From IMG/VR virus record IMGVR_UViG_3300035701_007101: a stretch of DNA of 64,000 nt; one strand, 5' to 3'. The stretch's first letter is position 1. The number at the start of each line of letters is the position of its first letter. This document shows, one piece after another, positions 1 through 64,000 of this stretch. The translations under genes and the position numbers were made by a program. Origin of the DNA: a virus (Duplodnaviria > Heunggongvirae > Uroviricota > Caudoviricetes). The notes under the pieces were generated by a model that did not search any database, had not been told where the DNA came from, and was given only the letters and a program-made list of their open reading frames with translations.

Positions 1-845
1 CTTTGTTTATCAATATCAATAACCATTATCTCAATATAAAAATCATCACCAAACGTATCTTTATATAATTTTGCTGCTTTTAATCCTGCTTCTTTTGCTT
101 GGTCTTTATCTTCATACTGTAAAATCATATTACTAATGATACCTTGTAGACAAGCTGACGTGACAATTATACCTTCTTTATTTTCAGCTATGAATTCAAA
201 AGATGTCCTGGGTTTGTAATAAAAACCATTTCTTGCAGCGTCACTAATAATTTTAATGATGTTTTTACTGCCAATGTTGTTTTTTGCTAATAAGACGACG
301 TGTTGATTTTTTTTTAATGTATCTCTTTTAATTGATAACTGCTTGTCTTCATTTTTGAAATATTTTAAAGCTATATCAAATTTTTCAACTAATTCTTCAT
401 ATTCATATTTACTAGCTTTTTCATAATCAAGTTGAGGTTGTTTAAGCACTTCTCTAATAAAATTAATGTGAACATTAAATAATTGTTTATTTAATTTTTC
501 ATGCTTCATAGCTTGCTTTAGTATTTTAACTTTTTTGTCAATTTCATCTAAAACATCATTGTGTTTTTTAACTTCAAATCTATCATTTTGTACATACATT
601 TCTACGCCAATAATAGGCTTTAAATTATTTGATCTACAATACATAAAAAAAGACGGATGAGAGCCTGCACTGCCATGATCAGTTATAGCTAATGCTGACA
701 TACCGATTTCAATTGCTTTTTTTGCATATTGAGTGGGTTTGCAAATGCCGTCTTTTAATGAGAAATCACTATGTAGATGTAGATGAATAAAATCTTTTTT
801 GTCACCTGTAGAATATAGTTGTTGTCGTATTTGTTCTTTATTCAT
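1..845 (-). CDS. dnaE: DNA polymerase III alpha subunit, N-terminal PHP domain (runs off window start)
   Basis: Manual translation from ATG at 845: IHLHLHSDFSLKDG, ALAITDHG, KPIIGVEMYV, HVVLLAKN, GFYYKPR, IVTSACLQG, FYIEIM; open to position 1. Confidence 0.93.
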   Translation of the reverse strand, partial: MNKEQIRQQLYSTGDKKDFIHLHLHSDFSLKDGICKPTQYAKKAIEIGMSALAITDHGSAGSHPSFFMYCRSNNLKPIIGVEMYVQNDRFEVKKHNDVLDEIDKKVKILKQAMKHEKLNKQLFNVHINFIREVLKQPQLDYEKASKYEYEELVEKFDIALKYFKNEDKQLSIKRDTLKKNQHVVLLAKNNIGSKNIIKIISDAARNGFYYKPRTSFEFIAENKEGIIVTSACLQGIISNMILQYEDKDQAKEAGLKAAKLYKDTFGDDFYIEIMVIDIDKQ

Positions 846-1098
846 GATGCATTCGTCGAAAGAAATTTAAAAATTTTCTAATGTTTCTTTTTATAAAATT
901 ATTTTGTATTTTTATATCTTCATAGATTATCTTTAATAAATCTAGTGAATAAAATTCATTTTCAAATTTGTAACCTCGTTTACCATTTTGCTCTACAAGT
1001 TGACAACCATGATGTATGAATTGTAAACAAAAATTTACAAAAGAAAAGTTTGACAATTCTTTTTTATCATTTAATAGTATTAATTCAAGCTTTGTCAT
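838..1098 (-). CDS. hypothetical protein
   Basis: ORF track; stop overlaps dnaE start. Confidence 0.55.
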   Translation of the reverse strand: MTKLELILLNDKKELSNFSFVNFCLQFIHHGCQLVEQNGKRGYKFENEFYSLDLLKIIYEDIKIQNNFIKRNIRKFLNFFRRMHHE

Positions 1099-1201
1099 AT
1101 TGTTGATTAGTTTTAGAAAATTTAATCGTATTCAATGCTTCAATTTTATTTTTTTTTAGAACTTCACTATCCAAAATAGTTTCTAAATTTTATTTGTAAC
1201 T

Positions 1202-1927
1202 TTATAGATAATCATATTGATCTACTATGCTTGTCAATAAATCAAAGTGTTTTTCGTATACATGTAAACTATTTGAATGCCAATTTATATATCCAATTTC
1301 TAAATTTGGATAAATTTTTTTTAAATCATTATACAATAAATCATAGACATAACATTTAAAATAAAAATCATTTAAAAAACCATAAATTAGATCTGAACTT
1401 CTGAAATGTACACTACTTATTAGTTTATTATTTCGAATAAAAAATGTATTACTTAAACAACAAATAAAGTCAGACATTCCATTTTTATTAAAATCCATCC
1501 ACATACTTGGTCTATTATAAATCATGATTGCTCTTCTACTATCTTTGTTCATTCTTAATTCATTTAAGCAATTATTATATTGATTATAATTTTCAGACGA
1601 AAAAATGCACCAGCCATAATTTGAATTAACTAATTTTTCATCATCTTTAGAACATATCATATTCCAAATTTGAATATTATCTACATAATTTTTTATAGAT
1701 AAAGATTGACTTAAATACCATTCAAGCTCTTTCCTACAATAATTTTCATTTGTTTTCCTTATTTTAAAATCTAAAACAGGTTGACTTGGGTTTAAGTTTA
1801 AAATTTGAGCATCTATAAGTTCGACAGTTTTTACACAACTTTTATCTATAACAAACTCTGAATTTTTTATTTTTCTATACAATTCAAAAAAGTATTGCTT
1901 AAGTATTGCTTCATTTTTCATTCTCAT
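1202..1927 (-). CDS. dCMP hydroxymethylase (T4 gp42-like, thymidylate synthase fold)
   Basis: VNSNYGW, DSRRAIMIYNRPSM, GMSDFIC (catalytic Cys), RSSDLIYGFLND (Asp where dUMP-specific ThyA has Asn), SLHVY; closely follows T4 gp42 motifs. Confidence 0.88.
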   Translation of the reverse strand: MRMKNEAILKQYFFELYRKIKNSEFVIDKSCVKTVELIDAQILNLNPSQPVLDFKIRKTNENYCRKELEWYLSQSLSIKNYVDNIQIWNMICSKDDEKLVNSNYGWCIFSSENYNQYNNCLNELRMNKDSRRAIMIYNRPSMWMDFNKNGMSDFICCLSNTFFIRNNKLISSVHFRSSDLIYGFLNDFYFKCYVYDLLYNDLKKIYPNLEIGYINWHSNSLHVYEKHFDLLTSIVDQYDYL

Positions 1928-2223
1928 TCTTCTCCTAAAATGAATTTAAATTTTGATATGCCTGTTACTGCCAACTCTTCAAGCTTACATTGTTGTAGAT
2001 CTCTTATTATTAATTTACCGAGATTTGATTTTGGTATAAAAATTATATTGATTTTTGATCGATCAGTATCATCAGTTTCACAAGTAAATTCAACATTATC
2101 TGACACATCACATTTATACACTTTATCTAAATTAGCTAATATGGTTTGTAAATTGTTAGCTATTTGTGCTTCAGCCTGTTTTGATGACTTTTGACCAATA
2201 TGTTGGCACATTGATTCACGCAT
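1924..2223 (-). CDS. hypothetical protein
   Basis: ORF track; overlaps neighbour by 4 nt. Confidence 0.55.
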   Translation of the reverse strand: MRESMCQHIGQKSSKQAEAQIANNLQTILANLDKVYKCDVSDNVEFTCETDDTDRSKINIIFIPKSNLGKLIIRDLQQCKLEELAVTGISKFKFILGEE

Positions 2224-2305
2224 TGCATTTCCTATATTGTACTATTAATTTATGTTCATCAGTACAAATTTCATTTCGAGCGTCTAAATATCGATTAAGG
2301 TTCAT
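2216..2305 (-). CDS. 29-aa small ORF MNLNRYLDARNEICTDEHKLIVQYRKCNA
   Basis: Manual translation; fills the gap and overlaps the next gene start. Confidence 0.3.
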   Translation of the reverse strand: MNLNRYLDARNEICTDEHKLIVQYRKCNA

Positions 2306-2344
2306 AATTGAATTAATTTACAAAATTTGTCGTCAACTTTACAT

Positions 2345-2378
2345 AAAAAAAGCTGCTATATTTCTATAACAGCTTTTT
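2345..2378. terminator. intrinsic terminator downstream of HU gene (possibly bidirectional)
   Basis: aaaaagctg-ctata-tttc-tataa-cagcttttt inverted repeat with A/T runs on both sides. Confidence 0.7.
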
Positions 2379-2400
2379 CATTTTTAAAGAGGAGTTGTTC

Positions 2401-2799
2401 TTATTTCTTCTCTTCAGTTGACTCCGGTGCATCTTCAACATATTGTTCAAGTTCAATTTTGCCATTGACAAGTTGTTTGAAACCCTTGAGCGGTCTAAAC
2501 TTTACAACATCTTTTTCGGGAACATTAGTCATTTTGCCGAAAGATTTGCGAATTGCAGCTTTTTTATGAATCTTGACAAATTTTCCGAATCCAGAAATCT
2601 TAACAAATCCCTTATCAAGCATGCCTTTTTTGATAGCATAGATGACAGCTTGAATTGCAACTTTTGATTCACGACGTGAAAGACTTGTAACTTCCTGAAC
2701 AACTGCAATAAGATCAGTCATTCTGAACTGTTCTGTCTTAGATTTGCGAACCTTTTTAGTTTTTGTTGCGGCAACATCTACTTTTGCCTCTTTAGCCAT
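2401..2799 (-). CDS. HU/IHF-family DNA-binding protein with Lys-rich N-extension
   Basis: VKISGFGKF and VVKFRPLKGFKQLVN motifs; GGAGG RBS upstream. Confidence 0.88.
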   Translation of the reverse strand: MAKEAKVDVAATKTKKVRKSKTEQFRMTDLIAVVQEVTSLSRRESKVAIQAVIYAIKKGMLDKGFVKISGFGKFVKIHKKAAIRKSFGKMTNVPEKDVVKFRPLKGFKQLVNGKIELEQYVEDAPESTEEKK

Positions 2800-2817
2800 A
2801 AAAAGCCTCCTATTTTG

Positions 2818-2842
2818 AATTATGAATTAATTATGAATTATG
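2818..2842. repeat. three AATTATG copies upstream of HU RBS
   Basis: AATTATG at 2818, 2829, 2836. Confidence 0.45.
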
Positions 2843-2993
2843 CATTAATTAACTTTAAATGACAATATTATTGTTTGTTTTTTTTATTTATTAATTTACA
2901 TTTTTTCATATATTATCATAACGAACGTTGCATGTCGCTTATAAACGTTGTCTGCGCATGTACGACGAATTATTAAATTAAAGAATTAATGAG

Positions 2994-3911
2994 CTATGCA
3001 AAGATAGCAACAAACTCGTCGAATTTTTGAAGTTGCGAAGTAAATGAATATGTTTTAAATAACTCCTTCAAATACAAAAAATTAGGCTTTGCTTGTTCAA
3101 TTTCAAGATTAACGTCCATATCTAACTTGATAGTTACTAGTTGCTTTGCAAGTTTCAATATATCTTTTGACGAATTAATCTTTTGTTGTAAGTTGTCACT
3201 AACAGGTGCTTTCTTATCTTTCTTAAACTTATAATGTATATCATTATTTATAATATTATCTATATTACCGTTACATTGAATCAATTCTGCTGCAGTTTTT
3301 TTGCCTACACCATCAATACCTTCAATGTTATCAGACGAATCACCCGTTAATGACAACCAACTTACAAATAAATTTGGTGCTATTCCATATCTCTCTTTAA
3401 CTTCATCAGGTGTAATCAATTTATCATCTTCTTGACCAGCACCAGGATGTAGCACATGAACATTATTACTTACTAATTGATTAAAATCTTTATCACCAGA
3501 AATAATTAGTACTCTATAACCTTTTAATCGTGCTTGTTTCGTTAATATACCAATAAGATCATCTGCTTCAACATTTGCAGTTTGACATTGTAATACGCCC
3601 AGTGCTTTTAAAAATTCTTGAGTTATTCCAATTTGAAATAAATAATCAGGCGTTCTTGATATCCTATTAGCTTTATATGTTGAGCATAATGTGTTTCTAA
3701 AGCCTTTGCCTGGACCGTCCCAAACAACAATTAATTTATCGTTTTCTTGCTTAAGATCTTTATATATTTTTTTGATTGATTGAATGAAACCAAAAGCAGC
3801 ACCAGTTAGAACTTCTTGACCATCAATAACAGCTCTCAAATGCTGAAATGACGGCACATGAAAAGTTCTACTTAACAAATGACTAGCATCAACTAAAATA
3901 ACTTTACTCAT
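2994..3911 (-). CDS. 5'-3' exonuclease / flap endonuclease (PolA N-terminal-like)
   Basis: ILVDAS, VVWDG, YKANR, EADDLIG, ISGDKDF, LTGDSSDNIEGIDGVGKKTA. Confidence 0.93.
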   Translation of the reverse strand: MSKVILVDASHLLSRTFHVPSFQHLRAVIDGQEVLTGAAFGFIQSIKKIYKDLKQENDKLIVVWDGPGKGFRNTLCSTYKANRISRTPDYLFQIGITQEFLKALGVLQCQTANVEADDLIGILTKQARLKGYRVLIISGDKDFNQLVSNNVHVLHPGAGQEDDKLITPDEVKERYGIAPNLFVSWLSLTGDSSDNIEGIDGVGKKTAAELIQCNGNIDNIINNDIHYKFKKDKKAPVSDNLQQKINSSKDILKLAKQLVTIKLDMDVNLEIEQAKPNFLYLKELFKTYSFTSQLQKFDEFVAIFA

Positions 3912-4416
3912 TTTCTTTATCTTTTGCTTCTTTTGCTTTTAAAATTTTATCAGCATCTTCTCCGTGTATACCATAACGTTGTAAAAGATATGAAAAATCT
4001 TGAACATCATGCTTTAGACATTTTCTGTAATCTTTTGAACCTTCATCAAAACCTTGTTCAGGTATATGCATCAGTTCATGTAAAATTAATAAATATTTTG
4101 CAGATTTTTCAATCGTAACCCAATTTTCAAAATGAACTGTTAATATGTAATCAACATTAGAGAAAAATGCAAACATGGGTTTTAGACCATAAATTTTCGC
4201 TTGTATAGTTGATTTTTTCTTCGAAAATGAGATGTAGCCAATTTTATTTGGTCGTATTTGAGATAGAATTTCTGGATATAACTTAATAAGATCCATAACA
4301 ATTGGAAAAATGTCTTCTTGCTTTTGCCACTTTGGTGTAGCAGGTTTTTGAGGCTTGTCTTCAATGTCATCTTTAACTTCTACAACATTGTCTTCAACAT
4401 TTTGTGGTACTGGCAT
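3904..4416 (-). CDS. putative phage metallopeptidase
   Basis: LILHELMHI (HExxH) followed by LKHDVQDF. Confidence 0.7.
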   Translation of the reverse strand: MPVPQNVEDNVVEVKDDIEDKPQKPATPKWQKQEDIFPIVMDLIKLYPEILSQIRPNKIGYISFSKKKSTIQAKIYGLKPMFAFFSNVDYILTVHFENWVTIEKSAKYLLILHELMHIPEQGFDEGSKDYRKCLKHDVQDFSYLLQRYGIHGEDADKILKAKEAKDKENE

Positions 4417-4437
4417 AGAATTCTCCTCTTTTTAAAA

Positions 4438-4525
4438 TGGCCCACTTGGATAGTTTTGAACTATCTAAATTGTAATACTATCGCGAATCGACATACAATC
4501 TAAACCCTCTGTAGAGTACAAGTGG
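4438..4525 (-). tRNA. atypical tRNA-like RNA, 88 nt, encoded CCA; one parse gives Asp(GUC) with a 14-nt anticodon-loop insert
   Basis: Perfect 7-bp acceptor CCACTTG/CAAGTGG + G + CCA; T-arm GATAG-TTCAAAA-CTATC; T8 A9; ATTGT/ACAAT stem; D-arm non-canonical. Confidence 0.65.
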
Positions 4526-4575
4526 TTATGATAATAGTATTATATACCGGAAATTATGATAAATTTATGAACGAT

Positions 4576-6192
4576 TTAAAATTTGCAGGCTTCGATAAAC
4601 CAATCAGGTAGAATGTCTTTATTTTTCTTGATAAACCATTTTGCGCTACTATCAAAAATATAAGCAGTTCCCCAATCTTCTTCTGATCTAAAAATTCTAC
4701 CATAACTCTGTACTAATGTCAAACATGTCTGCCAAGTATACCAGTCTGGATCTATTTGCATTCTTCTAGCAATTTGTTTATCACCGATATAAAGATGAGG
4801 TATTTTAACAATCACTTCCCAACGAGCTAAATCATCTTTTAAATCGAGACCTTCAGTCATTGATGGTGAAACTAATACACTTGCAGTTTTAGATGATAAA
4901 AATTTACTTAACATCTTCTCTCGCGACTCAGAATCATGAAATATTAATCTATCATTGTTGCAATTATCTCTAATATAGTTGGCAATTTTATACGAGTGAC
5001 AGTGAACAAGCCCGCGTTCTTCTCTATGATAATCTAAAGCTTTATTTAAATCAGTGACAATATTTGGTAGTGTTTCTTGAATCTTGTTTAAATTCATATA
5101 TCCACTATTTGCAAAAAATATTTTTCTATTCTCTGCTGGAAACGTAGACGGTGTTCGTACAAATTGAGCTTCGTCAGCGTTAATACCAAGACTTCTACAA
5201 AAGCTATTTTTATCTAAAATTGTTGCTGACAGATATATTCTATGTTCACCGAGATTAAGTAATGAATCACCTGCAAATAGATTGATTGTTAATGGTCTAA
5301 ATACTATTCTTTTCATTTTTAATTTTTCAGTTTTTTCAATAGTAAAAATCCATTCAACATCATTTAGAGTATTTAGAAACTTGTTCATTCTTCTATACAG
5401 TCTATCAACTTCATCAATTTGTGACACTAACTCTGATGCTTCACCTGATAATTTTTTAAATTGATGAGAATCTCTATTTAAATTAACTCTATAATTATTT
5501 AAATTATTTAATTCTTTAGTCTTGCTAACTAAAATATTATTAACAATACTAACATTTTCTTTTATCCACTTATGATATTCATCTAATGTGTCGTATGAAG
5601 GAATGTTGACAGGATAGCCTACTCGCTTAAACATATATTCTGACAATAAAAACTCGATGAAATTTAAAACTTCTGATTCAATACAGTGAGCTTCATCTAA
5701 TATCAGTAATTTTCTTTTAGTAAACGTTTTTTTTGGATCACACTCAACAACACTTAAAAGATATGCATAATTCATCATTGCAACTTGAGCACCAGCTGTT
5801 CTCATTTTAGCAATTTGATATAAGCAAGTGCCGTTTTTATAACAATCTTTTCTTGCTGATTCATAGCATTCATTACACATAGTGGGCGCTCCCAAAAATG
5901 TGCATTCATAATTTCCGCGACCTTTTAAAACTGATATTCTTGAATCTTCAGTGAAATCACGAACATATTGATCTTGAAGTATTTTTTGTGAAGTTAAGCA
6001 ATATGCATTTGTTGACCATAAACCGCAAGCAATTGCAACAGGTGACTTACCAGAACCTGTTGGCATTTCAATGATAATGTCTTTTATACCTTTATCAAAA
6101 AACTCTTGAATTTTTTCTATAGTTTCTTTTTGATGAAGTCTGTATGATGAAAATGGAAAAAAATCAGTTATATTGTTATTAGGTTTTAACAT
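4576..6192 (-). CDS. DinG/Rad3-like SF2 helicase
   Basis: EMPTGSGKS, LILDEAH, YLSATI, SMTEGLDLKDD, QSYGRIFRSEEDWG. Confidence 0.9.
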   Translation of the reverse strand: MLKPNNNITDFFPFSSYRLHQKETIEKIQEFFDKGIKDIIIEMPTGSGKSPVAIACGLWSTNAYCLTSQKILQDQYVRDFTEDSRISVLKGRGNYECTFLGAPTMCNECYESARKDCYKNGTCLYQIAKMRTAGAQVAMMNYAYLLSVVECDPKKTFTKRKLLILDEAHCIESEVLNFIEFLLSEYMFKRVGYPVNIPSYDTLDEYHKWIKENVSIVNNILVSKTKELNNLNNYRVNLNRDSHQFKKLSGEASELVSQIDEVDRLYRRMNKFLNTLNDVEWIFTIEKTEKLKMKRIVFRPLTINLFAGDSLLNLGEHRIYLSATILDKNSFCRSLGINADEAQFVRTPSTFPAENRKIFFANSGYMNLNKIQETLPNIVTDLNKALDYHREERGLVHCHSYKIANYIRDNCNNDRLIFHDSESREKMLSKFLSSKTASVLVSPSMTEGLDLKDDLARWEVIVKIPHLYIGDKQIARRMQIDPDWYTWQTCLTLVQSYGRIFRSEEDWGTAYIFDSSAKWFIKKNKDILPDWFIEACKF

Positions 6193-6247
6193 AAATTATG
6201 CACTATAATTATACCTTTTAAAAGTCTCATATCCCAAAAACCTGTAT

Positions 6248-6418
6248 TCATGATATTACATGACGACGATCTTTCATTTCATATATCTCATTGTCTTTTT
6301 CCTGTATTTCTTTCTTTGCATTGTCTAGTGCAATTTCTTTTTCACATAAAGGACAATCAAAAACATGGTCGGGATATGTCACTACTGTCCCATTTTCATG
6401 TCGATCACAACTTCTCAT
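6248..6418 (-). CDS. 56-aa Cys/His microprotein (not in ORF track)
   Basis: Manual translation MRSCDRHENGTVVTYPDHVFDCPLCEKEIALDNAKKEIQEKDNEIYEMKDRRHVIS; ATGA overlap with upstream stop. Confidence 0.6.
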   Translation of the reverse strand: MRSCDRHENGTVVTYPDHVFDCPLCEKEIALDNAKKEIQEKDNEIYEMKDRRHVIS

Positions 6419-7536
6419 AAAAAAATCCTTTTGTTAATTTGTACTATACTATTAAATTTTTTCATAACATTTTTAATATCAAATGGTTCTAACTTTTCAA
6501 TATGCTCATCTAATATTTGCTGTTTTTTAGTATTTGACAAGCTCAATAACATTTCAATTGCTTGAACTAAATCATAAGCGTCAGAAACTATTAGTGATTT
6601 ATTGATAAACTTATCAATTCCTTTTTGTTCAGCTAAACCAATTGCAAGCACGCCGTTTGCGGTCGTCTCGTGTATTCTTTGAGTTATGTGACCGTGTTCA
6701 GCATAATTCTTTTTACATAATAAAACTGACGACAAACAGTGTCTATAAACTTTATGCATGTCCTTAGGTAATATTCTATCTCTAAATAATACACGTGGGA
6801 AGTTTATGCTATTTCTATTTGCTACGTCAGGATATTTTAACCAATTGCCTACAAATATTGTTTGAAATGGATATTTAACTGAAAAAGGATTAATGAATCT
6901 ATAAAGTTGATCATCTCTTTCATATTGCGAACCAACATATCCAATCAAATAATCAAAATCTTTATTAACTTTAGTTCCTCTAATTTGTTCTAAATTACAA
7001 GGAAATAGTAAAGTCTCTCTGGGATATAATTGATCTATAAGAGGATATAATGCAGGAGAAATGATTATAGGTTTATTGACAAAACATTTAAAAATTTTAT
7101 AATCTTCTTCTATTATTTTTTCATCTTTGTCCCAAATTAATATCTGTGTATTTGTTAAACCATAATGTGACAATAAATCCATTTGTCTATCATAATCAGG
7201 TGTATAAGCAGCGCTTGACTTATCAACATCAAAATTTCTTTTGAGTATTTTCCATCGCCATTCTAAAAATAAGATATTTATTTGCGGATATCCAGTATCA
7301 TACTGTATTTTGCATAATGTTTGTTTTTGATTATCTAAATAATGTCTATTTGTGTCAAACAATGGTTGATTAAACTTATTTACATCTCTATTTTGTTGAA
7401 GCCAAATTATAGTATAGTTATCATCAATTAAATTTTCTATGAATAATGATCTAGTAAGTCGACCACCATCAGGTGAATCATTTTGACCATCGCCAACAAA
7501 TCCCCAAGCTGAATAACCGATCTTAATGTTTTTCAT
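6415..7536 (-). CDS. GT-B glycosyltransferase resembling T4 beta-glucosyltransferase (candidate DNA glycosyltransferase)
   Basis: YLIGYVGS...KKNYAEHGHITQRIHETTANGV parallels T4 BGT DKNYNDNFITLRVWETMASDAV; same module as the dCMP hydroxymethylase. Confidence 0.65.
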   Translation of the reverse strand: MKNIKIGYSAWGFVGDGQNDSPDGGRLTRSLFIENLIDDNYTIIWLQQNRDVNKFNQPLFDTNRHYLDNQKQTLCKIQYDTGYPQINILFLEWRWKILKRNFDVDKSSAAYTPDYDRQMDLLSHYGLTNTQILIWDKDEKIIEEDYKIFKCFVNKPIIISPALYPLIDQLYPRETLLFPCNLEQIRGTKVNKDFDYLIGYVGSQYERDDQLYRFINPFSVKYPFQTIFVGNWLKYPDVANRNSINFPRVLFRDRILPKDMHKVYRHCLSSVLLCKKNYAEHGHITQRIHETTANGVLAIGLAEQKGIDKFINKSLIVSDAYDLVQAIEMLLSLSNTKKQQILDEHIEKLEPFDIKNVMKKFNSIVQINKRIFL

Positions 7537-7588
7537 AGTTAGTAAGTCTTTTTCATATTAGTATAATCAGTCATTGTTTCAATGATTC

Positions 7589-8086
7589 TTAATAACTTTC
7601 ACTTTCAATTCTTTTTACGTTCTTTGCATTTTTTTCAATGAAAGCTGTAGTAAGCTCTTGAGGTGTAACGTTCCAAACAATACATAGATTTATAAAGAAA
7701 TGAAGTATGTCAGCCAATTCATCTTTAATATTGTCTACGTTAATAGTCTTTTTAACTTTTTTGTGTGATTTGAAATTTGTTTCACGTAATAATTCATGAG
7801 TTTCTTCTAGAAGATATAAAACCATGTCTTTTGTATATTCTTCTCTTTTATCTATCGTCATATTCGAAAAAATATAACCTAAAGACTGTTGTATTTTATT
7901 TTGCAATTCAAAAAATAACGTTAAGCTATCAACATTAATGTTTATTATCGGTTCTTCAAAATCTTTAGATTCAACAGACTTTAATGAATATGCTTTATTT
8001 AAATAATAAATTAAAACAAAAATCACTATTAATAAGAGTATAATAAATAAAGATTGTGCTTGTATCAATTGTATTATAGAATTCAT
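7589..8086 (-). CDS. all-alpha dNTP pyrophosphatase (dCTPase/dUTPase, MazG-like) with N-terminal hydrophobic segment
   Basis: LLEETHELLRETNFK and IKDELADILHFFINL motifs; N-term LFIILLLIVIFVLIYYL. Confidence 0.78.
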   Translation of the reverse strand: MNSIIQLIQAQSLFIILLLIVIFVLIYYLNKAYSLKSVESKDFEEPIININVDSLTLFFELQNKIQQSLGYIFSNMTIDKREEYTKDMVLYLLEETHELLRETNFKSHKKVKKTINVDNIKDELADILHFFINLCIVWNVTPQELTTAFIEKNAKNVKRIESESY

Positions 8087-8153
8087 ATTACATCTTTTTC
8101 ATAAAAAGTCAATCATTTCACTCGGAATTGTTTTCAATTGCAAAAACCATACC

Positions 8154-8690
8154 CTAAGCAACTTTGATGTCTTCAACTTTTATGTTAGTATAAATTGCTC
8201 TATTGAAAATTTGAATTTCTAATCGTAAACTATTAACATCAACTATTTCAATTATTCTTCCTGATAAGCCCTTACAATGACCACCCAATATTTCAACTAC
8301 ATCATTAACTTTGTATTTAAAAGCACTGTGAATCTTGTTATCAGCTGCAATGGCTTTCACAATATCCATGTCTTCTTGACTAATTGGCAGTGGTTTTTTG
8401 TAGCCTAAAAATTTTATGACAAAGTTGATTTCATTTAAGATGTGAGATTGAAGTTCTTCTAATAAATTAGCTCTAATAAATAGATATGATGAATAGACTG
8501 GAACATTTCGAACAATTTTTTTTCGTCTTATTTCAGATATTTCTTTAACAGTCGGTAACAATACTTCATAAATCATACCACTATTTACAAATAGTTCAAG
8601 ATTATTTTTAATCACAAATTCTTTGTCTTGTACAACAAATAGAACATACCAATTAACATTTTTAAGGCATTTATTTTCATTTAAATTCAT
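8154..8690 (-). CDS. nusG: NusG-family transcription factor
   Basis: WYVLFV, VPVYSSYLFI (NGN), VIKFLG, KOW VNDVVEILGGHCKGLSGRI, IQIFNR. Confidence 0.9.
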   Translation of the reverse strand: MNLNENKCLKNVNWYVLFVVQDKEFVIKNNLELFVNSGMIYEVLLPTVKEISEIRRKKIVRNVPVYSSYLFIRANLLEELQSHILNEINFVIKFLGYKKPLPISQEDMDIVKAIAADNKIHSAFKYKVNDVVEILGGHCKGLSGRIIEIVDVNSLRLEIQIFNRAIYTNIKVEDIKVA

Positions 8691-8830
8691 TTATCAATGA
8701 TCTCCTATGAAATAAACTAAAACTTTGAATTTTTTCAAAGAAACCCTTACCTCAATTAAGATTTTTTACTTGTTTATGCAACTCTTTCTAATTTTTAATA
8801 TCTACTAAATTAATAGCATAATTTACAAGA

Positions 8831-9574
8831 TTATACATTTGGTAAGTTAAACTCTTTAATAGTTTCATTTTTTATTCTTTTTAAAACGCGTGCAATTTTT
8901 CGTCTTTTACTAGCTGATATTGTAGGCTCTGATTTATTATATTTTATAGCTAACTCTTTTCCTGACACTAAACCTTGAATATCATCTCTGATAAACACAT
9001 CCCATTGCATGGGTGTTAAATATAATTTGCATTTGTCAAGTATATATTCTGCTAATATTTCTTCATTTTCAGATATGTCGTCATGAGGTTCAGTTATTAC
9101 TTCCATTAGTGTTAATGATTTGTCATCATTACCAATAGATTTTGAAAGACTGTCAGTAAATAGATGAGGACTTAATCTTTTTATAATAGTTTTATTGTCT
9201 TTTGTTTCAATAACTTCAATTGTTCTTTTCTTTTTCCGTAATTCGACAATTACTCTATTAACAGTTTTTTCAAGAGCTGTATACATGTACGTTGAAAATT
9301 TTACTTGATAGCTAAAATCAAATTTTTCTGATACAGCTTTATATAAACAACATAAACATCTTTGACATAAGTCATCTTCATCGTAAATATCAAAACCATT
9401 TTTAAACTTTGATATTCTCCATTTAACATATTTTTTAATTGTAACTTGCCAAGAATTTTTACCTTCATCTCTTGGTAGTGCAAGAACTTGATTAAAAATC
9501 TTGCTCTTTTGTGCATCAGATGTACCTGGCTCTCGATACTTTATGATCAACTGCTCATCAAAAGATGAATTCAT
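8831..9574 (-). CDS. sigma-70 family RNA polymerase sigma factor
   Basis: Region 2-like EDDLCQ...LYKAVSEKFD...FSTYMY; region 4 HTH GKELAIKYNKSEPTIS. Confidence 0.8.
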   Translation of the reverse strand: MNSSFDEQLIIKYREPGTSDAQKSKIFNQVLALPRDEGKNSWQVTIKKYVKWRISKFKNGFDIYDEDDLCQRCLCCLYKAVSEKFDFSYQVKFSTYMYTALEKTVNRVIVELRKKKRTIEVIETKDNKTIIKRLSPHLFTDSLSKSIGNDDKSLTLMEVITEPHDDISENEEILAEYILDKCKLYLTPMQWDVFIRDDIQGLVSGKELAIKYNKSEPTISASKRRKIARVLKRIKNETIKEFNLPNV

Positions 9575-9653
9575 AATATTTACTCCATTAAAACTAATAA
9601 GATAGCATAAATATAAATAAGATTCGAGTAATGTTCAAATTAAAAAATAAATA

Positions 9654-10802
9654 TTATCTTAATAAATCGATGTTATTTATTGCGTTATCAAAATATTGTT
9701 TAAATTCTTCGTGTGAGCATTCATCTGGATCTTTATTTGGTGGTAAAACAATGTTGCAAACATCAACATTTCTACTTAAATTGCTTATTATCATTCTAGC
9801 TGCTTCTTGACCGGCATTTTTATCATTTTTATCGTCATTATCTAATGCTAAATAAACTTGGTCAAATGTTGCTAATATTAAGGCTTTATTTTGTTCACTT
9901 AATTTTGTTCCACACAAAGCAACACTATTAAATTTCCACACAAATAGTCTCATACAATCAAATACACCTTCAACAAGTATAACATAATCACTATTTTTTT
10001 TAGCATTGTCAAAGTTAAATAGCAATGTTTTAATAGATGAACCATAAATTATATTCTTAATTTCTTCGTTTTCATCTAATACTGGAGGATATAATATTTT
10101 TTTACATTCGTATTTAATTTTAAGATCTGCTAGTTCTGTAACAGTAAGTTTATCTTTTTTTGCTTGCTTTAAAAGCTTAAGCCACTTATTTGCTTTGCCT
10201 GACATGTCACGAGCAGCAAATGATAATACTTCATTATTCATTGTGATTGGTACTATTAATCTATCTTTATAGTAACCAGAAGCAGCATATTTGAGGTTCC
10301 ATAAATGTATCATAGATCTACTAACACGTTTTCTTATTTTTATGAAATGTTTTTCTGCATCTTCAAATTCTAGATATTTCGAAAAATCAATAATTGTTTT
10401 TTTACATTGCTTATCAGTTTCAACGTCGTCATTTTGCAATTCACTTATTTCATTTAACAATGCATCAATATGACTTTCACTTCCTTCATAGCCAACCATA
10501 CTTTTTACAAATTCAACTGCATCATCAAATGTAGATAAATTTTCTAATTCTTTTACTAATGAAAAAAAATTTCGTCCACCACATACAAAACAATTATAAA
10601 CGCCATTCTTAATATTAAAACCAGCAGACGGAGAAGAATCTCTATGCCCAGGCAAAATACATTGCATTTTAAACCAATTACCAAATTTACTATCGATTTT
10701 TACATTATAGTGCTTAAAAAAATTTTGTACGTCAACTTTTTGATATATATTTTGTAATTCGACTTTACTGTACATAATTCTTATTATATACTTATTTAAC
10801 AC
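9654..10802 (-). CDS. dnaG: DNA primase (CHC2 zinc finger + TOPRIM)
   Basis: CILPGHRDSSPS...YNCFVCGG, RLIVPI, ILVEGVFD, YLALDND, KDPDE. Confidence 0.9.
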   Translation of the reverse strand: MLNKYIIRIMYSKVELQNIYQKVDVQNFFKHYNVKIDSKFGNWFKMQCILPGHRDSSPSAGFNIKNGVYNCFVCGGRNFFSLVKELENLSTFDDAVEFVKSMVGYEGSESHIDALLNEISELQNDDVETDKQCKKTIIDFSKYLEFEDAEKHFIKIRKRVSRSMIHLWNLKYAASGYYKDRLIVPITMNNEVLSFAARDMSGKANKWLKLLKQAKKDKLTVTELADLKIKYECKKILYPPVLDENEEIKNIIYGSSIKTLLFNFDNAKKNSDYVILVEGVFDCMRLFVWKFNSVALCGTKLSEQNKALILATFDQVYLALDNDDKNDKNAGQEAARMIISNLSRNVDVCNIVLPPNKDPDECSHEEFKQYFDNAINNIDLLR

Positions 10803-10814
10803 AATGATTTATGC

Positions 10815-10845
10815 AAAAAAAAGGTAGTTAACTACCTACCTTTTT
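10815..10845. terminator. intrinsic terminator
   Basis: A-run + GGTAG...CTACC + T-run between primase start and upstream gene stop. Confidence 0.6.
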
Positions 10846-10881
10846 GAATATATTAAAATTGATTAAAGACAAATAAATTTT

Positions 10882-11205
10882 TTATACATCAGCAATGCTT
10901 GTCATATAATCTATGTCTCTTATACGTTTAAGCTTAATGTAAGTGTACACTTGTTTAATTGGATTCGTATTTGCATTATCAAGTGTCATTGTTGATAAAA
11001 ATTTATCAAAATCATCGCCTTTAATATCACATTGAAACGACATTACAGACTTTTTATTTTCTTTTCTTGCATCAGCATCTTTATAGATTGATAATTCAAA
11101 AACTGCTCTTTTTTCACGTAACCAAAAAATTAGCATTGTCACTTTATGATACGCATTACTTAATTCAATACCATTTGGTAAAGAAATCGCTTTCTGAATA
11201 GCCAT
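10882..11205 (-). CDS. hypothetical phage protein
   Basis: GGAGG RBS, operonic packing. Confidence 0.65.
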   Translation of the reverse strand: MAIQKAISLPNGIELSNAYHKVTMLIFWLREKRAVFELSIYKDADARKENKKSVMSFQCDIKGDDFDKFLSTMTLDNANTNPIKQVYTYIKLKRIRDIDYMTSIADV

Positions 11206-11214
11206 TGTTTCCTC

Positions 11215-11406
11215 CTAATTGTTAACATTGCTATTATAATCTTCACTACTGACTTCATCAATATCAACATTATCTTCTACACTACATTCATCACAAATTC
11301 CATCATGTGTCAAATAACAATCATCACACATTATTTCTTCACATGAGTCACAAGTTTGCTCATCAACAAAACCAACATTTTCACCACAACAAACACATAC
11401 TGACAT
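11215..11406 (-). CDS. small Cys-rich acidic protein (CxxC repeats)
   Basis: CVCC, CDSC, CDDC, CDEC. Confidence 0.65.
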   Translation of the reverse strand: MSVCVCCGENVGFVDEQTCDSCEEIMCDDCYLTHDGICDECSVEDNVDIDEVSSEDYNSNVNN

Positions 11407-11464
11407 AATTACTCACTCCGCTGTTTTTTAATTTAACATAATTTTACGAATAATAAAACAAAAA

Positions 11465-11716
11465 TCAATAAACTATTTTATCATCAAACTCATCATTTTC
11501 AATTTCATTAAAATCAATTTCATCTTCATTAATTTCTTCTTCTATAACAGCACCAATATCAAAAGCAATTAATACATCCTGATCAGAATGAAAAACTTTA
11601 ATATCTTCATTATCAATATCATAAAAATTATCTTCAAAACTAAAAACAACGTCTTTATCAATACCATATATGTCAATAAACTGACAAATCTTATTCTGCA
11701 AGTCTCCTAAATTCAT
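11465..11716 (-). CDS. acidic hypothetical protein
   Basis: ORF track; AAGAAAGGA RBS-like. Confidence 0.6.
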   Translation of the reverse strand: MNLGDLQNKICQFIDIYGIDKDVVFSFEDNFYDIDNEDIKVFHSDQDVLIAFDIGAVIEEEINEDEIDFNEIENDEFDDKIVY

Positions 11717-11757
11717 AATAATCCTTTCTTGATTTAATTTTTCATCAATTTTACTTT

Positions 11758-12846
11758 TTAAAATATTCTAAAAATCTCTCTATTATTTTCAACACCTATC
11801 TTTTCATAATTAATATGTTTTGTTTGCTCACAAATAAATCTAACAAAACTTTGTGGATCATAATTAATGTAAGCATCTTTCATTTGACCGTCATCATGGT
11901 CATGCGTCTGAACAAACATTTCTTTCATTTTAATACTATTCAAAAATCGTTTAAACATTATAAAACTAGATTCAAATTTTAAAAAATGATGAAATACGTT
12001 TAGAGCTAATATAACATCAAAACTAGTATTTTGCAAATTAAATATTGAAATATTCATTGCAGTAAAAGATCGACTTCTGGCTATTCTAATCTTTTCTAAA
12101 TAATCAAAATATTTTGTTTGAATTTCAACAGCTGTGCACTTAAAACCATCATCTTCAAATTTATGACAAAAATATCCAAATAATGATCCAATATCTAGTA
12201 ATGTACCACTTTTAGTTTGCATTGATTTCTTTATTACATCATACCTATAAGCTGTCCATATTGAAGTTAATTCACTAAACTCAATATGCTCAATTGGCTG
12301 ATATATCTCACCTCTATGATCAATCTGCCATTCTTTTTTAACAAATGACAATATATCATTATAAAAATCTACCCACAGCTTGTGTCTCAAACCTACACGA
12401 ATTGGAATTGACTTCACATTCAAAATTCTAGCAATCGCTAATCTATGCCAACCATTAAGTAATATTAACTGACCATGTCTAGTAATCGCAACAACAATTT
12501 CATCTCCAAACTTATTGTCAGGATTATAAATGAAAATATTTTTAGCAAATAACACACGTTGATCTTTAAAACCATTTGCTTTAATATCTTCAAACGTTTG
12601 TCTTAAAGTATTCTTTCTAATTTGTCGTTCTTCTACAGGTCGATCATTATAAATTTTATCATCTTTATTATTTAACAAAAAATCGCACGTTTGCTGATAT
12701 ACTTCAAATTTTTCAAATTCATTCTGATTAAGATCCCAATCACCATCAATTACATTATTCAAATTTTCAAATAAAACTATGTGCGTGACGCCCATTTTAA
12801 TTTCATTTGGATTTATCCAGAATACTTTGTACCAATCAAATTGCAT
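11758..12846 (-). CDS. ParB/Srx-like domain fused to class I SAM-dependent methyltransferase
   Basis: LLNGWHRLAIA (ParB-like) then LLDIGSLFGYF...TAVE...FDVILALNVFHH. Confidence 0.7.
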   Translation of the reverse strand: MQFDWYKVFWINPNEIKMGVTHIVLFENLNNVIDGDWDLNQNEFEKFEVYQQTCDFLLNNKDDKIYNDRPVEERQIRKNTLRQTFEDIKANGFKDQRVLFAKNIFIYNPDNKFGDEIVVAITRHGQLILLNGWHRLAIARILNVKSIPIRVGLRHKLWVDFYNDILSFVKKEWQIDHRGEIYQPIEHIEFSELTSIWTAYRYDVIKKSMQTKSGTLLDIGSLFGYFCHKFEDDGFKCTAVEIQTKYFDYLEKIRIARSRSFTAMNISIFNLQNTSFDVILALNVFHHFLKFESSFIMFKRFLNSIKMKEMFVQTHDHDDGQMKDAYINYDPQSFVRFICEQTKHINYEKIGVENNREIFRIF

Positions 12847-12908
12847 AATTATTCCTCGTAAATACTTTTAAGTAAAATAATTAAATCATTATACAATATA
12901 ATTAATTT

Positions 12909-14106
12909 ATGAATACTCTAAAATTAAAATATCTAACCAGTAAAGAAAATAGAAACATTATTTTGAACTACATGAAAAATCAAAATAATGTCATTAGATT
13001 TCTATACAATAGATTACAAGAGAACAAGCTACTCTCACAAGTACAACTTATAGCTCTATCTAATTCAATGAATAACATATTCATAGACTCTTGGTTCAAA
13101 CAATGCGCGATGTATAAAGCTAAAGAACTTAATGAGAAAGAAAAAGTTATTTTTGGTGGTAAGAAGTTGTTTTTTGAGCGATTTAAGAATAGAATAACAA
13201 AAGAAGAATTTCAAATAAAGAAATTGTTACCATTACATGTTATAGGCGAGTGTAATTATTAATGACAAATTACTGCCTGTAACAATTTCTTTAGACTTAG
13301 ATTTTGTTTACATTACTTATGATGAGAATTATTTGAAAGAAGAGATTGTTAGTAAAGTCAAAAATAGAATTATGACTTTAGACTTAAATCCTAATTATAT
13401 AGGATATTCTATAATTGACTGGCAAAATGAAGATGATAAGTGTATAGTAAAAGCAGGTTGTATAAGTATAAAGCAATTGAATGATAAGCAATTTGAATTG
13501 AAAAAGTTAAAAGCAAGTTGTGAAGATGAAAGAATGAAATATTTAGTAAACAAGAGAGTGTTTGAAATTTTTGAGATAAGCAAGTATTTAGTAAATGTTG
13601 CAAAACAATATCATGTAGAGTGTTTTGGTATAGAAGAATTGTCAATTAAGTCGAGTGACAAGGGTAAAGGAAGCAAGTATAATAGGTTAGTTAATAATTT
13701 GTGGAATAGAGGGAAATTAGTAAGTAATATAGAAAAGCGACTAAATATTTGTGGTATCAAGTTGTACAAGATATTACCACAATATTCAAGCTTTGTTGGA
13801 AATATAATGAATAGGGAGTATTTTGATCCAATAGCTAGTAGCATAGAAATAAGTAGAAGAACTTATAAATTTTCAAACAAATTAAAGCCTGTACTTTTTC
13901 CGGACTTTAATAAGTCTATTAGTGTTATCATTACGTCATTGGAAGAATTTAGTGATAACGTGATTAAATTAGTAGACATTAAAGATTGGCTAGAGTTATA
14001 TAGACGAGTAAAACACTTGAAATTGAGGTATCGAGTGTCTTTAAGTGTTGAGCTTAGAGTTTTTAGATTGTTTAATAGAAAGTCATTATTATATGAATTT
14101 TATTAA
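12909..14106 (+). pseudogene. tnpB: TnpB-like RuvC nuclease (IS200/IS605-related), disrupted by internal deletion/frameshift near 13246-13260
   Basis: ORFs 12909-13262 and 13333-14106; second frame open from 13246 (INDKLLPVTISLD); RuvC DLNP, IEEL, YFDP; colinear with 37582 protein. Confidence 0.78.
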
Positions 14107-14134
14107 ATCAATTACCTTATAATCAAATCTTGTC

Positions 14135-15433
14135 ATGATTGATGCAATTAAAATAATCAAAAAACTAGATGATAACGGCTTTCAAGCAGTATTAGCTGGC
14201 GGTTGTGTCAGAGACTTAATTCTTGGTTTACCATCAAATGACTATGATATTGCTACAAATGCTACGCCTGAAGTCATAGAGTCATTATTTGAGAAAACAA
14301 TACCAGTTGGCAAATCATTTGGCGTTATAATTGTCATAGAAAATGACAAACAATATGAAATTGCTACGTTTCGTGAGGACGGAAAATATTCTGATAATAG
14401 GAGACCAGATTCAGTTACCTTTGGCTCAATAGAAGAAGACGCTAAAAGACGAGACTTAACGATAAATGGCATTTTTTACGATCCAATAATAAATAAATAC
14501 TATGATTTTGTCAATGGCGTAGACGACATTCAACGCAAAATTGTTCGTTTTATTGGCGATCCCAATAAGAGAATTGAAGAAGATAAACTAAGAATATTAC
14601 GCGCTTGTAGATTTTCAATTAAATTTGATTTTGAGATTGAAAAAGAATCTTTCGAAGCTATTAAAAATCATGCTCATGAAATTCAAACAGTTTCAATTGA
14701 ACGTATAAGTGATGAATTTATTAAAATATTACGTTTAAGAAAACCCAAAAAAGCATTTGATTTACTATTTGAAACTAAACTCATTGACTACGTCTTACCT
14801 GAAATAAGAACTTTGCAAGGTGTAGAACAACCAATTGACTATCATCCCGAGGGCTGCGTTCTTACACATACAATAAAAACACTTGAAAATTTGCCTGAAA
14901 ATGCATCAGATGAATTATTGATGGGCATGTTATTACATGATATTGGAAAACCTGCAACTTTTGAAATGCTTGATAGAATTAGATTTAATGGTCATGATAA
15001 AAAAGGAGCTGAGATAGCAGAAGTTATTCTCAAAAGAATGAAATTTTCAAATGATTTCATTGACAGAGTAGTTTCTCTAGTTTCAGATCACATGAAATTT
15101 ATGGCTGCACCTATCATGAAAATGTCTACTCTCAAACGGTTTGTACGACAACCTCATTTTAATGAACATCTAGTTTTGCACAGAGCAGATTGTTTATCAT
15201 CTCATGGCAATTTAGACAATTATAATTTTGTTGTACAAAAGATGAATGAAATACCGCCAGAGAAAATAAAACCACCTAAATTAATCACAGGTAAAGATTT
15301 ATTAGATTTAGGCTTTATAGAAGGGCCTATTTTCAGAACAATTTTAGATGATATTGACGATAAACAATTAGAAGAAATAATTAAAGATAGGGAGTCAGCA
15401 CTGTTATATGTCAAACAACAATATACAAAATAA
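14135..15433 (+). CDS. cca: CCA-adding tRNA nucleotidyltransferase with HD domain
   Basis: AGGCVRD, DYDIAT, RRDLTING, EDKLRILRA, LLHDIGKP. Confidence 0.9.
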   Translation: MIDAIKIIKKLDDNGFQAVLAGGCVRDLILGLPSNDYDIATNATPEVIESLFEKTIPVGKSFGVIIVIENDKQYEIATFREDGKYSDNRRPDSVTFGSIEEDAKRRDLTINGIFYDPIINKYYDFVNGVDDIQRKIVRFIGDPNKRIEEDKLRILRACRFSIKFDFEIEKESFEAIKNHAHEIQTVSIERISDEFIKILRLRKPKKAFDLLFETKLIDYVLPEIRTLQGVEQPIDYHPEGCVLTHTIKTLENLPENASDELLMGMLLHDIGKPATFEMLDRIRFNGHDKKGAEIAEVILKRMKFSNDFIDRVVSLVSDHMKFMAAPIMKMSTLKRFVRQPHFNEHLVLHRADCLSSHGNLDNYNFVVQKMNEIPPEKIKPPKLITGKDLLDLGFIEGPIFRTILDDIDDKQLEEIIKDRESALLYVKQQYTK

Positions 15434-15668
15434 TCCGTGTCTTACGTGTCATGGTAGTAATTGCTGTGTTGATCCTATTGAAGTATTTCCGCTTGATTAT
15501 ATGCCATATAAATTAGCTAGAGATGGCAAAATGATTGTTAATGATAAAAAGCAATGTATTGCACTTGTAAATGGTAAATGCTCAATTTATGAAGACAGAC
15601 CAATTGTGTGTAGAAAATATAAATGTGAAAAATTCTTCAAAGGAACAAATAATGGATGTATCACTTGA
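15408..15668 (+). CDS. YkgJ-like Cys cluster protein
   Basis: [10 protein letters not shown]...CIAL...[16 protein letters not shown]. Confidence 0.75.
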
Positions 15669-15888
15669 AAAAAGAATAAAAGAAATTATTTCAGATAAAT
15701 TATCTGTCAATGTAGATAAAATTGTTCCTCAAGCAAACATTGTAGATGATTTGGGTGCTGATTCATTAGATGAAGTTGAATTATTGATGGCTTTTGAAGA
15801 TGAATTTGATATTGAAATACCTGACGAAGATGCTATGAAATTTAAAACAGTCAAAGATGTTTTATCTTATATAGATTTAAAAGTATGA
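15652..15888 (+). CDS. acpP: acyl carrier protein
   Basis: [29 protein letters not shown]; start moved to ATG 15652. Confidence 0.92.
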
Positions 15889-16235
15889 TTATTTACAGCA
15901 ACGAGCCTGAAAAATTAAAAACAATTATTGGTGAATTGTTTCTTCATAAAGATCAGATTTTATTATCTGAAGAAACTAAAAATTGGCTCAATAAAGTTCA
16001 AGTTGAACCTATTGATAGAAAAACTAAAGTCATTAAAACAATTGTTGGTTATTTAGAAAATAGTAAACTAAAAAGAATCATACAAGGCTTTAAAGACGGC
16101 TATTTTTTAAATACAAGATCACCTGACCAAGCTGCCCTTGATATAGTTATTTGGAAATCAAAAGATAATGTATACGTTGATGACGAAAGCTATACTAAAG
16201 TAGCTTTAACAATTGAAAGTGATCATGAGCTCTGA
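15885..16235 (+). CDS. hypothetical protein
   Basis: ATGA overlap with acpP. Confidence 0.6.
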
Positions 16236-16572
16236 TTACGAATTTAGAATCAATAATGTAAAACATCCTGATCATTGGCTTCATGAGGGAATAGCTGCGC
16301 CTACAGAAGATTGTAAAAAATTAACACTTGAGGTTTGCAATCACATATCCAAAAACTACAATTTGTTGCCCACTATAATTGCTAGCACAGTTGAAGAGGG
16401 CATTTATTTGCGATTTGATAGAGACACTAAAAACACTAAAAAATCATTAACAGTTGAAGTGTACAATAATTTGGAAATAGCTGCATTAGTGAATGACAAT
16501 TCTACAAAAAAGATATTAGGTTTTGAAGACATTAAAAATCTTGACTTTTCTAGAATGATAAATATCTTATAG
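16225..16572 (+). CDS. hypothetical protein
   Basis: ORF track (ATG at 16225). Confidence 0.55.
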   Translation: MSSDYEFRINNVKHPDHWLHEGIAAPTEDCKKLTLEVCNHISKNYNLLPTIIASTVEEGIYLRFDRDTKNTKKSLTVEVYNNLEIAALVNDNSTKKILGFEDIKNLDFSRMINIL

Positions 16573-16656
16573 AGTCTTGACTTACTAGCACTTGATTCAT
16601 TAAAATTGTTTGTCGATATTGAATTATTATTTTATAACTTCTAAAATAATAAACAG

Positions 16657-16706
16657 TGGAGTTGTCCAGTTGTAAATAGAAACGTTGAAGAGAGAAGTTA
16701 CTTTTG
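16657..16706 (+). repeat. 50-bp dispersed element, copy 1
   Basis: tggagttgtccagttgtaaatagaaacgttgaagagagaagttacttttg; 47/50 identical to 33675-33724. Confidence 0.9.
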
Positions 16707-16722
16707 TAACGATCAATATACT

Positions 16723-17337
16723 ATGAAACATCTTGCTAAAATTCAAGTTGAATTTCTAAAACATGCTCGTGCTTGGGATATGTTTTCTTTAGAAGAACAA
16801 AAAGATTATTTAAAGCGGCATCCTAAGACAAAAAGAAGAATTACAGCAAGACCAGAAACTCAATTACAACAACAATTAGAAGAGAAAAGACAAGATTTAA
16901 CGGAGCATTCTAATTCAGATGAAATAAGAGCTAATACACAGAAAATTGAAAATGATATTAATAGTTGGCAAAATAATGAAAGTAAAACAATTGCATCGTC
17001 AGCACTTTCAGGTGTGATTGATAAATTAGAAAATACTGAAGGTATTTTATTATCTAAAGATGGAAAGTCGGCGGGTATAGCATTAATAGAAAATAGGCCT
17101 GATAAAGATTATATTAAAATAAAAGATATTGCTTCAAATGAAAAGGGTTATGGAACTAAATTGATGAATGCTATAATGGATAAAGCAATTGAAGCAAATA
17201 AGAGTCTTGCATTAGTTTCTATGACAACAAATGCTAATAAGTTTTATGAAAAGATGGGTATGAAAGCTGATAAGAATAATTCAAGTATCTATAGAATGTC
17301 ATTAGATGAAATAAAAAATAAACACTCATCTACCTAA
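16723..17337 (+). CDS. MKHLA-module protein with C-terminal GNAT acetyltransferase
   Basis: N-term shared module; IASNEKGYGTKLM and ANKFYEKMG GNAT motifs. Confidence 0.75.
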   Translation: MKHLAKIQVEFLKHARAWDMFSLEEQKDYLKRHPKTKRRITARPETQLQQQLEEKRQDLTEHSNSDEIRANTQKIENDINSWQNNESKTIASSALSGVIDKLENTEGILLSKDGKSAGIALIENRPDKDYIKIKDIASNEKGYGTKLMNAIMDKAIEANKSLALVSMTTNANKFYEKMGMKADKNNSSIYRMSLDEIKNKHSST

Positions 17338-17368
17338 GGTAGAAGGAGATCTTCATTAGTAACTGCAC

Positions 17369-17401
17369 AAAGTCTGGAGTTTTTACTTCAGACTTTTTTT
17401 T
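17369..17401 (+). terminator. intrinsic terminator
   Basis: aagtctggagt-tttt-acttcagactt + T-run. Confidence 0.85.
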
Positions 17402-17450
17402 GTATAAATTAAAGTATATTTGCATATAATACTCTTTAAAAGGAGAATTT

Positions 17451-19724
17451 ATGATAATAGAAAAAATTAAACTGCAAGGTTTCATGAGCTATATTGATGA
17501 AGAAGTTGATTTTCGCAAATATCACACATTATTAATCTCAGGCGCAAACGGTGAAGGCAAAAGTGCTCTACTTGAAGGAGTACCGTTTTGCTATTGGGGA
17601 ATCGGGCGAGGCAAGTCGCTATCTGACTATGTAAATGATAATTGTAGTACGTTGCGACTTGAAGTTACTTTTTTAATGGAAAATTTGCGATATAAAAAGA
17701 TCAGACAATATGGAAAAGCTGGTAAAATAAATGAATTATATATAGACAAAACGATGAAGCAATTAGAAGATGCAGAATGGAATTTAATATCTGATGACTC
17801 AAAAAGAAAAACTGATGAATTGTTGTCTGAAATTTTAGGTCTAGACTATAATATTTTTTATAATAGTATCTTCTTTGGTCAAAAAGAAGAATCATCCTTC
17901 ATAGACGGTGAGGCTTCAGAAAGAAAAGAATTGTTATGCAACCTTTTAGGAATTCAAGTATATGAAGATGCCGAAGAAGTCACAAAAGACTTCATAAAAG
18001 AACTTGATAACAAAATTCAAACTAAATCTTTTGTACTAAATGAAAAATCAAAACTAGCAGAACAAAAAATAACAATTCAAACTCAATTCAGTTCAACTAC
18101 ACAAAAACTTAATGACCAAACTAAACAAATCAAAGAATTAACTGATCATTTAACTACAAATAGAAAAAAACAAGAAACAATAAAAATCAATATTGCAGGT
18201 CAAGATAAAAACAAACAACAATTATCAGACATCATTCAACAACAAAGTAAAATAAAAAGCAAAAAAGAACAATTACAAGAAGATATAAAGGCCAAAGATG
18301 TTGAGCTTGAAGAAACGATTGAAGAAGGAATTGATGCAGTTGAGTCATTACAGACAATTATTGACTTAAATAATGAATCAAAATTGTTAGAGCAAAAATC
18401 AGAATATGAAAAAACTTTAAGTGAAATATCATCACACAAACTCAAAATGCCTGATATTAAAGACAAACTCACTAATCAACGAAATGCAAAAGAAAAGCTA
18501 ATACAACAACAGACTGAAGTTAATACTAAAATTTTATCATTAAAAGACAAAAAGAAGAAAATAGAAAAATCAGGTGCTATTTGTCCTGTGATAGATGAGC
18601 CATGTAATAAATTATCTGAAGATAATAAAAAGCAAACTGTTGAAGCAATTGAAAAAGACATTGCTGTATATAATAAAGATTTATTGGCAATTGAAAAAGA
18701 TTTGACTTCTACAAAAGCTAAAATTTTAGAATTAGATGGCAATTTAGAATCATTAAATAAAAAAATTCAGAGAGAGACATCTATAACGACAATGCTTGCG
18801 ACTACAAATGACAATTTGAAACAGCGTAAAGAGGCAATTGACAATTTGCCAAAAGTAAAGGTCAAGTATAGAGAGAAAGTTGATAAGTTTGAAGCAGCTA
18901 AAGCAAAGTTAGCTGAGCAAATGATTGAGATTGTTAATTCAACAAATGAATTGCAAGTTAAGAAAGAAGAAATTGAGAAGTCATTGTCTACAAGTTTTAA
19001 TGATGATTTGATTAAAGTGCAAAAACAAATTAAAGCTTATGAAAATGACTTAGAAAGTTTGAATGAAGAAAAGCAATCATTATCAGTGCAGTTGGGTGAG
19101 ATTAAATCTAAAATGGACGGAATTGAATTAGCTGAAAAAGATGTAAAACAAATGCAAGAAGAGATAGATATTTTGAGTAAAGATTTGAGAGTGTATACTG
19201 AGTTAAGTATTTTGTTTGGTAAGAATGGTATACAAAAAGATATAATTAATGATAATGTGCCAGTGTTAGAGCAAAAGACAAATGAGATATTATCTAAATT
19301 TTGTAAGAATAGTCAATTACAAGTTAGGTTTGATTTAGATCCTGTTAAGAAGTCGGGTGAGTTGAAAAAGAAGGGTGGATTAGATATTGTAATATTTGAA
19401 AAAGGAAAACAGCCTAGAACATTGAATATGTATAGTGGAGGTGAAACTATACGAATTGTTTTTGCTATTTTGTTATCATTATCGTATTTGTTGACAAAGC
19501 GTGCAGGAAAGAAAAGTCATACACTCATTATAGATGAACGTATCGCAGCTTTGGACCAAGAAGGAATAAATGAATTCATTGAAATTATTAAGTATTTGCA
19601 AGATCAATATAAAAAAATAATAATTGTGTCTCATATAACTGAACTAAAAGATGCTTTTTCTGAAATAATGTTAGTTAAAAAAACTCAAGATGGTAGTAAA
19701 ATTTCATTGTTAAATAACAAATGA
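17451..19724 (+). CDS. SbcC/Rad50-like SMC ATPase
   Basis: GANGEGKS, FFGQ, coiled coil with CPVIDEPC hook-like, YSGGE, IIDE, VSH. Confidence 0.92.
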   Translation: MIIEKIKLQGFMSYIDEEVDFRKYHTLLISGANGEGKSALLEGVPFCYWGIGRGKSLSDYVNDNCSTLRLEVTFLMENLRYKKIRQYGKAGKINELYIDKTMKQLEDAEWNLISDDSKRKTDELLSEILGLDYNIFYNSIFFGQKEESSFIDGEASERKELLCNLLGIQVYEDAEEVTKDFIKELDNKIQTKSFVLNEKSKLAEQKITIQTQFSSTTQKLNDQTKQIKELTDHLTTNRKKQETIKINIAGQDKNKQQLSDIIQQQSKIKSKKEQLQEDIKAKDVELEETIEEGIDAVESLQTIIDLNNESKLLEQKSEYEKTLSEISSHKLKMPDIKDKLTNQRNAKEKLIQQQTEVNTKILSLKDKKKKIEKSGAICPVIDEPCNKLSEDNKKQTVEAIEKDIAVYNKDLLAIEKDLTSTKAKILELDGNLESLNKKIQRETSITTMLATTNDNLKQRKEAIDNLPKVKVKYREKVDKFEAAKAKLAEQMIEIVNSTNELQVKKEEIEKSLSTSFNDDLIKVQKQIKAYENDLESLNEEKQSLSVQLGEIKSKMDGIELAEKDVKQMQEEIDILSKDLRVYTELSILFGKNGIQKDIINDNVPVLEQKTNEILSKFCKNSQLQVRFDLDPVKKSGELKKKGGLDIVIFEKGKQPRTLNMYSGGETIRIVFAILLSLSYLLTKRAGKKSHTLIIDERIAALDQEGINEFIEIIKYLQDQYKKIIIVSHITELKDAFSEIMLVKKTQDGSKISLLNNK

Positions 19725-19819
19725 TTACATTTATGGATGATATAAAGAAAGATACAATAAAAAATGTAAGTTGTATTCGATGAAGCAGAAAACTATTTAT
19801 TTAGTAATTCACGATTTCA

Positions 19820-20743
19820 ATGAATTCTAATTTTATGATTGATTTTATTGACTTAATGGATCCATCCATTTTACACATTGAAAAATCTGATGAACAATTT
19901 GAAGATGACAATTGGATTGTAGAACCAAAGATTAATGGTCGTAGAATTCAATGTCTTATAAATGATGACGTTTCTTTTGCTGGTCGATATGGTCGAAATG
20001 CTCATGAAAATATTAGCAATTTCAAATACAAATTTTCAAGAATATATGATAACATTCGCAGTATGGGTTTACCAAAAAACACATTATTAGATGGTGAAGT
20101 TTATTTACCGGGAAGGTCCGTGTCCCAGACATATCAAATAATAAATTCAGATTTGAATGATTCAATTACTTTGCAAGAGCAACTTGGGTTTTTAGTATAT
20201 GTTGTGTTTGATATTATGGCTATAGATAATATTTGGATAACTGATCATTCATTATCTGTTAGAAAGTTAAAACTAGGAAAGATTATTTATCCTACTTGTA
20301 GTATTGAATTAATTAAAATTATTGATGATAAAGCAGAATATTGGCAAAAAATAAAAAAATCAAACTGTGAAGAAAAAGGTATTGTTTTTAAGTTTATTGA
20401 ATCTAGATATGAGAGTAAAAAATCAAAATGGTGGAGAAAATTAAAAGATTCAGAAACTTATGATGGTGTGATAATGTCATTTAAGCTTAATAATAGATAT
20501 CCAGAAGATTTTGTGTCATCAATAAAAGTTGGTCAATATAGACGAAATAGATTAGTAGAAGTAGCAAATGTTAGTAGTTTGACAAAAGAGCAAGCATCAG
20601 ATTTTAGATCAAACATTGAGTATTATACAGGTAAAGTCATTCAATTTAAATCAGAGTCAAAAACATCAAATAGTTACAAAAATCCGAGATATGATTGTCT
20701 TAGATTAGATAAATTACCTCAATCATGTTTATGGGAGGGTTAA
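19820..20743 (+). CDS. ATP-dependent DNA ligase
   Basis: EPKINGRR, LLDGEVY, VFDIM, EKGIVFK, WWRKLK, C-terminal OB. Confidence 0.85.
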   Translation: MNSNFMIDFIDLMDPSILHIEKSDEQFEDDNWIVEPKINGRRIQCLINDDVSFAGRYGRNAHENISNFKYKFSRIYDNIRSMGLPKNTLLDGEVYLPGRSVSQTYQIINSDLNDSITLQEQLGFLVYVVFDIMAIDNIWITDHSLSVRKLKLGKIIYPTCSIELIKIIDDKAEYWQKIKKSNCEEKGIVFKFIESRYESKKSKWWRKLKDSETYDGVIMSFKLNNRYPEDFVSSIKVGQYRRNRLVEVANVSSLTKEQASDFRSNIEYYTGKVIQFKSESKTSNSYKNPRYDCLRLDKLPQSCLWEG

Positions 20744-20899
20744 ATGTTTAATAAGACAGGTTCGCCTCAACCATTAAACGTTGTTAATAGATGTTGTATT
20801 TGTGACAGGCCTGCGTCTGTGTCAAAAGATGGTAAATTATATTGTTTAGAGTGTTCACCTGCAATTGAGTTAAAGGGTGAAGATGATATGATAGTATGA
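20744..20899 (+). CDS. 51-aa zinc-finger microprotein (not in ORF track)
   Basis: Manual translation MFNKTGSPQPLNVVNRCCICDRPASVSKDGKLYCLECSPAIELKGEDDMIV; abuts both neighbours. Confidence 0.65.
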   Translation: MFNKTGSPQPLNVVNRCCICDRPASVSKDGKLYCLECSPAIELKGEDDMIV

Positions 20900-21837
20900 A
20901 CCGAAGTTTTTTTAGAGAGTTGCCTAAAGATTTAGTAGATAATCCAGATACTTCAGCTGATGTCATTTTTCATGCACTAAATGATATGACAATTGATCCC
21001 ACTGCTGCTCGCACTAGAAATAATTATATAAAATCTACGTTTAAATTTATAGGTTTTAAAAAAGAAATCAATCTTGATAATGCAACTTTGTCAACTTTTT
21101 TTTGTGAAACTGAAAATATCACATCAAAGACTTCAAATTATGAAGAAGATGATGAGAAATTAACTGAAGTTAGGTTTATCATTCACAATTTATTGCCTGA
21201 CTTTGAACGTGACATAATGTCATTGATATTTGATTATAATAAGATTCAAGAAGATATAGGCGTGATTTTAGGACTATCACAAGAGATGGTTAATTATTAT
21301 AAAAAAAGAGCGATACATAGGATTCATCATTTTTTCGATAACAGAAAGATAGACGTGAATGATATGAGAAGTTGTTTGTCTCATTATGTTTCTAAAAAAC
21401 AATTAGAAGCAATGATGTTATATTTTTTGAAACATAATCAACGAATAGTTTCAAAAGAATTAGGCATTTCACAATCTGCTGTTTCAGCTAGATTAAAACA
21501 GGGATTGAAGAAAATTAAAAGACGAATAAAGACTGATGATAGAGTTGCAAAGTATTATGAAGTTTTTTATAATTTGACAAAACAGAAATCATTATACAAT
21601 TCACAAACTAGAATGAAAGTCATTACTAATGTTGATAATTATGCTCAATTTGATTGTGATAATCAACGAATTGAAGCACAAAAACTCGCTAAGACTATCA
21701 TCAAGAAAAAAGTAAAATCTACAAAAATTAAACATTTCAAGATTGAGCACAAAAAGGTAAAGCAAGCGCCATCTAAGAAAATACGATTTGATAGAAGTAA
21801 GTTTACAAAGCTTAGACAGTTTTTTAAGAAAAAATAG
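20896..21837 (+). CDS. sigma-70 region-4 HTH domain protein (two HTHs), possible second sigma-like factor
   Basis: IGVILGLSQEMVNYYKKRA and VSKELGISQSAVSARLKQG. Confidence 0.65.
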   Translation: MNRSFFRELPKDLVDNPDTSADVIFHALNDMTIDPTAARTRNNYIKSTFKFIGFKKEINLDNATLSTFFCETENITSKTSNYEEDDEKLTEVRFIIHNLLPDFERDIMSLIFDYNKIQEDIGVILGLSQEMVNYYKKRAIHRIHHFFDNRKIDVNDMRSCLSHYVSKKQLEAMMLYFLKHNQRIVSKELGISQSAVSARLKQGLKKIKRRIKTDDRVAKYYEVFYNLTKQKSLYNSQTRMKVITNVDNYAQFDCDNQRIEAQKLAKTIIKKKVKSTKIKHFKIEHKKVKQAPSKKIRFDRSKFTKLRQFFKKK

Positions 21838-22109
21838 ATAATTAATATTGACAAATTAACTCTAGATATGAAATATAGTTTGAAACAAATTTGTTTTATC
21901 TTTATGTTATTAAAGTTTAGGATTGTGACTGACGCTGTGAATTTATATACAATTAAGCACGGTATTTTAAGTAAAGCTAAAAAAGACTTAATTAAAAGCT
22001 TAGAAACGCTTAAAACAGAAATACAATTTTAAAGACATCTTAATAGAAACTTTATCATGTCATATAATATTATAGTAGACTTTCAAGTATTTGTTAATAG
22101 GAGGATTTT

Positions 22110-22574
22110 ATGTCTATACTGAATCTTAAAGAAAATAGTAACATTGTTGACAGTGTCATAAACGCAATTGTTTCGGGATACAGAGACGATCTGTTACTAG
22201 AAGAATTGGCCGATGCTGTTGAAACTGAAAAAATTACTAAAGATGATTTTACGTCAGCTGTTGATGCTCTGAAATTGTATTCGGCAAGATTTTCAACGTC
22301 TATTCAAAAGATTGTTGATTCTATGGCACAATTTGAATTTAATGATAAACAGTCTATTATCAAAAATAGACCAATGAATCTTGCACAGCAAGTGTTACAA
22401 GATGTTGATGGTTTCAATAAAGCAACAAATGAATATTATGCTGATGATGAAAATCCGAAAGAAAAAGAAGCTGACTTTAAAAAGCCTCAACCTAAAGAAG
22501 TAAAAGTACCACCTACTAAAGTGCCCGTTATACCTCCTAAAGTACCTGCAAAAATGCAGGAACAAAAAAAATAA
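22110..22574 (+). CDS. hypothetical protein, possible virion component
   Basis: AGGAGG RBS; heads an operon. Confidence 0.65.
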   Translation: MSILNLKENSNIVDSVINAIVSGYRDDLLLEELADAVETEKITKDDFTSAVDALKLYSARFSTSIQKIVDSMAQFEFNDKQSIIKNRPMNLAQQVLQDVDGFNKATNEYYADDENPKEKEADFKKPQPKEVKVPPTKVPVIPPKVPAKMQEQKK

Positions 22575-22575
22575 T

Positions 22576-22842
22576 ATGAACATCATTGACAGAATAGCAG
22601 AAGATCATTTTGATTTGATCAAAGATGAAATGCCAGTAGATGATTCTCAGAATTATTTTTCTGAAATGATGATAGATACGTCTGATGAAAAAGAAGAACC
22701 ATTTGATAAACAAGCATATTCATTATTAAAAATTGCATTACAGTCTGATATTGATTATCATCAAAATGATAAAACAAAAGATTTTTGGAATATCAATGGT
22801 AGTAAGATATTACGAACAGTATCGAGTATAGTGAAAGGATAA
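22576..22842 (+). CDS. hypothetical protein (DFWxI motif)
   Basis: DFWNING motif similar to next gene. Confidence 0.6.
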   Translation: MNIIDRIAEDHFDLIKDEMPVDDSQNYFSEMMIDTSDEKEEPFDKQAYSLLKIALQSDIDYHQNDKTKDFWNINGSKILRTVSSIVKG

Positions 22843-22845
22843 TTT

Positions 22846-23145
22846 ATGTTAAGAGAAGGTAATTCAGATTTTTTAGATAAACTCGTTACAAGTAAACTAA
22901 AAGACGAGTTGAATACTATAATTAAAACTGCCAGTTCAAGTGAAACTCATCCAATAATAAAATCTACTAAAGATAAAATGACTTTGCATGAAGCAAGAGT
23001 CGCACGTAGAGCAGGTGCGTTTGTTAAAGTTGCCGGTAGAATTAATTTATATCAAAATACAGCAACAAATGATTTTTGGAAAATATCTGATGATAAAAAA
23101 CATGTTGAACGATTATTTGATGAAAATAATGGTGTTTTAGCATAA
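22846..23145 (+). CDS. hypothetical protein (KTAS and DFWKI motifs)
   Basis: AAAGGA RBS; operonic. Confidence 0.65.
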   Translation: MLREGNSDFLDKLVTSKLKDELNTIIKTASSSETHPIIKSTKDKMTLHEARVARRAGAFVKVAGRINLYQNTATNDFWKISDDKKHVERLFDENNGVLA

Positions 23146-23155
23146 AGGACAAACA

Positions 23156-25042
23156 ATGAAAAAGAAATCTATTTTTGATGACCAACATCAGCCAATGTCT
23201 GATTGGTTAGACAAATTAGCAAATGATGAATCAGCTAATGTAACCGATTTTAAAGATGAAGATATACCTGAAAAGAGTCGTGTAAAATATGCAGGTATTT
23301 CATCTACTTGGAGTAAAAGACAATTTGTTGAACCGCCAAAACTTAATGATTCAACAAGAGTAATCGAAAATAGACCAAGAAAATCGTCTATTGAGCAGAT
23401 TGAAAAAGAAGCTAGAAGACTGTTGCAAATCGGCGTAAGTCTAGAAAAAATAGCATCTATTTTAAAAAGACGAGTTGCTAAAGAAGACTTAAAAACTTTT
23501 AATATGACCACGCTTGAATCAGAGTTTGGTAAATTAGGCCATATCTATTTAGATGCATCATTAGTGGATGATTGTAATGATCTGTCATTGATCTCAAAGA
23601 ATGCTACAGTTGCTTTTAAATCATTACTTCAAAACGTTAAAAAAATAGCAAAATGTGAAACATGTTTATGTAATAAAAAAGGTCATTGCTCTAAATTAGA
23701 CCTAAATATTACTGATGATTTAACAATTAAGACTGCAGAACAAGCAAAGAATATTCTTAATAAATTTGCTTCAATGAAATATGTAAATTCGTATTTTGTA
23801 AAAGCAACTGATCTTACAAAATATTATAATAAACTTGCAAATGAAAATCCCGATAAAGTTGTATCAGAATTTCTTAGCGACATAAGCAGCAGAAGAGCAT
23901 CGCAAAAAGAAAGCTTACGTCTTGATGCAAAAAATATAAATAGTACATTTGAAAATAATGTTCATCATATCAAATATGGTAAAAATGATAATGAAATTTC
24001 AATTGCATTTAAACAAGCACTATTACAAAATCCATCAATTCGTGCTGCAAAATCTGAACTTTCTAAAAAATACGGTCATGAAAGAGTTACTACATATTTT
24101 AATGAAGCTAGAACAGACATCAAAAAATATGCAAAATTCATTACTATAAAATTTAATGAAACAGTTAATAGAGTTGGCAGTATTGAATCAAAACTATCAA
24201 TGGAATTAACTGAAAAACCTGCAAATTTTATTATGCCTACAAAACAGGCTACGATTAATAGTGCTACAAAAGCAGCTTATTCTTTATATACAGTTCATCA
24301 ACCAATTGAATTTATTAAAAAGTCATTAGCTAGTGTATATGGAAAAGCTATTACAGATCAAGTAATTGAAAAATTAGCTAGCGATAAAGAAGCTCAAATG
24401 CTTGGTCTAACTTATATTGATTCTAATTTGTATGCAACACCGTCTGAACTTAAAGAAGCTGTTAGTATGTTAAATCGTAGAGCATGCAATATGATTTTTC
24501 AAATTAAAGAAGGACCTTTATGCAAATCTGCATCTGATATATGTCAGATAACGGGTTTAAATATTGTAAAAAATGCAGCTGCTGATACAAAACAGCAGGC
24601 ATTGAAAGTTGTATCTCAGGCACGTAAAGTTGGATTTGATGTTAATTCATTGATGTCAAAGTTGCGTGATAAAGATAATACGTTAACAATAAAATCATTT
24701 TTGAATGCTTCAATTAGTAATCGTATGGGTGTTAATAAGACTACTAAGAGAATGAGTTCTGAAGCTGTTAGTGAAATTGTTGAAATTGCAACAAAACATT
24801 CAAATGGTAAAATTGATTTTAAGAAAGTCGCAGCAGTTCACTGGTCAAATCCGTCTTCATTAGTTAATGTATTGAAAAAGAATATAATTAATAAGACAGC
24901 ATTTGTTAATGAGGTCAATCCTGTCATTAATAAAAATACAGATGGTATTAGCAACTTTTTAAATTCGCCAAACTTTTTTAATACTGATATTTATCAGCCG
25001 CATCAAGAAGACACTGACATTGCATTTGGTAAAACCATATAA
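23156..25042 (+). CDS. large hypothetical protein with internal duplicated domain, possible virion component
   Basis: EFGKLGHIYLDASL vs EAQMLGLTYIDSNL, each followed by Cys-containing segments. Confidence 0.7.
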   Translation: MKKKSIFDDQHQPMSDWLDKLANDESANVTDFKDEDIPEKSRVKYAGISSTWSKRQFVEPPKLNDSTRVIENRPRKSSIEQIEKEARRLLQIGVSLEKIASILKRRVAKEDLKTFNMTTLESEFGKLGHIYLDASLVDDCNDLSLISKNATVAFKSLLQNVKKIAKCETCLCNKKGHCSKLDLNITDDLTIKTAEQAKNILNKFASMKYVNSYFVKATDLTKYYNKLANENPDKVVSEFLSDISSRRASQKESLRLDAKNINSTFENNVHHIKYGKNDNEISIAFKQALLQNPSIRAAKSELSKKYGHERVTTYFNEARTDIKKYAKFITIKFNETVNRVGSIESKLSMELTEKPANFIMPTKQATINSATKAAYSLYTVHQPIEFIKKSLASVYGKAITDQVIEKLASDKEAQMLGLTYIDSNLYATPSELKEAVSMLNRRACNMIFQIKEGPLCKSASDICQITGLNIVKNAAADTKQQALKVVSQARKVGFDVNSLMSKLRDKDNTLTIKSFLNASISNRMGVNKTTKRMSSEAVSEIVEIATKHSNGKIDFKKVAAVHWSNPSSLVNVLKKNIINKTAFVNEVNPVINKNTDGISNFLNSPNFFNTDIYQPHQEDTDIAFGKTI

Positions 25043-25043
25043 T

Positions 25044-25871
25044 ATGAAAACTGCTAATTTTTTAAATCAGAGAAAACGATTATTATATAATGATGGTAAT
25101 TTTATCATGCTTGGTGATCATGTAGAGTATGAAGGTAAAGTTGGTAGAATTATTGGTACCGATCGTCAGTCAGTGAACATAAAATTTGATGATGGAACTG
25201 AAAAAGATTTTGTTCAAATTGAAAATATAAAAAAAATAACGAAAGAAACAAACATGAAGCATTTAGCAGCTATTCAAACCGAATTTTTAAAAAATGCTAG
25301 GCAATGGAACAATTTATCGTATGATGAACAAACGAACTATCTTATGCATCATCCAAATAGTAATAGACGTATAACTGCTAGACCCGGTGATGTAGTTAAA
25401 AAACATGAAAGTTTTAAAAATGAACCTTCTTTTGATCAGTGGATTGCTAATAAAAAATTTATTAATATGCAAACTAAACAGCATGATGTATTTGAAAATC
25501 TTTCACAATCACAGAAAGAAGCAATAACTAAACAATTTCAATCTGATCTTTCTGATTGGAAAATAAGAGCTCAACAATATAAAGACCAAAAAAAGTCTGA
25601 AAAATCAGAACATAAGAAAGAAAAAAAACAGTTTAAACATGAACATCCTGAATTAAAATGGACTGATAAATCGTTTTTAAGGTTAATTAAAAGAAATATA
25701 AGAAAACAAAAACATGACACGACATCAATAGATAAAGATCTTAATTCTGCAATTGATGTAATTCAAATTCCCGGCATAAGACAATGGATTGAAAACACTA
25801 AAGACATCAAAGATCCCAATGAACAAAGGAATTTTATAATAAAACAAATAAAAGACTATAAATTAAAATAA
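25044..25871 (+). CDS. SH3/KOW-like N-domain + internal MKHLA module + unknown domain
   Basis: Start moved to ATG 25044; MKHLAAIQTEFLKNARQW begins at 25254 (possible separate start). Confidence 0.7.
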   Translation: MKTANFLNQRKRLLYNDGNFIMLGDHVEYEGKVGRIIGTDRQSVNIKFDDGTEKDFVQIENIKKITKETNMKHLAAIQTEFLKNARQWNNLSYDEQTNYLMHHPNSNRRITARPGDVVKKHESFKNEPSFDQWIANKKFINMQTKQHDVFENLSQSQKEAITKQFQSDLSDWKIRAQQYKDQKKSEKSEHKKEKKQFKHEHPELKWTDKSFLRLIKRNIRKQKHDTTSIDKDLNSAIDVIQIPGIRQWIENTKDIKDPNEQRNFIIKQIKDYKLK

Positions 25872-25892
25872 CTTAAGATTTAAGAAGATTCA

Positions 25893-26291
25893 ATGAAAAA
25901 AATCACTGCAATACCATCAAAAAAGATTTGTTTTAAAAATGTGCCTATTACTGGTTTATTCTTTTACAAACGCACTTTATATAGAAAAATAAGTTTAAGA
26001 GATGCAGCATATTATTTAGAACAAACTGGCATTTTTTTTGATGCTAATAAATTAGTTAGATTTATTGCAAAACAACATGAAAATGTGGCTATCGAAATAT
26101 ATGAAAATAAAGTTAAAGATGAAATAGATCATAATTTTTGTATAAATGATACTGTTGAGATTCTTAAAAAAGTGACATTGGGCAAAATTGTATCAGTAAA
26201 CAAGAATACATGTCTAGTTCAATACAAAAATAAAGATGCAATAAGTTTTGATGAATTTGCTTTCGATCAATTAAAAAAAATAAGTAAATAA
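25893..26291 (+). CDS. hypothetical protein
   Basis: ORF track. Confidence 0.55.
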   Translation: MKKITAIPSKKICFKNVPITGLFFYKRTLYRKISLRDAAYYLEQTGIFFDANKLVRFIAKQHENVAIEIYENKVKDEIDHNFCINDTVEILKKVTLGKIVSVNKNTCLVQYKNKDAISFDEFAFDQLKKISK

Positions 26292-26351
26292 ATTAATGCA
26301 GATGCATTATAATATAATTATTGATGAATTAAATACCTTAATATGAGGTTT

Positions 26352-26639
26352 ATGATGAATATAACGAATGTACAAATCATTTTCCCTAAAAAAACTGATC
26401 TAAAAGAAAAACTTAAATGTTTTGTAAACGTTATTTTTGATGATTCTTTTATTGTAAGAAATTTAAGAATAATTGAAGGATCTAACGGCTTCTTTGTTGT
26501 AATGCCCAATTATAAGAAAAAAGATGGAAGTTTTCAAGACGTTGCTCATCCTCTAACAAATGTATTTCGTCAAACAATAGACGATAAAGTTTTAGAAGCT
26601 TATGAAAATGCGTTAAATCGGTCTACAAATACTGTTTGA
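26352..26639 (+). CDS. spoVG: SpoVG-family nucleic-acid-binding protein
   Basis: FDDSFIVRNLRIIEGSNGFFVVMPNYKKKDGSFQDVAHP; GAGG RBS. Confidence 0.92.
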   Translation: MMNITNVQIIFPKKTDLKEKLKCFVNVIFDDSFIVRNLRIIEGSNGFFVVMPNYKKKDGSFQDVAHPLTNVFRQTIDDKVLEAYENALNRSTNTV

Positions 26640-26656
26640 GGAAAAGGTGGGATTTT

Positions 26657-26986
26657 ATGAAAGCAGCTTGTGTATCTTTTATTTGTCCTACATGTAGTTT
26701 AAACGTCGAAATATTTCTTAAAAGAAGTGCAAAATTAATTGCTCTTAGTTGTCCTACTTGCAAAAACATTATAGCTGTCTATAATGGAACAGTAATTGTA
26801 AATAATAATTTAAATGAAAAATTGAAAAAATTGAAATCTAAATCCGATGTTATTGATTTATTTTGTGATTTAAATAAACTATTAAAGCAAGAACCAATAA
26901 AAAATGAGGATATAACAAATTTTAAAATAGATTTAAATTTATGCAATTCATTTGATGAAGTATTTAAATTAATATGCCAAGTATAG
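26657..26986 (+). CDS. zinc-ribbon protein
   Basis: CPTC...CPTC. Confidence 0.65.
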   Translation: MKAACVSFICPTCSLNVEIFLKRSAKLIALSCPTCKNIIAVYNGTVIVNNNLNEKLKKLKSKSDVIDLFCDLNKLLKQEPIKNEDITNFKIDLNLCNSFDEVFKLICQV

Positions 26987-27037
26987 TGTTCTTTCACAAT
27001 AATCATGACAACTAATTAAAAAAGCTGCTAAAAGGCT

Positions 27038-27361
27038 ATGAGCGACTCAAGAAGATATCATAGAATAATTGAAAATCAAGTAGACATATTTGTTGACTTG
27101 TGTAAAAAGATCATTGATGCAAAAGGTCTTAAAGATAAAATATGGGTCATAAAAGATGAAGACATGTCAGTAGTCAGTGTAGGCGATCCTGATAAAATGA
27201 GTCATAATAAAGATTTTGGGTTCACGATGTACTATGAAATGATTGTCAATAGATTATCAGAAGCTGCTGAAGAATTTGACTTTAAGTTAGAGCATTTCAT
27301 AAAAGTAGCAAATTCAACTGATAGATTTAAACGATTTAAAAACAATGATTCAAAAGATTAA
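27038..27361 (+). CDS. hypothetical protein
   Basis: ORF track, operonic. Confidence 0.55.
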   Translation: MSDSRRYHRIIENQVDIFVDLCKKIIDAKGLKDKIWVIKDEDMSVVSVGDPDKMSHNKDFGFTMYYEMIVNRLSEAAEEFDFKLEHFIKVANSTDRFKRFKNNDSKD

Positions 27362-27833
27362 TAAAAATTCGAATGTTGACGAAATAGAAGAATATTTAGA
27401 CTCATTAAGTATTACCGACCAGGATGTTGATTTTATTGAAGTTACTTTTAAAGACAAGCTTAATGAAGATAAATTTTTTAAAATCAAAAATATTTTGAAT
27501 TTATTAGACATAACTGATCACGATCAACAACTAATTACAAAAGCTGCTAAAAAAGGCAGCTTTTGTAGTTTAATAACATGCGGTTTATTAACTCGACTAG
27601 ATATTGTTTATTATGTCAAAAATGATTTAGTAACTAATGAAGACATTGAAACTGTTTTTGATGAGATAATTAATCGAGATTTAGCCGATATTGTATTACG
27701 ATGGAAACCTCAATTATTTGAAACTACTCTCAGTAAATATTGCGAAAAATACAGTATATCAATCAACATGATAGATGAATCAAAACAAAAATTATTAACT
27801 CTAGAAAAATTTAAATTTATAAATTCAATATGA
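27345..27833 (+). CDS. hypothetical protein
   Basis: ORF track, overlapping neighbours. Confidence 0.55.
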   Translation: MIQKINKNSNVDEIEEYLDSLSITDQDVDFIEVTFKDKLNEDKFFKIKNILNLLDITDHDQQLITKAAKKGSFCSLITCGLLTRLDIVYYVKNDLVTNEDIETVFDEIINRDLADIVLRWKPQLFETTLSKYCEKYSISINMIDESKQKLLTLEKFKFINSI

Positions 27834-28168
27834 ATACAGATTTTGATAATCCAGTTACGACGTTTGAAGGTCAAAATTTAATGCAACACTTTGAAGAAGC
27901 GTATAAAGCATTAACTCAAAATGTTGAAAGATCACAAGCATGTAGTAATTTAGGTAGTGCTAATTGCATTAGTACAGAGTGTGTGAGTTGTTCTGATTAT
28001 TCTAAATCAAATGAATTGAATAAATTTAACTTTGCAATGCAGCAAGATAGCATTGGTATACTATCAACTGTAAACGATATAAACGTGATTTTAAGCGAGT
28101 ATTTGCCAAGTAATACGATTGTTGTTAGTAAAGACATTTTTGAACAAATCAGAAAGAGTACACTATGA
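27830..28168 (+). CDS. hypothetical protein with Cys cluster
   Basis: ATGA overlaps on both sides. Confidence 0.6.
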   Translation: MNTDFDNPVTTFEGQNLMQHFEEAYKALTQNVERSQACSNLGSANCISTECVSCSDYSKSNELNKFNFAMQQDSIGILSTVNDINVILSEYLPSNTIVVSKDIFEQIRKSTL

Positions 28169-29073
28169 AAAAAATATTGGTTCTTGACGGTGGCGGAGCA
28201 ATGGGCGTTATTCAGTGCGCTTTTTTAACTGAATTAGAAAAACGTATAGGACGAAGATTAAGTGAAGAATTTGATCTTATTATAGGTACGTCTGTAGGTT
28301 CAATAATTGGAGGAGCTATTGCTACAAATTATTATGCAATGGACTTTCTTACAAAAATAATAATTAGCAATTTACCATTAGTATTTAAGAAAAATCCGTG
28401 GTATAAGAAATATAAGTATGATAGAAATAACGTTAAACAACTTTTTGATGTTAATTTTCCAAATGCTTACATGAAAAAACTACAAACAAAGTTTATTTGC
28501 ACATCAGTAAATGCAGTAGACAGTAGAACTCATTTTTTCAAATCATGGGAAGAAAAAGATGGTGAGCTATTGCTATATAAAGCAATTGAAAGAAGTTTTG
28601 CAGCTCCTTATTATTTTGGCCCAATTGTTGACGAAGAAAATCAAGCTGTATGGCTAGATGGCGGCACTGGTATTGATAATTCACCAACATTAGAATCATT
28701 GATTGAATGTATTAGACAATTATGGTTTCAAAAAGAAAAAGTTTTTGTGTTGTCAGTTGGTACTGGATCACCTGATTTGTCACAATCATTTTCTGATGCA
28801 AAGAAACTTGTAAGTTTAATAAGACAATTGTTATATTTTATGGATCCAGATGATGGTGGATTAGCAAGAAAACAAGCAACACAGACAAAGTGCTATACAT
28901 TGTCTTGTTTGAGTGACAATTTGGATAATTTTAAGTTTTATCGCGTAGATAAGATTGTTGATAAAAAATTGAATACAATGGACGGAATTCAGCATATAAG
29001 AGAATATATAGATATTGGTAATGAATTAGCTGCTATACATGTTGATAAAATAATGCAGTTAATAAAAGAATAA
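28165..29073 (+). CDS. patatin-like phospholipase
   Basis: LDGGGAMG, GTSVG (nucleophile elbow), SFAAPYYF, LDGG. Confidence 0.92.
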   Translation: MKKILVLDGGGAMGVIQCAFLTELEKRIGRRLSEEFDLIIGTSVGSIIGGAIATNYYAMDFLTKIIISNLPLVFKKNPWYKKYKYDRNNVKQLFDVNFPNAYMKKLQTKFICTSVNAVDSRTHFFKSWEEKDGELLLYKAIERSFAAPYYFGPIVDEENQAVWLDGGTGIDNSPTLESLIECIRQLWFQKEKVFVLSVGTGSPDLSQSFSDAKKLVSLIRQLLYFMDPDDGGLARKQATQTKCYTLSCLSDNLDNFKFYRVDKIVDKKLNTMDGIQHIREYIDIGNELAAIHVDKIMQLIKE

Positions 29074-29095
29074 TATCATTGAAAGTAAAGAATAA

Positions 29096-30097
29096 ATGAA
29101 TCTTTTAAGAGATGATGATCTTGAACATCATGAACAAATTGACAATCTTGATGTTGGTCGAGTACGAGATGCAGATACACAAGATGCAGTTATAATTGAT
29201 GAGCCAAAGAATGAGCCTAGATTTAAGCAAGATGAAGAAAAGCTTGATTCTGAATTAATACGAGAATTTTTAAAGCCCAATAGTACTTGTGTTCTTTGTA
29301 CAACACCTTTATGGGCTTTTAGAATTAATAAAGCATATTTAGACGGTTTGACTTACCCTCAGATGATTGAACAATTTTCAATTAAGTTTGAAGAACGTGT
29401 TAACAGAGCATTAAGCGTATCATTATTGCATAGACACTTTCGATCACACTTTGACGCTAGAGGCGCAGCAATAGCTCAATATAATGGCCGTAAAATAAAT
29501 AAAAATACTATTGCTCCAAATGCAGGTCAACGTGATATTTTCAAATTGACGTCAAAGAAGTATATTGATGAGTTAGAAATGTATGATACTACTGCTAAAG
29601 AATTAATTAATAAGTATAGAGAGATAGAAGATATAATTGAAGATAAAAGAGAGAATGGTAAGAAATTTGGTATAGATGATTTGATACTTAAACAAGCTCA
29701 AATGTTAGCACTTCTTAATAAACAAGCAATTTCAAAATTTAAAGCATTATCTAGAGTTGATTTAGAAAGTAAGCAAGGTCAATTGTTATCTCAATTGAGC
29801 TTTATAGGCAATAAAGCGCTTGTAGGAATTTCACAAATTGATCAAAAAATGTTGTTAAGTCCCAAAGAAATGGAAGAAGTTTATTTAAGTGTAGTCATAA
29901 AACAGATTCTTGCTAGAATGGACGATCCTTTAAAAATATTAGTTAAAGATATTTCAAAAGATCAGAAACAATTGTTTTATAGAGAATTGAAAAAGTCAAT
30001 TGATGGTATGCAAGAGGGCATTAATGTAGACTTTGAAAAACAAATAAAAACGTTATCACAAAAATCTATTGTTGATAAGCGTGATTCAGAAGAATAA
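29096..30097 (+). CDS. hypothetical protein with CxxC...HxxxH zinc/HTH motif (terminase small subunit-like, tentative)
   Basis: CVLC...LLHRHFRSH followed by helical region. Confidence 0.4.
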   Translation: MNLLRDDDLEHHEQIDNLDVGRVRDADTQDAVIIDEPKNEPRFKQDEEKLDSELIREFLKPNSTCVLCTTPLWAFRINKAYLDGLTYPQMIEQFSIKFEERVNRALSVSLLHRHFRSHFDARGAAIAQYNGRKINKNTIAPNAGQRDIFKLTSKKYIDELEMYDTTAKELINKYREIEDIIEDKRENGKKFGIDDLILKQAQMLALLNKQAISKFKALSRVDLESKQGQLLSQLSFIGNKALVGISQIDQKMLLSPKEMEEVYLSVVIKQILARMDDPLKILVKDISKDQKQLFYRELKKSIDGMQEGINVDFEKQIKTLSQKSIVDKRDSEE

Positions 30098-30123
30098 ACA
30101 ATTTTCAAAAAGGAGTGTTTTAT

Positions 30124-30363
30124 ATGTCTGATGTAACAAAGTATCTTGATGAAGTGACTGAGGCAGTAAATGAAGCAAAAAATAACTGCGTAATGTTTGT
30201 TGATGAAGGTATCATGTCTGCAGGATCAAATGCTCGTAAATCATTGATAACTGCAAGAAAGTCGATTAATGCATTGCGGAAAGTAATTCTTGCAAGCCAA
30301 AAAGAAACAAAGCAAGCAAGGAAAGCTGCAAAAATTGACAAATCAAAAAAGAAATCAGAATAA
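30124..30363 (+). CDS. histone H1-like (Hc1-like) small basic protein
   Basis: GIMSAGSNARKSL...LRK pattern, Lys-rich tail; AAGGAG RBS. Confidence 0.65.
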   Translation: MSDVTKYLDEVTEAVNEAKNNCVMFVDEGIMSAGSNARKSLITARKSINALRKVILASQKETKQARKAAKIDKSKKKSE

Positions 30364-30372
30364 GAGGTTAAA

Positions 30373-30630
30373 ATGATAGTAAGACAAATAGGTGATTCTG
30401 CTTGTGGAGAATTAGTAGTTACACCTGATGACAAAATTGGTAGAGCTGATGCACGATTGGTTTCATTATTGACTAGAATTAATCGAGTGATAAAAGGAAC
30501 AGATTCTTTTTATCACTGCGAAGACGTGTTCAAAACTGGTGATCATACGATTTTGAAATTTGATTGGGCAAAGAAAGATGAACTAATAAGGATTGTCAGA
30601 TTGAATTCATTTTCTGTGACTACAAAATGA
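30373..30630 (+). CDS. hypothetical protein
   Basis: GAGG RBS. Confidence 0.6.
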   Translation: MIVRQIGDSACGELVVTPDDKIGRADARLVSLLTRINRVIKGTDSFYHCEDVFKTGDHTILKFDWAKKDELIRIVRLNSFSVTTK

Positions 30631-30854
30631 AAGAATTAACAAGAGCAGAAATTAGAAAACAAACAAGTATTTGGATACAATTATTATTTGATAATAATTT
30701 GCATCCAAATACTGTTAATCATTATGCAGAACTTTTGTCTGAAGAAATTTATAATGTTGAAATAAAAGGTGATAAAATAACTGATATAAAATTGAAATCA
30801 CTGTTTAAAGATATTGAAGAAAAGGAAAAAGATAATGGAAGAGAAAAAAGCTGA
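30627..30854 (+). CDS. hypothetical protein
   Basis: ATGA overlap. Confidence 0.55.
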   Translation: MKELTRAEIRKQTSIWIQLLFDNNLHPNTVNHYAELLSEEIYNVEIKGDKITDIKLKSLFKDIEEKEKDNGREKS

Positions 30855-31068
30855 AAAAACTGAAAGTATAACAATACCTCTGACTGACTACGTTTCAATT
30901 CAATTAACAACATTTGATGATGAAATAGCTGCCCAAGAAGTTATAAAGGCTCAAGCTAATTTAGCTATCGCTCAATTAAAGAAAAAGAAAACAGAAGCTA
31001 TTATAAACTTTCATCATGATAGATTGACAAAGCAGATTGATGCTGGAAAAAAGAAAAAAGAAAATTAA
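30835..31068 (+). CDS. hypothetical protein ending KKKEN
   Basis: ATG 30835 after AAGGA. Confidence 0.6.
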   Translation: MEEKKAEKTESITIPLTDYVSIQLTTFDDEIAAQEVIKAQANLAIAQLKKKKTEAIINFHHDRLTKQIDAGKKKKEN

Positions 31069-31095
31069 TTATTTCTACTGCTCTTTAATAGAATA
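31051..31095 (+). repeat. 45-bp gene-end/intergenic duplication, copy 1
   Basis: aagaaaaaagaaaattaat-ta-tttctact-g-ctctttaatagaata; 41/45 match to 37531-37574. Confidence 0.7.
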
Positions 31096-31135
31096 TTTAA
31101 AAGTAATTATTGACATATAAGGATATAGAAAACTT

Positions 31136-31387
31136 ATGACAAACTTTGAAGATTCTTATGATCAAGACGGTGAGCTCTATTTTGTTGATAGTTTTTCTGA
31201 TGAAGAAGAATTTATTATTAATGATGATGAAGTAGATCCTGACATTGAAGACATAGTCAAGTTACATAATGAATGTATTGACGATGATGTTATTATTGAC
31301 TGTGATGAAGACAGTGAATTTGACCAATCAGAATATGAAGAAGATTCTAGCCCTCAAAATTCCCAAGAAGATTACGAAAATTTGTAA
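31136..31387 (+). CDS. highly acidic small protein
   Basis: D/E-rich 83 aa. Confidence 0.6.
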   Translation: MTNFEDSYDQDGELYFVDSFSDEEEFIINDDEVDPDIEDIVKLHNECIDDDVIIDCDEDSEFDQSEYEEDSSPQNSQEDYENL

Positions 31388-31499
31388 TTACATTTCAAAA
31401 GCTTTTTAATCTTTTTATCTTTATTATTATAGTGTATTTATAATTTCTAAAATAATTAGCAATGCGATTGACATGTAAACTTCTATAGGAGAATATTCT

Positions 31500-32267
31500 A
31501 TGTGGTCTTTTTCACCAAAAATTAATTACATAAAATATGGATGGAAACCTGATTTACCTGATCATAGAGATTTTGAATATGCATTGCATTTTACTGCACC
31601 GGCAGTAATTCCCCAAACTGTTGATTTAAGAAAACAATGTTCAAAAGTAGAAGATCAAGGACAATTAGGCTCTTGCACTGCTAATGCTTTAGTAGGAAAT
31701 TTAGAGCTTTTAGAAATCAAATCTGCAACTAGTTTTATTGATTTATCTCGTCTTTTTGTTTATTACAATGAAAGAGAACTAGATTATACTACTTCTCAAG
31801 ACAGTGGATCTTACTTAAGAACTGGTATCAAAACATTAGCGGCAAAAGGCATCTGTACTGAAAAAAGTTGGCCCTATGATATAAAAAAATTTACAAATAA
31901 ACCATTGCCAAAATGTTATCAAGAAGCATTATCTCATAAAATAACAAAATATGTTAGAATAAATACTCTTAATGAGATGCTTCAATGTTTAGCTGATGGT
32001 TATCCCTTTGTATTTGGTTTTACTGTATATGATTATTTTGAGTCTGCTGACATGGCAAATACAGGCATTTTACATATACCAACAAAATATGAACAAGTTT
32101 TAGGTGGTCATGCAGTTATGGCTTGTGGATATGATCAATCAAAAAAGATGATACTTGCTCGTAATTCATGGGGCACATTATGGGGATTAGAAGGATATTT
32201 TTGGATGCCATTTGATTATGTTTCAAATAGATCTTTATCTGACGATTTTTGGACAATAAGAAAGTAA
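31500..32267 (+). CDS. papain-like (C1A) cysteine peptidase
   Basis: DQGQLGSCTANA, GGHAVMACGY, RNSWG. Confidence 0.93.
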   Translation: MWSFSPKINYIKYGWKPDLPDHRDFEYALHFTAPAVIPQTVDLRKQCSKVEDQGQLGSCTANALVGNLELLEIKSATSFIDLSRLFVYYNERELDYTTSQDSGSYLRTGIKTLAAKGICTEKSWPYDIKKFTNKPLPKCYQEALSHKITKYVRINTLNEMLQCLADGYPFVFGFTVYDYFESADMANTGILHIPTKYEQVLGGHAVMACGYDQSKKMILARNSWGTLWGLEGYFWMPFDYVSNRSLSDDFWTIRK

Positions 32268-32278
32268 TAGGAGAAAAT

Positions 32279-33601
32279 ATGTACAAACATTTTGCTCAAA
32301 TTTGTAATGAGTTTTTAAAAATAGCTACGCCATGGTGGTCAGGTCAAACATTTATGCACCCAGAAACCAAGCATAGAGTTAAGTTTAAATCATTACCTAT
32401 TGAAGAACAAAAAAGGTTAAATGATCTTCATAAAAAGACAACTCAAAAATTAGATGATAAAAGCAAATTACGTTCTATGAAAGAAGAAATAAAACAAAAG
32501 CGCAAGCAAGATCGTGAAGAAGAAAAAGTGCAAAAGCTTAAAAATATTAAACCAGAAACACATCCAAATTTTTTTACTGATGATGGTACTCGTTTAGACA
32601 CTACACATGGTATAAGAACTGGTTTTAAAGTTGTAAAAAATCCAGAATGGAATGCTAAAAAAGATGATAATTTTTATGCACTTGATGTTAATCCTAAAAC
32701 TAACAGGCAGACTTATTACTATACAGAAAATTACATGAAAAAGCATAAAAAAGTTAAGTTTGCTAATGTAAAGCGTTTTATGGAGTTATTATCTGGAATT
32801 CGTGAAAAATATATGAAAGATTTAAAAAGTTCAGAATCAAGGCGAAGAACTTATTCAACAGCTATTGCTCTTGTTGACAAATGTGCAATGAGAGTTGGTA
32901 ATAAAAAGAGTGAACAAAATGATGTTAGAGGTCTTCATAACTTAGAAGTAAAACACATGGATATTTCTGGTAATCAGATAAGTCTTCATTATACTGGAAA
33001 AGACAAAGTTGAACAACATCATAAGTTTATTGTAGATGATACAATTAAAAACAACTTATTAGATTTAGTGAAGGACAAAGGACCTGAAGACTCTATTTTT
33101 ACTTTTGAAAAATTAGGTCGTGTAAAAAGAATAACACCAAGATTTGTTAATAGATATTTAAAGAATGATTTAGGTTCTAATGTCACTGTCCATAAATTTA
33201 GACATGCAAATGGTACTAGAATTGCAAAAGAGTATTTAGATGGTATAGATACAAATAAAATGACTACTAATGATGTTAAGTTGGTAATGAGTGATGCAAT
33301 TAGTAAAGTAGCTGATTTTTTAGGTAATACACCAGTAGCAGCTAAAAAACATTATATTGATACTACAATTTTTGAAGATTTTCTTAAGAAGGGAAATTTT
33401 AAAGTGAAACTAAAAGACGTGCTTAAAGGAGTAGCTTCTTCAAGTAATATGAAAAAGACAGCAAGTGATTCTTCTTTTGTATTTTCAGCAACATCAACTA
33501 ATTCGTCTTTAACGTCTGAAGAGAAAAAATTTGCTGATGATATTAATGAAATTAAGCTTGAAGAGCTTCAACCTTATGAAGATCTTGAAAGTATTGATTA
33601 A
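32279..33601 (+). CDS. DNA topoisomerase IB with N-terminal leader related to MKHLA module
   Basis: MRVGN, YTGKDK, VHKFRH, LGNTP...KKHYID catalytic residues; ATG 32279 after AGGAG. Confidence 0.9.
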   Translation: MYKHFAQICNEFLKIATPWWSGQTFMHPETKHRVKFKSLPIEEQKRLNDLHKKTTQKLDDKSKLRSMKEEIKQKRKQDREEEKVQKLKNIKPETHPNFFTDDGTRLDTTHGIRTGFKVVKNPEWNAKKDDNFYALDVNPKTNRQTYYYTENYMKKHKKVKFANVKRFMELLSGIREKYMKDLKSSESRRRTYSTAIALVDKCAMRVGNKKSEQNDVRGLHNLEVKHMDISGNQISLHYTGKDKVEQHHKFIVDDTIKNNLLDLVKDKGPEDSIFTFEKLGRVKRITPRFVNRYLKNDLGSNVTVHKFRHANGTRIAKEYLDGIDTNKMTTNDVKLVMSDAISKVADFLGNTPVAAKKHYIDTTIFEDFLKKGNFKVKLKDVLKGVASSSNMKKTASDSSFVFSATSTNSSLTSEEKKFADDINEIKLEELQPYEDLESID

Positions 33602-33612
33602 ATTTGTAACAA

Positions 33613-33640
33613 TTGACAAAAAATGACATATTATTATAAT
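33613..33640 (+). promoter_or_regulatory. sigma70-like promoter
   Basis: TTGACA-16 nt-TATAAT. Confidence 0.7.
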
Positions 33641-33674
33641 AATAATATACGGTAGTGATTATCGGAAGTGCTTT

Positions 33675-33724
33675 TGGAGTTGTCTAGTTGTAAATAGAAG
33701 TGTTGAAGAGAGAAGTTACTTTTG
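33675..33724 (+). repeat. 50-bp dispersed element, copy 2
   Basis: tggagttgtctagttgtaaatagaagtgttgaagagagaagttacttttg. Confidence 0.9.
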
Positions 33725-33744
33725 ATATACTGATTTTGGCAATT

Positions 33745-34119
33745 ATGAAAAAAGAAGAATTACAAAAGCTCATTAATTTAGCAATTAGCAAATGTAATGA
33801 TTCTATAACAACTGATTGGTTAGCATATTGTATGCTCTCATCAGTTGATTTTGAAGTTTTAGATGAGAAAATTGTAGAAATTAAAAAATCAATTAAGGAC
33901 GGTATTCCGCCCGTCGGTCAAATATTATTAATTGACAACGACTTTTATGACAGTCAAAGTCAAAATTGGAAAGATGAATATCGATTAATATGTATAAATG
34001 AATTTTCAATTTGTATCGAAGAGATAATTGATATTAACTTTTTTGATGAAAATTTTGTTGTCATAAAAATCAGAAAAATTTTTCTAAAATTTGATGATCC
34101 CGATAAAAACCTACAATAA
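33745..34119 (+). CDS. hypothetical protein
   Basis: ORF 33700-34119; ATG at 33745 preferred. Confidence 0.5.
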   Translation: MKKEELQKLINLAISKCNDSITTDWLAYCMLSSVDFEVLDEKIVEIKKSIKDGIPPVGQILLIDNDFYDSQSQNWKDEYRLICINEFSICIEEIIDINFFDENFVVIKIRKIFLKFDDPDKNLQ

Positions 34120-34172
34120 TTTCTACTTTTCTCACCTATCTTGTAAATAAATTTTAACGTTTTGGAAAAATT

Positions 34173-35663
34173 ATGTATGTAAATGAGCAACAGAAGCGTG
34201 CCATTATAGATGTAATTAGTTTGCTCAAAAATCAGTTTGACATTAAAGATAATGATTCAACTGTTATTGATCAATCATTAAATGAAAAACAACTGCAAAT
34301 TGATAAAAAAGATCAAGAATTAACTATAAAAGAAAATAAATTTAGACAGTTGACTAGCAAGGAACTTAATCAGATTAGACAACATAAAAATAGTATAAGA
34401 AAGCAACAATTTGAAATTAAGCAACAATTAGAAGATATTAATAAAAAACTATACGCTTTATCGAGTCAAGAACAATCTGTAAAAAAAGCATTTGATGAAT
34501 TAAAAGAAAAAGATCAAGAATTTTTTCAACAGCTTGAACAAATATCAGGTATTTCAAAAGATGATGCAATAAAATTACTTTGCTCTAAATTAGAAAATGA
34601 AGCGAGAATAAGAGCAAACAATATAATCAAACAAATTATTAATGAAGCTAATAATAATGCTCAAGTTGAAGCAAAAAATATTTTACTGTATGCAATTCAA
34701 AAAGAAGCAATTAATGTTGTTTCTGAATTTGCAACTTGCACAATTGATCTACCCAATGAAGCAATAAAGGGTAAGATTATTGGTAGAGAAGGTCGAAATG
34801 TTAGGCTATTTGAAGAATTAACAGGTGTGTCAGTTATAATTGATGATTCACCTGAAATTGTTGTTTTATCGTGTTATGATCCTATTAAAAGAGATATTGC
34901 TAAGATAGCAATGCAAAAATTAATTTCAGATGGCAGAATTCATCAAAAAAGAATTGAAGAAGTTATAGAGCAGGCAACAAAACAAATTGATGATGAAATG
35001 AAAAATGTTGCAATTAAGATGTTGAATAAATTTCAAATAGTTGATATTCATCCTGAAATTATAAAATTAATTGGCAAATTGAAATATAGATCAAGCTATT
35101 CACAGAATGTGTTAGATCATAGTTGTGAAGTTGCATTTATTGCAGGTAATATTGCAGCAGAGTTAAAATTAGATAAAAAGTTATTAACAAGGGCAGGCCT
35201 ACTTCATGATATTGGTAAATCAGTTGATAGATTATTGCCTGGGTCACACCCAGAGTTAGGTGCAGAAATTGCTAAAAATTTTAGTGAATCAGATCAAATT
35301 TGTAAAATGATTGTTGAGCATCATGAAGAGAAAGTGACGTCTATAAATTCATGGATAATTAAAACAGCAGATGTTTTATCATCTGCTAGACCGGGTGTTA
35401 GACAAGATACATTTGATACATATATAAAGAGATTGGAAGATTTAGAAAAAATAGCATTATCATTTAATGGAATAAAAACAGCCTTTGCCATATCAGCAGG
35501 AAGAGAGTTAAGAATAATAGTCAATGCTGAACAAGTAAATGATTCAGACGTTAATGTGTTAGCAGAAAACATTAAAGAAAAAATTGAGAAGACAATGACA
35601 TATCCTGGACAAATTAACGTTGTAGTAGTACGTGAGACAAAATGTTTTAAAATTGCAAACTAA
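34173..35663 (+). CDS. rny: ribonuclease Y (coiled coil + KH + HD), no N-terminal TM helix
   Basis: KGKIIGREGRNVR, LKYRSSYSQNVLDHS, LLHDIGK, ADVLSSARPG, AGRELR, YPGQI. Confidence 0.95.
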   Translation: MYVNEQQKRAIIDVISLLKNQFDIKDNDSTVIDQSLNEKQLQIDKKDQELTIKENKFRQLTSKELNQIRQHKNSIRKQQFEIKQQLEDINKKLYALSSQEQSVKKAFDELKEKDQEFFQQLEQISGISKDDAIKLLCSKLENEARIRANNIIKQIINEANNNAQVEAKNILLYAIQKEAINVVSEFATCTIDLPNEAIKGKIIGREGRNVRLFEELTGVSVIIDDSPEIVVLSCYDPIKRDIAKIAMQKLISDGRIHQKRIEEVIEQATKQIDDEMKNVAIKMLNKFQIVDIHPEIIKLIGKLKYRSSYSQNVLDHSCEVAFIAGNIAAELKLDKKLLTRAGLLHDIGKSVDRLLPGSHPELGAEIAKNFSESDQICKMIVEHHEEKVTSINSWIIKTADVLSSARPGVRQDTFDTYIKRLEDLEKIALSFNGIKTAFAISAGRELRIIVNAEQVNDSDVNVLAENIKEKIEKTMTYPGQINVVVVRETKCFKIAN

Positions 35664-35727
35664 AAAGGAGGTTATGAAAGTATGTAATGTAAATTTGTAA
35701 TTTAAACAATTGTACAAGGAGGCTGTT

Positions 35728-36495
35728 TTGAAGAAATTAAAGATAATTCTTTTTATTGTAGTTTGTGCTTGCGTTACTTTTACAGTATATTATTTTATCA
35801 CAGAGCTTGATACAAAGCTTGATGCATTAAAATTTATACAAATAAAACAACAGGAGGAACACGCAAAAACAAATCAGTTTTTGTTATCGACTATAGATTG
35901 GGCTACAAAACGACAAAAAATGATATTGTTTTCACGAGATATTATTTTCTGTGAACGAAAAAATGTTAAAAATTTCCCTGTAATGCCTCTAGAAGAAGCA
36001 TACTTAATTGCAGAAAGTAATATTAGTGAATGTGAAAAATATGTAAATGTAAATCCGCTTGTACTACTTGCAATGCAACGTTGCGAGTCATTTTTTAATA
36101 AAAAAGCAAAAAGTCCTGCAGGCGCTCTTGGTCTTAATCAGATAATGTCATCAACTGCAAAATTACTTAGTTCAGCAATGCAATTAGATTATAATGATAC
36201 GTTGTTATTTGATATTAAATATAGTGACAAACTTGCTGTTAAATATTTAGATGTGTTGTATACTACATATATGAGCACTGAATTAGCTTTAGCTGATTAT
36301 AATGGCGGTCCAAGAGTTGCGTATTATTATAAAACAAAAAATGAATTGTTACCAAAAGAAACAGCAGAATATGTTCCTTGTGTAATTGACGCATGGAAAA
36401 ATTATGAAAAATTATTTGAAGTATATAAAGTTGATTCAACACTTTTAAATCTTGACTCAACTTTGCGATTTAAAACGATTAAAACCAAAGGATGA
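35728..36495 (+). CDS. membrane-anchored lytic transglycosylase (SLT)
   Basis: N-term TM; RCESFF, AGALGLNQIMSSTA, ALADYNGGP; AAGGAGG RBS before TTG. Confidence 0.85.
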   Translation: MKKLKIILFIVVCACVTFTVYYFITELDTKLDALKFIQIKQQEEHAKTNQFLLSTIDWATKRQKMILFSRDIIFCERKNVKNFPVMPLEEAYLIAESNISECEKYVNVNPLVLLAMQRCESFFNKKAKSPAGALGLNQIMSSTAKLLSSAMQLDYNDTLLFDIKYSDKLAVKYLDVLYTTYMSTELALADYNGGPRVAYYYKTKNELLPKETAEYVPCVIDAWKNYEKLFEVYKVDSTLLNLDSTLRFKTIKTKG

Positions 36496-37412
36496 TTAAT
36501 ATGAAAAAATTCAATGACGGCGAAATAATTTCAGCAATTGTTTTAATAAAATCAGTTGTAAAAGATACTGCAAAATCAGGCAATGATTATTTACGACTTG
36601 AAATCTATGACGGTCAATCTACTATAAATGCATTTGTCTGGGACACTTCAATTTATAATTTCAAAGAAGGCGAAGTCGTCAAATTAAAAGGTAAATATGG
36701 TACATATAATAACAAAGCAAAATTAGATGTGATTGACGTATCTAAAACAACTGAGAAATTAAAATTACCGTCATTGAATTCTTCAGAAAAAGCTGACCTC
36801 ATTAAAAGGTTTAATAAGCTACGAGAATTGATTATTGATGATGATTTCAAATCAATCTTTAGTTCTATATTTGATAATGAAAAAATATGGGAAATGTTTA
36901 TAGCAGCACCTGCAGCAAAATCAAATCATCAAGCATATCTTGGAGGTCTACTTCAACATAGTGTTGAAGTAACTGAATTAGCTTATAATCTATACGAAAA
37001 AGACAAAGCAAATATAAATCTTAGTTTATTAATTACTGGTGCATTATTACATGACATTGGTAAAATAAAAGAATATATATTTGATACTAAGATTGACAGG
37101 TCAACATCAGGTAAATTAGTAGGTCATACGTCACTTGGCTTATTAATCGTAGTCAATTTTTTACCTGAAGAAATACCTGTTAAAAAATCAACAGAATTGT
37201 TTCATTTAATTCTTTCTCATCATGGAAAACGAGAATGGGGCGCACCAATAGAACCTTTAATGAAAGAATCAGTTATCTTACACAATTGTGATATGATTAA
37301 TTCGTATAGTAGTAGATTTAATGAAGTGAAAGAACAAACAAATAACGAATTCTCTGAGTTTGACGAAATTTATAAAAGAAACTGGTATTTGTGGTCAAGT
37401 CATGAAAATTAG
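36492..37412 (+). CDS. YhaM/Cbf1-like 3'-5' exoribonuclease (OB + HD)
   Basis: N-terminal OB fold, HQAYLGGLLQHS, LLHDIGK, ILSHHG, CDMI. Confidence 0.88.
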   Translation: MINMKKFNDGEIISAIVLIKSVVKDTAKSGNDYLRLEIYDGQSTINAFVWDTSIYNFKEGEVVKLKGKYGTYNNKAKLDVIDVSKTTEKLKLPSLNSSEKADLIKRFNKLRELIIDDDFKSIFSSIFDNEKIWEMFIAAPAAKSNHQAYLGGLLQHSVEVTELAYNLYEKDKANINLSLLITGALLHDIGKIKEYIFDTKIDRSTSGKLVGHTSLGLLIVVNFLPEEIPVKKSTELFHLILSHHGKREWGAPIEPLMKESVILHNCDMINSYSSRFNEVKEQTNNEFSEFDEIYKRNWYLWSSHEN

Positions 37413-37548
37413 CTTTTTCTTTGCATTATATGATTTTTGGATTGGGTTGTTCTATGATAAGAAAAAACGAATAATCTATGTGTGTTTAATACCTTGTTGC
37501 GTTATAAAAATAACTCGGATTGAAGCAGATAAGAAAAAAGAAAATTAA
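37402..37548 (+). CDS. small hydrophobic hypothetical protein ending KKKEN
   Basis: FFFALYDFWIGLFYD...IPCCVI; ATG 37402. Confidence 0.6.
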   Translation: MKISFFFALYDFWIGLFYDKKKRIIYVCLIPCCVIKITRIEADKKKEN

Positions 37549-37574
37549 TGTTTCTACTTCTTTTTAATAGAATA
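37531..37574 (+). repeat. gene-end/intergenic duplication, copy 2, directly upstream of tnpB
   Basis: 41/45 match to 31051-31095. Confidence 0.7.
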
Positions 37575-37581
37575 ATAATTT

Positions 37582-39195
37582 ATGTTAACATATAAATTGA
37601 AAATTAAAATTTGTAGCAATTCTAGTTATGTTTTTAAAATGCAGCAAGATTATTCTTTTGCTTTTAGAAAATTGTATTCTAATTTTGATAAAATTAAAGA
37701 CAAAGATTTTATTAAAGAACTTTGTAATAAATATTCTTTAGATTCTTGGCAATTTGAGTCGTTGAGAACAGAAGTTGAGTCAAAAATTTCTAAAACAAAT
37801 GCTTTAAAATTAAATAATATAAAACAGCAAGAAGAATGTTTAGAAGAATTAGAATTACTAAAAGAAAAAGCAGGAAAAAAAGTAAAAAGAAAGAAATTTA
37901 AGTTGCAGGATAAATTGAATAGGTTGAAGCAATTTAGTGATATTGTTTTTGGCAGTAAAGTGTTATTACGAAAGTTGTCTTTTTTGTGTAATGATAAATT
38001 AAATGAAGACGAGATTAAAAAAATAAAAGCCGAGTATCAAAACAAAAGAATTCTACCAATAACAATTGGAGGTGAGACATATCATAAAGGTAATAGAAAG
38101 TTTGATTTTGAATTAGAAAACAATAAAATCATTTTTAAACCAGTTTACAAAACTAAAATACATGTTGAATTCATTTGTTCTAGCAAACAACACACTATTT
38201 TATTACAACTACAAAATTTAATTGATCAAAATAACATTTTACCTGTTACTATAAGATTGTCGACAGAATATATTTGGCTTATGTTTGATGAGGAGATATT
38301 GAATGGTTACGGTTTGAAAGAGAAAGAGTTAAAGCAAGAGTTGAAGTTAGTTGCAAAAGAATGTAAAGAGATGAGAAAAGAGATAGCGAAAAAGTATTAT
38401 AGGGAGCAAGAAAGTAGAAAGTTAGTTGGTAAGATTGGAAATAGGTATTTAGCAATAGATTTGAATCCTGAGTATATTGGTTGGAGTGTTTGTGATAAGA
38501 TTGATGAAGGAATGAAAGTAATTGAAAAATGTTGTTATGATTTGAAAGAGTTATCTAAAAAGCTAAACGTTGAATCTGCGCATCTTGATCAAATTTATCA
38601 GAACAATAAGAGAAAGCATGAAATTTGTTGCTTGATTAAAGATTTGTTTACAAAAGCTACTTATTATAGAGTAGCTTATTTTTGTATAGAAGATTTGAAT
38701 TTTAAGAGTCCAGTTGTAAATGAATTTAGTAAACAATTTAATAGTAAAGTAAAGAATATCTGGCATAGAAATTTGACGTGCAATTTGATAAAGAAGTATT
38801 GTAATTGTTTAGGCATACAAAAGATAGAAGTTAATCCAACTTACACAAGTTTTATTGGAAATATACAGTATGAATATTTTGATCCAATTAATGCTAGTTT
38901 AGAAATTTGTAGAAGAAGTATGTATAAGTTTGAAAAAGGTGCTTTCTTGCCAAAAGTAACTAAAGAAGATCTTGACACCATGAGTAGATTGATTAGTGAT
39001 GATCAGTTGAGGGATGTTCAAGATAAAATTGAGTTATTGAGAAAGTTAAAGTCTTTGAGTAGTTGGCGAGACTTTTTTAATCTTTTCAAACAGATGGGAG
39101 TTAAGTACCGTCGATCGTTGAATGATTTTAAAAAATCATTTGAAAGATATAGTCTTTTTTCATTAAAAAGTAAAGTGCTTTTTTATATTTTTTAA
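37582..39195 (+). mobile_element. tnpB: intact TnpB-like RuvC nuclease (IS200/IS605-related, no transposase nearby, no CxxC finger)
   Basis: KGNRKF, AIDLNPEYIG, IEDL, VNPTYTSFIG, YFDP: all three RuvC acidic residues present. Confidence 0.82.
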
Positions 39196-39207
39196 TAAAA
39201 TTGATAC

Positions 39208-39272
39208 TTAATAGTGTTGAAATAACTTTATGACTGAAACAGCTAGAAAAAAATTTAATAGTGTTGAAATAA
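39208..39272 (+). repeat. 18-bp direct repeat TTAATAGTGTTGAAATAA x2 with 29-nt spacer
   Basis: Exact copies at 39208-39225 and 39255-39272. Confidence 0.9.
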
Positions 39273-39616
39273 TTAGGAAATATAATAAAATCAGCCTTGA
39301 ATTGTCGAAGCACTATATAAAATTTCTATTATTTCAAAACAATAAAAAGCCAGTTATCTGTACAGGCAAAATTGTTAACGTTCAACGTTTGCGAGCAACA
39401 GCTGAAAAATTTAATTATATTTTAACTATAAGAAATTATAAAACAAAAAAACATTTTGCTCGTAGACAATATGTACCATTAAAAAATATACGAATATATG
39501 AAAAAAACTTTTTACAATTTATTAACTCAGACAAAGTTCTTATGAATTTTTTTCAAAATCATTTAATTCTAGAAGAACAACAACAATTAACCAAGTTCGA
39601 TTTTTTAACCATGTGA
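39230..39616 (+). CDS. hypothetical protein
   Basis: ORF track; start lies inside the spacer. Confidence 0.5.
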   Translation: MTETARKKFNSVEIIRKYNKISLELSKHYIKFLLFQNNKKPVICTGKIVNVQRLRATAEKFNYILTIRNYKTKKHFARRQYVPLKNIRIYEKNFLQFINSDKVLMNFFQNHLILEEQQQLTKFDFLTM

Positions 39617-39789
39617 TGAGGGTTGTCGTGTATGACAGGTTCGCGATGTCAGAAACTGTTTAAATATTATTATATGGGTAACTGATAAGTAGTAGTATTA
39701 TTCATTATATATTGAATCAATACAAAAAACTTAACTCTTATCACATGGTTTTTCTTATAAAATCTTGTACAAGATAAAGGACTACAATA

Positions 39790-40539
39790 ATGAATATTAA
39801 AGGTATAAACATAAAACCTGCTGAAGAAATAAAACAAACAAATGTGCAGTTACTTGCACGATTAAAAGAAATACCGATCATAGTATTTTGTTTTCCTGGA
39901 CTACAATTTTCAGGTGATTTTTTAAGATGCTGGACTGCGACAATGCATTATTTATTGACAGAAAAAATACGTTTTGTCATGTCGACAGAATATTCTAGCG
40001 TAGTTCATTTAGCAAGAGCAAAATGTCTTTCATGTAATGTTCTTAATGGGCAACAGCAAAAGATATTTAATGGTATTAATTATACACATATTATGTGGAT
40101 TGACTCTGACATTGTTTGGCATCCAGAACAAATAGGTGAATTATTATTAAGAGATGTTGATGTTGTATCTGGCTTATATTCACATAATGGCGAACAATTC
40201 ATAGCATATAAAAACATTAATGATATTCAATATTTTAAAGAACATGGACATTTTGAATGTCTAACATTAAAAGATATTGAAAATGTAAATGATCTCATTG
40301 AAGTTTCTTATAGTGGTATGGGTTTTATGATGGTCAAAAAAGGAGTTTTTGAATCATTAGCATATCCATATTTTACATCAGAAGTAATTCATCTTGGTAA
40401 TGATTTAACGGACATAATAAGCGAAGACACTTCTTTTTGTATGAAAATTAAAGAAAAAGATTTCAAAATATTTGTTGATCCTTTAGTTGAAGTTGGTCAT
40501 GAAAAATCTTTAATTGTTAGGTCAACTAAAAAAGTATAA
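39790..40539 (+). CDS. GT-A-fold glycosyltransferase-like protein
   Basis: HIMWIDSD (DxD), VVSGLY, GMGFMMVKKGVFE, SEDTSFC, VGHEK. Confidence 0.78.
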   Translation: MNIKGINIKPAEEIKQTNVQLLARLKEIPIIVFCFPGLQFSGDFLRCWTATMHYLLTEKIRFVMSTEYSSVVHLARAKCLSCNVLNGQQQKIFNGINYTHIMWIDSDIVWHPEQIGELLLRDVDVVSGLYSHNGEQFIAYKNINDIQYFKEHGHFECLTLKDIENVNDLIEVSYSGMGFMMVKKGVFESLAYPYFTSEVIHLGNDLTDIISEDTSFCMKIKEKDFKIFVDPLVEVGHEKSLIVRSTKKV

Positions 40540-40603
40540 AGAGATATCATGTCTAAAGTAGTAGTGCAACCAGAACTTATTTAAACTAATAAAAGGAGTT
40601 GTC

Positions 40604-41722
40604 ATGAAAAAAGTTGCAAACACACTAGTAAACATCTTAGATAATCCTAATATGCAAAACATTTTAGATTTATCTAAACCAATCCAACCAGTCGTCGATA
40701 ATATGCTTAACTATTGGAGTTATAATCTGTATTCAAGAAAACCAGGCGCAGCATACACAGAAGATGATGTTTTTGTTGGAACTGACTTAGATTTAGCTTG
40801 TTTCTTATTTGCATTGGCCGAAAGAAATGCTGTTATAAACATTCCAAAATATGAAGGTCGTCGTGTAAAAACTGTAGCAGAAGGTGAAAGAGTTGTTTCA
40901 AATGAAAACAGACATGGTAAAATTTTAGCTGTTTTATCAAATAAAGAAAATTTTGCATTTTCAATTAGAATAAACGACGCAAATGTGATAACATCAGATT
41001 CAGTTGGCAATTTCAGAAATTTTATGATTGTTGACATTGATGGTTCTTGGTATGATGGGTGGAGTTCAGTTGAATTTGTGCCTGATGCAAAAGAAAACGA
41101 CTTTTTGACAAATAACAAACTATGGACAGGCAACACAGTCGTTTTTAAAAATTTCATTCATCCAAACAGGTGGATCTCTTTTTACGGTCAATATTACTTT
41201 CAAACAAAAGCTCTTCTTGAAAGACTTGAAATGGAAGCTGTACATATTACTGAATGCATTCAAAAAATGAAAGATAGAGGCGTAAAGCTTCCACTAGCAG
41301 ATATTAAAGAATGGCCTCAAAAAACAGTCGTCGGTGAAAGCAAGTCAATCAAAGTTTCAGTGATGGAAGCTGAAATTGAGATTCCGAACTTTATTAATAA
41401 CTATTGTGATCATACAGACGGTTTGCTACCAGGTTTTACTGGCAAAAATGATGCTGATTTATTGAAAGCCTACATGAATAGAAAAAGAGAGATCACATAC
41501 ACTATCAATCCAAAGCTGAGATTTGCTACACGTGCAACAGAGCTTGCATTCTTTAAGTATGGTAATAATGGCGAAAAGATGCCTGCATGGATTGAAAATG
41601 CAAATTGGGAGCGTGGACATGTTCAAACCGGAAAACGTAAGGAATGGAATAGATTAGTTTTTACACGAGGTATTGCTCTACGGTATAGAATATACGATAA
41701 AAGTGAAATTGTTGCAAAATAA
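40604..41722 (+). CDS. hypothetical protein
   Basis: AAGGAG RBS; followed by terminator. Confidence 0.75.
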   Translation: MKKVANTLVNILDNPNMQNILDLSKPIQPVVDNMLNYWSYNLYSRKPGAAYTEDDVFVGTDLDLACFLFALAERNAVINIPKYEGRRVKTVAEGERVVSNENRHGKILAVLSNKENFAFSIRINDANVITSDSVGNFRNFMIVDIDGSWYDGWSSVEFVPDAKENDFLTNNKLWTGNTVVFKNFIHPNRWISFYGQYYFQTKALLERLEMEAVHITECIQKMKDRGVKLPLADIKEWPQKTVVGESKSIKVSVMEAEIEIPNFINNYCDHTDGLLPGFTGKNDADLLKAYMNRKREITYTINPKLRFATRATELAFFKYGNNGEKMPAWIENANWERGHVQTGKRKEWNRLVFTRGIALRYRIYDKSEIVAK

Positions 41723-41738
41723 AGTAAAGAATATGAAC

Positions 41739-41773
41739 AAAGCATGCAGGAAATTAAACTGTATGCTTTTTTT
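41739..41773 (+). terminator. intrinsic terminator
   Basis: aaagcatgcag...ctgtatgcttt + T-run. Confidence 0.8.
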
Positions 41774-41899
41774 ATTAACCTGGCACTGGAAAATCTACTA
41801 TTCTAAGAAAAATTGAAGTAATGACTAATAGATTTGTTGTGACTGACCTCAATTGTTTGATAAAATTGAAGAAGAAGACATATAATAAAGGAGTAAACT

Positions 41900-42907
41900 A
41901 TGAGTGGTGCAAGTTTTGATGATTACAAAGAAACTATTAATCGTCGTAGCAAAGAAATAACTAGAGGTGATTATTCTGGATATACAGAAAGATCAAAGAT
42001 CAGTAAAAAGTGTGTTACTGAAAAATCAGCTGAACCCAGAAAAGAAAGAGATAAATCCGACTTATATGACAATAATCTTGTAAAATTAGAAATAACAAAA
42101 CCAAAAAATGACGTCACAAGACTTCATATTATTTTAATTGACAATTCTGGATCAAATTCAATCATAGCAAGGCATGTTCGAGACAGTTCAGGTTATTTCA
42201 TGAGCGTTTTAAGTACAATTGATCCACAATCACAAGTAGCTTTTATGTATTGTAGTGATCATGGTGATGGGCCAAACTTCATTCAATCTATTGATTATTT
42301 GTTTCCAGACAAAGAAGGTGATAAAGCTCTCTATTCAACATTACAACATGTAAAGCCTGCAAATGGACAAGATGCTGCTGAAGCTTTTGAATGTGCTCTT
42401 TGGCAAGCATGTGAAATTAATTTTGGTAATGCAATACAAAAACATCTATATTTGGCAACAGACGTAGTTGGTCATGGAATGGGAATGAGTAGTGATGATG
42501 GATGTCCTTTTCAAAGAGATTGGAAAGATTCAAAAGAAAAAGTATATACTACATTTACATCGTTTGAAGTCATTGGCTGTGGTAATAATGCTAGTACAGG
42601 CAGATTGCAGGCTCAGTTTTTAAAAGACGATAGAATTCAATATGATTTGATTGATTTATCTTCTATCGAAGAAGATCGTCATAGAGCAGCTATAACAATA
42701 AATGCAATATTATTTCTTATTGCGCGAAAAACTGGTCGTCAAGGCATTGAATTATTTTTGTCGTTCTTGTATGAAAAGTGGTTAGAAGATCCAATTTTCG
42801 GTAGTGAAACAGAAGACAGAGCAAAAGATATGATCAGACGTTTTGGAAAATTCATAGAATTGCCTGAAAATGAAGTCGATGAAATAATGAAAAAGATTTT
42901 AGTCTAA
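41900..42907 (+). CDS. vWA domain protein
   Basis: MIDAS ILIDNSGS, YCSDH, GQDAAEAFE, LATD. Confidence 0.78.
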   Translation: MSGASFDDYKETINRRSKEITRGDYSGYTERSKISKKCVTEKSAEPRKERDKSDLYDNNLVKLEITKPKNDVTRLHIILIDNSGSNSIIARHVRDSSGYFMSVLSTIDPQSQVAFMYCSDHGDGPNFIQSIDYLFPDKEGDKALYSTLQHVKPANGQDAAEAFECALWQACEINFGNAIQKHLYLATDVVGHGMGMSSDDGCPFQRDWKDSKEKVYTTFTSFEVIGCGNNASTGRLQAQFLKDDRIQYDLIDLSSIEEDRHRAAITINAILFLIARKTGRQGIELFLSFLYEKWLEDPIFGSETEDRAKDMIRRFGKFIELPENEVDEIMKKILV

Positions 42908-44475
42908 TGAAAAATGCTGAATTTATACGTTCGTGTGAAGAATGCAATATTGATGTAATTTCACAATTACAAGAGTCAGATAATGGTAAAGATCATAAAT
43001 CAGCTATTTGGCTTATAAGAGACAACGATAAATTATTCAAAGTTTTGAAAAGCATTACAAATTATCCTGAACCTTATCTTAGTGAAGATCAAATTTTTTT
43101 ACAATTACCCACTTTATCATTTATACCAAAATTTTATGGTGTAACAGAAATTTGTGGTCAAAGATTTCTTAGACGATCTTTTGTTAGAGGGCCAACACTT
43201 GCAGACAATATCATTCATTTTTTATTAGCTGCAAATGATTCATCATCATACATAATTTATCTTATTCTTGAAAAAATAAAAATCTTACTTGATAACAATC
43301 TTCTTTTTTTAGATTTAAAACCAAGTAACATCATATTGACAAATGATAATGACATCAACTTAATTGATTTTGGTTTATCTCAATTTGTCAGTAATAAAAA
43401 TCAGATTGTAAAATCGATTTTGTCACATCCCAGATATTGTGCTCCTGAAAATTGTGACAATGTTTCAAGCGCGAAGTCAATTGTTTTTCAGTTAGGCATC
43501 ATTGCGCATGAACTACTTACTGGACAACATCCTTTTGAAAGTGAAAATGAGTTGTCATTTACAACTAATTGGCAACAATGCATCTTTCGATATCTTCATC
43601 CTATTGTTAAAAATGAGTCAAAAATACTTACAGATAACATTGTCTCAAAAATGCTTGAATTTCAGCCCGATGATAGACCATCATTAGATGATTGCATTAA
43701 AGAATTTGAAAACACTCCAAAAGTATTTATACAAAAATCAATTACTATAGATACTAAAAAGACAGTATTATTTCCAGCAAGAATGGGCATTCCGCACAAA
43801 GGTCACATTGACTACATTTCGGGCCTCATAGACTTAGGCTACTATGTTATAATTTCAATCCAAAGGTCTTATACAATTACTGATAAAGATCCTATATCTA
43901 AATGGTTTGTGATGAAAATAGTTGAACATTCACTTTTGAAGTTAGGCTATTCTAAAAATAATTTTAAATTTTATTTTACACCTTTTTACAAAACTGTTAA
44001 TGAGTTAAAAATGCATTTTGCAATGATGCCTGATAGTTTTTCAACTGTTGTATCTTCTAATCCGTCAATTCGTGATTTATTTGAATATCATGACATAATT
44101 GAACAAAAAGATGTTCTAGGTTATGAAAATGAGCCGTTTGATGCTCGATCATGGGGTGAAATAATTAGGACAGCTATTAAAAATAATGATTATCTAATGT
44201 TTAAAAGATATGCTGCTATTGGTCTTGAAGATATTATTACATTTAAACAAATTAAAGAGATGTACTGCAAACCATTAATTGAATTTGTTCCAGGAAATGT
44301 TTTTGTTGTAGTTAAAAATGAAGAACTAAGAGTGAATAAATACTCAAATCCAGAAGAAACTATTATAAAACATTTCAGTTGTCAAAATGATAAAATTATG
44401 TATGAATATACAGAATTTGATGGTACTAATGAAAAAATTCATTTTAATTTAAAGGAGGACGTATGTCATATTTAG
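42907..44475 (+). CDS. Ser/Thr kinase fused to HxGH nucleotidyltransferase (NMNAT-like)
   Basis: FLDLKPSNI, IDFGLS, YCAPE; then LFPARMGIPHKGHIDYI. Confidence 0.8.
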   Translation: MKNAEFIRSCEECNIDVISQLQESDNGKDHKSAIWLIRDNDKLFKVLKSITNYPEPYLSEDQIFLQLPTLSFIPKFYGVTEICGQRFLRRSFVRGPTLADNIIHFLLAANDSSSYIIYLILEKIKILLDNNLLFLDLKPSNIILTNDNDINLIDFGLSQFVSNKNQIVKSILSHPRYCAPENCDNVSSAKSIVFQLGIIAHELLTGQHPFESENELSFTTNWQQCIFRYLHPIVKNESKILTDNIVSKMLEFQPDDRPSLDDCIKEFENTPKVFIQKSITIDTKKTVLFPARMGIPHKGHIDYISGLIDLGYYVIISIQRSYTITDKDPISKWFVMKIVEHSLLKLGYSKNNFKFYFTPFYKTVNELKMHFAMMPDSFSTVVSSNPSIRDLFEYHDIIEQKDVLGYENEPFDARSWGEIIRTAIKNNDYLMFKRYAAIGLEDIITFKQIKEMYCKPLIEFVPGNVFVVVKNEELRVNKYSNPEETIIKHFSCQNDKIMYEYTEFDGTNEKIHFNLKEDVCHI

Positions 44476-45611
44476 AGAGTTGGACAAATAGGATTGAACC
44501 ATTTGCAAAAGCAATTGGCAAAACTATTGAAGAAGTAACCGAGTGTCTTACGAGCGAAGTTGGCGAACCAAATGACCAAGCTTTAGAGGCCTTAGGCAAT
44601 GAAGAATTTACACCGTTTGAATCATTGCAAGTTGTGTTTAAGCCTTTGAACATTCCACCAGCAATTCTTCGTAAAAATGTGAATCTCTTACGAGTAAAAG
44701 CTGTCGAGAAAGCTGCGCCAACAAATATTGTTATGACAAATGTTTTGCCGCCTATTGCAGATGATGAGAGTTTTGTTAAAGCTTTGAAAGTTGGCGGTGA
44801 ACTAAAAGTCAATACAATTGAAGTAATCGCAGCAGTCAAAGCTGCTCTTGCAGATCATATTGGATTGTATGATTTGCCAGATATGTTGAAATCAAGAATG
44901 GAAGAAGTGTCAGAGTCGCTTGAAGAACCGTGCAGTAAAGAATTTCTTGAAATGCGTAATTTAGTTACGAAAAGAACTTATGCAGACATTATGTCTGTTC
45001 TTGGTATTGAAGGCCATTTTATAAACGATACAAGAAAAACTGCTTTTTTAAAGAAACTAAATGACTTACTGTGGACTGAAACAATAAGCTTTCATACTCA
45101 ATTATCAAACTGGAATACTACCTGGCTCAATACTGCGAGTAATCCCGGAATGATTTCGACTGCAATTTTGTCGGCTGTTTCTGGCAATGCAGCATCTCCT
45201 GTAGCTTCGATGATGCAACCACCCGATACAGCATTTCTTAGAGATGCAGCTGAAAAAGTGATAATGACAATTAACAAAATTTTTGCTGGCTTTGGAATAC
45301 CAATTGCAAGAGCTTTAGCTTATGAAGCTCTTGAAATCAAAAAAGTATTAGAGAAAAGCACGTTGCCTGCATTGGTCGGTGCATTAAATAGAGATTCAAT
45401 GCTTAAAATGTTGAATGTGAGTGTTGCTGGAGATTATGTGCGTCTTGAGAGAAATTTAGTTCAGTATGTTGTTGCAATTATGGAATTTCCAAAAGTTGAG
45501 CCACAAACTGAAATATTATATTTATCATCTTTGTATCAGTTAGGCATGTCAATTGACTGGAATAAATTTTCAAAAGCAGACAATAAATTTACGAAACATA
45601 GAGCATATTAA
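44463..45611 (+). CDS. hypothetical protein
   Basis: AAGGAGG RBS; overlaps kinase stop. Confidence 0.75.
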   Translation: MSYLESWTNRIEPFAKAIGKTIEEVTECLTSEVGEPNDQALEALGNEEFTPFESLQVVFKPLNIPPAILRKNVNLLRVKAVEKAAPTNIVMTNVLPPIADDESFVKALKVGGELKVNTIEVIAAVKAALADHIGLYDLPDMLKSRMEEVSESLEEPCSKEFLEMRNLVTKRTYADIMSVLGIEGHFINDTRKTAFLKKLNDLLWTETISFHTQLSNWNTTWLNTASNPGMISTAILSAVSGNAASPVASMMQPPDTAFLRDAAEKVIMTINKIFAGFGIPIARALAYEALEIKKVLEKSTLPALVGALNRDSMLKMLNVSVAGDYVRLERNLVQYVVAIMEFPKVEPQTEILYLSSLYQLGMSIDWNKFSKADNKFTKHRAY

Positions 45612-45658
45612 ACGATTTAAACAGATTAAAGCAAATTAAATTTGTAAGGAGTGAAACT

Positions 45659-46348
45659 ATGAATGAAAATATATTAAAAGTTGAAAAAACAAACGTAAAT
45701 TTGAAAATGGATTTTGATGCACGTGATGTTATTGACATTTTAGTATCTGAACAAGAACAAAGTATCGAAAATATCATTAAAAATCTAGAATTAGATTTGA
45801 AAGACTTGCAAAATGAATTAACTACAAATGCAAAAGAAATTGACGCTTATATAAAAGCGTTTGTGGACAAAAAATATAGCAGCCATGTCAATTCTATTGA
45901 CAAAATGTTCAATGAAATGGGACTTGATGCGCTTGTCAGATTTGAAATTATTGATAGTAAAGACATGGTCAACAAACGACCAAAATTGATGAGTAATCCA
46001 AGCGCACAGTTAGAAGATACAGATAAAATTATCTTCGCGCTTGTTATTACTAATAAAGCTTTTGATCGTAATGTAGTTGATAGCACTATATCATTTTTTC
46101 TTGAGTCTGATTATGATGACAAATTGAAAAATCTTAATAAAAAGCGCGAAACAATTCTTGAAACCGTTAACACAATCAGAAATCAGATAAAAGGCTATCA
46201 AACACAACTTAGTGGGACTGATAGATTAGTAAGAAGAGCTAAAGCTGCTGCTGTTACCAAAAAAGCAATAGGACAAAGTGTAGATGAATTACTAGCAGAT
46301 TTTAGACAGGCTTATCCACAAATTGAATTGAAAAAAGACAAGTTTTAA
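45659..46348 (+). CDS. coiled-coil hypothetical protein
   Basis: AAGGAG RBS. Confidence 0.7.
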   Translation: MNENILKVEKTNVNLKMDFDARDVIDILVSEQEQSIENIIKNLELDLKDLQNELTTNAKEIDAYIKAFVDKKYSSHVNSIDKMFNEMGLDALVRFEIIDSKDMVNKRPKLMSNPSAQLEDTDKIIFALVITNKAFDRNVVDSTISFFLESDYDDKLKNLNKKRETILETVNTIRNQIKGYQTQLSGTDRLVRRAKAAAVTKKAIGQSVDELLADFRQAYPQIELKKDKF

Positions 46349-46443
46349 AGGATTTTAATTATGTGTGATAAACCTCTTAATTTTACTGGTGATACTTCAT
46401 TGACTCAAAAAAAGACAATGAAACAGAAAATAAAGGAGGTATC

Positions 46444-47232
46444 TTGTCCAGTAAACATGCTATAAAAAAGATGAAGATGTTAAGTAAAAAGTATGAAGTT
46501 CAGACTGAGATTGTAGCAGGGTACTTCCGAACGAAAGTATTCTATGCAGCTAAAGAATCCGGAGACCCTGCACTTATCCTGGCTGAAAAAGAAAAACTAA
46601 GGAAGATGCCCTTTTGTGCAGAGAAAGTTTTAATGTTTAAAGAATTAACGCTGGGTAATGAAGAAGACTGTAAAAAAGAAAAAGAAAGATTGGAAATGAC
46701 AATAACTGACAAAGATCTTGGAATACCTCACGATAGTGAAAAATTTAGAGACGTTAGAGCTCGTGCAAAAGATGAAGAATTTATTCGCAAAACTCGAAAA
46801 GACTCAAAACAAATTCAACCACCTTATAAAATTGATGATGAAATTGTTTTAACTAACACTGGTATGGGCAGAGCTAGACATTATGTGCTCATAAAAATTG
46901 TTGATTTTGATGAATCAAGGGGATCAACAAATGATTTTGAATATTTTGGAATAGTTTTAAAATTGACTGATCCTAAGTTAGAACATAGGCTTGGTCGATT
47001 ATTAATTTTTTCAACTAGAAAATGGATAATTGGATGGAATTATTCACCTGCAAACGTCAAAAATGAAAATATAAAATGGCATGCACAATTAACTAAAGAA
47101 GAACCTATCATTGCTTCATTTCCAGCACTCATACAATATATTGACAACCAAGAAACTTGTATTATTTCATCATTTGACGAAATAATTAATAATCGAAATT
47201 TCAAAGTTTTAAAACTAAACTACAAACAATAA
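46444..47232 (+). CDS. hypothetical protein
   Basis: AAGGAGG RBS before TTG. Confidence 0.65.
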   Translation: MSSKHAIKKMKMLSKKYEVQTEIVAGYFRTKVFYAAKESGDPALILAEKEKLRKMPFCAEKVLMFKELTLGNEEDCKKEKERLEMTITDKDLGIPHDSEKFRDVRARAKDEEFIRKTRKDSKQIQPPYKIDDEIVLTNTGMGRARHYVLIKIVDFDESRGSTNDFEYFGIVLKLTDPKLEHRLGRLLIFSTRKWIIGWNYSPANVKNENIKWHAQLTKEEPIIASFPALIQYIDNQETCIISSFDEIINNRNFKVLKLNYKQ

Positions 47233-47323
47233 ATGTCAATAGCATGTAGTTGACACACTTCAAAATATAATTTTTTAATCTTTTTTATATAATTCTTTCA
47301 TAATATTATGAAAGGATTTTATA

Positions 47324-47794
47324 ATGAAGTATAGCCAACAAATTAACAAAGAATTCTTAAAAAAATCTTTTGTCAAGACAGCTGCTATTCAAGCGCTTCC
47401 AGTCATTAAGAAATATCGTGTTTCAGATGAATCATACGATGTTTGTCCTCATTGTCATAATGAAATTGGTGAAAAATCAGTCTTTTTTGATATGAAAGGT
47501 ATTTACGGACAGCCTGAAATATGGTATCATAGACAATGTAGTAAGCCAATAAACTTCCCTGACGAAAATAAAACAGGTCAAGTATTTTATTTTCGTATTC
47601 GTACATTTGGTAAAATAGATAATAAACATGATTTTGGTGAATGTCATCCTGAATGCGAATATCTTTCATGGAAAGAATCTGGTTATGGCTTTTGTAAATT
47701 ATTTAAAAAAGATTTAGGCAAATGCCGGTGTAAATATGGTTCAGGTGCTATAAGATGTAGTGAATGTCAGAGTGCAACGGATGGTCAAACATGA
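47324..47794 (+). CDS. Cys-rich protein with leader-like N-terminus (INKEFLKKSFVKTAA)
   Basis: CPHC, HRQC, CHPECEY, CSEC. Confidence 0.65.
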   Translation: MKYSQQINKEFLKKSFVKTAAIQALPVIKKYRVSDESYDVCPHCHNEIGEKSVFFDMKGIYGQPEIWYHRQCSKPINFPDENKTGQVFYFRIRTFGKIDNKHDFGECHPECEYLSWKESGYGFCKLFKKDLGKCRCKYGSGAIRCSECQSATDGQT

Positions 47795-48606
47795 AAACTG
47801 CAAAATGGCAAGACCTATCTTTTGAACAACAACAACAATATATGAAACATCATCCAAAAACTAAGTTTCATGTTACTGGTATGCCGTCGGATCCTCAGAA
47901 TATTGAATTGTTTAATATTAAAAAGACTATGAATGGTTTAAATAGTGTAGTTGAGGGTAAATTGCCTATTGTACAAGAAAAAGCTAATGAATGGTCTGAG
48001 ACATTACAATCGCTGGGATTTGAAAAAGTAAAAGAGAGTGAAGAATCTACAACTTTAGTAAAAGACGATTTACAAGCTGAAGTAGGCGTCAAAAAAGGAA
48101 AAATGAGATATTTCAGTTACTTTGAAATTAAACCAATGGAAGTAAATATGGAAAAAGCTGCAACTATTAATGATGAAAATATTATTAACTTTGTTAAAGC
48201 TGCAACAGCTGATGATAGCAAAAAAGGCTTAGTAATAGATATTGAAAAAGAAACTGCCAATAATAATAATTTTCGTAAAGTAATATATACTGGCGAGCAT
48301 AGTCAACTTGTTTTAATGTCACTAAATCCTGGCGAAGAAATTGGTGAAGAGATACATGAAGAAACAGATCAATTTTTTAGAATAGATAAAGGCTCAGGAT
48401 TTGTTGTCATTAATGATGAAAAACATACAATTAATGATGGCTTTGCTATTGTGATTCCTGCTGGAGCAAAACATAATGTCATAGCAGGTAAAGACGGACT
48501 GAAGTTATATTCGATTTACTCGCCGCCGCACCACGCTGATAAAACTATTCATAAAACAAAAGAAGATGTTGAAGAAGAGCATTTTGACGGTAAGACAACA
48601 GAATAA
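47791..48606 (+). CDS. W-x-x-LS...HHPKTK module fused to cupin domain
   Basis: ATG 47791; C-term SQLVLMSLNPGEEIGEEIH...VIPAGAKHNV...YSPPHH. Confidence 0.8.
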   Translation: MKTAKWQDLSFEQQQQYMKHHPKTKFHVTGMPSDPQNIELFNIKKTMNGLNSVVEGKLPIVQEKANEWSETLQSLGFEKVKESEESTTLVKDDLQAEVGVKKGKMRYFSYFEIKPMEVNMEKAATINDENIINFVKAATADDSKKGLVIDIEKETANNNNFRKVIYTGEHSQLVLMSLNPGEEIGEEIHEETDQFFRIDKGSGFVVINDEKHTINDGFAIVIPAGAKHNVIAGKDGLKLYSIYSPPHHADKTIHKTKEDVEEEHFDGKTTE

Positions 48607-48618
48607 CTGGAGATCAAA

Positions 48619-48882
48619 ATGACAAAATTCATTAAAGACATCGTGTCTGCAAATGGTAATGCCTCTACTACTAGAGTATGTACGCTTTTAATTGTTGCAA
48701 TTATTTTAATTGTTTATGTTGCAGTTAACGTAGTTGCAATGATCAAAGGATCAGGCTATCAAGATTTTCCTACAAATTCTGTTATGGTCTTACTCGTGGC
48801 ATTGGGTGCAAAAGTAGGCCAGCATATATCTGAGACATTTGAAAAGAAAAAAATTGAACAGATAGATGAACAACCTAAATAA
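48619..48882 (+). CDS. putative holin
   Basis: Two hydrophobic segments, charged C-tail, directly upstream of endolysin. Confidence 0.6.
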   Translation: MTKFIKDIVSANGNASTTRVCTLLIVAIILIVYVAVNVVAMIKGSGYQDFPTNSVMVLLVALGAKVGQHISETFEKKKIEQIDEQPK

Positions 48883-48895
48883 AGGAGAGATTAAA

Positions 48896-49399
48896 ATGGA
48901 TTCAAATTTTGAAAAATCATTGCAGTTGATACTTAAATTTGAGGGTGGATATGTTAATGACCCGAATGATCATGGCGGAGCAACTAATAAAGGTGTAACT
49001 CAAACAGTATATGATGAATACAGAAAATCGTTAAATAAATCAAGTCAATCAGTAAAAGATATAACTGATGAAGAAGTAAAAGATCTTTATTATAAAAAAT
49101 ATTGGATAGTGGCAATGTGTGATAAATTGCCACTTGACGTTGACACAGTTCATTTTGATATGGCTGTAAATGCAGGACCAAAACAAGCTGCAAAATTGCT
49201 ACAAAGAAGTGTCGGAGTAGCTGATGACGGAGTGATTGGGCCAGCAACATTAGCAAAAGTGACATCAACAAATCCAAAGGCGATTATAAGACAATATATA
49301 AATAAAAGAATTGAATTTTATATTGGTCTAGTTATGAATAATTTGTCGCAAATCAAATTCTTGAATGGATGGATTTTGAGAGCAAATTCATTTCTGTAA
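48896..49399 (+). CDS. glycoside hydrolase family 108 endolysin
   Basis: FEGGYVNDPNDHGGATNKGVT, FDMAVNAG, DGVIGPAT, FLNGW; AAGGAG RBS. Confidence 0.92.
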   Translation: MDSNFEKSLQLILKFEGGYVNDPNDHGGATNKGVTQTVYDEYRKSLNKSSQSVKDITDEEVKDLYYKKYWIVAMCDKLPLDVDTVHFDMAVNAGPKQAAKLLQRSVGVADDGVIGPATLAKVTSTNPKAIIRQYINKRIEFYIGLVMNNLSQIKFLNGWILRANSFL

Positions 49400-49435
49400 A
49401 TTGTCAATTTAAGATACTTAAAAAGGAGATATAGT

Positions 49436-50575
49436 TTGAATACCGACATTCTTGTCGAAAATGATCCAGACCCGCTTAGTAAAAACAATGACTTTAATCA
49501 ATTTTTTTCTTTTACTCCGTATAATTGGTCTAATTGGCGATGGCAAATAAAAAATAAAATTACTTCAATTGATCGTTTATCTAAAATAATCAAACTAACA
49601 CTTGAAGAAAAAGAAGTAATAACAGTCAATAAATCATTTCCATTTGCTGTAACTCCCTATTACTTGAAAATCATTTATGACAATCCTTTGTCATCATTAA
49701 GAAAAACAATTATTCCCACTATCAAAGAACTCAATTTTCAAGACTGTGAAAATGAAGATCCCTTACAAGAAAAAAGCCACAGTCCGTGCAAATGTATAGT
49801 TCATAGATATCCTGATCGAGTACTATTTCTAACTACAAGCGTTTGTTCTACATATTGTCGATATTGCACAAGATCAAGAGTCGTTGGCAAAACGTGCATC
49901 ACAACATGTGACTGGATTGACGCAATTGATTATATTAAAGCACACGTTGAAGTGAGAGATGTTTTATTATCAGGTGGAGATCCATTAACGTTATCAAACG
50001 ATAGCATAGACTGGTTATTATCACAAATAAGAGCAATTAAGCATGTTGAAGTAATAAGAATAGGCACAAAAGTTCCAGTAGTTTTACCTCAACGACTTTA
50101 TGATAAAGAATTGTTAAATATATTAAAACGATATCATCCTTTGTTTATGAGTATTCATTTTGTTCATCCAGATGAATTATCTAAAGAAACAATTACTGCA
50201 TGTTCAAATCTGGCAAATGCAGGCATTCCGTTAGGCAGTCAAACAGTTTTATTAAAAGACGTCAATGACGACACTAAACTTATGACAAAATTAATGCAAG
50301 GTTTATTAAAAATCCGTGTTAAACCATATTATTTGTACCAATGTGATCCTATTTTAGGCTCATCTCATTTTAGAACAAAAGTTGAAAAAGGCATAGAAAT
50401 AATAAAAAGCTTGCGAGGATTTACATCTGGATATGCAGTTCCCACTTTTGTAATAGATGCTCCTGGTGGTGGCGGTAAAATACCAATAATGCCAGAATAT
50501 GTTGTTGAAAGTAGTAGCAATATAATAACTTTAAAAAACTATGAAAACAACATATACTATTATCCAAATGAATGA
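49436..50575 (+). CDS. KamA-family radical SAM (lysine 2,3-aminomutase-like)
   Basis: HRYPDRVL, CSTYCRYC, LLSGGDPL, QTVLLKDVND, DAPGGGGKIP. Confidence 0.92.
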   Translation: MNTDILVENDPDPLSKNNDFNQFFSFTPYNWSNWRWQIKNKITSIDRLSKIIKLTLEEKEVITVNKSFPFAVTPYYLKIIYDNPLSSLRKTIIPTIKELNFQDCENEDPLQEKSHSPCKCIVHRYPDRVLFLTTSVCSTYCRYCTRSRVVGKTCITTCDWIDAIDYIKAHVEVRDVLLSGGDPLTLSNDSIDWLLSQIRAIKHVEVIRIGTKVPVVLPQRLYDKELLNILKRYHPLFMSIHFVHPDELSKETITACSNLANAGIPLGSQTVLLKDVNDDTKLMTKLMQGLLKIRVKPYYLYQCDPILGSSHFRTKVEKGIEIIKSLRGFTSGYAVPTFVIDAPGGGGKIPIMPEYVVESSSNIITLKNYENNIYYYPNE

Positions 50576-50581
50576 ACGATA

Positions 50582-51076
50582 ATGACAATTTATATTACAA
50601 TAGGCTTTCCTGGTTCAGGCAAAAGTACTTGGGCACGTAAAAAAGCTGCAGAAGAAAAAGATTTAATTATAATCAACAGAGATTCAATCAGATCGATGAT
50701 CAAAAACAATTACACTTTTGATTTTACTCTAGAACCTATGATCAAATGTATGACGATTGAATGTTTGAAAACTGCACTTAATTATAGCAAAAATGCAATT
50801 ATTGATGAAACTAATATAACAAAACAACAAAGAAAAGTGTGGCTTAATATAGTAAAAAATAGACTATGTAATGATACAAATTGTTGTAAAATAATTTTTA
50901 CTTGGTTTATAGAAAACACAAATAATGTATTGTATAGAATGAATGATGCTAGAGGCTATACTGAATCAAAATGGCAATCAATAATTAATGACATGAAACA
51001 AAAATTTGAAGAGCCTTCATTAGATGAAGGAGTAAACGAAATCATCAAAATAGGAATTATGAATGAAAAAAATTGA
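50582..51076 (+). CDS. P-loop kinase (AAA_33 / polynucleotide-kinase-like)
   Basis: GFPGSGKST, NRDSIR, IIDETN. Confidence 0.8.
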   Translation: MTIYITIGFPGSGKSTWARKKAAEEKDLIIINRDSIRSMIKNNYTFDFTLEPMIKCMTIECLKTALNYSKNAIIDETNITKQQRKVWLNIVKNRLCNDTNCCKIIFTWFIENTNNVLYRMNDARGYTESKWQSIINDMKQKFEEPSLDEGVNEIIKIGIMNEKN

Positions 51077-51590
51077 TTTTCCGTCATTACGTCAGGCTTT
51101 TTCTTTTTCATGTGGTGCAAGCGCAGTACAAACAATCTTGTCGTATTACGGTATAGATGAAGAAGAACAAAAATTAATGATTGACTTAAATACGCAAAAT
51201 GATGGAACGCTACCTAAGAACATTATTTCACTATTTGAACGATTTGAGTTCAAAGTTAAATTTGGACAAACAGGAATTAAAGGACTAAAACTTTGTATTG
51301 ATAAAAATTTACCAATATTAATAAGCTTACAAGCATATCCTAAAACAATATACAAAGACTGGGAAAAAAATAATGACAGTGGTCATTATGTTGTAGTCAT
51401 TGGATATACATCAAATACAATAATTTTTTCAGACCCTTCTTGTATATATGATACTTATTTGACAAACGATGAATTATTAGCTAGATGGCATGATATAGAT
51501 CAAGAAAACAATAAATTAAAACAACATTATATTTTACCATACGGAAAACGTATTCACTACAATTCAAATTTAATTAAGCACATGAAATAA
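51063..51590 (+). CDS. C39-like cysteine peptidase
   Basis: QAFSFSCGASAV, GHYVVVIGY, DP. Confidence 0.85.
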   Translation: MKKIDFPSLRQAFSFSCGASAVQTILSYYGIDEEEQKLMIDLNTQNDGTLPKNIISLFERFEFKVKFGQTGIKGLKLCIDKNLPILISLQAYPKTIYKDWEKNNDSGHYVVVIGYTSNTIIFSDPSCIYDTYLTNDELLARWHDIDQENNKLKQHYILPYGKRIHYNSNLIKHMK

Positions 51591-51591
51591 A

Positions 51592-52341
51592 ATGAAAACT
51601 ACTGACTATATATATTTTCAAGCACTATTAAATAAACGCTTGCCCAAAACTCATAAAATAACTATATTGGGTAATATTGATAATAAGCCAATGCTATGCA
51701 TTCAACCAAAAATCATAAATCATGACAAAAACATTTTAATAACTGCAGGTTTTCATGGTGAAGAACGCGCTCCTTGTTGGGGCTTGTTACTCTGGTTACG
51801 TGAAATGTCTTTAATTAAAGCGAATGTGACAATAATACCTGTTGTTAATCCAGACGGTTTTAGTAAAGGCACTAGATACAATCAATGGAATGAAATAGAT
51901 AATGATGGATTTATTGATGAAAATCCTAATTTATCACATGAAGGAAAAATATTATGGAAATGCAAACAACAATTAATATTTGCTGCAAAAGATGGATTTA
52001 TTTCATTACATGAAAGTCCACGACAATCAGGTTGTTATTACTATTTATTAGCTGAAAAAAATATACCAGCATTAGATGAAGCATTTAAAAAAGCAGTTTA
52101 TCCTTTGACAATACTACCAAATGGCAAATATCATAATGAACTTGAAGGCTCTTATACAGTTCATAATGGCTGCGTTTTAAATCAAAAAGATAATTCATTT
52201 GAACATTATTTAAAATTGCACGAAATACCTATTTGCATTACGTCTGAAACTTCGATGATTTCAACAAGTTTTAAAAATAGAGTAGTTGTTACTCAAAGAA
52301 TAATTCATTTATTTATAGAGTACATGGTGAATCATTGCTAG
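51592..52341 (+). CDS. M14-like zinc carboxypeptidase/amidase
   Basis: AGFHGEE, VNPDG, ISLHE, TSET. Confidence 0.8.
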   Translation: MKTTDYIYFQALLNKRLPKTHKITILGNIDNKPMLCIQPKIINHDKNILITAGFHGEERAPCWGLLLWLREMSLIKANVTIIPVVNPDGFSKGTRYNQWNEIDNDGFIDENPNLSHEGKILWKCKQQLIFAAKDGFISLHESPRQSGCYYYLLAEKNIPALDEAFKKAVYPLTILPNGKYHNELEGSYTVHNGCVLNQKDNSFEHYLKLHEIPICITSETSMISTSFKNRVVVTQRIIHLFIEYMVNHC

Positions 52342-52442
52342 CATCTCTTCAACAACAATAGAGCATTTCCAGTGATTCCTAATAATTTATTTATACGTTG
52401 CGATTATTATATACTTTCAACAAGTCAAAAATAGGAGATATA

Positions 52443-52958
52443 ATGAAACATTTAGCTATTATTCAAGCAGAGTTTGAAAAATTTGCTAGAAAATGGGAAA
52501 GATTGCCACATGAATATCAAGTTGCATATATTAAACGGCATCCAGGTACAAAAAGACATGTAACAAATGCACCAACACCAAAGTCAGAGACTAATGGTCT
52601 TAAAATTCATGAACCTGCAAGAAGTCAATCACGCGTTATTTTAGACACATTAAGAGTACAAACAAATGCTGAATCAAGTAAGCCAGAAGTGCGTGAATAT
52701 GTGACAATGAGAGAAGGCAATCATAATAAATATCATTATTTTGCTGTTTTTAAAGACAAGACAGGCAATTATGTAGCAGCTAATGCTTATGGTCGAATTG
52801 GTTATCCCAATGTAAATATAGCTATTGTTGGAAGCAGTCCAAATAGAGGCAAAGCTATTGAAATTATGGCTGAAAAATTAAATAAAAAATTGAAAAAGGG
52901 TTATCAAACTACACAATTGCCAGCTGAAGCACCTAAAGTTGAGTCTTTAACTAAATAA
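52443..52958 (+). CDS. MKHLA-module protein with C-terminal WGR domain
   Basis: ATG 52443 after AGGAG; HNKYHY...AYGRIG...KKLKKGY. Confidence 0.78.
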   Translation: MKHLAIIQAEFEKFARKWERLPHEYQVAYIKRHPGTKRHVTNAPTPKSETNGLKIHEPARSQSRVILDTLRVQTNAESSKPEVREYVTMREGNHNKYHYFAVFKDKTGNYVAANAYGRIGYPNVNIAIVGSSPNRGKAIEIMAEKLNKKLKKGYQTTQLPAEAPKVESLTK

Positions 52959-52996
52959 AAAGTTACGACATTTAAATTTCGTAAATCATTTGAATC

Positions 52997-53031
52997 AAAA
53001 AGGGAACTATAATCTATAGTTTCCTTTTTTT
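52997..53031 (+). terminator. intrinsic terminator
   Basis: aaaaagggaactat...atagtttccttttt + T-run. Confidence 0.82.
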
Positions 53032-53042
53032 ATTAAGGAGGC

Positions 53043-53282
53043 ATGTTTATGAGTCACTATCATAATACAAATGTTCCCTTTGGCAATTCGCATTTTGCAT
53101 TTTCAATTAAACAAACTCCAAATGGGAATTTTATGTGGATTGCTACAGAAAAAGCTTCTGGTGCTAAAATAATTCAAGAACAAAATGCGCAAGGATTTTT
53201 ATTTGCGTCAATAGACGAAGCAAAAAAGGACTGGAATTTATTTCAAAAACATAACTGTCTTACGTGGGAGACTGTTTATTGA
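53043..53282 (+). CDS. hypothetical protein
   Basis: AAGGAGG RBS. Confidence 0.65.
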   Translation: MFMSHYHNTNVPFGNSHFAFSIKQTPNGNFMWIATEKASGAKIIQEQNAQGFLFASIDEAKKDWNLFQKHNCLTWETVY

Positions 53283-53442
53283 ATGACATTATTAAATGAA
53301 CGTTGACGTTGATTATTTTAAGGAATTTGTAGCTTTATCAAAATCTCTTGAAAATAGAACACTAAAAGAACTCCATAGATATTTATTAAGCTTATGATGC
53401 ATAAAAGTAAAATGCTACAATTTTTTAAATGAATAATAATAT

Positions 53443-53820
53443 ATGAATCCAACAATAACTGAAAAAATAATTGATAGCTTGCTTAATCAAGGAACTGAAG
53501 GTTATGAAAATGCAGCATTCTATACAATAGTTTCAATGAGTTTAATACCTAATTATTTTAAAAATAATTCGCCAACAATTAATACTTTGCAATCATTAGG
53601 AATAAAATTAATTGAAAATGTTCAATATCCAAAAGCTACACCTATTTTTAATGTTCCTGGTCCTATATGGTGGAAAGTAAAATTACCAAAAAAATGGAAA
53701 TATGTTAAACAATCTTCTATGAGTTGTTGTCTTACTGATGAAAATAATAAACCCATTCTATCAATTTTTTATAAGCAATCAATGTACGATCCAAAAGCTT
53801 ATGTTGATGAAATCTTTTAA
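53443..53820 (+). CDS. hypothetical protein
   Basis: ORF track. Confidence 0.55.
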   Translation: MNPTITEKIIDSLLNQGTEGYENAAFYTIVSMSLIPNYFKNNSPTINTLQSLGIKLIENVQYPKATPIFNVPGPIWWKVKLPKKWKYVKQSSMSCCLTDENNKPILSIFYKQSMYDPKAYVDEIF

Positions 53821-53961
53821 GTGAAAGGAAAGCTATGGGACCTGTATTTTTTTCTATGTGTGTGATTTTTCTTTTGATTTTGTGTGTAGTAATTGAGTGT
53901 TGTGGACCAACTGAAAGATAAAATATCAATGCATTAATATAATAATTTACAAGGACGTACA

Positions 53962-54396
53962 ATGAAAAACAGAAAAGGCATATCATTCATTTACGCTGTA
54001 GCCATGAGAAAACCTGATGCTAAACAATATTTTTTAATGAGAGAACCGGCATCAGAAATGAACAAACCTGCAAAAGAACAATTATTCAAAACACTTGATT
54101 TGGTCTATGATGTTAAAAAAGATAAAAATGGTTTTTCATTTGAAGATGTTACAGGCAAGCATAGAAATAATGTTGCATGGGATTATGAGTTAGCTGAGTA
54201 TACGCCTGAGAATTACAAAATGGCAATTGAATATTTTGCTCAATATGAAGCGTATCGTTATTTTAACAAATTTATTAAACGAATGAAGCAAGTCATAAAG
54301 TTAGATAAAGAAGAGTTTAGTTGTGCTAAGGACGAGCCTGTTAATTGGATAGATGCACAAATGAAAGCAAACGAACAATATAAGAGTAAATTATGA
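53962..54396 (+). CDS. hypothetical protein
   Basis: AAGGA RBS. Confidence 0.6.
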   Translation: MKNRKGISFIYAVAMRKPDAKQYFLMREPASEMNKPAKEQLFKTLDLVYDVKKDKNGFSFEDVTGKHRNNVAWDYELAEYTPENYKMAIEYFAQYEAYRYFNKFIKRMKQVIKLDKEEFSCAKDEPVNWIDAQMKANEQYKSKL

Positions 54397-54441
54397 AAAA
54401 TCAATGTGTAAAATATTAAAAGAATCTATGAGGAGTAAATT

Positions 54442-54786
54442 ATGACATTTGAATTCGCGTCTTTATTTAATGCAATAGAAAACATAAATAAAGATATTAC
54501 TAATGAATTTGCTGCTGGACGTAACTTGAAAGGAATACCATATCCGGGGGACCTTGTTTCAATCAAATTTAAGAATTTAAATGATCCAAGAATATATCCA
54601 GGTTCTACAATATTACCAATTATTGCCGTAGAATTTTTAGGGCAACTTCTTTGGACATCAACTCATGATTATCGAAAATTGCTTGAAAATAGTCTGGTTC
54701 GCGAACCATTTGAACCTTTTTTACGAAGAGCATGTTTAGCAGTTATTGAAAAATCAAATTATTTAACGGAGGCTATAAAAAAATGA
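54442..54786 (+). CDS. hypothetical protein
   Basis: GAGGAG RBS. Confidence 0.6.
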   Translation: MTFEFASLFNAIENINKDITNEFAAGRNLKGIPYPGDLVSIKFKNLNDPRIYPGSTILPIIAVEFLGQLLWTSTHDYRKLLENSLVREPFEPFLRRACLAVIEKSNYLTEAIKK

Positions 54787-55382
54787 GTGAGAATTTTACA
54801 TTTTTTTGGAAAGGCCTATTTTCACAATGGCATAAGTCACCATTTATCATGTACGGCACTCTTTACAATTGTGCTGAACAATTTATGATGGCATCAAAAG
54901 CTCGACTATTTAATGATCAACAAACTTTAAAAATGATAATGGACGAAGACAGTGCTAAAGAGCAGCAAGCTCTCGGTCGACAAGTGAACGGCTTTGATAA
55001 AACAAAATGGGAACGTGTTGCTAGACATTTAGTTTATAGAGGAAATATTGCAAAGTTTTCTCAAAATCCATTAATTTGCAAAAAACTTGTTGCTACTGAG
55101 GGCACTACTCTAGTTGAAGCTAGTCCTATAGATAAAATTTGGGGCATAGGATTAGCTGATGATGATCCATTAGCAAAAGATCGATTAACATGGAAAGGAA
55201 AAAATTGGTTAGGAGAAACCCTAACAAAAGTACGTGATGATATAATGAGTGGTTTTATTGGAGAATGTCGTTATTGTGTCAATAGTTCGATTTGTGTACG
55301 TTTTGATTTAATGTCAAAATGGCCAAAAGACTGTTTAGTTGAGATTAAAGACTGTATAGCTTTTAAAGATGTAATTGAATGA
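54783..55382 (+). CDS. NADAR (YbiA/RibX-like) N-glycosidase
   Basis: FSQW, AEQFMMASKARLFND, LGRQV, KFSQN, LVEASPIDKIWGIG, GKNWLG. Confidence 0.92.
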   Translation: MSENFTFFWKGLFSQWHKSPFIMYGTLYNCAEQFMMASKARLFNDQQTLKMIMDEDSAKEQQALGRQVNGFDKTKWERVARHLVYRGNIAKFSQNPLICKKLVATEGTTLVEASPIDKIWGIGLADDDPLAKDRLTWKGKNWLGETLTKVRDDIMSGFIGECRYCVNSSICVRFDLMSKWPKDCLVEIKDCIAFKDVIE

Positions 55383-55804
55383 ACAAATTTCAAGTAGTCT
55401 TAGACGTAAAACCAACAGCCAAAGAAGAACGACAACAACTACAAGAATCTTGTGATCATAAATTTGTACATGATTCAGGTCATTGGTTTATGTGTACTAA
55501 GTGTACTTATAGAGTCAAACTTGATAGTACATTGTCGCAAGTGCGCAACAAACGGATATGGTTATTAATTACATTTTATGGGCTATTACAAATATTTCAA
55601 CTGTTTTGTCTTATTTGTTTTTTCAATAAACATTTTGTAAATTACATTTTTATTTTCACAGTTTTAACATGTATAAGTTTATTAATTTTGCGAAAATTTT
55701 ATGAAAAAGAATTTAAGAAATTATCGTTATTAGAACTGATAGCAAATATATGTATTATTTCTATAGGCTGCAGTGGATTGTTAAGATTAATAAGTATTCT
55801 TTAA
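55379..55804 (+). CDS. zinc-ribbon + multi-TM membrane protein
   Basis: CDH...CTKC then three hydrophobic segments. Confidence 0.6.
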   Translation: MNKFQVVLDVKPTAKEERQQLQESCDHKFVHDSGHWFMCTKCTYRVKLDSTLSQVRNKRIWLLITFYGLLQIFQLFCLICFFNKHFVNYIFIFTVLTCISLLILRKFYEKEFKKLSLLELIANICIISIGCSGLLRLISIL

Positions 55805-55811
55805 AAAGGTA

Positions 55812-56165
55812 ATGAAAACGTTTATGTCAGATAAAGAGCTTATGCAACTAACTGAACAAGATGCACTTGAAATCACCATCTTGTTGTTCCAAGATTTGGT
55901 GGAAATAAAATCTTTTAGAAAACAAAGTAGCAAATACTTTGAAAAAGTAAAAAATTATCGTGGTCATTGTGCACTATGCGAGGTATACAAAAAAATTGCA
56001 TGTGGCTGCTGTCCACTCACGCACACTAACACTAATTGTGATCTCTATGATGAATTTTGTTTTAACCACGATATTTCAGCGGCAGAAAAAATAATAAGCC
56101 TTTGCAAAAATAAACTTAGAAGTACTAATGAAAATTCGAAAGTAATGTATGGTGAAGCTCCATAA
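55812..56165 (+). CDS. Cys-rich hypothetical protein
   Basis: CALC, CGCCP, C. Confidence 0.6.
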   Translation: MKTFMSDKELMQLTEQDALEITILLFQDLVEIKSFRKQSSKYFEKVKNYRGHCALCEVYKKIACGCCPLTHTNTNCDLYDEFCFNHDISAAEKIISLCKNKLRSTNENSKVMYGEAP

Positions 56166-56190
56166 CATTATTTTATGAAGGAGTATAAAA

Positions 56191-56520
56191 GTGGGCAAAG
56201 AAGATGGACATTTTAGGGCGTGTAGTCAATCAAATGAAGAACATGCAAGATTTGTTAGAAAAAATAAACAATTAGCACTTGCAGAAACGCCAATTGAAAA
56301 AGATCAGCGTGGTCTTGCAATTACAACCAGAACATGTAAAAATTGTGATAGAAGAATTTCATGTTCTAAAAAGAAAACAATTGTAGTAGCAGGTAGTGCC
56401 TCTATTAGTGCTGATGACAAAGAATGCGATAATTGGAAAGAAATTCGTAGCAATGTAGTTCGAGTAAAAGAACAAAAAGCTTTGTTAAAACAATTTTCTA
56501 AGAATTTAAGAAAAAAATAA
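56191..56520 (+). CDS. hypothetical protein
   Basis: AAGGAG RBS before GTG; CKNC. Confidence 0.6.
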   Translation: MGKEDGHFRACSQSNEEHARFVRKNKQLALAETPIEKDQRGLAITTRTCKNCDRRISCSKKKTIVVAGSASISADDKECDNWKEIRSNVVRVKEQKALLKQFSKNLRKK

Positions 56521-57245
56521 TGCAACTTGATAAATTCAATATCCTTATTAACAATAACGACGTAGTGTCACCTCATACTGCATTGTGCAAATATGCAGGC
56601 TTTAATATTAACAGATTACTTGAAAATAACAATGCTATTATATTTGGTGGTGCATTACGAGATATAGCGGCTGATGAAAGCGAACAAATTTGTGATGTTG
56701 ATATTCTTTGTGATAAACATTGTATCGAGACAATTAAAATTTTTTTATTGAAGCAGCACTATGTGCAATATGACTTGTACAAACGGTTATTAATAGATTT
56801 ACAAACTGAAAATATTATAGAACTGCCATTAACATTTATTAAAGACAAAAAAATAATTCAATTAATTCAAATGAGTGATTATTGGACATACAATAACGAC
56901 GACCCATTTAAAGAAGATGAACCAAAACAAGATTTTGACAAATTACTGTCTTTTGTTTCTCAAGTTGATCTCTCATGCTGTGGACTTGCATATCATCCTA
57001 AAATGCAATGCAAATCGATTATTCAAGATGCGTTTGAAGCTTGCGTAACAAAAACAATATTTACAATGCCAAAAAGCAGACTTTATGATTGTGTGCGAGC
57101 ATCTGCAAGAATTGAAAAATTAACAAAAAGAGGCTGGGAGCTTGGCGATGTTATAAAAATAACAAATGACGACATTGATAGTATGATTTCACCAAATACG
57201 TTTGAACGACAACAGCAGGCTTTTGAAGAAGATTTGCCTTTTTAA
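56520..57245 (+). CDS. Pol-beta-like nucleotidyltransferase domain protein
   Basis: IFGGALRD...CDVDIL, VDLSCC. Confidence 0.55.
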   Translation: MQLDKFNILINNNDVVSPHTALCKYAGFNINRLLENNNAIIFGGALRDIAADESEQICDVDILCDKHCIETIKIFLLKQHYVQYDLYKRLLIDLQTENIIELPLTFIKDKKIIQLIQMSDYWTYNNDDPFKEDEPKQDFDKLLSFVSQVDLSCCGLAYHPKMQCKSIIQDAFEACVTKTIFTMPKSRLYDCVRASARIEKLTKRGWELGDVIKITNDDIDSMISPNTFERQQQAFEEDLPF

Positions 57246-57260
57246 GGAGAAAATAAAATT

Positions 57261-57557
57261 ATGATCAAAATTAACGCAATAGTTACTATTCAAAACGATT
57301 TGAAACCACCCACTCGAAAACAATACTTTTCTCATTATTTATTTTGTATTTTAACTTGCATTCATTTTAAAAAAGCAAGTAGTCGAAAAATTCCTTTATG
57401 GCATCGTATTCTTAAATTTTTTGGCATTCATTCACATTACAAAATAATTGAATGGAACCAAATGAATAAAATGGCAAAAGAAATAAGAGATGAAGAAGAT
57501 AAATTAATATTACAAAAATTAAATGAAGAAGCTATTAAATATGAAAAATCAACTTAA
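57261..57557 (+). CDS. hypothetical protein
   Basis: AAGGAG RBS. Confidence 0.55.
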   Translation: MIKINAIVTIQNDLKPPTRKQYFSHYLFCILTCIHFKKASSRKIPLWHRILKFFGIHSHYKIIEWNQMNKMAKEIRDEEDKLILQKLNEEAIKYEKST

Positions 57558-57867
57558 TCTTAAAAAAGATATTCTTGATCCTACATGTGATCATAGTCGA
57601 ATAAGATTTGGTTATCCTTTTGAACTTAGATATCAAGATCAACCATGTTTAATCTGTGGCGCTATTCCTGAAAAATTTCTAAAATCACTTAAAAAAACAG
57701 TCTTTGTAATAAATACGAACACACGAACAATTAGACGCATACAAAAACAAGATCTTCAAGCATTCTTATTTGGCAATAAATTAGTAGGCAATGATATTGC
57801 AAACATTAAATTTTTTAATAAATGGCCTACTGAAAAACAATACTTTGAAATAACAGGAGAATGGTAA
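57541..57867 (+). CDS. hypothetical protein (CDH...CLIC)
   Basis: ATG 57541 overlapping upstream gene. Confidence 0.55.
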   Translation: MKNQLNLKKDILDPTCDHSRIRFGYPFELRYQDQPCLICGAIPEKFLKSLKKTVFVINTNTRTIRRIQKQDLQAFLFGNKLVGNDIANIKFFNKWPTEKQYFEITGEW

Positions 57868-58079
57868 TGTCAATGCGAGCCTGTAATGATCATAAAGATT
57901 TTGTTGTAGTTCACGATGACCATGAAGCATGTCCTGTTTGTGAATTAATACATGATAATTTTCGTATGCGCACTCAATTGTTAACAGGCGCTAAATTATC
58001 TGAATATCAAATAACAGCATTGCCAAAATGCATTAGACAAATTTTTATTGATATTAGTAATAAACGAAAGAAGAAATAA
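57861..58079 (+). CDS. Cys/His microprotein similar to 6248-6418
   Basis: MRACNDH...DDHEACPVCE; AGGAG RBS. Confidence 0.6.
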   Translation: MVMSMRACNDHKDFVVVHDDHEACPVCELIHDNFRMRTQLLTGAKLSEYQITALPKCIRQIFIDISNKRKKK

Positions 58080-58256
58080 ATGCCTATAAAGTTATTTGAA
58101 TGTAGTAAATGCAAAAAAGTAAGAGTATTTAATGTTGATGATTTAAAACCATTTAATGATGATAACATCAAGACTAATGTTGAAAATGATTTGAAAAATG
58201 GTTTGCCCTATTGTCATATTTGTGATCAATATATGAAAATGAAAGATGCAGAATAA
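58080..58256 (+). CDS. 58-aa zinc-ribbon microprotein (not in ORF track)
   Basis: Manual translation: CSKC...CHIC. Confidence 0.6.
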   Translation: MPIKLFECSKCKKVRVFNVDDLKPFNDDNIKTNVENDLKNGLPYCHICDQYMKMKDAE

Positions 58257-58414
58257 TGTGTGTGTTAAATTTAAAGCAATTCTAGATTTACCTCTTGACC
58301 CAGTCAAAGAATATATTTATGTTCCGTTATTTGGTCCAGAGTATTCAACTATTAGTTTTGATGAAATAAGAAATATACGATATGATTTATTATTAGAACC
58401 GGAGCAAGAGTTAA

Positions 58415-58753
58415 ATGAAACAAACTGAATGTGTCGGATTAAGTGCATGTGGAGGACCTTGCGATGAAAGTTGTCCTGTAATTAGAGAAAATCAACAAGT
58501 TGTTTCTCATGTTGCTCGCAGCGATGTTGGAATGAAACAAGTTGAATCTAAACAGTCAAGACTAATTCTTTGTAGAAACTGTAATGAATGGCAACAAGCT
58601 CCAAACCCAGAACAAGGAACGTGCGCGGTCTCAGAAACAAATAATGCAACAAACTATGACACTCGATGTTTAATGGGATTATCTGAAAAAGTTGAAGTAC
58701 ATAAGCATATCTACACTCTTAAAAACAGTCGATATGAAACACGAATCGAGTAA
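58415..58753 (+). CDS. Cys-rich hypothetical protein
   Basis: Eight Cys; operonic. Confidence 0.55.
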   Translation: MKQTECVGLSACGGPCDESCPVIRENQQVVSHVARSDVGMKQVESKQSRLILCRNCNEWQQAPNPEQGTCAVSETNNATNYDTRCLMGLSEKVEVHKHIYTLKNSRYETRIE

Positions 58754-58756
58754 ATA

Positions 58757-58924
58757 ATGAAACGACCTTACATGAAATGTCATGATAAAATTAAAAAAAC
58801 ATGCAAACGAACTGGCAATGATTGCAATCACGCTGTCAAACATAAGAAAAATAGATGGTGTGATATCGTAGACAAACTGTGCTCAACTTGTGTCCCATAT
58901 AAAGGAAAACAAAATGTCTTGTAA
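58757..58924 (+). CDS. 55-aa Cys-rich microprotein (not in ORF track)
   Basis: Manual translation MKRPYMKCHDKIKKTCKRTGNDCNHAVKHKKNRWCDIVDKLCSTCVPY... Confidence 0.5.
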   Translation: MKRPYMKCHDKIKKTCKRTGNDCNHAVKHKKNRWCDIVDKLCSTCVPYKGKQNVL

Positions 58925-59159
58925 ACTTGTACATGAAAATGGCATAGCGGCTTTCGTATGTGAAAGAGGCTCAATGAAAACAAAAGCAAAAAGCACAGTA
59001 ACTCTAAAATCCGGTGAAGAAAGATTCATCTTCAAAAACAAAAAAGACTTTAATGCGCTGTCTGAAAACAGTCCAGTTACTGTCTCAGAAAACAAATATA
59101 TGTCAGAACCAAAAAATTACATTAAAAAATTCTTAACATTTAAAGAAGAACTAGAATGA
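58914..59159 (+). CDS. hypothetical protein
   Basis: ATG 58914 after AAGGA. Confidence 0.5.
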   Translation: MSCKLVHENGIAAFVCERGSMKTKAKSTVTLKSGEERFIFKNKKDFNALSENSPVTVSENKYMSEPKNYIKKFLTFKEELE

Positions 59160-59368
59160 AAGAATGTGAAAAGAAAGACGAAAATGATAGAATGTGTAAG
59201 TGTTGTACTTTCGGATTTTATAAGACAGATCTAAGTCTTTCATTTCCATATATACCACTCATAGTCACAAACATAGTTGAAGACGGAAAAATAATGAAAC
59301 AGGGCGTCTCAAGAATATCATGTCTATATGGAAAAAAGAATCGAGAGATAAATGATAAAAAATTTTAA
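59156..59368 (+). CDS. small Cys-containing hypothetical protein
   Basis: ATGA overlap. Confidence 0.5.
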   Translation: MKECEKKDENDRMCKCCTFGFYKTDLSLSFPYIPLIVTNIVEDGKIMKQGVSRISCLYGKKNREINDKKF

Positions 59369-59765
59369 AAACTTATTTATTAAGAAAAACTGTAGTAATT
59401 GCAATTTCAATGAAACTACACATTGCTCATGTTTCTACACTCATTCAAAATATTGCTATGACAAAGAATTTTGGCAGAAAAAACAATCATTTAAAATAAA
59501 GACACCTTGTGAAAGATTAACTGAATATCATTTAAATACATTTGGAAAATTTTCAATGAATAGAATGTGGCAATTAAAGTCAAAGATATTTAACAAAGAA
59601 CTATTAACAGACGAAGAAATCTCAATGGCAATGGTTTGCATACTACACGCTCATTCTATTTTTATTAACAATAAGAATAAAATTAAATTAGATTTACGAT
59701 CACATGAATTGCTTATAGATGATAATAAATTTTATGAATGCAAACAACCTAACAGTTTTTCCTGA
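59352..59765 (+). CDS. hypothetical protein with N-terminal Cys cluster
   Basis: CSNC...CSC...C. Confidence 0.5.
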   Translation: MIKNFKNLFIKKNCSNCNFNETTHCSCFYTHSKYCYDKEFWQKKQSFKIKTPCERLTEYHLNTFGKFSMNRMWQLKSKIFNKELLTDEEISMAMVCILHAHSIFINNKNKIKLDLRSHELLIDDNKFYECKQPNSFS

Positions 59766-59825
59766 ACAATATGAAATCAATAAACTATTACCAGATAAAA
59801 TCAAAAACCTGTTATAGGAGTCTAT

Positions 59826-60290
59826 ATGAAAAAGTCAAATCAATTACAATTGTTTGCTTTAAAATTACAAGCCCAAATAAAAGAAGATTTATATCGAAAT
59901 AGTCCTCTTAGAAATAAATTTCAAGTTAGACCAGTTGAACAAGGCGAAGTAAAAACTTTTGAAAACGCAAAAAACGCTAGAATAATGAATGAATCTTTTT
60001 TAATTGAAAAAATAAAAAACAAGAGTGCGATAGTGCCGTTTTTTCAACTTGATTGTTCAGATAAACTTCTCATAACTCTTGAATCATACAAAAGTAAAAG
60101 TAATTATAAAACTATTTATGAAGATATGTTAAACCAAGAAAAAATGATATTTAAAGCATTTAAAAAACATCTTACAAAAAAGAAACAAGGAATTTTATTG
60201 ATATTAAGTGATTTTAAAGTCTATGTGAATGATAAAAATATAGGTTTCACAGCATCTGAACAAATTGGCGTGATAGTTTTAAATAAATAG
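59826..60290 (+). CDS. hypothetical protein
   Basis: AGGAG RBS. Confidence 0.6.
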   Translation: MKKSNQLQLFALKLQAQIKEDLYRNSPLRNKFQVRPVEQGEVKTFENAKNARIMNESFLIEKIKNKSAIVPFFQLDCSDKLLITLESYKSKSNYKTIYEDMLNQEKMIFKAFKKHLTKKKQGILLILSDFKVYVNDKNIGFTASEQIGVIVLNK

Positions 60291-60298
60291 GAGAATCT

Positions 60299-60865
60299 AT
60301 GACAAACTTATTCAAAAATATAAACAATCTTCAAACTGTTGCTAACTGTTTAAGAACATTAGCAAACACATTCATAGCAACTAACAGTCAACTATCAACA
60401 AATTTGTACACGCTTGCTGACAATGTTATTGAAGAAATGAACACGATTAGCCGAAAAATTAATGAAAATGACTCTCAAACCACACAAAATACTCCTAATA
60501 CAACTTTGGTCGATGTTGAATTAGCATCTAAATCAATTCCAACTGCTGCACTCACTTCAAATTTCTGTGAACAATTTAACTCAAACTGTGCCTGTCTAAA
60601 TTGTCACCCAATTGACTATTGTGTAGAAGATCCTTGCGTACATTGTGACGGTCCAACTAATATTATATGTGAACCACCAAATTTAACTGATGATTTTGAA
60701 TTTTGTGAAAAATGTGGTAATGTAATCGAATATCTATCATGTGAGTGCGATGAAAAACCAACAAAAATGAAAGTTTGTTTAGTCTGTAGAACATTATTAT
60801 ATTTTCCGTTAAAAAAATGTCCAAAATGTATGCGTGATACAACAACAGTATTAATTGAAAGATAG
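60299..60865 (+). CDS. coiled-coil + multi-CxxC protein
   Basis: AGGAG RBS; CLNC, CVHC, CEKC, CLVC, CPKC. Confidence 0.65.
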   Translation: MTNLFKNINNLQTVANCLRTLANTFIATNSQLSTNLYTLADNVIEEMNTISRKINENDSQTTQNTPNTTLVDVELASKSIPTAALTSNFCEQFNSNCACLNCHPIDYCVEDPCVHCDGPTNIICEPPNLTDDFEFCEKCGNVIEYLSCECDEKPTKMKVCLVCRTLLYFPLKKCPKCMRDTTTVLIER

Positions 60866-60875
60866 GAGGTAAAAA

Positions 60876-61043
60876 ATGGAAGATTTTATGATAGATTGGT
60901 CTAATTTACACCAAGTGTCAATGAATGAAGACACTCATTGTGGCGGTCCAAACGGGTGTGAGAGTCGAAAATTTGATGAGTCAAAGAAAGATTGTCAAGA
61001 TTGCCTGGCTGAAGCTGGTGCAGAGGAAGATGATGATATATGA
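60876..61043 (+). CDS. 55-aa acidic Cys microprotein (not in ORF track)
   Basis: AGGAGG RBS; ATGA overlap with next gene. Confidence 0.6.
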   Translation: MEDFMIDWSNLHQVSMNEDTHCGGPNGCESRKFDESKKDCQDCLAEAGAEEDDDI

Positions 61044-61306
61044 ATAAATTTTGGTATGCTACTGAACAAAGAATCTTAAACAAATCAGGCAATATCTATT
61101 TTGCAGGAGCAACTTTATGTATTGACCACGAAAACAGAAGCGGCGGCATAGCAATAAATCAAAACGGCACAGGCTTTGTTTATGGCACATTATCTCGATT
61201 ACCATATAAAAAAGAAAACGGAAAAATTTACATTCCAGACTATATCATGATTTTAGCAAAACAACTATATTACGAAACGAAAGGTCGTCATTATGTCGAA
61301 AAATAA
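61040..61306 (+). CDS. hypothetical protein
   Basis: operonic. Confidence 0.55.
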   Translation: MNKFWYATEQRILNKSGNIYFAGATLCIDHENRSGGIAINQNGTGFVYGTLSRLPYKKENGKIYIPDYIMILAKQLYYETKGRHYVEK

Positions 61307-61712
61307 CATTTTACATATTCATAAATTCATGAAAGGTAATGAGTATTATCTAGATGACAATGAAACATATCTTGGCACAAAATCTGAAAACAGTAAACAC
61401 AATTGCATGCACATTGATGAAGATGAAGCTGTTCTTCAATTTTATTTTAACTGTCTTGACTCTGGCGGAGAACACACAACAGTTCTCGAATACTTATTCA
61501 AATACTTAACTTTAATAAAAGATAAAAATTGGCCATCAGAACACTCTGGTGAATATTATTGCATCATGCATATTTTAGAAAAAAATGATTTAATTAAAAG
61601 CGATGTCAGTATTCGTGTGCCATGGCTAACTGAAAAAGGACAATTAGCATACGATGATATTAAAAATGTCATAGAAATCCCAGAAATTATCTATCCTGAA
61701 CCTATTATGTAA
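61293..61712 (+). CDS. hypothetical protein
   Basis: GAAAGG RBS. Confidence 0.55.
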   Translation: MSKNNILHIHKFMKGNEYYLDDNETYLGTKSENSKHNCMHIDEDEAVLQFYFNCLDSGGEHTTVLEYLFKYLTLIKDKNWPSEHSGEYYCIMHILEKNDLIKSDVSIRVPWLTEKGQLAYDDIKNVIEIPEIIYPEPIM

Positions 61713-61745
61713 AAGTATGAGTACACCATAAATGAAAGGTAAACT

Positions 61746-62090
61746 ATGAAAAAAGCAAAACCCAAGACTAAAGTTCTTTGCCCAGATCATTTAGAAGAAT
61801 TAATTTGGATAAATAAAAACGGACTAAAACATACAAAATTTGTTGAAAAATGTCATGAAATTCCTAAAGATATAATAAGCAAACTAAAATTTGAACCATA
61901 CAAAGCTTTAGGGCACATGTCAGGTCTTACTGATACAAAAGTTTATCCAAGATTAAAAGCCGGAGATGTTCTTAAATTAAAATCTAGAAAATACGTTTTA
62001 GTTGGACACGTAAACAAGAATCTTGGAGTTTGTGACGATTGCACAGATTTTAAAGAAGAAGACATTAAAGAAATTGCGTCATTCTTCTAA
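61746..62090 (+). CDS. hypothetical protein
   Basis: GAAAGG RBS. Confidence 0.6.
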   Translation: MKKAKPKTKVLCPDHLEELIWINKNGLKHTKFVEKCHEIPKDIISKLKFEPYKALGHMSGLTDTKVYPRLKAGDVLKLKSRKYVLVGHVNKNLGVCDDCTDFKEEDIKEIASFF

Positions 62091-62151
62091 TGTAATTAAT
62101 GTTTTTTGTTGTTTAATTCGGTTAAAGTAAACTTTTACAAAAGAGAAAAAC

Positions 62152-62487
62152 ATGGAAAATCTAAAAGAAGCAATCGAACTTCTTGATGAATTTTTTAATG
62201 ATCCAGTCTGGCCCACTGAATATAAAAACGCTTGGCTCATCGTTAAAAAAGAATTAGAAAAATCACTACCCAAATTATCAGACGTTGTTGATTATGTCTT
62301 TCTTGAACCAGACGCTCAATCTCCAAGAATTGCTGTAGATCGAGCTTACAGATTTATTGACGGCTATTTAAACCCTATCAAAAACTCAAAACCTCTTAAC
62401 CTACAAATCTATGAATTAATTAAAAACAAAAACAAATGCACGTATGATGCAGTGATTGTCAAACTATTAGAGAATCAAAATGAGTAA
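62152..62487 (+). CDS. hypothetical protein
   Basis: ORF track. Confidence 0.5.
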   Translation: MENLKEAIELLDEFFNDPVWPTEYKNAWLIVKKELEKSLPKLSDVVDYVFLEPDAQSPRIAVDRAYRFIDGYLNPIKNSKPLNLQIYELIKNKNKCTYDAVIVKLLENQNE

Positions 62488-62764
62488 ATTCAATTTCATA
62501 TTAGATCAACCCATTGAAAAAGAACTCACTCTGCCAACAGACAGATTCACTATCACTTTCATCGACAACTCACAACTCACAAAAGACGTCATCTTAGACC
62601 CTGAATCAAAAACTATGCTCTTACTCTCTGAACATGAACCTGAACCCTCAGGCTATGGCATAATTGTTGATATCACAGACTCAAAAGGTAATCATCTTTA
62701 CAACATTACCAAAGAACAACCATTGGTCAAAACTCCTTCAATAACAATAGATCTGAATATATGA
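62480..62764 (+). CDS. hypothetical protein, MSKFNFIL family
   Basis: ORF track; paralog at 63107. Confidence 0.6.
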   Translation: MSKFNFILDQPIEKELTLPTDRFTITFIDNSQLTKDVILDPESKTMLLLSEHEPEPSGYGIIVDITDSKGNHLYNITKEQPLVKTPSITIDLNI

Positions 62765-63114
62765 ATAAATTCAACTTTATATTATTAGATGATGACACTA
62801 TTAAACAGGTATCAGACGAATCCAGTCACGTAATTGAAAAGTCTAATGATGATATTAAAGTAATTGAAGCACTTGAAAAACACGGTGTGTATAGTAAGAA
62901 TTGCATTTTTGGTATTAATACTTTTGGATATTATAGCGGACATATTGTATCAGATTCATTCAATGAAAAATCTGAAGAAGAAAGACAAGCGTTTATCTGG
63001 AATATTATTAGACAAGAAATAAGCCCAGAAGATATTGCAAAAATAGCTGGAATAATGCCATTAACTATAGAAGAATATAATCGAATTGTCATGGACGTCA
63101 ATTTCAATGAATAA
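62761..63114 (+). CDS. hypothetical protein, MNKFNFIL start with unrelated body
   Basis: ATGA overlap. Confidence 0.55.
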   Translation: MNKFNFILLDDDTIKQVSDESSHVIEKSNDDIKVIEALEKHGVYSKNCIFGINTFGYYSGHIVSDSFNEKSEEERQAFIWNIIRQEISPEDIAKIAGIMPLTIEEYNRIVMDVNFNE

Positions 63115-63473
63115 ATTCAATTTCATACTAGACAGCGTTATTGAACAAACTTCGTTGACTGAAAGATTCATCACATTTCTTGACGGCACACAAATAATAA
63201 AAGACATAGACATAAATAATGAAATCATTGTTATCTGAAGACGAACTAACTGATCGCCATCCAAGAAGCGAAGGTCTAATCACTAAAATAGTTAACTCAA
63301 AAAATCATTTCATATTTGATCTATATCCTCTCAACAAACTTGATCAATGCCAACTCATATTCAACACAAAAACTAATCAAATATACCAATCGGTCAAGCA
63401 AATCAGTCTCACTTGGATTGGCATAAAGGCCAATACCTCACCTAAAACTACAACAAATCAAACAAATTCTTGA
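63107..63473 (+). pseudogene. frameshifted paralog of 62480-62764
   Basis: 63107-63238 (MNKFNFILDSVIEQ...ITFLDGTQIIKD) continues in +1 frame as 63219-63473 (LLSEDE...). Confidence 0.55.
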
Positions 63474-63516
63474 AATATAATCTTAAATCTACGACTCAAA
63501 ACATGAATAATATATT

Positions 63517-64000
63517 ATGAATCCTAAATGGCTAATAGAAAACTTTGACGCTGACAATAACACTGTTAATAACCTAATCAATGAAGTCAAACGCCAAGGT
63601 CTACAACATGAAATTGTAAAATATCTACCATTCGGCTCAGGCAAATATGACAAATTCTCTAACGAAGACTGCGTAATATATCAAGGCAGCATTAATCTCG
63701 CTCAACAACTAATAAAAGAAAAACATTATATTCCGGGACCTTGGCTAACTGCTACAAACTATGAATGTACAACTTATTATTCTTATCTTGGCAAATACTT
63801 ATTTAACAATGACTATTTAATATTGCCCAGAGCAGAAGTATTACGAAAAAAATTATGGCTCTACAACGAAGCTTTCAACAAACACTATGAACAATTATTT
63901 TTCAGACCAAACTCAGGCCTCAAACCATTCACTGCTAAATTATTTAACGAATACAATGATTTTGACTCGCAATGGTCCTGGATCGAAAACTTCACCGAAC
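63517..64000 (+). CDS. ATP-grasp domain protein (DUF4343/R2K-like), runs off window end
   Basis: Manual translation: WLIE, IYQGSINL, YECTTYYSYLG, LFFRPNSGLKPFT. Confidence 0.7.
   Translation, partial: MNPKWLIENFDADNNTVNNLINEVKRQGLQHEIVKYLPFGSGKYDKFSNEDCVIYQGSINLAQQLIKEKHYIPGPWLTATNYECTTYYSYLGKYLFNNDYLILPRAEVLRKKLWLYNEAFNKHYEQLFFRPNSGLKPFTAKLFNEYNDFDSQWSWIENFTE

Follow-up and report, generated by a model that had tools for sequence, protein, structure and literature searches.

A conserved tRNA-shaped RNA gene in a narrow clade of jumbo phages

Species 1 RNA of phage T4 (rnaC; NC_000866.4) and RNA1 and RNA2 of phage T5 (NC_005859.1) are annotated as tRNA-like stable RNAs of unknown function. 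They are 125–144 nt long, are located inside tRNA clusters, and combine an acceptor stem and T arm of tRNA type with an enlarged centre that lacks a standard anticodon loop. The RNA gene described here, found in a 64,000-nucleotide stretch of IMG/VR virus record IMGVR_UViG_3300035701_007101 (the window), is likewise phage-encoded and similarly constructed, but it is only 88 nt long, stands alone in an mRNA leader, lacks a variable arm, and has a D hairpin capped by a tetraloop without GG. No homology to rnaC, rnaD or the T5 RNAs was found, and searches of T4, T5 and three Kutterviruses with model R1 gave no match. The sequence comparisons suggest that, among the tRNA-like RNAs of phages, the element represents a small family that is new but of a kind similar to those of T4 and T5; it is not described in the literature searched. 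A Kuttervirus tRNA-like gene with a 22-nt loop was rejected as a relative on account of its canonical D arm and different hairpin. Oversized tRNA-like genes are also present in Kuttervirus tRNA clusters (L308:2047–2182, L308:2439–2527, L310:2148–2275 and L312:175–300), with sequences unrelated to the element.

The element is predicted to form a four-helix tRNA-like fold (Table 1) with an MFE of −26.7 kcal/mol (z −4.08), and none of 200 shuffled sequences is equally stable. A previous annotation of this DNA by a model without database searches (the sequence-only reading) had reported tRNA features on the minus strand, and all of these are present: an acceptor stem of 7 Watson-Crick pairs, T8-A9, a TTCAAAA loop closed by a T stem of 5 bp, a discriminator G and an encoded CCA. 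The window contains a single frame that combines acceptor stem, T8, T arm and CCA, and no such frame appeared when the window was dinucleotide-shuffled 300 times (2 of the 300 shuffles had one if CCA was not required). The 7/5 acceptor–T branch, U8-A9, T loop, 7-bp acceptor stem, discriminator and CCA are shared with canonical tRNA (RF00005), and the T arm has the canonical 5-bp stem and TTCRA loop, with an atypical purine at base 60. The element differs from canonical tRNA in having neither G18G19 nor a 5-bp anticodon stem with a 7-nt loop, and there are 21–22 nt inside the stem. Its D arm, previously described as non-canonical, does lack G18G19 in the loop but is nonetheless a true hairpin of 4–5 bp with a 4-nt loop, and the G run of the D region is located in the hairpin stem, not in the loop. 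The 21-nt stretch enclosed by a 5-bp ATTGT/ACAAT stem is present as claimed; however, the three bases assigned to a variable loop can pair with bases preceding that stem, giving a 9-bp stem that leaves no variable loop and in the predicted fold leads straight into the T arm. The pairing register of the apical part varies among variants. ARAGORN does not call the element, either with introns allowed (a check proposed in the sequence-only reading) or with relaxed thresholds, and there is no Rfam call. The 9-codon micro-ORF that lies within the element shows no conservation, and its start codon is lost in one variant (L050).

We are confident that the element is a functional non-decoding tRNA-shaped RNA. 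The favoured reading, with a probability of roughly 0.55, is that a tRNA was remodelled into a small non-coding RNA gene that was inserted at the front of a DNA-metabolism operon, between a putative phage promoter and the ribosome-binding site of its metallopeptidase–exonuclease genes, and that acts in trans.

Table 1. Positions of the tRNA-like RNA gene, its structural parts, its flanks and related features in the window.
Feature	Position	Strand	Basis or remark
tRNA-like RNA gene, whole element, 88 nt	4438–4525	−	Conserved in L005, L048/L049 and L050
Acceptor stem, 5′ strand (C1-G72, C2-G71, A3-U70)	4519–4525	−	Watson-Crick 7/7; invariant in three variants
Reduced D-type hairpin, 4 bp (5 with A9-U), 4-nt loop without G18G19	4505–4516	−	MFE in all variants
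Long arm replacing the anticodon arm: 9-bp basal stem (4494–4502 with 4466–4474) plus variable apical part	4466–4502	−	
Long-arm apex, 9 nt, UUC-centred, invariant	4482–4490	−	Same in three variants
T arm: 5 bp plus 7-nt loop with T54-T55-C56-A57-A58	4449–4465	−	One compensatory and one one-sided change
3′ acceptor strand, discriminator G (4441) and encoded CCA (4438–4440)	4438–4448	−	Invariant
Putative phage promoter (YATAAA, spacer, GYATATAAT)	4539–4569	−	−10 hexamer ends 13 nt before the RNA
Shine-Dalgarno-like site of metallopeptidase gene	4423–4428	−	9 nt past CCA; sequence
DinG/Rad3-like helicase (upstream gene)	4576–6192	−	Pfam; homolog names
Putative phage metallopeptidase, PF18894 (downstream gene)	3904–4416	−	Pfam
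5′-3′ exonuclease (after metallopeptidase gene)	2994–3911	−	Pfam
HU-like gene (after exonuclease)	2401–2799	−	Pfam
Promoter-like motif before primase gene	10783–10813	−	Motif recurrence
Promoter-like motif before SbcC-like gene	17403–17430	+	Motif recurrence
CCA-adding-like enzyme	14135–15433		Profile match below curated cut-off; 10 kb from element
RNase Y	34173–35663	+	NCBIfam TIGR03319, 522 bits vs cut-off 454
PNK-like kinase	50582–51076		Profile match below curated cut-off; 46 kb from element

The window is part of a bacterial-type jumbo phage encoding DnaG primase, HU, an SbcC-like ATPase, a sigma factor, SpoVG and RNase Y, with DnaE encoded just beyond it; relatives have genomes of up to 330–416 kb with 30–59 ordinary tRNA matches each. 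SpoVG (26343–26639) and an acyl-carrier-like protein (15613–15888) are, like RNase Y, host-type genes. The element is located outside any tRNA cluster reported by ARAGORN. The TATAAT already noticed upstream of it lies within a longer motif, further copies of which precede two other genes (three copies observed in the window versus 0.28 expected by chance), and from this sequence pattern the motif is a putative phage promoter. The motif is also found in L002 and L004, and in L004 it occupies the syntenic site, where there is no tRNA-like sequence. A phage sigma factor (8831–9574) is a candidate reader of the motif. L004 additionally has a strong GC-rich hairpin, possibly a terminator, between the helicase stop codon and the promoter motif (L004:1960–1985), and the window has none there. 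A search for terminator-like sites found none between the CCA of the element and the Shine-Dalgarno site, and the RNA is presumably co-transcribed with the downstream genes. Since its relative L004 has the promoter without the RNA, the RNA appears from these sequences to have been inserted into a pre-existing leader between the promoter and the metallopeptidase ribosome-binding site.

This arrangement could also be that of a cis-acting leader, with the fold serving as a processing or stability signal (an RNase P, RNase Z or RNase Y cut, or a site for a tRNA-binding protein) that sets the level of the metallopeptidase–exonuclease mRNA, and with no task for the released RNA. The element nearly fills the 5′ leader, from 13 nt after the −10 hexamer to 9 nt before the Shine-Dalgarno site with no terminator, it is outside tRNA clusters, and the phage encodes RNase Y. 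However, L004 and L002 have the same gene pair without the element, the Shine-Dalgarno site is predicted to be unpaired with the fold, and neither the invariant acceptor sequence nor the apex is obviously needed for a cut signal; we consider a purely cis-acting role unlikely.

Homologs were reached via the neighbouring proteins, and there are three distinct variants (the window, identical to L005; L048, identical to L049; and L050), confined to one narrow jumbo-phage clade, with nearly all of the variation supplied by just one of the three. L050, the most distant, differs from the window at 14 of 88 bases and by one insertion, whereas the flanking genes differ at 30 of 73 four-fold degenerate sites (41%), such that the element has changed more slowly (binomial P = 3e-7). 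All seven core-stem changes in L050 keep pairing (simulated P 0.001–0.014), with two pairs changed on both sides, one in the T stem and one in the long arm (U-A to C-G), and the D-type hairpin has two one-sided changes with its pairing kept. A column-shuffle control is not significant (49/500), there being only three rows. The acceptor stem, G73 and CCA are invariant (P = 0.03 for the acceptor plus NCCA escaping all 14 substitutions), and the acceptor stem is therefore uninformative on covariation. The 9-nt apex is also invariant and is flanked by six substitutions and the indel, although this is not significant against the element's own rate (P = 0.19). The sequence-only reading had considered that its proposal would fail if the element were not conserved or if homologs lacked acceptor/T-arm covariation; the element is conserved and the T stem covaries.

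A further clade with 86% protein identity (from Logan) has a gap of equal size, 157 nt, and the element is absent from the syntenic site in relatives at 60–73% protein identity, indicating that it is dispensable at the family level. With model R1, four related phage records yield ordinary tRNAs alone and L178 and L181 yield nothing, and pattern scans of viral contigs including IMG/VR gave no homolog among the matches listed. In the metagenome and GTDB collections, scans picked up nothing beyond chance matches and other RNAs that carry the same acceptor stem; the metagenome collection is incomplete for this clade, as its scan missed the known JGI copies. BLAST of cultured phages gave chance matches only. 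We conclude that the element is a real, conserved and previously unannotated tRNA-shaped RNA gene of a narrow jumbo-phage clade.

This narrow distribution, with absence from all more distant relatives searched, and the loss of G18G19 and of a standard anticodon loop could also describe a decaying tRNA pseudogene retained by recent common descent alone. Against this, changes are far fewer than at neutral sites (P 3e-7), and those in the core stems are all pair-keeping, two of them compensatory. The pseudogene reading is largely refuted and scarcely probable, and a degenerate tRNA, one of the possibilities listed in the sequence-only reading, is unlikely given purifying selection with pair-preserving changes.

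Another of those possibilities, a spliced tRNA-Asp, can be generalised to an intron-containing tRNA that is spliced at 37/38 by a putative phage endonuclease and the phage RNA ligase. The product would be tRNA(GUC) for the window and tRNA(AAC) for L050, and the long basal stem would replace the D and anticodon stems. Removal of 14 nt after position 37 in the window does leave the 7-nt loop that was claimed, with U33, GUC and G37, and each of the three variants allows a 37/38 excision with A32, U33, C36, G37 and U38 to be drawn, the putative intron always starting with the invariant apex. Archaeal and eukaryotic intron-containing pre-tRNAs offer a parallel in that the 13–14-nt insert drawable at 37/38 is within the archaeal range of 11–129 nt (PMC4090602), Lak megaphage tRNAs are reported to contain unexplained introns (10.1101/356790), and relatives of this phage carry tRNAs with group-I-like introns. 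The latter are ~200-nt introns in the anticodon loops of tRNA-Asn and tRNA-Thr genes of related jumbo phages (L037:1722–1997, + strand; L041:4837–5111, − strand).

The phage also has a kinase and an RNA ligase. The CCA enzyme and PNK-like kinase that had been reported in the window are supported by profile matches below the curated cut-offs, and of the RNA ligase and endonuclease that it was suggested to look for, a ligase gene lies just outside the window, but no tRNA splicing endonuclease is among the Pfam matches listed for the 82 window proteins, nor in 23 kb of L325. Kinases and RNA ligases for tRNA repair are common in jumbo phages (PMC7824862), and finding them here does not imply splicing.

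Several features count against splicing. In L050 both would-be bases 34–35 are changed, and with the stem register kept as it is in the window, no excision is workable. Only a one-pair stem shift allows a 37/38 excision that leaves U33 and a purine at 37, and it gives a 13-nt intron and the anticodon AAC. Stem register and intron length thus both shift by one, and two anticodon positions change while the acceptor end does not. A bulge-helix-bulge consists of a 4-bp helix between two 3-nt bulges, and only two of the four central-helix pairs are available in each variant, in agreement with the earlier remark that there is no strict motif of this type. The proposed pairing of A32 with the third-last insert base is A-T in the window and L048 but is lost in L050, where it is A-A. 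At 13–14 nt the insert is far below group I intron size. The element consequently differs from archaeal and eukaryotic pre-tRNAs in lacking a bulge-helix-bulge, in its unconserved anticodon and 32–intron pair, and in belonging to a bacterial-type phage with no such endonuclease among the listed matches of its window proteins, and protein-spliced tRNA introns are not known in bacteria (PMC4090602). Bacterial tRNA-Asp determinants are G73, G10, G34-U35-C36 and C38 (PMC9976931); the element has G73, but base 10 is C or T and base 38 is T. It is thus very probably not an intron-containing aspartate tRNA, as G10 and C38 are absent, GUC becomes AAC in L050 and there is no bulge-helix-bulge. Amino-acid identity is not kept despite the unchanged acceptor end, and splicing in general, kept alive by the drawable excisions, has low odds.

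The intact acceptor end, with G73 and CCA, could instead belong to an aminoacylated non-ribosomal carrier (an amino-acid donor), or to a direct decoder reading through the apex UUC. The compact core, with 1–2 linker bases, a small D loop, a 0–3-nt variable loop and G73, recalls tRNA-Pyl, whose synthetase ignores the anticodon. Charged yet non-translating irregular tRNAs do exist (PMC5389517). However, no synthetase or aminoacyl-transferase was found in the window scans, the G1-C72 pair of Glu and Pyl tRNAs is absent, and for decoding, the apex is 14 bp out and its UUC is preceded by A, not U, leaving a carrier or decoder very improbable.

Allo-tRNAs and irregular tRNAs (Mukai et al., PMC5389517), some of which are inactive in translation, resemble the element in having a tetraloop D hairpin, a longer anticodon stem, G73 and a variable anticodon. 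Other candidates were rejected: allo-tRNAs have an 8/4 or 9/3 branch and a long variable arm, where the element has 7/5 and a variable region of 0–3 nt; a group I intron has a ribozyme core of ~200 nt or more ending in G, compared to an insert of 13–14 nt with no RF00028 match; tmRNA and TLD-only tmRNA have G3-U70, not A3-U70, and a stemless rather than a paired D region, and there is no RF00023 match; tRNA-Pyl fails on its defining bases; and an attP-type tRNA fragment is excluded because both acceptor strands are present and internal stems covary.

The nearest acceptor stems are those of phage tRNA-Lys(CUU) and tRNA-Ile(GAU), and searching with that stem found it to be identical in tRNA-Ile (L051, L182) and tRNA-Lys (L053, L057), although these have A73 where the element has G73. 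The same stem, again with A73, is present in 'rewired' phage tRNA-Ile genes. A motif at bases 8–12 plus AGGGT, shared with the element, is found in 0 of 335 canonical tRNAs and 3 of 6 rewired tRNAs, some of the latter having been chosen by a pattern that includes part of the motif. As a lead only, tRNA-Ile or tRNA-Lys genes or the rewired phage tRNA-Ile genes are possible ancestors of the element.

Other tRNA-like genes were seen outside the window. Seven tRNA-Ile or tRNA-Arg genes have an anticodon hairpin almost directly after base 9 and a D-loop-like motif after that hairpin, and are missed by ARAGORN (L052:13767–13847, −; L055:1074–1153, +; L207:432–511, −; L220:5795–5874, +; L297:3169–3248, +; L176:1496–1575, +, of Microbacterium phage Magritte; and L039:8658–8740, −); the Magritte gene is unannotated. 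The related phage G003 encodes a 131-nt CCA-ended tRNA-like RNA (L039:11042–11172, −) that has no Rfam match; its acceptor-type stem is 9 bp long, its T stem is short, and it has a long arm rich in A and U. The same region contains a tmRNA beside two further matches, one to a group I intron and one RNase P-like. A 99-nt tRNA-like gene with two anticodon-type hairpins (L057:1964–2062, −) is miscalled by ARAGORN as tRNA-Pyl with an intron.

Returning to the element as a tRNA-derived RNA that acts in trans, transcription would start ~6–7 nt upstream of the RNA, and the short 5′ leader would be removed by RNase P, as in general tRNA processing. The tRNA elbow is read by RNase P and many tRNA-binding proteins (PMC4810234), and without G18G19 the elbow may be absent, which is a caveat for RNase P processing. 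A 3′ cut in the AU-rich run following the CCA would then release a free, stable 88-nt RNA, whose CCA end could be maintained by the phage CCA-adding enzyme. In favour of this reading, the phage encodes several proteins that handle tRNA, namely the CCA-adding-like enzyme, the PNK-like kinase, RNase Y and the RNA ligase. The RNA is very probably non-decoding because the arm is 9–14 bp without a conserved 7-nt loop, and the variants have no conserved anticodon (the would-be GUC becoming AAC). It is probably not aminoacylated, since C1-G72 plus G73 fits no bacterial identity set unless the matching anticodon or a long variable arm is also present. The term tRNA mimic in the sequence-only reading is apt as a description, with the acceptor end, more than an anticodon loop, as the invariant part.

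That the acceptor end is invariant suggests recognition of its sequence by a protein, and action in trans as a free RNA is thereby somewhat favoured, with the acceptor/T-arm half as the most likely acting part. The RNA might compete for, or act as a decoy of, a host protein with affinity for the acceptor ends of tRNAs, for example a tRNA-directed toxin, a defence effector or a sensor of uncharged tRNA; a decoy role in particular is a tentative suggestion and somewhat doubtful. No partner or target gene was found to travel with the element, and a search of the window and L325 for antisense targets, of the apex as well as of the whole element, gave none. Quite improbable is a more elaborate version, a purpose-built anti-defence decoy in which the invariant acceptor-CCA end and UUC-centred apex would soak up a tRNA-directed host toxin or an anticodon nuclease, repair and recycling of the RNA would fall to the kinase, ligase and CCA enzyme of the phage, and co-expression with replication genes would ensure its presence when DNA-damage-triggered tRNA nucleases switch on.

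Although known from three variants in an uncultured phage, the element is unusually small and simple, and solitary behind an identifiable promoter motif, and its natural pair-keeping variants show which parts are fixed, namely the acceptor end and possibly the apex. Its small size, simple build, lone position and natural variants make it an easy RNA to synthesise and to assay, be it for cleavage by RNase P, repair of the CCA end, charging or the binding of toxins. A decoy role, if true, would add RNA mimics to phage counter-defence.

Follow-up and report, generated by a model that had tools for sequence, protein, structure and literature searches.

The nearest named relative of the TnpB-like protein described here is the TnpB of ISCaje4, from Campylobacter phage CP220, with 32% identity over 72% of the length of our protein (E 1e-29). 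In its annotation, ISCaje4 belongs to the IS200/IS605 family and contains a resolvase-like fragment and TnpB. It resembles the present element in being phage-borne, in its resolvase-type (serine recombinase) partner, which here is found in relatives, and in its insertion among phage replication genes. However, the CP220 TnpB has 465 residues and the resolvase-like ORF is kept, whereas the protein studied here is longer by about 150 residues at its N terminus and has no TnpA beside it, and the element ends are trimmed. Another likeness is to the free-standing homing endonuclease genes of T4-like phages, which interrupt genes or lie between them and leave incomplete gene copies behind: in both cases a large phage carries a selfish nuclease gene, and the host gene stays functional beside a decayed partial copy. 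Their recognition is protein-guided, whereas RNA-guided recognition is predicted here.

Three further systems are comparable. The Clostridium botulinum IS607 IStron (PMC10690162) has a serine-recombinase TnpA, found here in relatives. Its omegaRNA reaches from within the 3' part of tnpB to the right end (RE) of the element and takes its guide from the flank beyond the RE, as is predicted here. The last bases of the RE nearly repeat the target/TAM, with one base different: UCGG/TGGG there, CTTAA/TTTAA here. The present element differs in having no group I intron, a TAM-like motif with a TTAA core rather than GG, and a divergent, zinc-finger-less protein; its TAM, RNA ends, and cleavage are predictions. 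The canonical OMEGA nuclease ISDra2 TnpB (PMC8612924; structure 8h1j) shares the RuvC fold, the D/E/D triad, and the principle of a guide RNA derived from the right end, but it belongs to an IS200/IS605 element with a Y1 transposase, has 408 residues and a zinc finger, and is not linked to our protein by sequence profiles. The TldR proteins, nuclease-dead TnpB-like repressors of phages (PMC10705468), are likewise phage-borne and transposase-less, with guides that match the 5' region of a gene. They have lost the catalytic residues and target host genes, whereas in our case the triad is invariant and the match, because of a duplication described below, is to the phage's own neighbouring gene.

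The locus lies in a 64-kb stretch of phage DNA (the window), and all features of the locus given below are on the plus strand. Positions 37549-39211 probably represent a transposase-less, end-trimmed IS607-type derivative, composed of a left end (LE), tnpB, a predicted omegaRNA scaffold, and a short RE; we hold the whole explanation developed here with that same confidence. It adds to the record a large family of IS607-type TnpB proteins of about 530 residues, carried by large phages, invisible to Pfam and without a zinc finger, with a predicted guide-RNA scaffold supported by covariation and a TTAA-type end.

The TnpB-like protein and the ends of its element

The tnpB-like gene (37582-39195, the stop codon ending at 39195) encodes P0001, a jumbo-phage protein of 537 residues. 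The name TnpB, given in the initial annotation, is borne out by fold, by the 32% identity to ISCaje4 TnpB, and by relatives with tnpA upstream, but not by family models. A Pfam search of P0001 returned neither OrfB_IS605 or Cas12f1-like_TNB nor a zinc-ribbon match, and TIGR01766 scored 22.7 bits, under its cutoff of 32. Because a sequence profile of the P0001 family matched no PDB chain, we turned to fold comparison; an AF2 model with pLDDT 87 has Cas12f, Cas12k, TnpB (8h1j), and RuvC as its top Foldseek matches. The RuvC triad is intact, as had been noted: D293, E370, and D434 are invariant across 34 family members, and loss of catalytic residues of the TldR type was not seen in these sequences. 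The C4 zinc finger expected between RuvC-II and RuvC-III is absent, with no CxxC pairs between YTSFIGN and FDPINAS. Zinc-finger loss has been reported in some TnpB branches, virus-rich ones included (PMC10691335). Single-protein scans of viral contigs with P0001 and with its downstream neighbour P0002 found no close relatives. A second tnpB-like sequence, called a broken copy in the initial annotation, is indeed present at 12909-14106, but it is a paralogue with 33% identity and does not represent a copy of the 37549-39211 element.

Relatives of the element show what has been lost. A Resolvase-domain (serine recombinase) TnpA of about 200 residues is encoded directly upstream of tnpB at the related loci L005, L008-L011, and L012; L002 has a partial TnpA copy, and L006/L007 a TnpA remnant. 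The window element has no tnpA between LE and tnpB, and a search of the window for a serine-recombinase TnpA or its remnant gave nothing better than E ~0.5, in agreement with the earlier remark that no transposase is adjacent. The element is therefore a non-autonomous derivative. The L003 lineage has undergone an independent, equivalent reduction, losing tnpA and the TnpA-type subterminal motifs as in the window. In both reductions to a tnpB-only cassette, the predicted RNA scaffold was kept, as were the last 9 nt.

The LE (37549-37581, 33 nt) carries a TTTCTAyT..TTTTTA motif that L012 and L003 also have in their left ends, the LE boundaries among relatives being based on few loci. The RE (39196-39211) is shortened to 16 nt and terminates in the conserved GATACTTAA. 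About 38 nt found in the RE of close relatives are gone from the window, consistent with a putative deletion between two TTTTAATAAAA repeats. The RE boundary is placed where similarity among nine relatives stops, at (G)ATACTTAA.

A predicted omegaRNA scaffold and its guide

A scaffold of about 240 nt (38969-39211) is predicted to overlap the end of tnpB and run to the RE. It has four covarying stems (38969-39024, 39048-39075, 39085-39122, and 39142-39182) and a terminal closing stem, and ends in ACUUAA. In an alignment of nine sequences, 91.5% of cells are paired, compared with 38-56% when the pairing partners are shifted, and the number of covarying sequence pairs is 199, compared with 8-44. 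The window itself forms 44 of the 46 scaffold pairs. An Rfam search of 37300-39700 found no family. The covariation supports a predicted structured RNA that resembles an omegaRNA in reaching from within the 3' part of tnpB to the RE, and the element is probably still able to produce a TnpB-omegaRNA complex.

From the position of the RE boundary and the biology of described TnpB systems (PMC8612924, PMC10690162), the first 20 nt past the RE (39212-39231) are the predicted guide-encoding DNA. The guide would read TAGTGTTGAAATAA, followed by CTTTAT.

The repeat beyond the element and the start of P0002

An 18-mer, TTAATAGTGTTGAAATAA, begins 12 nt past the tnpB stop, at 39208-39225, and recurs at 39255-39272. 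The coordinates reported in the initial annotation are correct, as are the extension of the repeat to a 20/22 match (39206-39227 against 39253-39274), the 29-nt spacer (39226-39254) containing the ATG (39230) of the next ORF, and the coding of F-N-S-V-E-I in that ORF by the second copy. These two sites (39208 and 39255) are the only exact copies in the window. Allowing up to three mismatches, a 19-mer version finds five sites against 0.44 expected from shuffles, the remaining three with three mismatches apiece. The next ORF, P0002 (39230-39616), is intact and encodes 128 residues; it has no Pfam, PHROG, or NCBIfam match and only sub-threshold atlas leads to its function. That annotation allowed three readings: a minimal proto-CRISPR unit, a guide aimed at the adjacent gene, or an insertion-associated duplication. 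We find the last of these probable in a refined form, judging from comparative sequence: the repeat would be the edge of a duplication of about 47 bp around the element insertion, one that rebuilds the start of P0002 and differs from a target-site duplication made by a transposase.

This reading is based on empty sites. Four relatives of the phage (L173, L174, L175, and L176/L177) have no tnpB, and share the gene order of the window: RNase-Y-like, SLT, HD, small ORF, P0002 homologue. They read uninterrupted through ...gttataaaaataacttt ATG ... AAT AGC GTT GAA ATA ATA. The stop of the small upstream ORF overlaps the ATG of the P0002 homologue in these relatives, with an end of ...ATA ACT TTA TGA. 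In the window the corresponding ORF (37360-37548, likely ATG at 37401) ends instead in ...ATA ACT CGG ATT ... AAT TAA, its last 11 codons being read from a decayed fragment of P0002. Native upstream sequence ends at 37515, its last bases being AAATAACT (37508-37515). The next stretch, 37516-37548, is a decayed version of P0002 codons 1-10 that is collinear with the empty sites, ends in TTAA, and forms the left half of the interrupted target. It aligns with 39230-39258 at 23 of 29 positions, a level equalled by none of 5000 shuffles and by one of 5000 random 33-mers from the window. An apparent similarity of this stretch to the 3' end of a TnpA gene was discarded, the match to P0002 codons 1-10 being much better. 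Past the element, 39212-39220 carries on with P0002 codons 10-13 (TAGTGTTGA). Because the DNA after the RE resumes exactly where the left fragment stops, the flanks of the element together rebuild P0002. From about 39220 a complete 5' region of the gene restarts, as AAATAACTTT ATG; the 8 nt of 37508-37515 recur here (39220-39227), where the unit begins for the second time.

These alignments suggest a history in which the transposase-less element inserted at a TTAA within P0002 codons 9-10, the original site corresponding to the TTAA in TTTAA at 39254-39258. The duplicated unit would begin with about 10 nt of leader and extend through codons 1-10 and 9 nt beyond them. Its first copy would have been interrupted by the element, its left part decaying later, while the second would supply the intact gene start. 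Repeat copy 1 (39208-39225) would then consist of the RE-terminal TTAA, the 9 nt that follow the insertion site, and 5-6 nt of microhomology (AAATAA) at the junction of the two unit copies. Copy 2 (39255-39272) would be the same stretch within intact P0002, the ancestral coding sequence of codons 9-14. The spacer, which is collinear with the empty sites, consists of the native 4-nt leader, P0002 codons 1-8, and the T that opens codon 9. Most likely, one event of illegitimate (microhomology) recombination put an intact P0002 start behind the element-disrupted allele. Alternatively, the element may have hit the first copy of a pre-existing duplication, a single fixed allele being compatible with either order of events. 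At least four samples share an identical locus, and a search of all contigs with an identical P0002 for an isogenic empty site found the element in every one.

We looked for the signature of a target-site duplication made by a transposase, short identical copies abutting both ends of the element, and found instead that the unit of about 47 bp is split asymmetrically, about 41 nt lying left of the element and 9 nt right of it, followed by the full second copy. IS607 elements are described as producing no target-site duplication (PMC10690162). The flanks also differ in divergence. The left fragment has about six substitutions and two indels over its 29 nt, whereas the first 14-18 nt beyond the RE match copy 2 without a change; if the roughly 25% divergence of the left fragment applied equally, the probability of no change in 14 nt would be about 0.02. 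This asymmetry could stem from gene conversion, from a left part that came from elsewhere, or from selection on a match between guide and target.

It is tempting to see in this locus a TnpB caught acquiring a CRISPR array, the two 18-mers being incipient array repeats with a guide drawn from the 29-nt spacer. The insertion history read from the empty sites replaces that view. Only the 18-29-18 geometry and the position directly after the tnpB gene speak for it, and we regard it as extremely unlikely. Relatives that lack TnpB have copy 2 and the spacer as the native beginning of the P0002 coding sequence, and the spacer is self sequence. The repeat shares only TTAA with the conserved RE or scaffold, these first 4 nt of copy 1 being all of it that belongs to the conserved element end. 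Among 109 unique relative loci, none has the 18-mer repeat or any repeat with variable spacers, and few have any repeat after the RE. A CRISPR-type repeat hairpin is not needed to explain the sequence.

The repeat might, on another account, be a phage operator or promoter element that flanks the P0002 start and merely adjoins an unrelated element. Operators can take the form of direct repeats on either side of a start codon, and the native upstream GCGTTATAAAAATAA of the relatives weakly resembles the coding stretch GCGTTGAAATAA. However, the relatives have a single copy of the 18-mer-like sequence, the start of copy 1 coincides exactly with the final 4 nt of the RE, and the 64 kb contain no more good copies; a regulatory repeat is thus very unlikely.

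Similar arrangements occur elsewhere, several elements sitting in short duplications that keep the host gene whole. The relative L094/L097, 74% identical, has the same layout of upstream copy, IS, short gene-start copy, upstream copy, and gene. L124 and L003 have similar gene-end copies. The empty site of L003, sought in viral contigs through the neighbouring protein, was not found, and the locus shows a three-copy pattern. An internal repeat of at least 14 nt in the right flank occurs at 3 of 109 loci, compared with 0.5% of control windows. Repeats shared between left and right flanks occur at 9 of 84 loci and 14 of 237 controls, a difference that is not significant and gives no family-wide enrichment. 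In view of both results, we call the element-in-duplication pattern recurrent, not general.

The match between guide and neighbouring gene

The proposal that the guide is aimed at the 5' end of the adjacent gene holds at the level of sequence. The predicted guide (39212-39231) matches P0002 at 39259-39272 over 14 contiguous nt, and at 15 of its first 16, and the match is preceded by TTTAA (39254-39258) where the RE ends in CTTAA. TTTAA is a candidate TAM-like motif, drawn solely from the left flanks of L003, L005, and L012 together with the window target. The match is, however, an automatic by-product of the duplication and would arise without selection.

Could the match nevertheless be functional? 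The TnpB-omegaRNA complex might bind, or weakly cut, the TTTAA-flanked site in P0002 codons 10-14. It would then regulate P0002 under RNA guidance, or serve as a homing or exclusion nuclease against co-infecting relatives with an uninterrupted allele, the phage's own copy being protected by distal mismatches, DNA modification, or both. We consider this unlikely, though several observations agree with it. The native guide of ISDra2 is about 16 nt (PMC8612924), and the one-base difference between TTTAA and CTTAA parallels that between TGGG and UCGG in the C. botulinum IStron (PMC10690162). The ORF, triad, and predicted omegaRNA stems are intact despite the loss of tnpA and the TnpA-type subterminal motifs, and the L003 lineage repeats this reduction independently. 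The copy on the guide side has not diverged, while the left fragment has. Modified DNA is possible because the window encodes a thymidylate-synthase-family enzyme, a weakly matched glycosyltransferase, and a dUTPase/MazG protein. Against a functional match, the sampled TnpB-less relatives have TAYAA rather than TTTAA and a mismatch at guide position 4, and so would be poor targets. In addition, the TAM, RNA ends, and activity are all predicted, and the sampled alleles are all identical, giving no measure of selection. L124 has a 21-nt full match downstream, counter to a general rule that the junction breaks the guide.

The stronger claim, that the transposase-less TnpB-omegaRNA has been retained because its guide recognises the TTTAA-flanked P0002 start, as a regulator or as a phage-versus-phage homing or exclusion nuclease, with the junction in the guide and perhaps DNA modification shielding its own copy, seems to us decidedly improbable. 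If it were true, an IS inside a gene-end duplication would be a recurrent route for settling in essential phage genes. In either case the 14-nt self-match flanked by a TAM-like motif provides a natural test of the degree of complementarity to their own genome that such nucleases can tolerate.

Beyond the phage itself, a search of 185,579 prokaryote genomes for TTAA followed by 16 nt of the predicted guide found no exact match. In viral contigs the 18-mer turned up as 12 single matches, and no TnpB or relative of P0002 lies near any of them. One, in L186, extends to 23 nt and lies at the end of an unrelated gene; it is most likely a chance match.

The repeat pair and the uninterrupted locus

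The gene for P0001, a TnpB-like protein of 537 aa, occupies 37582-39195 on the plus strand. The sequence TTAATAGTGTTGAAATAA lies at 39208-39225, 12 nt past the stop codon that ends at 39195, and occurs a second time at 39255-39272; the 64 kb contain no other exact copy, and when the two are extended 20 of 22 positions are identical. The 29 nt between them (39226-39254) contain the ATG (39230) of P0002, a 128-aa ORF (39230-39616, plus strand) whose residues F-N-S-V-E-I are encoded by copy 2. The repeat-spacer-repeat described in the initial annotation, with the start codon of the next gene inside the spacer, is exact. GC content is about 29% across the window, and a search of the window for a 19-mer with up to three mismatches returned five sites against 0.44 expected from shuffles, the three beyond copies 1 and 2 having three mismatches each. 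Because there are only two exact copies, and an excess over shuffles, the repeat pair must be viewed as real rather than as a product of chance.

The window looks like jumbo phage sequence. The same protein as P0001 is encoded also by contigs as long as 262 kb, and genes near the locus encode an RNase-Y-like protein, an SLT lytic transglycosylase, HD-domain proteins, and one PHROG of unknown function. Four homologs of P0002 were found (67-88% identity). Contigs L173, L174, L175, and L176/L177 show the order RNase-Y-like, SLT, HD, small ORF, P0002 homolog, with no tnpB. These empty sites read ...gttataaaaataacttt ATG A(C/T)T GAA ACA GCT AGA AAA AAA TA(T/C) AAT AGC GTT GAA ATA ATA... The suggestion that the repeats and spacer form a proto-CRISPR unit is contradicted by this comparison, in which copy 2 and the spacer are the native start of P0002 in relatives that lack tnpB.

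By comparison with the empty sites, native upstream sequence ends in AAATAACT at 37508-37515. It is followed by 33 nt (37516-37548) that form a decayed copy of P0002 codons 1-10 with TTAA at its end, aligning at 23 of 29 positions, a score reached by 0 of 5000 shuffles and 1 of 5000 random 33-mers. The left end of the element (37549-37581, 33 nt) carries a TTTCTAyT..TTTTTA motif seen also in two related loci, L012 and L003; then come tnpB, the right end (RE), and, directly, TAGTGTTGA, exactly what comes after TTAA in P0002. Past the stop codon, the nine closest loci resemble one another up to (G)ATACTTAA, with unrelated sequence beyond. The RE of the window ends at 39211 and thus takes in no more of copy 1 than its first four bases (TTAA). 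Joined together, the left and right flanks restore the P0002 sequence over the insertion point. A second, full copy of the unit begins at 39220 (AAATAACTTT ATG...). The duplicated unit is 47 nt, which is the distance between the 18-mers, and its junction lies in the 5-6 nt AAATAA with which the first unit ends and the second begins. Copy 1 is thus made up of the TTAA of the RE, the rest of the interrupted target, and the junction microhomology; copy 2 is ancestral coding sequence, and the apparent spacer is the native leader of P0002 with its first codons. An insertion-associated duplication, the last of the three readings first proposed, was correct, and can be refined to a 47-bp target-region unit with the element in its first copy. 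Four other assemblies contain the locus in identical form, save one substitution elsewhere, and it is therefore fixed in this lineage.

The small upstream ORF (window 37401-37515; L173, L174, L176) is conserved, hydrophobic, and natively about 38 aa long. Its stop overlaps the P0002 ATG in relatives, and the ATGA overlap suggests translational coupling. In the window it reads through the decayed fragment, which lengthens it by 10 residues and breaks the coupling.

An IS607-type TnpB element

For P0001, Pfam and PHROGs gave no TnpB match, TIGR01766 scored under its cutoff, and the family profile found no match among PDB sequences. By tblastn it is 29-33% identical to proteins of Campylobacter phages, Lak megaphages, and other huge phages; the matching gene of CP220 is annotated as TnpB of ISCaje4 and adjoins a resolvase-like fragment. 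More than 200 relatives with lengths of 500-570 aa are present in a large protein collection, many of them encoded on contigs of 100-380 kb. The RuvC D/E/D triad is intact, as had been noted from the sequence: D293 (AIDLNP), E370 (IEDLNF), and D434 (FDPINAS) are invariant in an alignment of 34 sequences. P0001 has no CxxC zinc finger between RuvC-II and RuvC-III; TnpB branches without the zinc finger exist, some of them virus-rich (PMC10691335). A confident AlphaFold model (pLDDT 87) has Cas12f, Cas12k, TnpB (8h1j), and RuvC as its top structural matches. A second, broken TnpB-like paralog, 33% identical to P0001, lies at 12909-14106 (plus strand) as two ORFs (12909-13262 and 13333-14106). About 45 residues are gone between its N-terminal helices and RuvC-I, the motifs LDLNP, IEEL, and FDPIAS are still legible, and a short flank (..ATTACCTTA) leads to the next gene at 14135. 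On the short contig that carries the P0008 element, L003:6138-6962 encodes a canonical TnpB (Pfam OrfB_IS605 and Cas12f1-like_TNB), so that a single phage carries two TnpB types unrelated to each other.

In relatives L005, L008-L011, and L012, the tnpB-like gene is preceded by a Resolvase-domain gene of about 200 aa that runs up to its start or overlaps it. A partial copy is present in L002, and a 3' remnant in L006/L007. IS607 elements are arranged in this way, with a serine-recombinase TnpA plus TnpB, and the locus is an IS607-type TnpB element in a phage, a known class. The window itself has no TnpA-type gene (best tblastn E about 0.5), in agreement with the earlier remark that no transposase is adjacent. 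Some viral contigs carry two or three family members, as expected for a mobile element; among distant members, L060, L066, and L067 share one contig, and L017 and L019 another. Such multi-copy members combine conserved ends (e.g. ..TATTGTTTTTGTATATA past the stop) with flanks that are unrelated, which is direct evidence of past or present mobility of the family in phage genomes.

The distance from stop codon to RE end is about 48 nt in close relatives, 16 in the window, and 11 in L003/L004. The roughly 38 nt missing from the short RE are bounded in L093 and L002 by two TTTTAATAAAA repeats, so deletion between direct repeats explains the short form. The window protein groups with L093, which has a long RE and TnpA (support 100/99), and L003 is placed elsewhere in the tree, which therefore implies two independent losses of tnpA and the RE middle. 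This independent reduction to tnpB-only cassettes is of modest interest.

Predicted guide RNA and its match in P0002

Four stems with strong covariation lie in the last 230 nt or so of the P0001 ORF: 91.5% of cells are paired, versus 38-56% with shifted partners, and 199 sequence pairs covary, versus 8-44. The window sequence forms 44 of the 46 stem pairs. Long-RE relatives have a closing stem, GUCUUUUUU with AAAAAAGAU, before ACUUAA, and the short RE retains its base (GUC/GAU and UUUU/AAAA). No Rfam family matches the region. The covariation points to omegaRNA anatomy, with a predicted scaffold end at 39211; from work on ISDra2 and IS607 (PMC8612924, PMC10690162), the guide would begin at 39212.

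Over 20 nt, the predicted guide (39212-39231) is identical to 39259-39278 at positions 1-14 and 16, or at 15/16 for a guide of 16 nt as in ISDra2 (PMC8612924). The proposal of a guide aimed at the neighboring gene was sound as to this match, but the duplication accounts for it. TTTAA precedes the P0002 target, the RE ends in CTTAA, and left flanks in L003, L005, and L012 also end in TTTAA. A C. botulinum IS607 element follows the same logic, with TAM TGGG, scaffold end UCGG, and one discriminating position (PMC10690162). Tolerance of a near-self target of the predicted guide is again of modest interest. Within the replication module, 1202-8086 (minus strand) encodes a protein of the thymidylate-synthase family, one with a weak glycosyltransferase match, and a dUTPase_2/MazG protein, and a modified-base pathway is therefore possible in this phage. 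Searches for other targets of the predicted guide gave nothing meaningful. An unrelated viral contig of higher GC has, at L186:1033-1059, 23 nt identical to TTAA and guide positions 1-19. This match, which falls at the stop of a 305-aa gene and has no TTTAA before it, is most likely due to chance (post hoc p about 0.02).

Origin and recurrence of the duplication

The transposase did not produce the 47-bp duplication, since IS607 recombinases act by crossover at a core dinucleotide and do not duplicate their target (PMC10690162). The element may have entered TTAA in P0002, breaking the gene, after which a single illegitimate crossover with an uninterrupted genome, located in the AAATAA microhomology, would have placed an intact gene start behind the element. 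A 47-bp tandem duplication that came first, its first copy then being struck by the element, fits as well; we infer that the locus is compatible with both routes. Sampled relatives have TAYAA where the window has TTTAA, so the TTAA site is found only in the element-carrying lineage. Divergence is about 25% in the left fragment and, measured against copy 2, nil in the 14-18 nt to the right of the RE; given equal divergence, the probability of no changes on the right is roughly 0.02. This asymmetry could be due to gene conversion, to a foreign source of the left part, or to selection.

A direct-repeat survey of 109 unique right flanks found notable repeats only in the window (18 nt), L124 (25 nt), L137 (15 nt), L074 (12 nt), and L003/L004 (15/16); 0.5% of control windows had a repeat of at least 14 nt. 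A family-wide test for repeats between left and right flanks was not significant (9/84 loci versus 14/237 controls). In L124:2092-2300, copy 1 of the 25-nt repeat opens in the final 4 nt of the RE (TTGA) and is the beginning of a decayed 82-nt copy (about 25 codons) of the 5' end of the next gene; copy 2, 82 nt further on, lies where that gene starts. In L003 it is a minus-strand gene that has its 3' end duplicated. In L094/L097, whose protein is 74% identical, a 117-nt direct repeat of 86% identity flanks the element (L094:335-449, L097:1341-1455), and the RE is followed by about 24 nt that copy the first codons of the downstream gene, with the true gene about 200 nt further; these loci and the window share one architecture. 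Together the L124, L003, and L094/L097 cases make [upstream][IS][short gene-end copy][upstream][gene] a recurrent architecture, and duplications that spare the host gene are likewise of modest interest. Three partial AGCAGGCCCTTTGAAA copies surround the element at L003:3205-3260 (the same as L004).
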